Shown here: positions 1-20,000 of the stretch, one piece after another
Layout: the number at the start of each line of letters is the position of its first letter
How positions within the stretch are numbered: position 1 is the first letter of the stretch
Virus record (IMG/VR): IMGVR_UViG_3300030116_004023
From: an uncultured virus (IMG/VR IMGVR_UViG_3300030116_004023)
Lineage: Duplodnaviria; Heunggongvirae; Uroviricota; Caudoviricetes
DNA length: 20,000 nucleotides
Strand: one strand, 5' to 3'
Program-made: the position numbers and the translations under genes
Notes under the pieces: generated by a model
Told to the model about the DNA's origin: nothing
What the model saw: the letters and a program-made list of their open reading frames with translations, nothing else
Database searches by the model: none

Positions 1-711
1 TGCAATAGTTAATCCTGTAGTTCCATCATGTGTAAGGGTAGCATCATTACCAGCACCTAAACTTAGAATAGCAGAATCAGATAACAACATTAAGTCGTCC
101 CCTATAACAGCGTCTAGTGCAACACTTAGTCCACCATCAGTTTGTAAAGAACCATCGGTTGTAGACGTTGCGTTGGTAGAGTCATCTGTTTTTATTATGC
201 CACTAGCTGTAATTGTGGATGATGTTAAAGCTGCAGTGGCTAATGTCCCACCAGCAACTGTTAGTGTATTACCACTATGAGTTAAAGTTACATCTCCATT
301 GTTAAAGTTTATTACACTACCTGAAGCTAAGAATAAATCTGACCACATCAAACTTGTAGTTCCCAAAGCAGTACCATCACTAGTTCCGGGAGAAAGACTA
401 TTTTCAGCTAACTCTACTTCTTTTGCATTATTAGCATAAAAGTTTATTTTGTTAGCGTCTTCAAAATCTATTTTAGTCTGGTCGTCCTCACCAATCTTAA
501 TATCTGTGGCGAGTAAGGAGGTTATACCTGTTTGGGCTGCATCAACATTTAATGTATTTGTAGATAGTGTTATACCTGTCCCTGCTGAAAAAGCAGTTTT
601 AGACATAGCAATAGCTGCAGATGCATTAATGTCTGCATTAACAATAGCACCATCAGTTATATCATCTGATGATAATGCTGCTTGTGCTGGCTCTTTTCCT
701 ACAAATCCCAA
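1..711 (-). CDS. Phage fibre / receptor-binding protein, N-terminal part (runs off window); paralog of 1019..3607
   Basis: Not in ORF track. Hand translation from TTG at 711 is open to base 1: MGFVGKEPAQAALSSDDITDGAIVNADINASAAIAMSKTAFSAGTGITLSTNTL... AGGAGG at 721-726. First 158 aa differ from the 862-aa fibre at 17 positions (hand count). Confidence 0.9.
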   Translation of the reverse strand, partial: MGFVGKEPAQAALSSDDITDGAIVNADINASAAIAMSKTAFSAGTGITLSTNTLNVDAAQTGITSLLATDIKIGEDDQTKIDFEDANKINFYANNAKEVELAENSLSPGTSDGTALGTTSLMWSDLFLASGSVINFNNGDVTLTHSGNTLTVAGGTLATAALTSSTITASGIIKTDDSTNATSTTDGSLQTDGGLSVALDAVIGDDLMLLSDSAILSLGAGNDATLTHDGTTGLTIA

Positions 712-730
712 TTGTTTATTCCTCCTTTAT

Positions 731-739
731 TATTATACT
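731..739 (-). promoter_or_regulatory. AGTATAATA motif (putative phage late promoter)
   Basis: tattatact on + strand, overlapping the stop of the 89-aa gene and just upstream of the SD of the 1..711 gene; motif recurs before other genes. Confidence 0.7.
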
Positions 740-1008
740 TAGTTTTCCCAATCATCATTCCAATCGCTTCTTTTAGTCCAAGTACCACTGTCGTAGTCAT
801 ACTTGTCTCCAAAATAATCTGACGGGGCATTAGTTACATTTTCAACTATCGTAGAGTTACCACTATGTAAGTCTCCAATTATTAGCTCTGGTGGGTCTCC
901 TACTATTATTTGGTCAGATGTAACAGTTAATGTTTTATTGTCTGGGTAAAGATATTTTACTCGTTTAGTTTGTTCTGCTACTCCAGATGAAATTATTATT
1001 TTACTCAT
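739..1008 (-). CDS. Small acidic fibre-associated protein (putative tip partner/chaperone)
   Basis: 89 aa; SD AGGAGAG overlaps the stop of the 862-aa fibre; aromatic-rich C-terminus (KYDYDSGTWTKRSDW) like small proteins that follow phage fibres. Confidence 0.6.
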   Translation of the reverse strand: MSKIIISSGVAEQTKRVKYLYPDNKTLTVTSDQIIVGDPPELIIGDLHSGNSTIVENVTNAPSDYFGDKYDYDSGTWTKRSDWNDDWEN

Positions 1009-1018
1009 TTATTCTCTC

Positions 1019-3607
1019 CTAATCTGTATTATTTACTCTGGGTGGATTTACTAATAATGTAGTTGCCGTAAGTGCCTTCCCTGCAAATACTGAACCAGAT
1101 GTAGTTGATAATGCTCCAGCAGAGTCTACATAATACTCTGTTCCAATCGTCAAAGAGCTTTGCCCTGTAGCTACACCACCCGTAGTAGTAATAGTACCAG
1201 AAGCATCGTCAGAAATTGCATCATTTGCAAACCCAATAAAGGAACTAGCATTTTTTGCTAGCGTTGGTACCAAAACAAAAACTCCTGTATCTCCTGTTGT
1301 ACTCTTATATGAAATAACGGTTCTATTTGAATTGGTGTCATAAATAGCATCTACATACTCTACGTTCCCTCCACCAGTTACACTGGCTCGAGCGTGGATT
1401 CTAGTTCGTGCCTCTACATTATAAGTAGCACTTGAACCTGTACCAGAAATTGTTCCTACGGTACCTAGTATTCCATTCTGACCATGAATAAAAATAACTT
1501 TTTGGTTGTCAGGGTCATAAACACCAGATACAAAATTCCCCATAGTTGTGTCATCTGAGGTATCTTCTATAAGAACATGTTGTCCTGCCGTAATAGTTCC
1601 TGAAGCACTAGTAAACACCCAAGCTTCAAATTGACTACTCAAGCCTTGATGACTAGCTACATTTATATTTTTATCTGGGTCATGAATAAGAATGCCACCA
1701 TTCCCAGCAGTTGTTATTTCGTTATCGTTAGTTAATCGTACAGCTGTTCCTCCTGTTATTGAGTTGTCTGAACTATCTATTGTCAATGCTCTAGCATAAG
1801 GATAATTACTATCTTCTGTGTTTCTATAAAGTATCATAACTTTATTATCGTTTGAGTCAAAACAAAGCATGGGGATTTCTGTAGCAGGAGTAATATATAA
1901 TTTGCTCCCAGCACTTTGAATATCATTATCAGTACTTCCTCGAACAGTAAATGCTTGAACTACACATTTGTTAGAATCATCCGCATCCTCGTAAGAAACC
2001 AAAACTCTATTAGCATTTGAATCAAACACACTAATAACTTCTTTATTGGAATTATCTACTGATTGAGCACTGCCTTTTGAGATTGTGTTAGTACTTGTAT
2101 TATCTACTTCCCACACAACAGCTCTTATACCGGAAGATGTAGGATATGTAGAAACAAATCTATCTACATTTGTATCATATACCATGCCTCTAAATTCATT
2201 GGTAACAGCGGCACTTTCAAGAACCACTGCGGTACCAAAAGATACATCCCCAGCAGATGCATCTGTTATCCCCCCTACAATTGCCGTTGGGTAGTTACTA
2301 TTACCACCATCTCTATATGTTATACCAATCTTGTTGTTGTCTGGGTCAAAAGCCATTGATTTATAATAGACTTGGTCTGTTTCAATCTCAGTTGCGTTGG
2401 GACTAGAAGCGGTTCCAAAAGCTTTCCCTGTTTGGAGGGATTCAGTTGTTTCTACATCTCCATCACTACGAAGTGAAACTCTATCTCCAGCTGAAATATT
2501 CCCGTTAGCTGTAGCCGTGAAGCTACCACCACCTCCACCAATATATGTTGAAATATCAGATGCTGGTATTTGCTTAGTAGTTGTACCATCAATTACAATA
2601 AATGCGTCTGCATCGGCAAGAGTAATTGAAGAAGTAGATTTAGCAGAACCATCTAAAAGATTTAGCTCTGCAGCAGTAGATGTAATATTAGTTCCCCCAA
2701 TATCAAGCGTAGTTGCTGATAGTTCACCAGCTACTGTTACTATATTTCCACTAGCAGTTAATGTTATTAAATCTTCATCGCCCACAGGACCAATTGTACC
2801 TGTAGTTTTTATTACTAACCCACCATCGTCTATAGTTAGTATATCTGTACCATCTATGTCGAATACCATCTTACCGTGGTCGGCAGTTCCTGACGCTGTC
2901 GCAGTAGAAAAATGTACTTCCTCTGCAGTCTTGTTTGAACTACCATTAAGTACTTCTATCTTCAAAGCCTCTGTGGCACTTGTACCTATACTAAAAGAAG
3001 CATCTGCATTATTATTATCGTCAAATAAAGTTATATCCCCATAAGTTAATGCTAAAGTGTTTGACACAGTACCCATAGCAGTAACACCTGCTAACGTAGT
3101 AATATTAGGTTGAGAGGCTGTTGAAATTGTAGCGGCTAAGTTTCCCCCAGCAATTGTTAAAGTATTGCTAGAGTGAGTTAGTGTCACGTCACCATTATTG
3201 AAATTGATTACAGAGCCATCTGCTAAGAAAAGGTCTGACCACATAAGGCTTGTTGTACCCAATGCAGTTCCGTCACTACTTCCCGGTGATAAACTGTTTT
3301 CTGCCAGTTCAACTTCTTTTACATTGTTTGCATAAAAATTAATTTTATTATTATCTTCAAAATCAATTTTAGTTTCGTTGTCTTCACCAATTTTTATATC
3401 AGTTGCTAATAAAGATGTTATTGTTGTTTGTGCAGCATCAACGTTTAAAGTGTTAGTTGATAGAGTAACACCATTTCCAGCACTAAAGGCTGTCTTAGAC
3501 ATAGCTATAGCAGCTGAAGCGTTTATATCAGCATTTACTATTACACCATCTGTTATGTCATCTGAAGATAGAGCAACTCTAGTAGGTTTTTTACCAACGA
3601 ATCCCAA
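1019..3607 (-). CDS. Phage fibre / receptor-binding protein with predicted C-terminal beta-propeller
   Basis: 862 aa; TTG start with AGGAGGA at 3615-3621; T/S/G/D-rich shaft; polyGly linker; seven (F/Y/H)D-x-x-x-(N/D/Q)-(K/R/I)-hydrophobic repeats in the C-terminal half. Confidence 0.8.
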   Translation of the reverse strand: MGFVGKKPTRVALSSDDITDGVIVNADINASAAIAMSKTAFSAGNGVTLSTNTLNVDAAQTTITSLLATDIKIGEDNETKIDFEDNNKINFYANNVKEVELAENSLSPGSSDGTALGTTSLMWSDLFLADGSVINFNNGDVTLTHSSNTLTIAGGNLAATISTASQPNITTLAGVTAMGTVSNTLALTYGDITLFDDNNNADASFSIGTSATEALKIEVLNGSSNKTAEEVHFSTATASGTADHGKMVFDIDGTDILTIDDGGLVIKTTGTIGPVGDEDLITLTASGNIVTVAGELSATTLDIGGTNITSTAAELNLLDGSAKSTSSITLADADAFIVIDGTTTKQIPASDISTYIGGGGGSFTATANGNISAGDRVSLRSDGDVETTESLQTGKAFGTASSPNATEIETDQVYYKSMAFDPDNNKIGITYRDGGNSNYPTAIVGGITDASAGDVSFGTAVVLESAAVTNEFRGMVYDTNVDRFVSTYPTSSGIRAVVWEVDNTSTNTISKGSAQSVDNSNKEVISVFDSNANRVLVSYEDADDSNKCVVQAFTVRGSTDNDIQSAGSKLYITPATEIPMLCFDSNDNKVMILYRNTEDSNYPYARALTIDSSDNSITGGTAVRLTNDNEITTAGNGGILIHDPDKNINVASHQGLSSQFEAWVFTSASGTITAGQHVLIEDTSDDTTMGNFVSGVYDPDNQKVIFIHGQNGILGTVGTISGTGSSATYNVEARTRIHARASVTGGGNVEYVDAIYDTNSNRTVISYKSTTGDTGVFVLVPTLAKNASSFIGFANDAISDDASGTITTTGGVATGQSSLTIGTEYYVDSAGALSTTSGSVFAGKALTATTLLVNPPRVNNTD

Positions 3608-3619
3608 TGTCTAGTCCTC

Positions 3620-3946
3620 CTATGTACTTATGTCACCAACAACACTACACCATACATCTAGTGAGCTTGCTGTGTCGGTATCTACTTTTAAGGCATCTCC
3701 ATTTGCTAAAACAAATCTACTACCACCATCAATTAGTTCTAAGGAAGAACCTGTAGGTATTGAAACCTGTTTAATTAAATAATAATCGGCACTACTTACA
3801 GTAACAAAAGCATCTACTACAATAGTACCTGAATGAATGTTGGTTAATCTTAAGCTAACAACTGCATCATCACCATCTGCAGTGAATACAGTTGCCCCTG
3901 AAGTTCCTACACTTCTTTGTATATGTCTTTCAAAATCTTGTGCCAT
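3620..3946 (-). CDS. Small beta-rich structural protein, putative fibre adaptor/hub
   Basis: 108 aa; SD AGGAG; alternating hydrophobic strands (YYLIKQVSIPTGSSLELIDGGSRFVLANGDALKV); lies between the GFATAMAIAL-ending fibre and the MGFVG..P fibres. Confidence 0.65.
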   Translation of the reverse strand: MAQDFERHIQRSVGTSGATVFTADGDDAVVSLRLTNIHSGTIVVDAFVTVSSADYYLIKQVSIPTGSSLELIDGGSRFVLANGDALKVDTDTASSLDVWCSVVGDIST

Positions 3947-3963
3947 TTATTTCTCCTATAGTA

Positions 3964-3972
3964 TATTATACT
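3964..3972 (-). promoter_or_regulatory. AGTATAATA motif (putative phage late promoter)
   Basis: Exact motif in the 45-nt intergenic gap, upstream of the SD of the 108-aa gene. Confidence 0.7.
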
Positions 3973-3991
3973 ATCATAAATACTAAAAATT

Positions 3992-6900
3992 CTATAGTGC
4001 TATTGCCATTGCTGTAGCAAATCCTTTTGAAGCCGCCGTAGAGTTTATATGTGTTGTCAATGTATCTAAGCCTACTTTCTTCAATGTTCCACCATCTGAA
4101 TATAATAATTCATCTGCATCTGCTAATCCTGATGATATTTCTGTTTGTCCTGAAATTACATTGTCATTTAGCATTCCAGATTCTACAGCATCATTTGCTA
4201 TTGTTACAGCACCACTAGATGATAAAGTTACATCTCCACTTACAGCTACTGGATTATAGTTTGTGTCATCACCTACTAAAATATGCCCAGCAGTATTTGT
4301 GTTCATAAACAAATCATCACCAGTAATAGTCAAGTCTCCTGTTATAGATACTCCACTATCATTGATTTCCATTTGGTCGGTGCCATCAATATCAAACACC
4401 ATCTTTCCGTGGTTTGCTGTACTAGAAGCAGTTGCTGTTGAGAAATGTATTTCTTCAGCAGTTTTATTAGAGCTTCCATTTAGCACTTCAATACTAAGAG
4501 ACTCTGTTGCTGATGTTCCTAGTTTTAGTGAAACATCGGCATTGTTAGCATCTTCGTATATAGTTAAATCACCACCAGTTAATGCAGTAATAGCTTGCGA
4601 AGAATCAACAGCAATAACAGAGTTAGTTGCAGTTAATCCTGTACCAGCAAATAGTGTAGCTACGTCTGCTATGTTTTCTTTAGCGTGGCTTCCTGTAGCT
4701 CCACCATCTAAGAATAATATATAGTCCCCATTAGCAATTGCAGCTTCTCCAGCTTCTGTTAAGTCAACGTCTACTTGGTCGGCTTGAACATCAATTAAGT
4801 TACCAGCAGCAACATTTAGGGTGACATCTCCGTCTGTTCCCCCACCTGTTAATCCTGTACCAGCAACTACGCTTGTTATATCACCATCTATTGCTGTTCC
4901 ATTAATTCTAAATGTTTTTCCTGATGCTAAATTTATTCCTGAATCATCAATATCAAAAATGTCTGTACCATCTACATTAAATGTGAACTTACCATGGTCA
5001 CTAGTACTCGATGCTGTTGCGGTTGAAAAAGTAACTGACTCAGCTGTTTTATTACTACTACCATTAAGAACTTCTATGCTTAGAGCTTCCGTAGCACTCG
5101 TACCCATTTTTAAAGATACATCAGCGTTATTTGCATCTTCATATATTGTTAAGTCACCACCTGTAAGTGCTGTAATAGCTTGTGAAGCATCCACACCTAT
5201 TACTGAAGAAGATGCCGTCAAACCTGTCCCTGCAAACAATGTTGCTAAATCTGCAACAGCTTCTTTTTTAGTAGCATTACTATCATTAGCATCTATAAAA
5301 GCTATACTATCGCCATCAGCTATAGCACCTGCAGAAAGAGAATTTAAACTGTCTCCAGTTACAATATCTGTTCCATTTACTGAAAAAGTTAAACCTGAAC
5401 CTATATCAATACCGCCATCATCAATAGTAAGTATATCAGTTCCGTCAACATCAAAAACCATCTTACCATGATTAGCTGTAGAAGAAGCTGTAGCGGTACT
5501 AAAGTGTACCTCTTCAGCAGTCTTGTTGCTACTACCGTTGAGCACTTGTATTGTCAAAGACTCAGTAGCACTTGTTCCCATTGTTAGTTTTACATCTGCA
5601 TTATTTGCATCTTCAAATATATCTAAGTCACTTCCTAAAGATTTATTGGTAAGCGTTTGTGTAGCTACTGTACTTACAAGCTCGCCATTACCACCGGCTG
5701 GAAGTGTAAGAGTATTTGTTACTCCAGCACTATGTGGTTGTGCTTGTACTGTTTGAGCGTGAGCGTTTGATGACTCACAATAAAATAAAACTTTAGCTAC
5801 AGAACCTGTCCCTGTTCTAATGTCTATTGTTCCATCAGATATACTAATACCTCCGGAACTTCCATTACCATCCATAACAACTTTACCTGAACCATTTGGT
5901 AACAAACTAATATTACCATTTGATGTAGATACAATGTCGTTACTATTTACATCTAAATCTCCACCTAATTGAGGTGTGGTGTCTTCTGAAACGTTTGAAA
6001 GAGCTGAAGATGTGGCTAATCCAGATACAATAGCTGACCGAGTAATTTTTTTCAGTCCTCCGCCAGATGTATCAATTGCTATAAAAACATCATCATTTGC
6101 TACTGAAGAAATTTCTGATAGACTTGCAATATTTGAAATATTAGATGCTGCTAACGAACCACTAAGAACAGTGGATGTAAGTGTACCACTTGATGGATTG
6201 TATGTTAAATTACCATCGGATTCTAATCCAAGGTTACCTCCATCAACATCCCCGCCTGCTGTAAATACAACTGCATTATCTTCATCAGTACTTTCATTAT
6301 CTGTAATAGTTACAGTAGTTGCTATACTAGCAGTCCCTGTAACATTTCCTGTTAAATTACCAGAAAAAGTAGTAGATGTAAGAGTCCCACTTGACGGATT
6401 ATATGTTAGGTTCCCATCAGACTCTAGTCCAAGATTTCCTCCGTCAACATCACCCCCAGCAGTAAAGACAACGGCGTTGTCCTCATTAGTGCTTTCATTG
6501 TCTGTAATGGTAACTGTAGTTGCTACAGCAGCTGTTCCAGAGTATCCACTTGATGTTATAGTTCCTAGTGAAGAGCCATTGTCTGCAAAAGTAATTGTCC
6601 CCCCGTTTGCATCTAAAGTTATTCCTCCTTCAGAATCAAGTGTAACTGTAGTACCTGCTAATTCTGCAGTACCATCTGCAGTTATTTGTATATTAGCTGC
6701 GGCTGCAGCTGTATCAGTAGTTGTAATATCAAGAGTACCATTTGTACCCACAGTAATAGTTGCAGTATCACCAGATGAACCAGTCATAGTTACAACTTTA
6801 CCATCAATAGCTACATCATCTACAGTCAATGCAGAAAGTGTACCTAATGATGTTATATTACCTTGGGCAGCGGTAGCAATAGTACCTGTTAATTCGTTTA

Positions 6901-7465
6901 CTGATAAATTAGCTAAAGCAAACCCTGATGTAGTGTCTACTGTAGTTGAAGGTGCAGCATTGCTGTTCCCTGTAGTAGCAAAAAGCTTCCACATGTCGGA
7001 ATCAGATGCGTCTCTAAATAATCCAGAATATTTTGTACCACTATCTACATATTTACCATACCACCCAATATCAACAGAGTCTGCTGAGTTATTGTCGGCA
7101 AGTGCAAATAGGGGGTCATCAATAGTAACAGTTGTACTGCTTACATTTGTTGTGGTACCATTTACGGTAAGGTTACCACTTAAGGTTAGGTTTGTTCCTT
7201 CTGCGTTAGTTCCTAAAGAAGCTACACCTGAAGAATTTATTGTGATAGCTCCAGAAACTTTAGTAAAAACATATGTAGGTATTCTAGAGGCTGCAAAGTT
7301 TACATTTGTTCCCCCATCCCCACCATTATCAATAATAAGTAAATCTGAGTCCGCAATTGCTTCACTTAAATCGTTCAGACCGGAAATACTTAATCCAGCT
7401 GCGTTTTGTCCAACAAGTTGAGAGCTTCTAGTATATAGTCTATTATTCGCTTGCGATAGAGGCAT
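3992..7465 (-). CDS. Long phage fibre protein built from repeated modules
   Basis: 1157 aa, T/G/S/D/A-rich; internal repeats (2x 67-aa TVTITDNEST...TYNPSSGTLTST; 3x ~73-aa EDANNAD...DDGG); hydrophobic C-terminal ASKGFATAMAIAL. Confidence 0.85.
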   Translation of the reverse strand: MPLSQANNRLYTRSSQLVGQNAAGLSISGLNDLSEAIADSDLLIIDNGGDGGTNVNFAASRIPTYVFTKVSGAITINSSGVASLGTNAEGTNLTLSGNLTVNGTTTNVSSTTVTIDDPLFALADNNSADSVDIGWYGKYVDSGTKYSGLFRDASDSDMWKLFATTGNSNAAPSTTVDTTSGFALANLSVNELTGTIATAAQGNITSLGTLSALTVDDVAIDGKVVTMTGSSGDTATITVGTNGTLDITTTDTAAAAANIQITADGTAELAGTTVTLDSEGGITLDANGGTITFADNGSSLGTITSSGYSGTAAVATTVTITDNESTNEDNAVVFTAGGDVDGGNLGLESDGNLTYNPSSGTLTSTTFSGNLTGNVTGTASIATTVTITDNESTDEDNAVVFTAGGDVDGGNLGLESDGNLTYNPSSGTLTSTVLSGSLAASNISNIASLSEISSVANDDVFIAIDTSGGGLKKITRSAIVSGLATSSALSNVSEDTTPQLGGDLDVNSNDIVSTSNGNISLLPNGSGKVVMDGNGSSGGISISDGTIDIRTGTGSVAKVLFYCESSNAHAQTVQAQPHSAGVTNTLTLPAGGNGELVSTVATQTLTNKSLGSDLDIFEDANNADVKLTMGTSATESLTIQVLNGSSNKTAEEVHFSTATASSTANHGKMVFDVDGTDILTIDDGGIDIGSGLTFSVNGTDIVTGDSLNSLSAGAIADGDSIAFIDANDSNATKKEAVADLATLFAGTGLTASSSVIGVDASQAITALTGGDLTIYEDANNADVSLKMGTSATEALSIEVLNGSSNKTAESVTFSTATASSTSDHGKFTFNVDGTDIFDIDDSGINLASGKTFRINGTAIDGDITSVVAGTGLTGGGTDGDVTLNVAAGNLIDVQADQVDVDLTEAGEAAIANGDYILFLDGGATGSHAKENIADVATLFAGTGLTATNSVIAVDSSQAITALTGGDLTIYEDANNADVSLKLGTSATESLSIEVLNGSSNKTAEEIHFSTATASSTANHGKMVFDIDGTDQMEINDSGVSITGDLTITGDDLFMNTNTAGHILVGDDTNYNPVAVSGDVTLSSSGAVTIANDAVESGMLNDNVISGQTEISSGLADADELLYSDGGTLKKVGLDTLTTHINSTAASKGFATAMAIAL
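4352..5630 (-). repeat. Three copies of a ~73-aa fibre module (~4352-4576, ~4937-5159, ~5411-5630); a fourth copy at ~2820-3040 in the next fibre
   Basis: Consensus GDLTIYEDANNADVSLKMGTSATEALSIEVLNGSSNKTAEEVHFSTATASSTANHGKMVFDIDGTDILTIDDGG; copies differ at many synonymous sites. Confidence 0.9.
6170..6530 (-). repeat. Tandem 201-nt (67-aa) repeat inside the long fibre
   Basis: ctttcatt anchor at 6291 and 6492; protein ATTVTITDNESTxEDNAVVFTAGGDVDGGNLGLESDGNLTYNPSSGTLTST twice. Confidence 0.9.
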
Positions 7466-7468
7466 CTT

Positions 7469-7798
7469 TTATCTCCCCCATACAATGCCACGTATTCTGG
7501 CGTTAGTGCTACCTTCCCTTATAATACTTATCTTACTGCTAAAATATATGTTATCGTCAAAATAACCTTCGTCTGCTGGAACTAACATTCCTGTTGATGA
7601 TGTTGCATCTTCGTCAAATGCTATATATGCTCCTGCTGTCTCTACTACAAAAGAAACTTTGTTCCCTTCTTCCATCTTCCCTGTTAAATCTAATGCTGTT
7701 TCTACAGTACTACCTGATGTAGTATGTGTAAACGTTGCATGTTTTTGATAAGCTTGGAGTAATTCAATTTCCTGCCTCCAAGGAGCTTTATCTGCCAT
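7469..7798 (-). CDS. Hypothetical beta-rich protein, probably virion structural
   Basis: 109 aa; AGGAGG SD at 7805-7810; its stop lies 3 nt before the long-fibre start. Confidence 0.6.
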   Translation of the reverse strand: MADKAPWRQEIELLQAYQKHATFTHTTSGSTVETALDLTGKMEEGNKVSFVVETAGAYIAFDEDATSSTGMLVPADEGYFDDNIYFSSKISIIREGSTNARIRGIVWGR

Positions 7799-8795
7799 TT
7801 GCTACCTCCTGCTTTTTAAACTTTAATAAAGTTGGTTTATAATTTCCTAAGTTATGTGTCCTAACATTTTCTTTCCCATTAGGCATAACAAAACCTTCTT
7901 GAGAAGCAATAGCTGCCATAGAAGTATAAGTTGGTTTAGACAACTCATCTCTATAAGCTTTATTCAACTGTCTTACGTAAGATAATTCTTTCATCATATC
8001 ATCTAAAGTATTACTCATGTCCGTAATAATATCAGCTTGTTTAGAAATTTTAGTTTCTAAAGTATTTTTAGATTTATGTGTATTAGTACTTTCAATTTCC
8101 ATATTACTAATCCAATCCCTTAGTTTTGCCTCAATTGATTTTATTTCTTCTAACTGAACATTTAATTCTTTGTTCTCTACTTCGTAATAAGTTACTAAGT
8201 CTATAAAAGATTTATTCTTTTCAATTAGTTCTTTATTTATTTTACTCGTTTCATCAGCAAAACTTTTAAGTTCTTTATTTTTATTAGAAACTTGTTCAAA
8301 ATCAACCTCTGTAGATTGTTTTAACGAAACGGCTTCTTTGGTTTGTTTTTCTAATTCATTATTAGATTGCTGAAAGTTTTCTAATTGTTGTCTTAGTAAA
8401 TTAACTTCTTGTGATTGAGAAACTGTTTTACTTCTAAGAGTTTGTAATTCATTTTCTTTAACACTAGCACTTCCTTTTGCAGCTAAGTACTGTTCTTTTA
8501 AATCTGGAATTGTTTCTACTTCTGTTTGAAGAATAGAAAGATTTTTTTCTAACTCATGAATTTTTTCTCTGTTTTTGTCAGCTTCAACTCTTTCTAATTT
8601 TAAGTTATCTTCAATAGCATTAAATTTAGAAACCGCATCATCTCGTTCAGCTTCTATTCGTCTGTAATGACCTAGTTGAGAATTAAGTTCTGCAATCTCT
8701 GCTTTATACTTAAGTTCAGCAGCATCATTGTTTATGACTATTTTATTTGAACGGGCGGTTTTTTTAGGTTTAGATTGGAAATCTCTAAGCTTCAT
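7788..8795 (-). CDS. Long coiled-coil protein
   Basis: 335 aa, E/K/L/Q-rich with heptad pattern and almost no Pro/Gly over ~aa 25-285; overlaps both neighbours. Confidence 0.75.
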   Translation of the reverse strand: MKLRDFQSKPKKTARSNKIVINNDAAELKYKAEIAELNSQLGHYRRIEAERDDAVSKFNAIEDNLKLERVEADKNREKIHELEKNLSILQTEVETIPDLKEQYLAAKGSASVKENELQTLRSKTVSQSQEVNLLRQQLENFQQSNNELEKQTKEAVSLKQSTEVDFEQVSNKNKELKSFADETSKINKELIEKNKSFIDLVTYYEVENKELNVQLEEIKSIEAKLRDWISNMEIESTNTHKSKNTLETKISKQADIITDMSNTLDDMMKELSYVRQLNKAYRDELSKPTYTSMAAIASQEGFVMPNGKENVRTHNLGNYKPTLLKFKKQEVANGR

Positions 8796-9189
8796 AAATT
8801 TCCTGTGCCTCTCCTGCTATAAAAGGATTGCCAGAAAACTCTCTAGAGTTGTTTAAATTAATTATCCATGAAACTGGACTTTCTGCTTTAGAAACCATTC
8901 TAATATTTCCTGATTCCTCTATACTAATATCACCCTCAACAATCATTTCTATATGAGCTTCGTGTTGTGGGGCGTGACACTGTAAGTTAAATGAATTAGA
9001 AGCTTTGTGGTAAAAAATATCTGCTACTGGAATATCTTTGTTCACAGGTTCTCTTTGAAACGCTATAGGAACTAAATAACTTTGAGGTTCTTTTTTAGGA
9101 GCCTCTTCAAATATAGGTTCTAGTGTTTTTTTAACTGTAGTGCTTTTAGCTTTTGCTTTTTTTGATTTACTTGATTTTGGACTTGCCAT
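8785..9189 (-). CDS. Hypothetical protein with Lys/Ser-rich N-terminal tail
   Basis: 134 aa; AAGGAGG SD upstream; overlaps neighbours. Confidence 0.7.
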   Translation of the reverse strand: MASPKSSKSKKAKAKSTTVKKTLEPIFEEAPKKEPQSYLVPIAFQREPVNKDIPVADIFYHKASNSFNLQCHAPQHEAHIEMIVEGDISIEESGNIRMVSKAESPVSWIINLNNSREFSGNPFIAGEAQEIYEA

Positions 9190-9820
9190 GTGTAAATCCC
9201 TCCTTATGGGCTTTTCGCCTTGTGCTTGTTGTTTTTTTAGGTTTATAATGAGTAAACCCTTCTTTCCTTCGCTGTGCTGCTAGGTCTGTCTCACCCTTAA
9301 ATCTTCTTCCAGCACCCTCAAATCGTATTCGTCCTTTACCGTGACCACTAACACTTCTTTCTCTAGCACCCACACCCGAACCTCTAATTCTTTTCCTACC
9401 ACCACGAGCTTGATAAGTTTGCCCAAAATTTTCAGGTTTTACCCATCTATGTGATGTAGGGTCAAATCTAGCTCCTGCAAAGGGAGGAACAGACATTACC
9501 TTTTCAAGAAAAGTATTTGCTTGCACTGCATTTTTAACAGGTGTCCTTCTCATGTATGTGTCAGCACTGTCTCTTGTTTTAAAGAATTGCTGCATTTTTT
9601 CAATAGCGTCATCTTTTCTTAGTCTGCGACCTTTTTTTCTCATTGCTTGTTGTATTTGTCTTTCAAATTCTCTTTGTTGGGCTGGGGTAGGTTGTCCCAT
9701 TCCTCTGGTGACATCCCCACTTAAATACCAACCTGCCAAAGCAGCTAACTCTGGAGATATGCGTTTTTCAAGTTTGGTTGATTGCTCAGATTTTTTTAGC
9801 TGTTTAAAAATATTTTCCAT
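9167..9820 (-). CDS. Very basic Arg/Gly-rich protein, possible head-internal DNA-binding protein
   Basis: 217 aa; RGGRKRIRGSG...GHGKGRIRFEGAGRR; no SD, ATG 8 nt after an AGTATAATA motif. Confidence 0.7.
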   Translation of the reverse strand: MENIFKQLKKSEQSTKLEKRISPELAALAGWYLSGDVTRGMGQPTPAQQREFERQIQQAMRKKGRRLRKDDAIEKMQQFFKTRDSADTYMRRTPVKNAVQANTFLEKVMSVPPFAGARFDPTSHRWVKPENFGQTYQARGGRKRIRGSGVGARERSVSGHGKGRIRFEGAGRRFKGETDLAAQRRKEGFTHYKPKKTTSTRRKAHKEGFTHGKSKIK

Positions 9821-9828
9821 GATTATAT

Positions 9829-9837
9829 TATTATACT
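9829..9837 (-). promoter_or_regulatory. AGTATAATA motif (putative late promoter, near-leaderless mRNA)
   Basis: Motif is formed by the last codons and stop (CTA GTA TAA TA) of the 1395-aa gene. Confidence 0.7.
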
Positions 9838-12800
9838 AGTTTTTCTAGTCTTTCCAAAATGTCTTGGCGTTGTTTATGTAATAACTCGTCACTAGGCATT
9901 TGTTTTGCCATTCTGCCTGCTTGTCTTGCCGTACGGGCTACTCTTTTAGAATGTTTACGCTCAAAGTCTTCTCTATTTCCTAAACGTTTATCTGCTACAG
10001 TTTGACCGGCTTTTCTCCTATGATTTGAATGAGTAGGTGGTTTATTTGTTGCATTAAATCTGTTGTTAGAAGCTTCATAATAATTCCAACCATGATTTTC
10101 CATAGCGGTTCTAGCTCTTTGTTTATGGGATTGTGGAGCTTTTTTCTTTCTACTCCCATACAAGGGACCCGTGTTTGTTTTACCTGTTTTTCGATTTAGT
10201 GTTCTATTTACTTTACCTCTACGTTCTTGGGTACTGGGGTCTCGTAAAGCTGTTAGATATGTTTGTATTCTTTCCCACCCTTTTTCTCCGGGCTTAGTAG
10301 TTGTAGGTACACCATCATATTTTGCTGCTAACCATCTTGCTAAACCTTCAGGGTTTTCTATATCATCTGCTTTAAATAAATCACTGAATCTTTGTGACAT
10401 AGTTTTTCCGGGCTTCCTACGAAGTTCCGTACCTGTCTGTTCCCAAACTTTTGGGTTTGGTCTACTCCTTTGTCGTATGTTTCCTTTATCATCAATATCA
10501 GTATAGCTTATAGTATCTGGTTCTGTTGATACAAACTCTCTAAGTCTTTCACTTGCTGTTTTTCCCGCTTGTGAAACTTTGCCAGCTCCTTTTTTACCGG
10601 TGCCCGTAATTCTTCCTATTCCAGCTTTTCCTGCTTGGGCAACTTTACTAGCTCCAGTCTTTCCAGCTTCAGCAACTTTACCTGCTCCTGCAGCAGTAGC
10701 TCCAGCAACTTTACCCGCTCCAGCAGCGGTGGCTCCAGCAACTTTAGTAGCACCTTCTTTAGCAGCCCCAGCTGTGCCTCTCGCAACATCAGCACCAACA
10801 GATTCACTTACTTGTGTTTTCGCAGCTTTAGCTCCCTTAGCAGCAGCTCCTGCGACTCTACCAGCAGCTCTACCAACAGCTTTCCCAGCTCCTCCAACTG
10901 TTCCTGCAAACATTTCTCCGGCACCTACGGGAGATGGCGATGGGTCTGTAAACGCCCTTCCAACTTTCGCCCCAGTTTCTTTTATTTTTTTAGCTCCAGC
11001 AGTAGCGGCTCCTGCAACACCTTTAGCACCAGCAGCAACTCCTTTAGCTCCCGCAACAACACCTCTACCAACTGCTTTACCAGCATCAATTTCTGCTTGA
11101 CCTGCTGCACGGGCAGTGTCTATAATTGCTTCCCCATATTGTTGAGGTGTAACTTTACCCCCAAAAATAGATGGAGAACCCTCTGAATCGTCGACTTCAC
11201 GTCTGTCGTAAAACATACCCCCTTGAGGACCTTTATATGTTCTAACACCTTCGGGGGGTGTACCATAACCTCTAAATTCATTAGGTATATCACTACCTTC
11301 GTAATCTTCGTCCCCAGTAGCATCAGTACTTGTAGGTTTCTCTGGAGCTTCTTGTGTTTCTTTAGGACCGCCCCAAAATTTACCTTCTGGGTCTATTTCT
11401 CGTAGTTTAGCCACTGGACCATACTGGTTGAAGTGCCCTTTGTAATTTTTAGCTTCGTCACCTTTCAATCCTTGAAAGTCTGCTTCCAGTAAATTCATGT
11501 GTTCCTCTGAACCAAAATCAGTTACTTTCTGACCGGCTACTGTAAGTTCACCTTTATTTACAAATTCTGTGTATTGATTTTGAGCTTTTTTCGCATCTGC
11601 CCCAATTTCAATTAATTTAGCAGCAGCTGCGTCATATTTATCAGCCGTTGCCCGTGTTATTTTACCTGCCTTACTAATTTGATGTAAGTCTCCCATAAGT
11701 TTTTGATACATTAATGTACTTCTTCTTTTTTTAGCTACATCAGTTTGATTAGATTTACTTTCATATGGACCTACAGCATTTATATAATCCATTATATTTT
11801 TATCTAAAAAAGATTTTGAATTAATTATAGAGTCTACTCGTTTCTCAATTTTAGCATCAGCTTTTTGTTGGTTTAAGGTATCTTTTTCAGACTGTTTTTG
11901 TTCTTGGTCGTCAATTTTCTTCCCTTCTGTAGTCATTTTGTTGTGCTCATCTCTAAGTTTTTTTCGTAACTTATCAGCACCCATACTTCTTAGTTCTTCT
12001 TCAAAATCTTCTTTGCTTCCAAAAGGATTTGCTTGCTCACCAGTCCCATGAGTTTTAGCGTATAAATAATCAAATACACCGCTTTCTTTAGCTGTATTAA
12101 TTAAATCATCTTCAGGGGAAGTAGCTTCACTTTTGGTTTTAGCAGAATCTCCAGCTTGCTGTTTAGATTTATCTTTAGCTTGTTGGTTAGAGTCACCACC
12201 CGGAGGTGGGATATAATCTTCATCAGTAAATGTTCCCGACCCACTACCATTTGTATATCTCCATCCGGGTTCTTTATTATTTTCATCAGTGTAAGATTGT
12301 TCATAGTTACCATGCATAATTGGTAAATTATCTGGGTTAGATGGGTTACTGTCGCCCTCAAACTTTTCTCCTGCAGATATTCTGCCAGAAACAACATTAG
12401 CTTGGCTTGGTCCCTTACCTGAATTATTAGTAATTTCTACATAATCTTGAGCGTCTAATGGGGTTTGTAAGTTTTCCGGTTTTTTTAGTGCTTTATCTCC
12501 CATAAATGAAGGGGAGTATGCAGATACAAAAGTTTTAAAATCATTTTCTAAAGAAGCACTTTGATTTTTTAAATGTGATTGAAAAGAATTATTGTACCCA
12601 CTAAAAGAATATCCGTGTAGATGGCTATAATCATCATCTGTCATACTACCTGATTCAACTTTATCGGCAAGTTTTTCGATTAGTGAAGATTTATGTCCCT
12701 TATAGTCACTTTGATTTTGTCTTCGTTTTTGTTCTAAAATTATTCTATCTCCAGAAGATTTATAGTTATCTAAAACTTTTTGCCTTCTTTGGTTTCTTGC

Positions 12801-14018
12801 GGCTTCCTCTTCAGCTTCTTGCTGTTCACGTGTTTGAAATTCTAAGGGTTCACTTTCGCCTGAAGTTTTTTCAGTTTCTGTTTGTCCACCTGCAGGTTCG
12901 GGTTTTGATTCTACGCTTTCGGATGGGGCATCATCAGGGTCATGTTGCCTAAGTAAAGCTTCGTTCTCAGTAAAATCTGGTACTTCTGAAGCTATAGCAT
13001 TATCATAATTACTTATGTGTTCGTCAATGAGGGCTTCAGTTAAAGTCTTCTTACCCATGTCATTATAGTAGTCATCTAATGCACTTACTTCATCCATTAG
13101 ATTTTTACGAGTACTAATATTTTTATTAGTAAACCATTTTTTACTAGTTTCAGTATTTTCAAAAGTTCCATCGTCAACTAACTCTTGATGTTGTTCTTCA
13201 ACTTCTTTATCTGAAGGAGCTAAATTAATATATGTTTTAGGAAAATGTTTGTCATAATTGTCTTTCGTTAAATTAACATGGTTGAATGAAGAAGGTAAGT
13301 TAAAGTCCCCATGTTCGTTTGTTGCTAACACGTGGGCAAAGCCTAATGGTGATATCCGTTTACTATTACCCAAAAGATATCCATTTCTTCTTAATGTTTT
13401 CAGTCTTTGGTTATTACCTTCTACGGTCACAGGATTTTTCTGTAACAATGTTTGAAACACTTTTTCTTTTTCTTCAAGAGGTAATGAATAAACATGTTTA
13501 TTAATAGCATCCATCGCCTCATCTTCTGGACCAGTTAAAGTATCATCATCCCCTCTTAGAATATTATCTGTTAACGTAAATAAATTGTTTTTAAGATTTT
13601 GTTTTTGCTCTTCCGATAATTTTTTAATCCTACTGTCAGCAGCCCAACCTCTAGGAGGTTTATCCTTTGCATCTTGTCTAAACTTATCTGTATAGTTATT
13701 ATTAAATAAACTATTAAAAGCACTATTAAGGTCCGCATTTGAATAATCATCGGGACTTTTTAAAGGTTTCTGTTTTAATAAAACTATATCATCACTAGAT
13801 TTTTTCATCTGTTCTAAGTGATTAAATAAAGAATTGATTGGGGATTCGTCTGGGGTTGTTGCCATAGCTAAAGCTTTAGCATTGTTATCGTATTGACGAG
13901 CCCTGTAACTAGCTTCCATTCGAGCTGCTTGTTCTCTAGTCTGACCGGGCTTAATATCAAGCTCTGGGTCTTTTACTAAAGCGTTATAGAATTGTTCAAC
14001 TTTATTACTTGTAGTCAT
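9831..14018 (-). CDS. Giant low-complexity phage protein, probable head-internal/ejected protein
   Basis: 1395 aa; acidic disordered segments, PPEGVRTYKGPQGGMFYD motif, A/G/K 11-mer repeats, very basic C-terminus; no catalytic motif recognised. Confidence 0.75.
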   Translation of the reverse strand: MTTSNKVEQFYNALVKDPELDIKPGQTREQAARMEASYRARQYDNNAKALAMATTPDESPINSLFNHLEQMKKSSDDIVLLKQKPLKSPDDYSNADLNSAFNSLFNNNYTDKFRQDAKDKPPRGWAADSRIKKLSEEQKQNLKNNLFTLTDNILRGDDDTLTGPEDEAMDAINKHVYSLPLEEKEKVFQTLLQKNPVTVEGNNQRLKTLRRNGYLLGNSKRISPLGFAHVLATNEHGDFNLPSSFNHVNLTKDNYDKHFPKTYINLAPSDKEVEEQHQELVDDGTFENTETSKKWFTNKNISTRKNLMDEVSALDDYYNDMGKKTLTEALIDEHISNYDNAIASEVPDFTENEALLRQHDPDDAPSESVESKPEPAGGQTETEKTSGESEPLEFQTREQQEAEEEAARNQRRQKVLDNYKSSGDRIILEQKRRQNQSDYKGHKSSLIEKLADKVESGSMTDDDYSHLHGYSFSGYNNSFQSHLKNQSASLENDFKTFVSAYSPSFMGDKALKKPENLQTPLDAQDYVEITNNSGKGPSQANVVSGRISAGEKFEGDSNPSNPDNLPIMHGNYEQSYTDENNKEPGWRYTNGSGSGTFTDEDYIPPPGGDSNQQAKDKSKQQAGDSAKTKSEATSPEDDLINTAKESGVFDYLYAKTHGTGEQANPFGSKEDFEEELRSMGADKLRKKLRDEHNKMTTEGKKIDDQEQKQSEKDTLNQQKADAKIEKRVDSIINSKSFLDKNIMDYINAVGPYESKSNQTDVAKKRRSTLMYQKLMGDLHQISKAGKITRATADKYDAAAAKLIEIGADAKKAQNQYTEFVNKGELTVAGQKVTDFGSEEHMNLLEADFQGLKGDEAKNYKGHFNQYGPVAKLREIDPEGKFWGGPKETQEAPEKPTSTDATGDEDYEGSDIPNEFRGYGTPPEGVRTYKGPQGGMFYDRREVDDSEGSPSIFGGKVTPQQYGEAIIDTARAAGQAEIDAGKAVGRGVVAGAKGVAAGAKGVAGAATAGAKKIKETGAKVGRAFTDPSPSPVGAGEMFAGTVGGAGKAVGRAAGRVAGAAAKGAKAAKTQVSESVGADVARGTAGAAKEGATKVAGATAAGAGKVAGATAAGAGKVAEAGKTGASKVAQAGKAGIGRITGTGKKGAGKVSQAGKTASERLREFVSTEPDTISYTDIDDKGNIRQRSRPNPKVWEQTGTELRRKPGKTMSQRFSDLFKADDIENPEGLARWLAAKYDGVPTTTKPGEKGWERIQTYLTALRDPSTQERRGKVNRTLNRKTGKTNTGPLYGSRKKKAPQSHKQRARTAMENHGWNYYEASNNRFNATNKPPTHSNHRRKAGQTVADKRLGNREDFERKHSKRVARTARQAGRMAKQMPSDELLHKQRQDILERLEKLV
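10560..10770 (-). repeat. 33-nt (11-aa) degenerate tandem repeat, Ala/Gly/Lys-rich
   Basis: aacttt anchor at 10575, 10641, 10674, 10707, 10740; units ATKVAGATAAG / AGKVAGATAAG / AGKVAEAGKTG / ASKVAQAGKAG / IGRITGTGKKG / AGKVSQAGKTA. Confidence 0.85.
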
Positions 14019-14040
14019 AATAGTTTAATAGTATATAAAT

Positions 14041-14049
14041 TATTATACT
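14041..14049 (-). promoter_or_regulatory. AGTATAATA motif (putative late promoter)
   Basis: Directly after the nuclease stop, 22 nt upstream of the ATG of the 1395-aa gene (no SD). Confidence 0.7.
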
Positions 14050-14472
14050 TTAGCAATCCCAATTTACTTTAGGAGTGTTATCGTCTTTTTTATTTTCTAA
14101 CCACCATTTAGTTGTATTTTTTGTACCACCAAAATATTCGATGGCATGTCCTTCTTCAATAAGCAAATCGTTTAGATTTATCCCATCAGCATAAATAGTG
14201 CCCAAGATTCTTCCGTATTTTCCTCTGGCTTTTTTGTCAATTGCTGTACGGAGGGATAAAGTCTCACCTTTTTCCAAGAGCTCTTTAAGCCTAGCTTTCG
14301 CAGCAAGTCCATATTGTTTTTCCTCTAAGTCTCTAGTTCTAGATTCTGGTGTGTTTAAACCATACAATCTAATTCTTTGTTTTTTTAACATAACTGAAAA
14401 ACCTAAATCTAGGTGTACATCAATTGTGTCTCCGTCTACTACTCTGTCTAATTCAAATCTATATTCATACAT
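14050..14472 (-). CDS. Thermonuclease (staphylococcal nuclease, SNase-like) family protein
   Basis: Family motifs RVVDGDT, RIRLYGLNTPE, GKYGRILG, NDLLIEEGHA; no signal peptide. Confidence 0.92.
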   Translation of the reverse strand: MYEYRFELDRVVDGDTIDVHLDLGFSVMLKKQRIRLYGLNTPESRTRDLEEKQYGLAAKARLKELLEKGETLSLRTAIDKKARGKYGRILGTIYADGINLNDLLIEEGHAIEYFGGTKNTTKWWLENKKDDNTPKVNWDC

Positions 14473-14476
14473 AATT

Positions 14477-14815
14477 TTACCACTTTACCTTGTCTGCCCA
14501 ATATGCAGCACTCATCTTGCCTCGTTTTATATTTTTCTTGTGTCTGGCTTTAAAAGATTTTCTTCTAGCTTTTTCAGCCGGGGTGTCAGACTTTTTAGCT
14601 TTACCTTCACCGCTAACCCCCTTTTGTCCAAACCTAATCAGTTTTACTTTCTCACCCTCTTTCGCAAGTACCGCATGAGATTTCTTAGGGTGTTTGGGGG
14701 TTCTTTTGGGTTTGTTATAACCACTAAACGTTTCGTCTCCTCTTGTTATTGCTTTGAATATATTAAGAGCGTACTGCCTTGCGTTCATTTCGTCTAACCT
14801 TTTGTTCACAGACAT
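14477..14815 (-). CDS. Highly basic phage protein (GYNKPKRTP...IRFGQ...RRKSFKARH...SAAYWA type)
   Basis: 112 aa (true start may be ATG 14788); K/R-rich; motif pattern recalled from many tailed-phage hypothetical proteins. Confidence 0.75.
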   Translation of the reverse strand: MSVNKRLDEMNARQYALNIFKAITRGDETFSGYNKPKRTPKHPKKSHAVLAKEGEKVKLIRFGQKGVSGEGKAKKSDTPAEKARRKSFKARHKKNIKRGKMSAAYWADKVKW

Positions 14816-14888
14816 AACATATTTTATTGCCTGACTTTTTTCGTATTTTTATTCCACAAGTACACCTAAGCCATGTTCTTCTAGCCAT
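14763..14888 (-). CDS. 41-aa basic zinc-finger-like microprotein
   Basis: Not in track. MARRTWLRCTCGIKIRKKSGNKICYVCEQKVRRNERKAVRS; CxC..CxxC; ATG 2 nt after the upstream stop; fills the gap exactly. Confidence 0.65.
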   Translation of the reverse strand: MARRTWLRCTCGIKIRKKSGNKICYVCEQKVRRNERKAVRS

Positions 14889-14890
14889 GA

Positions 14891-16198
14891 CTACGGAGTA
14901 GTTGTTGCTGGTTCTGATATTGATACTTCTACGTTATCTGTAACATTCCAGTTAGCTCCTGTAACGCCAGCTTTTATTTCAAAGTCTTTAGTTGCAAAAC
15001 CATCTCCAGCACCTGTTTCATTTAGTTGTATAGTTAGTGTTCCAATATCCATTTGTCTTAGAATACAAGGTCCACCTTTTGTATAAATGTTTGATAGATG
15101 TAATTTACCAATTTTACCGTTTACAGCACTTGATGGTGCGTCAATCCAGATACGGTCATACAAACCTCCAGAGGTTACCATAGCTTCTGCTTGGTGATGT
15201 CCGCCACCTATACCCCTCATTCTAGCTGTTCCGGGGCTTGTATTGATAGATTGACCATCACTAGCATTACCAATTACATTTATTGTATGTGCCTTGATGT
15301 CGTCAAATTCTAATTTTTTACATCGGTTCTTTTCAAATATAAGTTCACCAATTTCTAGTCTAGTATTGGTGCCTCCTGATACATCGGTTCCTTCAATAAG
15401 CATTACCTCTGTTTTACCTGATGGTAGTGCAGAGTTATCATACACAGTACCCACAGATACATTTTCTATTTTTATTTCTCTAACAGGTGTAGAACCTAGA
15501 ACGATACGTAGTGTGTTGTCATCTTCATTATCTTCACGCCATTTCATAGTAGCTTCTAACGTTGGGTCTGGGGTATTGTGTGGGGCGGCATAAATACCAG
15601 CGTCACCATTAGAAAAACTTCTTTCTGCAAGAATTGTCTCGTTTACTACTACACCAGTACCAGCTGTACCACCAACAGCAATTAAACCTACAGCCATTTG
15701 TGGACTAAATCCCATCATTCTTAGGAAAGAGTAAGGAGATTTCATTACTTGAAAGGTTCTTCGCCATTTAGCTGATTCACTATTTAGGTAATCTATTTTT
15801 GTTAATAACCAATCTCTGCCGGCTTTTAATTTTCTGTACATAGCCATTGGAGAATTTGCTATAGCTCTAGGAGAGGCTTTTATAACTCGCCACCAATTTT
15901 TAAAGTTATTTACATGCAACATTAGTGCTAAAAATATTAGTACTGATGATAGAGCAGCAGATATAACTGGAGTTGCTTGCCAAGTTCTTATTTCTTGAAA
16001 AGCCTGTTCTCCTGTAATATACATACCTGCAAAACTAATTGGAAAATATTCTGCTATCCACGGGATAGGATTTATATACGATAAGAATAATCCCAGCCCA
16101 CCTGCTAATAACATAGACGCAGATAGAGTTCCAAAAAATATTTGGCTAGTTTTCTTTAAAATGTTTTTAAAGTTAAAGGTAGGTTTTGTTAATTTCAT
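14891..16198 (-). CDS. Hypothetical membrane protein with 2-3 hydrophobic segments and a beta-rich C-terminal domain
   Basis: Track start TTG 16210; ATG 16198 preferred because GGAGG lies 5 nt upstream; hydrophobic IFFGTLSASMLLAGGLGLFLSYI and VISAALSSVLIFLALMLHV. Confidence 0.75.
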   Translation of the reverse strand: MKLTKPTFNFKNILKKTSQIFFGTLSASMLLAGGLGLFLSYINPIPWIAEYFPISFAGMYITGEQAFQEIRTWQATPVISAALSSVLIFLALMLHVNNFKNWWRVIKASPRAIANSPMAMYRKLKAGRDWLLTKIDYLNSESAKWRRTFQVMKSPYSFLRMMGFSPQMAVGLIAVGGTAGTGVVVNETILAERSFSNGDAGIYAAPHNTPDPTLEATMKWREDNEDDNTLRIVLGSTPVREIKIENVSVGTVYDNSALPSGKTEVMLIEGTDVSGGTNTRLEIGELIFEKNRCKKLEFDDIKAHTINVIGNASDGQSINTSPGTARMRGIGGGHHQAEAMVTSGGLYDRIWIDAPSSAVNGKIGKLHLSNIYTKGGPCILRQMDIGTLTIQLNETGAGDGFATKDFEIKAGVTGANWNVTDNVEVSISEPATTTP

Positions 16199-16234
16199 AA
16201 AGTCCTCCAAAAACCTAATTAATATTAGTTACTT

Positions 16235-16243
16235 AATTATACT
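16235..16243 (-). promoter_or_regulatory. AGTATAATT (one-mismatch late motif) at the head of the minus-strand block
   Basis: CTAGTATAATT ~35 nt upstream of the first minus-strand gene. Confidence 0.6.
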
Positions 16244-16400
16244 AGTTAATAGAAGAAAATTATTAAAGTTAATTAATATATATATTTAATTAATATATTA
16301 TATATATACTGGACCCCCCGGACAGGGGTATTTTAATATATTATTAGAATTTTAAAAGTTGTCAATAGGTTATTTTATTGTTTTTTGCAATTTTATTAAC

Positions 16401-16429
16401 TTGAACTTTTTTTATTTTTATTGTATTAT
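16401..16429 (+). promoter_or_regulatory. Sigma70-like promoter for the plus-strand small-gene cluster
   Basis: TTGAAC (16401-16406), 17 nt, TATTAT (16424-16429); ATG at 16458. Confidence 0.55.
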
Positions 16430-16457
16430 ACATAATATATACTTACAAAAATACATT

Positions 16458-16739
16458 ATGCCTAGAAAAAAGAAAACAGAAAAAGTAGATAAAAGAACTG
16501 CAGACTATAAAGATTCTAAACTTGGTAAAGTTATTCGTATAACAACATCTTATTTAGTAGAAGTAGATGATAAAGATTTGGAAAATATAAAAAAATATAC
16601 TTTAGATAATTTTATATTGAATGACCTTAGAAGTAAAAGAAAATTTGTAGAGATAGGTAAAAGCGTTATGCGTAAAACTACGGAGTCTGTTTGGATGGCA
16701 GAAGAAAAGAAACAAGAACAGGAATTAGAAAATGGATAA
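16458..16739 (+). CDS. Hypothetical protein
   Basis: Start reassigned to ATG 16458 (MPRKKKTEKVDKR); the track's N-terminal extension is translated promoter DNA. Confidence 0.7.
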   Translation: MPRKKKTEKVDKRTADYKDSKLGKVIRITTSYLVEVDDKDLENIKKYTLDNFILNDLRSKRKFVEIGKSVMRKTTESVWMAEEKKQEQELENG

Positions 16740-16941
16740 TACAGACAGCGTTTGGAAAACATTTGTTGAATATAGAGATTTAGTCGGCACTGAGAGTAGG
16801 GCATTGGGACTAGATATATTTGGTACCGAGCAAGTTACTAATATGGCTATTAGCCTTACCCAAGCATATTATGTGAATGAACTAAATAAAAATATGAAGT
16901 CTTTGTTTGCAGCAGAGTCAGAAATAAAGGGGCAGTGTTAA
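16732..16941 (+). CDS. Hypothetical protein
   Basis: 69 aa; overlaps the upstream stop; its TAA overlaps the next ATG (TAATG). Confidence 0.65.
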   Translation: MDNTDSVWKTFVEYRDLVGTESRALGLDIFGTEQVTNMAISLTQAYYVNELNKNMKSLFAAESEIKGQC

Positions 16942-17129
16942 TGCAATGTCCTAGATGTACAAGTAACTCTTATGTTACTTTTTATGAACATGATGAACTA
17001 AAGTGTACAGCCTGTGGGCATGTTGGTTATAACATTCCAGAAGATGTGTTACAGGAATACCAAAAACACTATGGAGAGGTCGGTGAAGGAACTCATTACA
17101 TTAGGAAAAATTCAAAAAAGTACCACTAA
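16941..17129 (+). CDS. Zinc-ribbon protein (CPRC...CTAC)
   Basis: MQCPRC-x13-CTACG; ATG 16941 in a TAATG overlap, AAGGGG upstream. Confidence 0.7.
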   Translation: MQCPRCTSNSYVTFYEHDELKCTACGHVGYNIPEDVLQEYQKHYGEVGEGTHYIRKNSKKYH

Positions 17130-17134
17130 AAAAT

Positions 17135-17143
17135 AGTATAATA
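17135..17143 (+). promoter_or_regulatory. AGTATAATA motif; likely leaderless transcript of thioredoxin
   Basis: TAGTATAATAAAGTATG: TATAAT ends 5 nt before the ATG; no SD. Confidence 0.65.
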
Positions 17144-17147
17144 AAGT

Positions 17148-17462
17148 ATGGCTATAAATTTAACAGAAGAAAATTTTCATGATATTGTAAATAATTCAGA
17201 CGTGCCTGTAGTCATAGATTTTTGGGCTGATTGGTGTGGACCATGTAAAGTGATTGCACCAACCGTAGAAGAAATTTCCCAGAAAAATGTTGGGAAACTT
17301 GTAGTAGGAAAAGTTGATATAGATGCTAACCCAAACTTAGCTGAACAATATCAAGTCCGGTCAATCCCAACAATTATAGTTTTTATTGATGGGACACCTA
17401 CAGATATGATAGTAGGACCCAACAAGGCAGGTTTAGAAAATAAAATAAAAGATTTAGTATAA
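17148..17462 (+). CDS. trxA: Thioredoxin
   Basis: IDFWADWCGPCK active site, KVDID, cis-Pro motif VRSIPT, 104 aa. Confidence 0.97.
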   Translation: MAINLTEENFHDIVNNSDVPVVIDFWADWCGPCKVIAPTVEEISQKNVGKLVVGKVDIDANPNLAEQYQVRSIPTIIVFIDGTPTDMIVGPNKAGLENKIKDLV

Positions 17463-17463
17463 A

Positions 17464-17658
17464 ATGCCTATATACAAGTTTAAATGTAAATCTTGTGGGA
17501 TTGATGATGTAAAACAATTTCTATATAGGTATAACGATAAAACTAAACATATAGATTTAAAAGTCTGTGCGGCTTGCAGTAACCCTGTAGAAAGGGTTTG
17601 GGGTAATCCACCAGACAGTTGGTATAGGAGCATACAAGGTAGGGGACAAAATGAATGA
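17464..17658 (+). CDS. FmdB-like zinc-ribbon protein
   Basis: MPIYKFKCKSCG...CAACSNPVERVW matches the MP-x-Y-x-(Y/F)-x-CxxCG...CxxC pattern. Confidence 0.7.
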   Translation: MPIYKFKCKSCGIDDVKQFLYRYNDKTKHIDLKVCAACSNPVERVWGNPPDSWYRSIQGRGQNE

Positions 17659-17749
17659 ATTTGAATTTACATTTGGACATCAGCTAACATTGTTTTTAGC
17701 TGGTTTTGTAGTGATTTTTGTAATAGCAAGAATTTATTTTAAGTGGTAA
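17651..17749 (+). CDS. 32-aa single-TM microprotein
   Basis: Not in track. MNEFEFTFGHQLTLFLAGFVVIFVIARIYFKW; AGGGG 5 nt upstream; overlaps the previous stop. Confidence 0.6.
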   Translation: MNEFEFTFGHQLTLFLAGFVVIFVIARIYFKW

Positions 17750-17754
17750 TCAAT

Positions 17755-17895
17755 ATGGATGTAATCGTAGTTAGTATTATATGGTTTATAGCTTTATTAT
17801 CTTTAAAAATGTATAAAGATAAAATTATATACATGCAGAAAGAAAAGATGAGACTTATGGAGGACATATGGACAAAAGAACAAAACAAGAATTAA
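17755..17895 (+). CDS. 46-aa N-terminally membrane-anchored microprotein
   Basis: Not in track. MDVIVVSIIWFIALLSLKMYKDKIIYMQKEKMRLMEDIWTKEQNKN; tiles the gap between neighbours. Confidence 0.55.
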   Translation: MDVIVVSIIWFIALLSLKMYKDKIIYMQKEKMRLMEDIWTKEQNKN

Positions 17896-18098
17896 TAGGT
17901 GTCAGTTTATTGGGTACGGCTTTAGCTATTGGTGTAGCTTATGCTAACAGAAAAAAACTTAAAAGAAATTATGATATTAAAAAACATAACTTTCTTACGT
18001 GGAAGGACAATGCCACTCAGAACACTCTTATAAAAGCCGAAAAGAAAATTAAAGACTTACAAGATAAGAATACTTCAGAAAGACAAATTGCATGGTAG
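17868..18098 (+). CDS. Small single-TM protein with basic tail
   Basis: 76 aa; GGAGG SD; LIGVSLLGTALAIGVAYA followed by RKKLKR. Confidence 0.7.
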   Translation: MDKRTKQELIGVSLLGTALAIGVAYANRKKLKRNYDIKKHNFLTWKDNATQNTLIKAEKKIKDLQDKNTSERQIAW

Positions 18099-18337
18099 AC
18101 ACTTGGACCTACTTCCATAGGTTTGATAACATAGAAACGACTATAGAATGCTTTAAATGTGTAAAAGCATACCCGAAAGAATATAAACCTTTTTTCAATG
18201 TGGGTGGCAACTTAGTTTGTTATGACTGTGTAAATGACTCATCTGCAATTCCTTATAACCTAAAGGATAATTTTCCAGACTTAAAACCTTATTCTTGGTA
18301 TATGGGTAGACCTTCACAAGAAAATAATATACAATAG
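18092..18337 (+). CDS. Small zinc-binding protein (CFKC...CYDC)
   Basis: 81 aa with two CxxC pairs; overlaps the upstream stop. Confidence 0.65.
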   Translation: MVDTWTYFHRFDNIETTIECFKCVKAYPKEYKPFFNVGGNLVCYDCVNDSSAIPYNLKDNFPDLKPYSWYMGRPSQENNIQ

Positions 18338-18339
18338 AA

Positions 18340-18400
18340 TTAGGGTAGGGAATATTGAAATTTTATTTTGATACTTTAAAACACATAATTCCCTGCCTAA
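18340..18400 (+). other. Intergenic hairpin (13-bp stem, AT-rich loop)
   Basis: TTAGGGTAGGGAAT (18340-18353) pairs with ATTCCCTGCCTAA (18388-18400) with one bulge and one G-U. Confidence 0.6.
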
Positions 18401-18406
18401 AAAATT

Positions 18407-18529
18407 ATGACAACAAATTTTACAGAGAAAGAATTATTTTATATACTTCTAAAAAAGTTACATAGGGGAGAACCTTTCTCAGACACGAAAATTTTTGTAA
18501 CAAAGGATAGAGATGGAAGACACATATAA
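18407..18529 (+). CDS. 40-aa hypothetical microprotein
   Basis: Not in track. MTTNFTEKELFYILLKKLHRGEPFSDTKIFVTKDRDGRHI; fills the gap, no SD. Confidence 0.4.
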   Translation: MTTNFTEKELFYILLKKLHRGEPFSDTKIFVTKDRDGRHI

Positions 18530-18884
18530 AAACATAGAAGAGTTTGCCCAAGAGATGGGCATAGAAGGACTTATTACAGCAGATGGCTATGATGAGGCTT
18601 TTGTAGGAGTCGCAGACAGATTTGGTAAAGAACCTGTGGCTGTGTATAGTTACGAAATGTGTATACAAATACTAGTTAGAGATAACGATATGAGTCATGA
18701 AGAAGCCTTAGAATACTTTGAATATAACACTATAGGTGCTTTTTATGACGAAAACCAACCAATTTACATACATTTTAGTGACCATATCTTTAAACCAGCT
18801 ATACAACCTAGTAGAAACGAACACTTAGTACCAAAATTTGCTGATAGAATAGACAACTGCCCACAAGACTGGCTAGGATTATAA
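18513..18884 (+). CDS. Acidic phage hypothetical protein (ADGYDEAFVG...VAVY...EEALEYFEYNTIGA...P type)
   Basis: 123 aa; AAGGA SD; motif pattern recalled from many environmental phage proteins of unknown function. Confidence 0.75.
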   Translation: MEDTYKNIEEFAQEMGIEGLITADGYDEAFVGVADRFGKEPVAVYSYEMCIQILVRDNDMSHEEALEYFEYNTIGAFYDENQPIYIHFSDHIFKPAIQPSRNEHLVPKFADRIDNCPQDWLGL

Positions 18885-18885
18885 T

Positions 18886-19059
18886 ATGCCTACCTATGTG
18901 TATTTGTGTGAAAGGTGTAACAAATCATTCAGCCGCATAGAAAAGTTTAACGCAAATTCTAAAGTAAAGTGTGAGTACTGTGGTAAGAAGAAAGCCATAA
19001 GACAATTTAGCCCCCCGACCGTTTTATATAAGGGAGACGGGTGGTACTCTAAAGACTAA
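18886..19059 (+). CDS. FmdB-family zinc-ribbon protein
   Basis: Not in track (57 aa). MPTYVYLCERCNKSFSRIEKFNANSKVKCEYCGKKKAIRQFSPPTVLYKGDGWYSKD; has the typical N-terminus and KGxGWYxxD tail. Confidence 0.85.
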   Translation: MPTYVYLCERCNKSFSRIEKFNANSKVKCEYCGKKKAIRQFSPPTVLYKGDGWYSKD

Positions 19060-19175
19060 GACTTCAAGTAGTCCACTAAGTTAACGCAAAATATTAGGCA
19101 AGAACCTAAGAGAAACTCCGCCGACACTGTATACTCCTTCAGCATGTCCTCTAACCTAAAGAGTTCGTCAATCAT
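19056..19175 (-). CDS. 39-aa hypothetical microprotein
   Basis: MIDELFRLEDMLKEYTVSAEFLLGSCLIFCVNLVDYLKS; ATGA overlap with the upstream ORF; stop overlaps the convergent FmdB stop. Confidence 0.45.
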   Translation of the reverse strand: MIDELFRLEDMLKEYTVSAEFLLGSCLIFCVNLVDYLKS

Positions 19176-19249
19176 ATTATTAACGCAGCTATTGCCATTA
19201 TTGTTACCATTACTATGAAAGCAAAGATAAACATTTTTAAGTCTTCCAT
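19172..19249 (-). CDS. 25-aa hydrophobic membrane peptide
   Basis: MEDLKMFIFAFIVMVTIMAIAALII; perfect AGGAGG (19255-19260) and AGTATAATA motif (19267-19275) upstream. Confidence 0.7.
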   Translation of the reverse strand: MEDLKMFIFAFIVMVTIMAIAALII

Positions 19250-19266
19250 ATATACCTCCTACAATA

Positions 19267-19275
19267 TATTATACT
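19267..19275 (-). promoter_or_regulatory. AGTATAATA motif (putative late promoter)
   Basis: CTAGTATAATA followed by AGGAGG and ATG, same layout as at 731 and 3964. Confidence 0.7.
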
Positions 19276-19286
19276 AGAAGACTAAC

Positions 19287-19394
19287 TACTATTAACGCTT
19301 GTACTAGAGATAGCCCGAAGGGCGATACTCACTACCACTCCGTTCTCGTTCGAGGATAATTGCTCCGCAAGTTATCAATACTCTAGCGATAGTA
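19287..19394. other. Multibranched inverted-repeat element (structured RNA or ssDNA)
   Basis: Outer arms TACTAT/ATAGTA and CTAGAG/CTCTAG enclose GCCC-GAA-GGGC, CTCG-TT-CGAG and GATAATTGC-TCC-GCAAGTTATC. Confidence 0.55.
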
Positions 19395-19412
19395 ATTTCT
19401 TTTGTTTAGGTG

Positions 19413-19441
19413 TTGACTTTTTATTTTTTATGTTATAGACT
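19413..19441 (+). promoter_or_regulatory. Sigma70-like promoter
   Basis: TTGACT (19413-19418), 17 nt, TAGACT (19436-19441); T-rich spacer resembles that of the 16401 promoter. Confidence 0.55.
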
Positions 19442-19447
19442 AATATT

Positions 19448-19550
19448 CATAGGGTTAGGAAACACGTTAGTATTACTCACTTTCTACTTTCTACTCAACT
19501 CAATAATTCATAACAGCTTTATTGGTTTTCTAACCCTTACTATAACTCTT
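19448..19550 (+). ncRNA. Candidate small RNA with a 13-bp closing stem
   Basis: AGGGTTAGGAAAC (19451-19463) pairs with GTTTTCTAACCCT (19525-19537), one G-U; begins just after the predicted transcription start; no ORF. Confidence 0.35.
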
Positions 19551-19770
19551 TTATAAATACTAAGTACAAATCTATTTATTTCAAAATTTTTAATTTTTTT
19601 TAAAATACACTATAGCCAGAAAACTAAGTACACCATTCTTTACCCCCTCCCCTCCTTAAATATAATTTATATATAAACAACTCCACTTTTATACTGCCAA
19701 ATAATTGAAAATATTACTCTGTTTAGAAAATATACTGTTCCATGCAAAAGCACTGATCGGCACTAGAACA

Positions 19771-20000
19771 GGGGGGCAGGGCGTGGGCGTGGTGGTCGTT
19801 GGTGGCGTTACGTTGGCGTTTAAGGGGTGTTGGTTGGTGCCGGTGGGGTTGTGGGTGGTCGGCGTTGGTTGGGTGGTGTCTCGTGGTCTTGTGGCTCGTG
19901 GTTGGGTTGGGTGTTGGGTTTGGCGTTGGGTTGGTGGTTGGGTTGGCGTGGTTGGGGTGCATGGCTTGGGGGTTCTCTAGTAGTTTGGGGTTTGGTTTGG
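19771..20000 (+). repeat. G/T-skewed low-complexity tract with many GG/GGG runs
   Basis: Abrupt change from AT-rich DNA to GGTTGGG/GGCGT(T/G)GG-type degenerate units with very few A; continues past the window end. Confidence 0.8.

Follow-up and report, generated by a model that had tools for sequence, protein, structure and literature searches.

The first 7,798 positions of the 20,000-nucleotide stretch of uncultured virus DNA analysed here (the window) appear to encode one tail-fibre assembly, in which a long proximal fibre (the trunk) and two distal fibres with a common N-terminal motif (the tips) are joined via a small jelly-roll connector (the hub). We give this reading a probability of roughly 0.55. 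The module is probably a new and widely distributed device for connecting the parts of jointed or forked fibres. Gene order, the existence of minimal trunks and a conserved hub beside variable tips suggest that the trunk tail inserts into the hub and that the N-terminal peptides dock onto it, and we infer all physical contacts, the stoichiometry and the presence of the hub in the virion.

All the genes and features described here lie on the minus strand, and the ORF calls recovered every gene in the order and place given by an earlier sequence-only reading of this DNA. A 109-aa protein (7469-7798) is encoded directly upstream of the trunk, a 1157-aa proximal fibre (3992-7465) that ends in ASKGFATAMAIAL. 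The C-terminal tail of the trunk, GFATAMAIAL, occupies positions 3995-4024 and is followed by the stop codon (3992-3994). The hub, an all-beta protein of 108 aa starting with MAQDFER, is encoded at 3620-3946, and the interval between it and the trunk had no flagged sigma-70-like site in this DNA. Tip 1 (862 aa, MGFVGKKP, 1019-3607) is followed by an 89-aa partner starting with MSKIIISSG (739-1008) and then by tip 2 (MGFVGKEP), whose open frame (1-711) is cut by the window edge after its first 237 aa. The claim that both tips use TTG starts behind AGGAGGA ribosome-binding sites was borne out. The site of tip 1 (3615-3621) overlaps the hub stop codon and stands 7 nt before the TTG (3605-3607), that of tip 2 (720-726) stands 8 nt before the TTG (709-711), and an in-frame stop lies just before each start.

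The arrangement of tail, hub and N-terminal start was found far more often than chance would give. Among IMG/VR loci selected by the hub, the tail and its stop lay upstream, at a distance of 150 nt or less, in 79/79, and a gene starting M-x-Y/F-I/L/V-G began within 60 nt downstream of the hub stop in 73/77. In three of the four misses a 94-aa gene intervenes and the motif gene is found at +304. When loci were selected by the tail, the hub was the next gene in 72/73. A second tail class, ending in A-(L/F)-A-I-A-L-G (ALAIALG), was followed by the hub in at least 61 of 66 cases; here the gene after the hub carried a Y/F-I/L/V-G core within its first 7 residues in 43/61 and was without the motif in 18/61. 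Tails with no hub nearby were found at L159, L306, L336 and L349. As a strand control, 697 kb of related loci held 100 motif ORF starts on the hub strand vs 1 on the opposite strand. The co-occurrence of the three signatures expected from the sequence-only reading was therefore strong in both directions, and it extended to cultured podoviruses and myoviruses.

The number of distal fibres differed from what had been proposed. Exactly two motif fibres followed each hub in 18/19 loci whose downstream sequence reached 5 kb or more, and L206, the closest relative of the window, has exactly two MGFVG fibres. Thus one trunk, one hub and motif-sharing fibres held as a rule, but the "several" arms of the earlier interpretation became two.

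The samples behind these counts are diverse, with 26 and 35 clusters of hubs at 70% identity. Many of the loci surveyed are closely related (set 1 comprises only 5 clusters at 70% identity). Such relatedness is what would be expected if the three elements were a co-inherited cassette with no specific three-way interaction, whose terminal motifs serve the trimerisation or folding of each fibre; short hydrophobic termini can act as folding nuclei. We consider this explanation very unlikely, because the motifs and their order are fixed on bodies that are mosaic and show no relationship to one another, and because the linkage spans the 26-35 hub clusters and two deep clades.

The trunk showed the same combination of a fixed end and a variable body. 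Across 48 aligned trunk ends only the last ~12 residues were conserved, with the pattern G-F-A-x-A-M-A-I-A-L, an alternation of alanine and large hydrophobic residues; this is the only family-wide conserved element of the trunk. The trunks of the surveyed loci ranged from 62 to >1300 aa, the short ones being 62-163 aa, and their N-termini fell into several unrelated anchor classes. So short an anchor beside a conserved hub is understandable mainly as a socket that receives another part. The 1157-aa trunk of the window matched nothing in Pfam, PHROG, NCBIfam or, by sequence, the solved structures. Its equivalents in the cultured phages HMO-2011, HTVC103P and HTVC035P are annotated as tail fibres and match tail-fibre PHROGs.

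The hub belongs to a family of stand-alone proteins of about 105-112 aa that start with MAQDF or MANTF and end with D-x-I-S/L-E-x-T, with 715 relatives of near-equal length. Among 39 aligned members 21 columns were invariant, including M1, A2, Q3, D4 and F5. The family comprises 1,626 clusters at 50% identity, and it has no annotation or sequence relative in Pfam, NCBIfam or solved structures. Its sole library match was phrog_1276 (E 1e-5), to the N-terminal part of which the hub corresponds. When the hub profile, the trunk, tip 1 and three proteins of Yersinia phage GN1 were compared by sequence with solved structures, the best E was 0.28. The hub was ~50% identical between phages of SAR11, phages of SAR116 and the window, while the downstream fibres of these phages were unrelated beyond the motif. 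In this respect the hub behaves like an adaptor, unlike a receptor-binding protein.

The AF2 model of the hub (mean pLDDT 91.9) showed nine strands in a jelly roll. Its closest fold neighbours were the trimeric cement protein of KHP40 (7dou, Z 9.9) and the turret protein of HFTV1 (8qpg, Z 9.8), followed by the needle knobs of Sf6/HS1 (Z 9.0) and TNF/C1q (about 7.5); the Ena spore-appendage subunits (7a02) also belong to this fold class. The matches (Z 9.9-7.5) covered 94-102 aligned residues, nearly the whole protein, at 5-12% sequence identity, and Z values of this size come close to what the tool gives as background when a model has no clear match. A Foldseek search of the model against the PDB gave nothing at E 0.001 or better, and an ESM Atlas search returned unnamed viral clusters only. 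The predicted likeness to jelly rolls shows no function. In a complex prediction run without controls, three copies of the last 70 aa of the trunk with three copies of the hub scored 0.28 vs a mark of 0.32. An AF2 model of P0125, in which a 128-aa trunk and the hub are joined by reading the intervening stop as Q, gave a helical tail with pLDDT below 50.

Natural fusions of the hub were also sought. Most of the longer matches proved to be gene calls that read a stop codon as Q and so produced false trunk-hub or hub-tip fusions, and a further apparent fusion (P0156) had a single 2.4-kb contig as its sole basis. Real C-terminal extensions were present on the hubs P0326, P0309 and P0321. These showed no similarity to tip fibres, so they provide no Rosetta-stone argument. 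Some hubs carry an insertion of ~115 aa in a loop.

The trio of trunk tail, hub and motif fibre was present in the isolates HMO-2011, pelagiphages HTVC103P and HTVC035P (T7-like), cyanophage S-TIM5 and Yersinia phage GN1, which differ in tail type (podoviruses and myoviruses) and in host. Melnitz carries the trio twice. In Melnitz and L359 we observed a double-ended family, in which a protein with an MSYIG start and an ATALAIALG C-terminus precedes another hub and another motif fibre; the double-ended pattern was seen in 119/120 of the best database relatives.

In HMO-2011 gp41, the peptide is followed by a domain weakly similar to PF03906, the T7 tail fibre's N-terminal domain (23.7 bits, cutoff 25.2). 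PF03906 was also matched in a Melnitz fibre (26.6 bits, residues 127-191), and a similar module occurs in L359 fibres and, from precomputed results, in the double-ended family. Relatives in other phages scored 17-27 bits vs the curated cutoff of 25.2. The window fibres gave no PF03906 match, with E up to 1 for tip 1 and up to 0.01 for tip 2 and the trunk.

Since the PF03906 domain of T7 attaches to the tail itself, the tail and not the hub might be the docking site of motif fibres, and the double-ended proteins would then simply be further trunks. The hub would in that case be a terminal cap or knob of the trunk only, the M-x-Y-I-G fibres would attach elsewhere (the tail hub or nozzle of podoviruses, the baseplate of myoviruses), and the motif would be another class of virion anchor placed beside the hub by a conserved operon. 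We regard this as unlikely, although several observations fit it: the PF03906-like domain after the peptide of gp41 and related adaptors, the tail-needle knobs and TNF/C1q heads among the fold neighbours, the loop insertion, which is expected of an exposed module, and the double-ended proteins, which fit additional trunks. However, trunks of 62-163 aa capped by a conserved, host-independent hub would be appendages lacking a binding function. The close spacing of hub and motif gene also speaks against a mere cap, as does the retention of the trio across podovirus and myovirus tails that have no common docking site. Moreover, the PF03906-like module also occurs internally (residues 102-182 and 127-191), so its presence is no marker of a tail-binding end.

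The hub could instead be a non-structural assembly factor (a chaperone), reading the terminal peptides of the trunk, the downstream fibres or both during folding and absent from the particle. Assembly factors are often encoded by small genes next to fibres, a chaperone could use conserved terminal peptides as recognition tags, and no verified proteomic evidence for the hub in particles was found. Against this, individual fibres already have their own small partner genes, some of them annotated as tail assembly chaperones, and in its fold the hub is like the jelly rolls of capsid, cement, turret and knob proteins. GenBank labels the hub a structural or virion structural protein in HMO-2011, HTVC035P, HTVC103P and S-TIM5 (these are annotation labels only), and a chaperone would not usually have variants that carry an inserted domain or are extended at the C-terminus, as some hubs do. 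On balance, we find a chaperone quite improbable.

The common MGFVGKxP N-terminus of the tips was confirmed, but it extends over a domain of 158 aa (3134-3607 in tip 1) and not over 8 residues. Tip 1 and tip 2 were identical at 141/158 residues of this domain and divergent beyond it. At the DNA level 350/474 bases and 69/158 third positions were identical, with a dN of 0.097 and saturated dS. As judged from this codon comparison, the common domain was shown to be under strong purifying selection. The domain of tip 1 had 323 relatives in IMG/VR. Tip 1 showed no family or solved-structure match (Pfam, PHROG, solved structures), and residues 8-62 of tip 2 gave a weak match to phrog_2012, "minor tail protein". 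The first tip fibre of L206 was 89% identical across the N-terminal domain, and the L206 counterpart of tip 2 is full length, with 879 aa.

In the relatives, L206 among them, a small MSKI gene comes after each MGFVG fibre. The type of MSKI gene tracked the C-terminal end of the fibre in 6/6 fibre/partner pairs (L206, L207, L209 and the window). The 89-aa partner in the window had no Pfam, PHROG or NCBIfam match, and both its location and the way it co-varies with the fibre end are consistent with an assembly protein. We infer that it is a fibre assembly factor or a distal accessory.

We compared the module with known fibre systems. The order of proximal fibre, small connector, distal fibre and assembly factor in the T4 long tail fibre (gp34, gp35, gp36/gp37) is also that of the window, and T4 likewise has a small non-fibrous protein thought to lie at the joint of two fibre segments. 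However, the hub profile scored at most 2.6 bits on gp34, gp35 and gp36, with gp37 not among the reported matches, gp34 has no such tail and gp36/gp37 have no M-x-Y-I-G start. T4 gp35 has 372 aa vs 108 aa for the hub, and the window module has two distal fibres per connector, unlike T4.

In G7C (gp63.1/gp66), CBA120 (TSP1-4) and the K1-5/SP6 adaptors, several receptor-binding proteins are attached to one anchored protein through a common N-terminal docking module, which gives multiple specificities. Their docking domains, about 100 aa long, are built into the fibres or spikes. The window tips resemble these in sharing one N-terminal module before diverging. In contrast, the window module uses a C-terminal tail of ~10 residues, a separate 108-aa jelly roll and an N-terminal core of ~5 residues, and no docking domain of the G7C/CBA120 type (T4 gp10-like/XD-type) was found in trunk, hub or tips by sequence search of Pfam, PHROG and NCBIfam. 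The T7 gp17 N-terminal domain (PF03906) has a weakly similar beta-sandwich in HMO-2011-type adaptors and in the Melnitz and L359 fibres, but the scores lie around the cutoff, the module is sometimes internal and the window tips do not match it. T7 is not known to carry a hub or a tail motif. The likeness to trimeric jelly-roll virion proteins (cement, turret, knob and TNF/C1q) lies in the nine-stranded sandwich of the hub model and is one of fold class only. The idea of the module thus resembles the T4 and G7C/CBA120 adaptors, and its parts appear unrelated in sequence. The earlier suggestion that this grammar of tail, hub and motif is absent from characterised systems agrees with the searches of solved structures, Pfam, NCBIfam and PHROGs, and the grammar was not described in the available portions of a limited literature collection that included PMC4819975, PMC6918029, PMC10386132 and bioRxiv 10.1101/2019.12.14.876532.

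If the hub joins trunk and tips, the 1157-aa trunk would be the virion-anchored proximal protein, and its tail or tails would fit into the hub, probably a trimer. The N-terminal peptides of two distal, host-specific fibres, each served by its own small partner gene, would be held by the hub. A single anchored stalk could then bear two different receptor-binding arms, either together as a fork or as alternatives. A broader and tentative possibility is that tail, hub and motif act as a general connector of the plug-socket-plug kind, with a single input and two outputs. It would be recursive in marine podoviruses and myoviruses, where double-ended proteins would add hubs and so build forked, multi-level receptor-binding trees, and the short terminal peptides would let unrelated phages swap modules.

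The carriers of the module include some of the most abundant marine phages known, namely HMO-2011-type phages, pelagiphages and cyanomyoviruses, whose host-recognition proteins are almost wholly unannotated. If the connector reading is true, three short searchable signatures would mark stalk, connector and exchangeable arms in thousands of metagenomic phage genomes and would account for two specificities on one stalk. For structural biology, a 108-aa protein and two peptides would be a compact new device for joining fibres.

Some further features of the region were recorded. The 109-aa protein had no family match in Pfam, PHROG or NCBIfam, and it was ruled out as a hub paralogue (hhalign probability 0.8%). 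It also stands upstream of the trunk in L206, where it is cut at the contig end. A 439-aa protein of the window and a 693-aa protein of L206 had no match among cultured phages. A separate repeat search at its settings found no DNA repeats, whereas blastn and blastp self-comparison detected three diverged copies of an internal module of ~70-100 aa in the trunk (4376-5631; about 5368-5631, 4894-5254 and 4376-4669), with 70-73% nucleotide identity over 196-294 nt. A fourth copy of this module sits in tip 1, at about 2820-3041.

We examined the open reading frames of the window and their upstream sequences, and the gene order, TTG starts and AGGAGGA sites of the sequence-only reading were described correctly. 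In transcription order on the minus strand, the module comprises a 109-aa protein (7469-7798), a 1157-aa fibre-like protein (the trunk, 3992-7465) with the C-terminal end ASKGFATAMAIAL followed by a stop, a 108-aa protein starting MAQDFER 45 nt after the trunk (the hub, 3620-3946), an 862-aa fibre starting MGFVGKKP (tip 1, 1019-3607), an 89-aa protein (739-1008) and a fibre starting MGFVGKEP that is cut by the window edge (tip 2, 1-711). Both tips start with TTG, with AGGAGGA 7 nt (tip 1) and 8 nt (tip 2) upstream and an in-frame stop directly preceding the start codon. Pfam and NCBIfam showed no match for any protein of the module, PHROGs gave only weak matches for the hub (phrog_1276) and tip 2 (phrog_2012), and no solved structure showed sequence similarity to the hub, trunk or tips. 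Self-comparison revealed a module of ~70-100 aa with three diverged copies in the trunk and one more in tip 1.

The proposal that the tips share an N-terminus held for the MGFVGKxP start but understated the likeness, since a whole domain of 158 aa is common to both. Within it, 141 of 158 residues were identical, but at the DNA level only 350 of 474 bases agreed, and among the 158 third positions only 69 did; dN was 0.097 and synonymous sites were saturated. Judged from these substitutions, the pair stems from an old duplication, and its N-terminal protein sequence has since been held fixed. Beyond residue ~160 the two sequences diverge. The C-terminal half of tip 1 (1019-2400) showed, by eye in translation, about seven spaced repeats of the form (V/A/I)(Y/F)D-x-(N/D)-x-(N/D)(K/R)-(V/I)-x-(I/V)-x-(Y/H), which suggests a beta-propeller-like head.

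Relatives of the hub were nearly all stand-alone, unnamed proteins of ~105-112 aa, with 715 of near-equal length in a large protein collection and 1,626 clusters at 50% identity in a representative library (452 at E 1e-10 or better). We surveyed 80 IMG/VR loci chosen by the hub alone; here and in the surveys below, gene starts were placed by a simple rule (the earliest start codon preceded by a purine-rich site, or the motif at the beginning of an ORF). The tail motif and its stop lay within 150 nt upstream of the hub in all 79 loci with at least 100 nt there. Within 60 nt past the hub stop, a long ORF opened with the start motif, counted as a start codon plus x-(F/Y/L/W/H)-(V/I/L)-G, in 73 of 77 loci; in three of the four misses a 94-aa gene intervened and the motif gene was at +304. 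Over 697 kb of loci, motif ORF starts numbered 100 on the hub strand vs 1 on the opposite strand. The 68 distinct motif N-termini read M, P/A/G, Y (66), I/L/V, G (68) and then varied, 33 of them having P as residue 8, and the M-G-F-V-G of the window is a rarer variant. For the reverse test, 80 loci were picked with a degenerate DNA pattern for F-A-x-A-M-A-I-A-L-stop, and a hub was encoded downstream of the tail in 72 of the 73 with at least 340 nt there. Tails of another class, A-(L/F)-A-I-A-L-G-stop, preceded hubs of a second clade (MANTFK...) in 61 of 66 loci, and this count is a minimum, as the hub profile had been built from first-clade sequences; the next gene carried the motif core Y/F-I/L/V-G within its first seven residues in 43 of these 61. 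The predicted co-occurrence of tail, hub and start motif was therefore borne out from both ends. The surveyed loci are partly related to one another, and at 70% identity their hubs formed 26 and 35 clusters in the two tail-picked samples and only 5 in the hub-picked one, so the locus counts are not independent events, yet they represent more than one lineage. Trunk, hub and motif fibres very probably belong to one virion fibre assembly, and it is highly improbable that the three are merely inherited together without contact.

Three loci (L306, L336 and L349) had a tail with no hub nearby. At L159 the trunk tail (...KGFATAMAIAL-stop) was followed by a different beta-rich protein, starting MADSASVSMTATV, in place of the hub, and this protein may be a replacement for the connector or a very divergent form of it. 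Distant hub-like paralogues of 107-137 aa, with no tail before them, occurred elsewhere in some contigs (L075 14586-14930; L335 3935-4348; L286 500-823). Trunk-hub and hub-tip fusions in public gene calls (P0122, P0125-P0130, P0134-P0136, P0191 and P0192) were rejected as artefacts, because a stop codon was read as Q under the caller's genetic code (e.g. ...AMAVAL-Q-EIN-MAQDF...).

Tail-bearing proteins ranged from 62 aa to >1300 aa, belonged to several unrelated N-terminal classes (MALVLKDRVKET.., MAGYTRQS.., MASTWS.., MANTIKLKK..) and had only their last ~12 residues in common; the tail is a portable end-piece. An anchor plus tail of 62-163 aa leaves no room for a receptor-binding domain. 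In the tail sequence F-A-T-A-M-A-I-A-L large hydrophobic residues alternate with alanine, which would look like the pattern expected of a strand packed on one face. The hub was ~50% identical among the window, a SAR116 phage and SAR11 phages, while the fibres downstream of those hubs had nothing in common except the motif; the hub thus behaves like an adaptor and not like a diversified receptor-binding protein. We favour, with a probability of roughly 0.55, a three-part fibre joint. The terminal tail of the anchored trunk would seat in the hub, the hub would hold two distal, host-specific fibres by their N-terminal peptides, a separate small partner going with each fibre, and the two arms would either be present together as a fork or alternate.

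The AF2 model of the hub (39-sequence alignment) was confident, with a mean pLDDT of 91.9 and nine strands. Foldseek gave no match to this model at E 0.001 or better, the best being the KHP40 trimeric cement protein at 1.8e-3. A wider structural search returned KHP40 cement protein (Z 9.9), HFTV1 turret protein (Z 9.8), an Ena spore-appendage subunit (Z 9.0), SPBc2 YomS (Z 8.5) and many TNF/C1q heads (near Z 7.5), at 5-14% sequence identity. These matches would place the modelled hub among small oligomeric virion jelly rolls, as a fold class only, since the background stated for the tool is not far below these Z values. That the hub is instead a chaperone is improbable; this fold, the presence of partner genes separate from the hub and the label 'structural protein' given to hubs in GenBank annotation all fit such a role poorly. 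In some hubs of 214-225 aa (P0138, P0149, P0154 and P0177; L122 1540-2214 and L290 3031-3675), the loop that joins strands four and five held an inserted domain of ~115 aa, and a few hubs had a C-terminal extension. One inserted-domain hub was labelled 'plastocyanin' by one source, and Pfam showed no match in P0138.

The same gene order was present in cultured phages. In HMO-2011, tail fibre gp43 (...GFAVAMAIAL-stop) is followed by hub gp42 and then by gp41 (MPYIGQKVP) and gp33 (MPYIGKSP), and HTVC103P has the same order. The T7-like pelagiphage HTVC035P has 'tail fiber' gp46 (...GFAIAMAIAL-stop), a hub, and MPFIG and MAYIG genes; cyanomyovirus S-TIM5 an 81-aa protein (...ALSIALG-stop), a 126-aa hub and a 1415-aa 'tail fiber' starting MPHIG; and Yersinia myovirus GN1 a 135-aa protein (...SMAIALG-stop), a 104-aa hub and a 'tail fiber' starting MSYLGRPP. 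Trunk equivalents matched tail-fibre PHROGs, and many tail-fibre and tailspike families there matched, with their N-terminal parts, the first ~125-170 residues of HTVC035P gp46. Melnitz encodes a 167-aa protein (...FSIAIGVALG-stop), hub 1, an MSSYLG.. fibre, two genes, a protein with both ends (MAYIGAEP...ATALAIALG-stop), hub 2 and an MPYLG.. fibre. Such double-ended proteins, with both the motif start and the tail end, form a family of ~200 aa, and the IMG/VR contig L359 repeats the Melnitz arrangement. Both ends were present in 119 of the 120 best database relatives, all at least 77% identical to the query and therefore one lineage plus Melnitz. The double-ended proteins would simply be additional trunks if the motif fibres docked directly on the tail or baseplate and the hub only capped the trunk. 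We consider this, the main alternative, unlikely. The beta-sandwich after the peptide of HMO-2011 gp41 is weakly like the T7 fibre N-terminal domain (PF03906, 23.7 bits, cutoff 25.2), as direct docking would suggest, and a similar module is found in Melnitz and L359 fibres, but at internal positions there, and tip 1 of the window showed no PF03906 match.

Downstream of the hub in HMO-2011-type loci (L001 9784-14599; L003-L082), every ~148-152-aa M-P-Y-I-G 'adaptor' was followed by arrays of genes of ~100-160 aa, starting MSTLKxD, MASELKVD or MTSVLNVD, ending G-D-L-A-stop and often overlapping the next gene at TAATG (77 distinct in 80 loci). From their termini, the arrays appear to repeat the terminal-peptide grammar of the module at a second level. 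The starts of T4 gp36 (MADLKVGS) and gp37 (MATLKQIQ) are similar, a likeness spanning only a few residues. In seven HMO-2011-type loci (L038, L056, L058, L063, L070, L078 and L080), the 57-58-nt spacer between trunk and hub contained a promoter-like site close to consensus, CTTGACA...TATGGTATAAT, so the hub and distal fibres may be transcribed from a promoter of their own; the scan flagged no such site in the 45-nt spacer of the window.

The closest relative of the window is the IMG/VR contig L206, which carries the whole module and whose first tip fibre has an N-terminal domain 89% identical to that of tip 1. Its order is the 109-aa gene, truncated by the end of the contig, a trunk of 1039 aa with an identical tail, a 108-aa hub that starts and ends as the window hub does, an 818-aa MGFVGKKP fibre, a 108-aa MSKILV.. 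gene, an 879-aa MGFVGKEP fibre and a 252-aa MSKILV.. gene, with unrelated genes beyond; both fibres start with TTG. From this layout, the region leftward of the window is expected to hold the missing part of tip 2 together with its partner gene, and no additional tip. Where at least 5 kb followed the hub, 18 of 19 loci carried exactly two motif genes, both downstream of it; the 'several' tips first proposed come down to two, as they do in L206. Partner type (MSKIIISSG.. or MSKILV..) tracked the C-terminal end of the preceding fibre in 6 of 6 pairs from the window and three relatives, which fits a fibre-specific assembly factor or accessory. The window's flanking genes had no relatives among cultured phages.

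Adaptor-based branched receptor-binding complexes are known in G7C, CBA120 and K1-5, and the module resembles these in having two receptor-binding proteins with a common attachment module. Pfam showed no domain of those systems in the window proteins. The T4 long tail fibre joint is closest in idea, but the hub profile scored at most 2.6 bits on gp34, gp35 and gp36 with no reported match on gp37, and T4 tail-fibre proteins have neither the tail nor the start motif. In the part of the literature reached by our search we found no account of tail, hub or start motif. We regard the module as a connector for jointed or branched fibres made of unrelated, very compact parts, known in kind and new in its parts.

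Elsewhere in the window, a 335-aa protein (7788-8795, minus strand) matched coiled-coil families only (SMC/Rad50 models far below cutoffs) and probably forms a long coiled coil, as part of the virion or in assembly. A 1395-aa low-complexity protein with A/G/K-rich repeats (9831-14018, minus strand), possibly an internal or ejection protein, adjoins a 140-aa staphylococcal-nuclease-like protein (14050-14472, minus strand; PF00565, E 6e-14; phrog_452) among presumed virion genes. At 16210-16360, coding changes strand, from virion genes on the minus strand to small genes on the plus strand, and GC and AT skew change as well; this region is a divergent module boundary.
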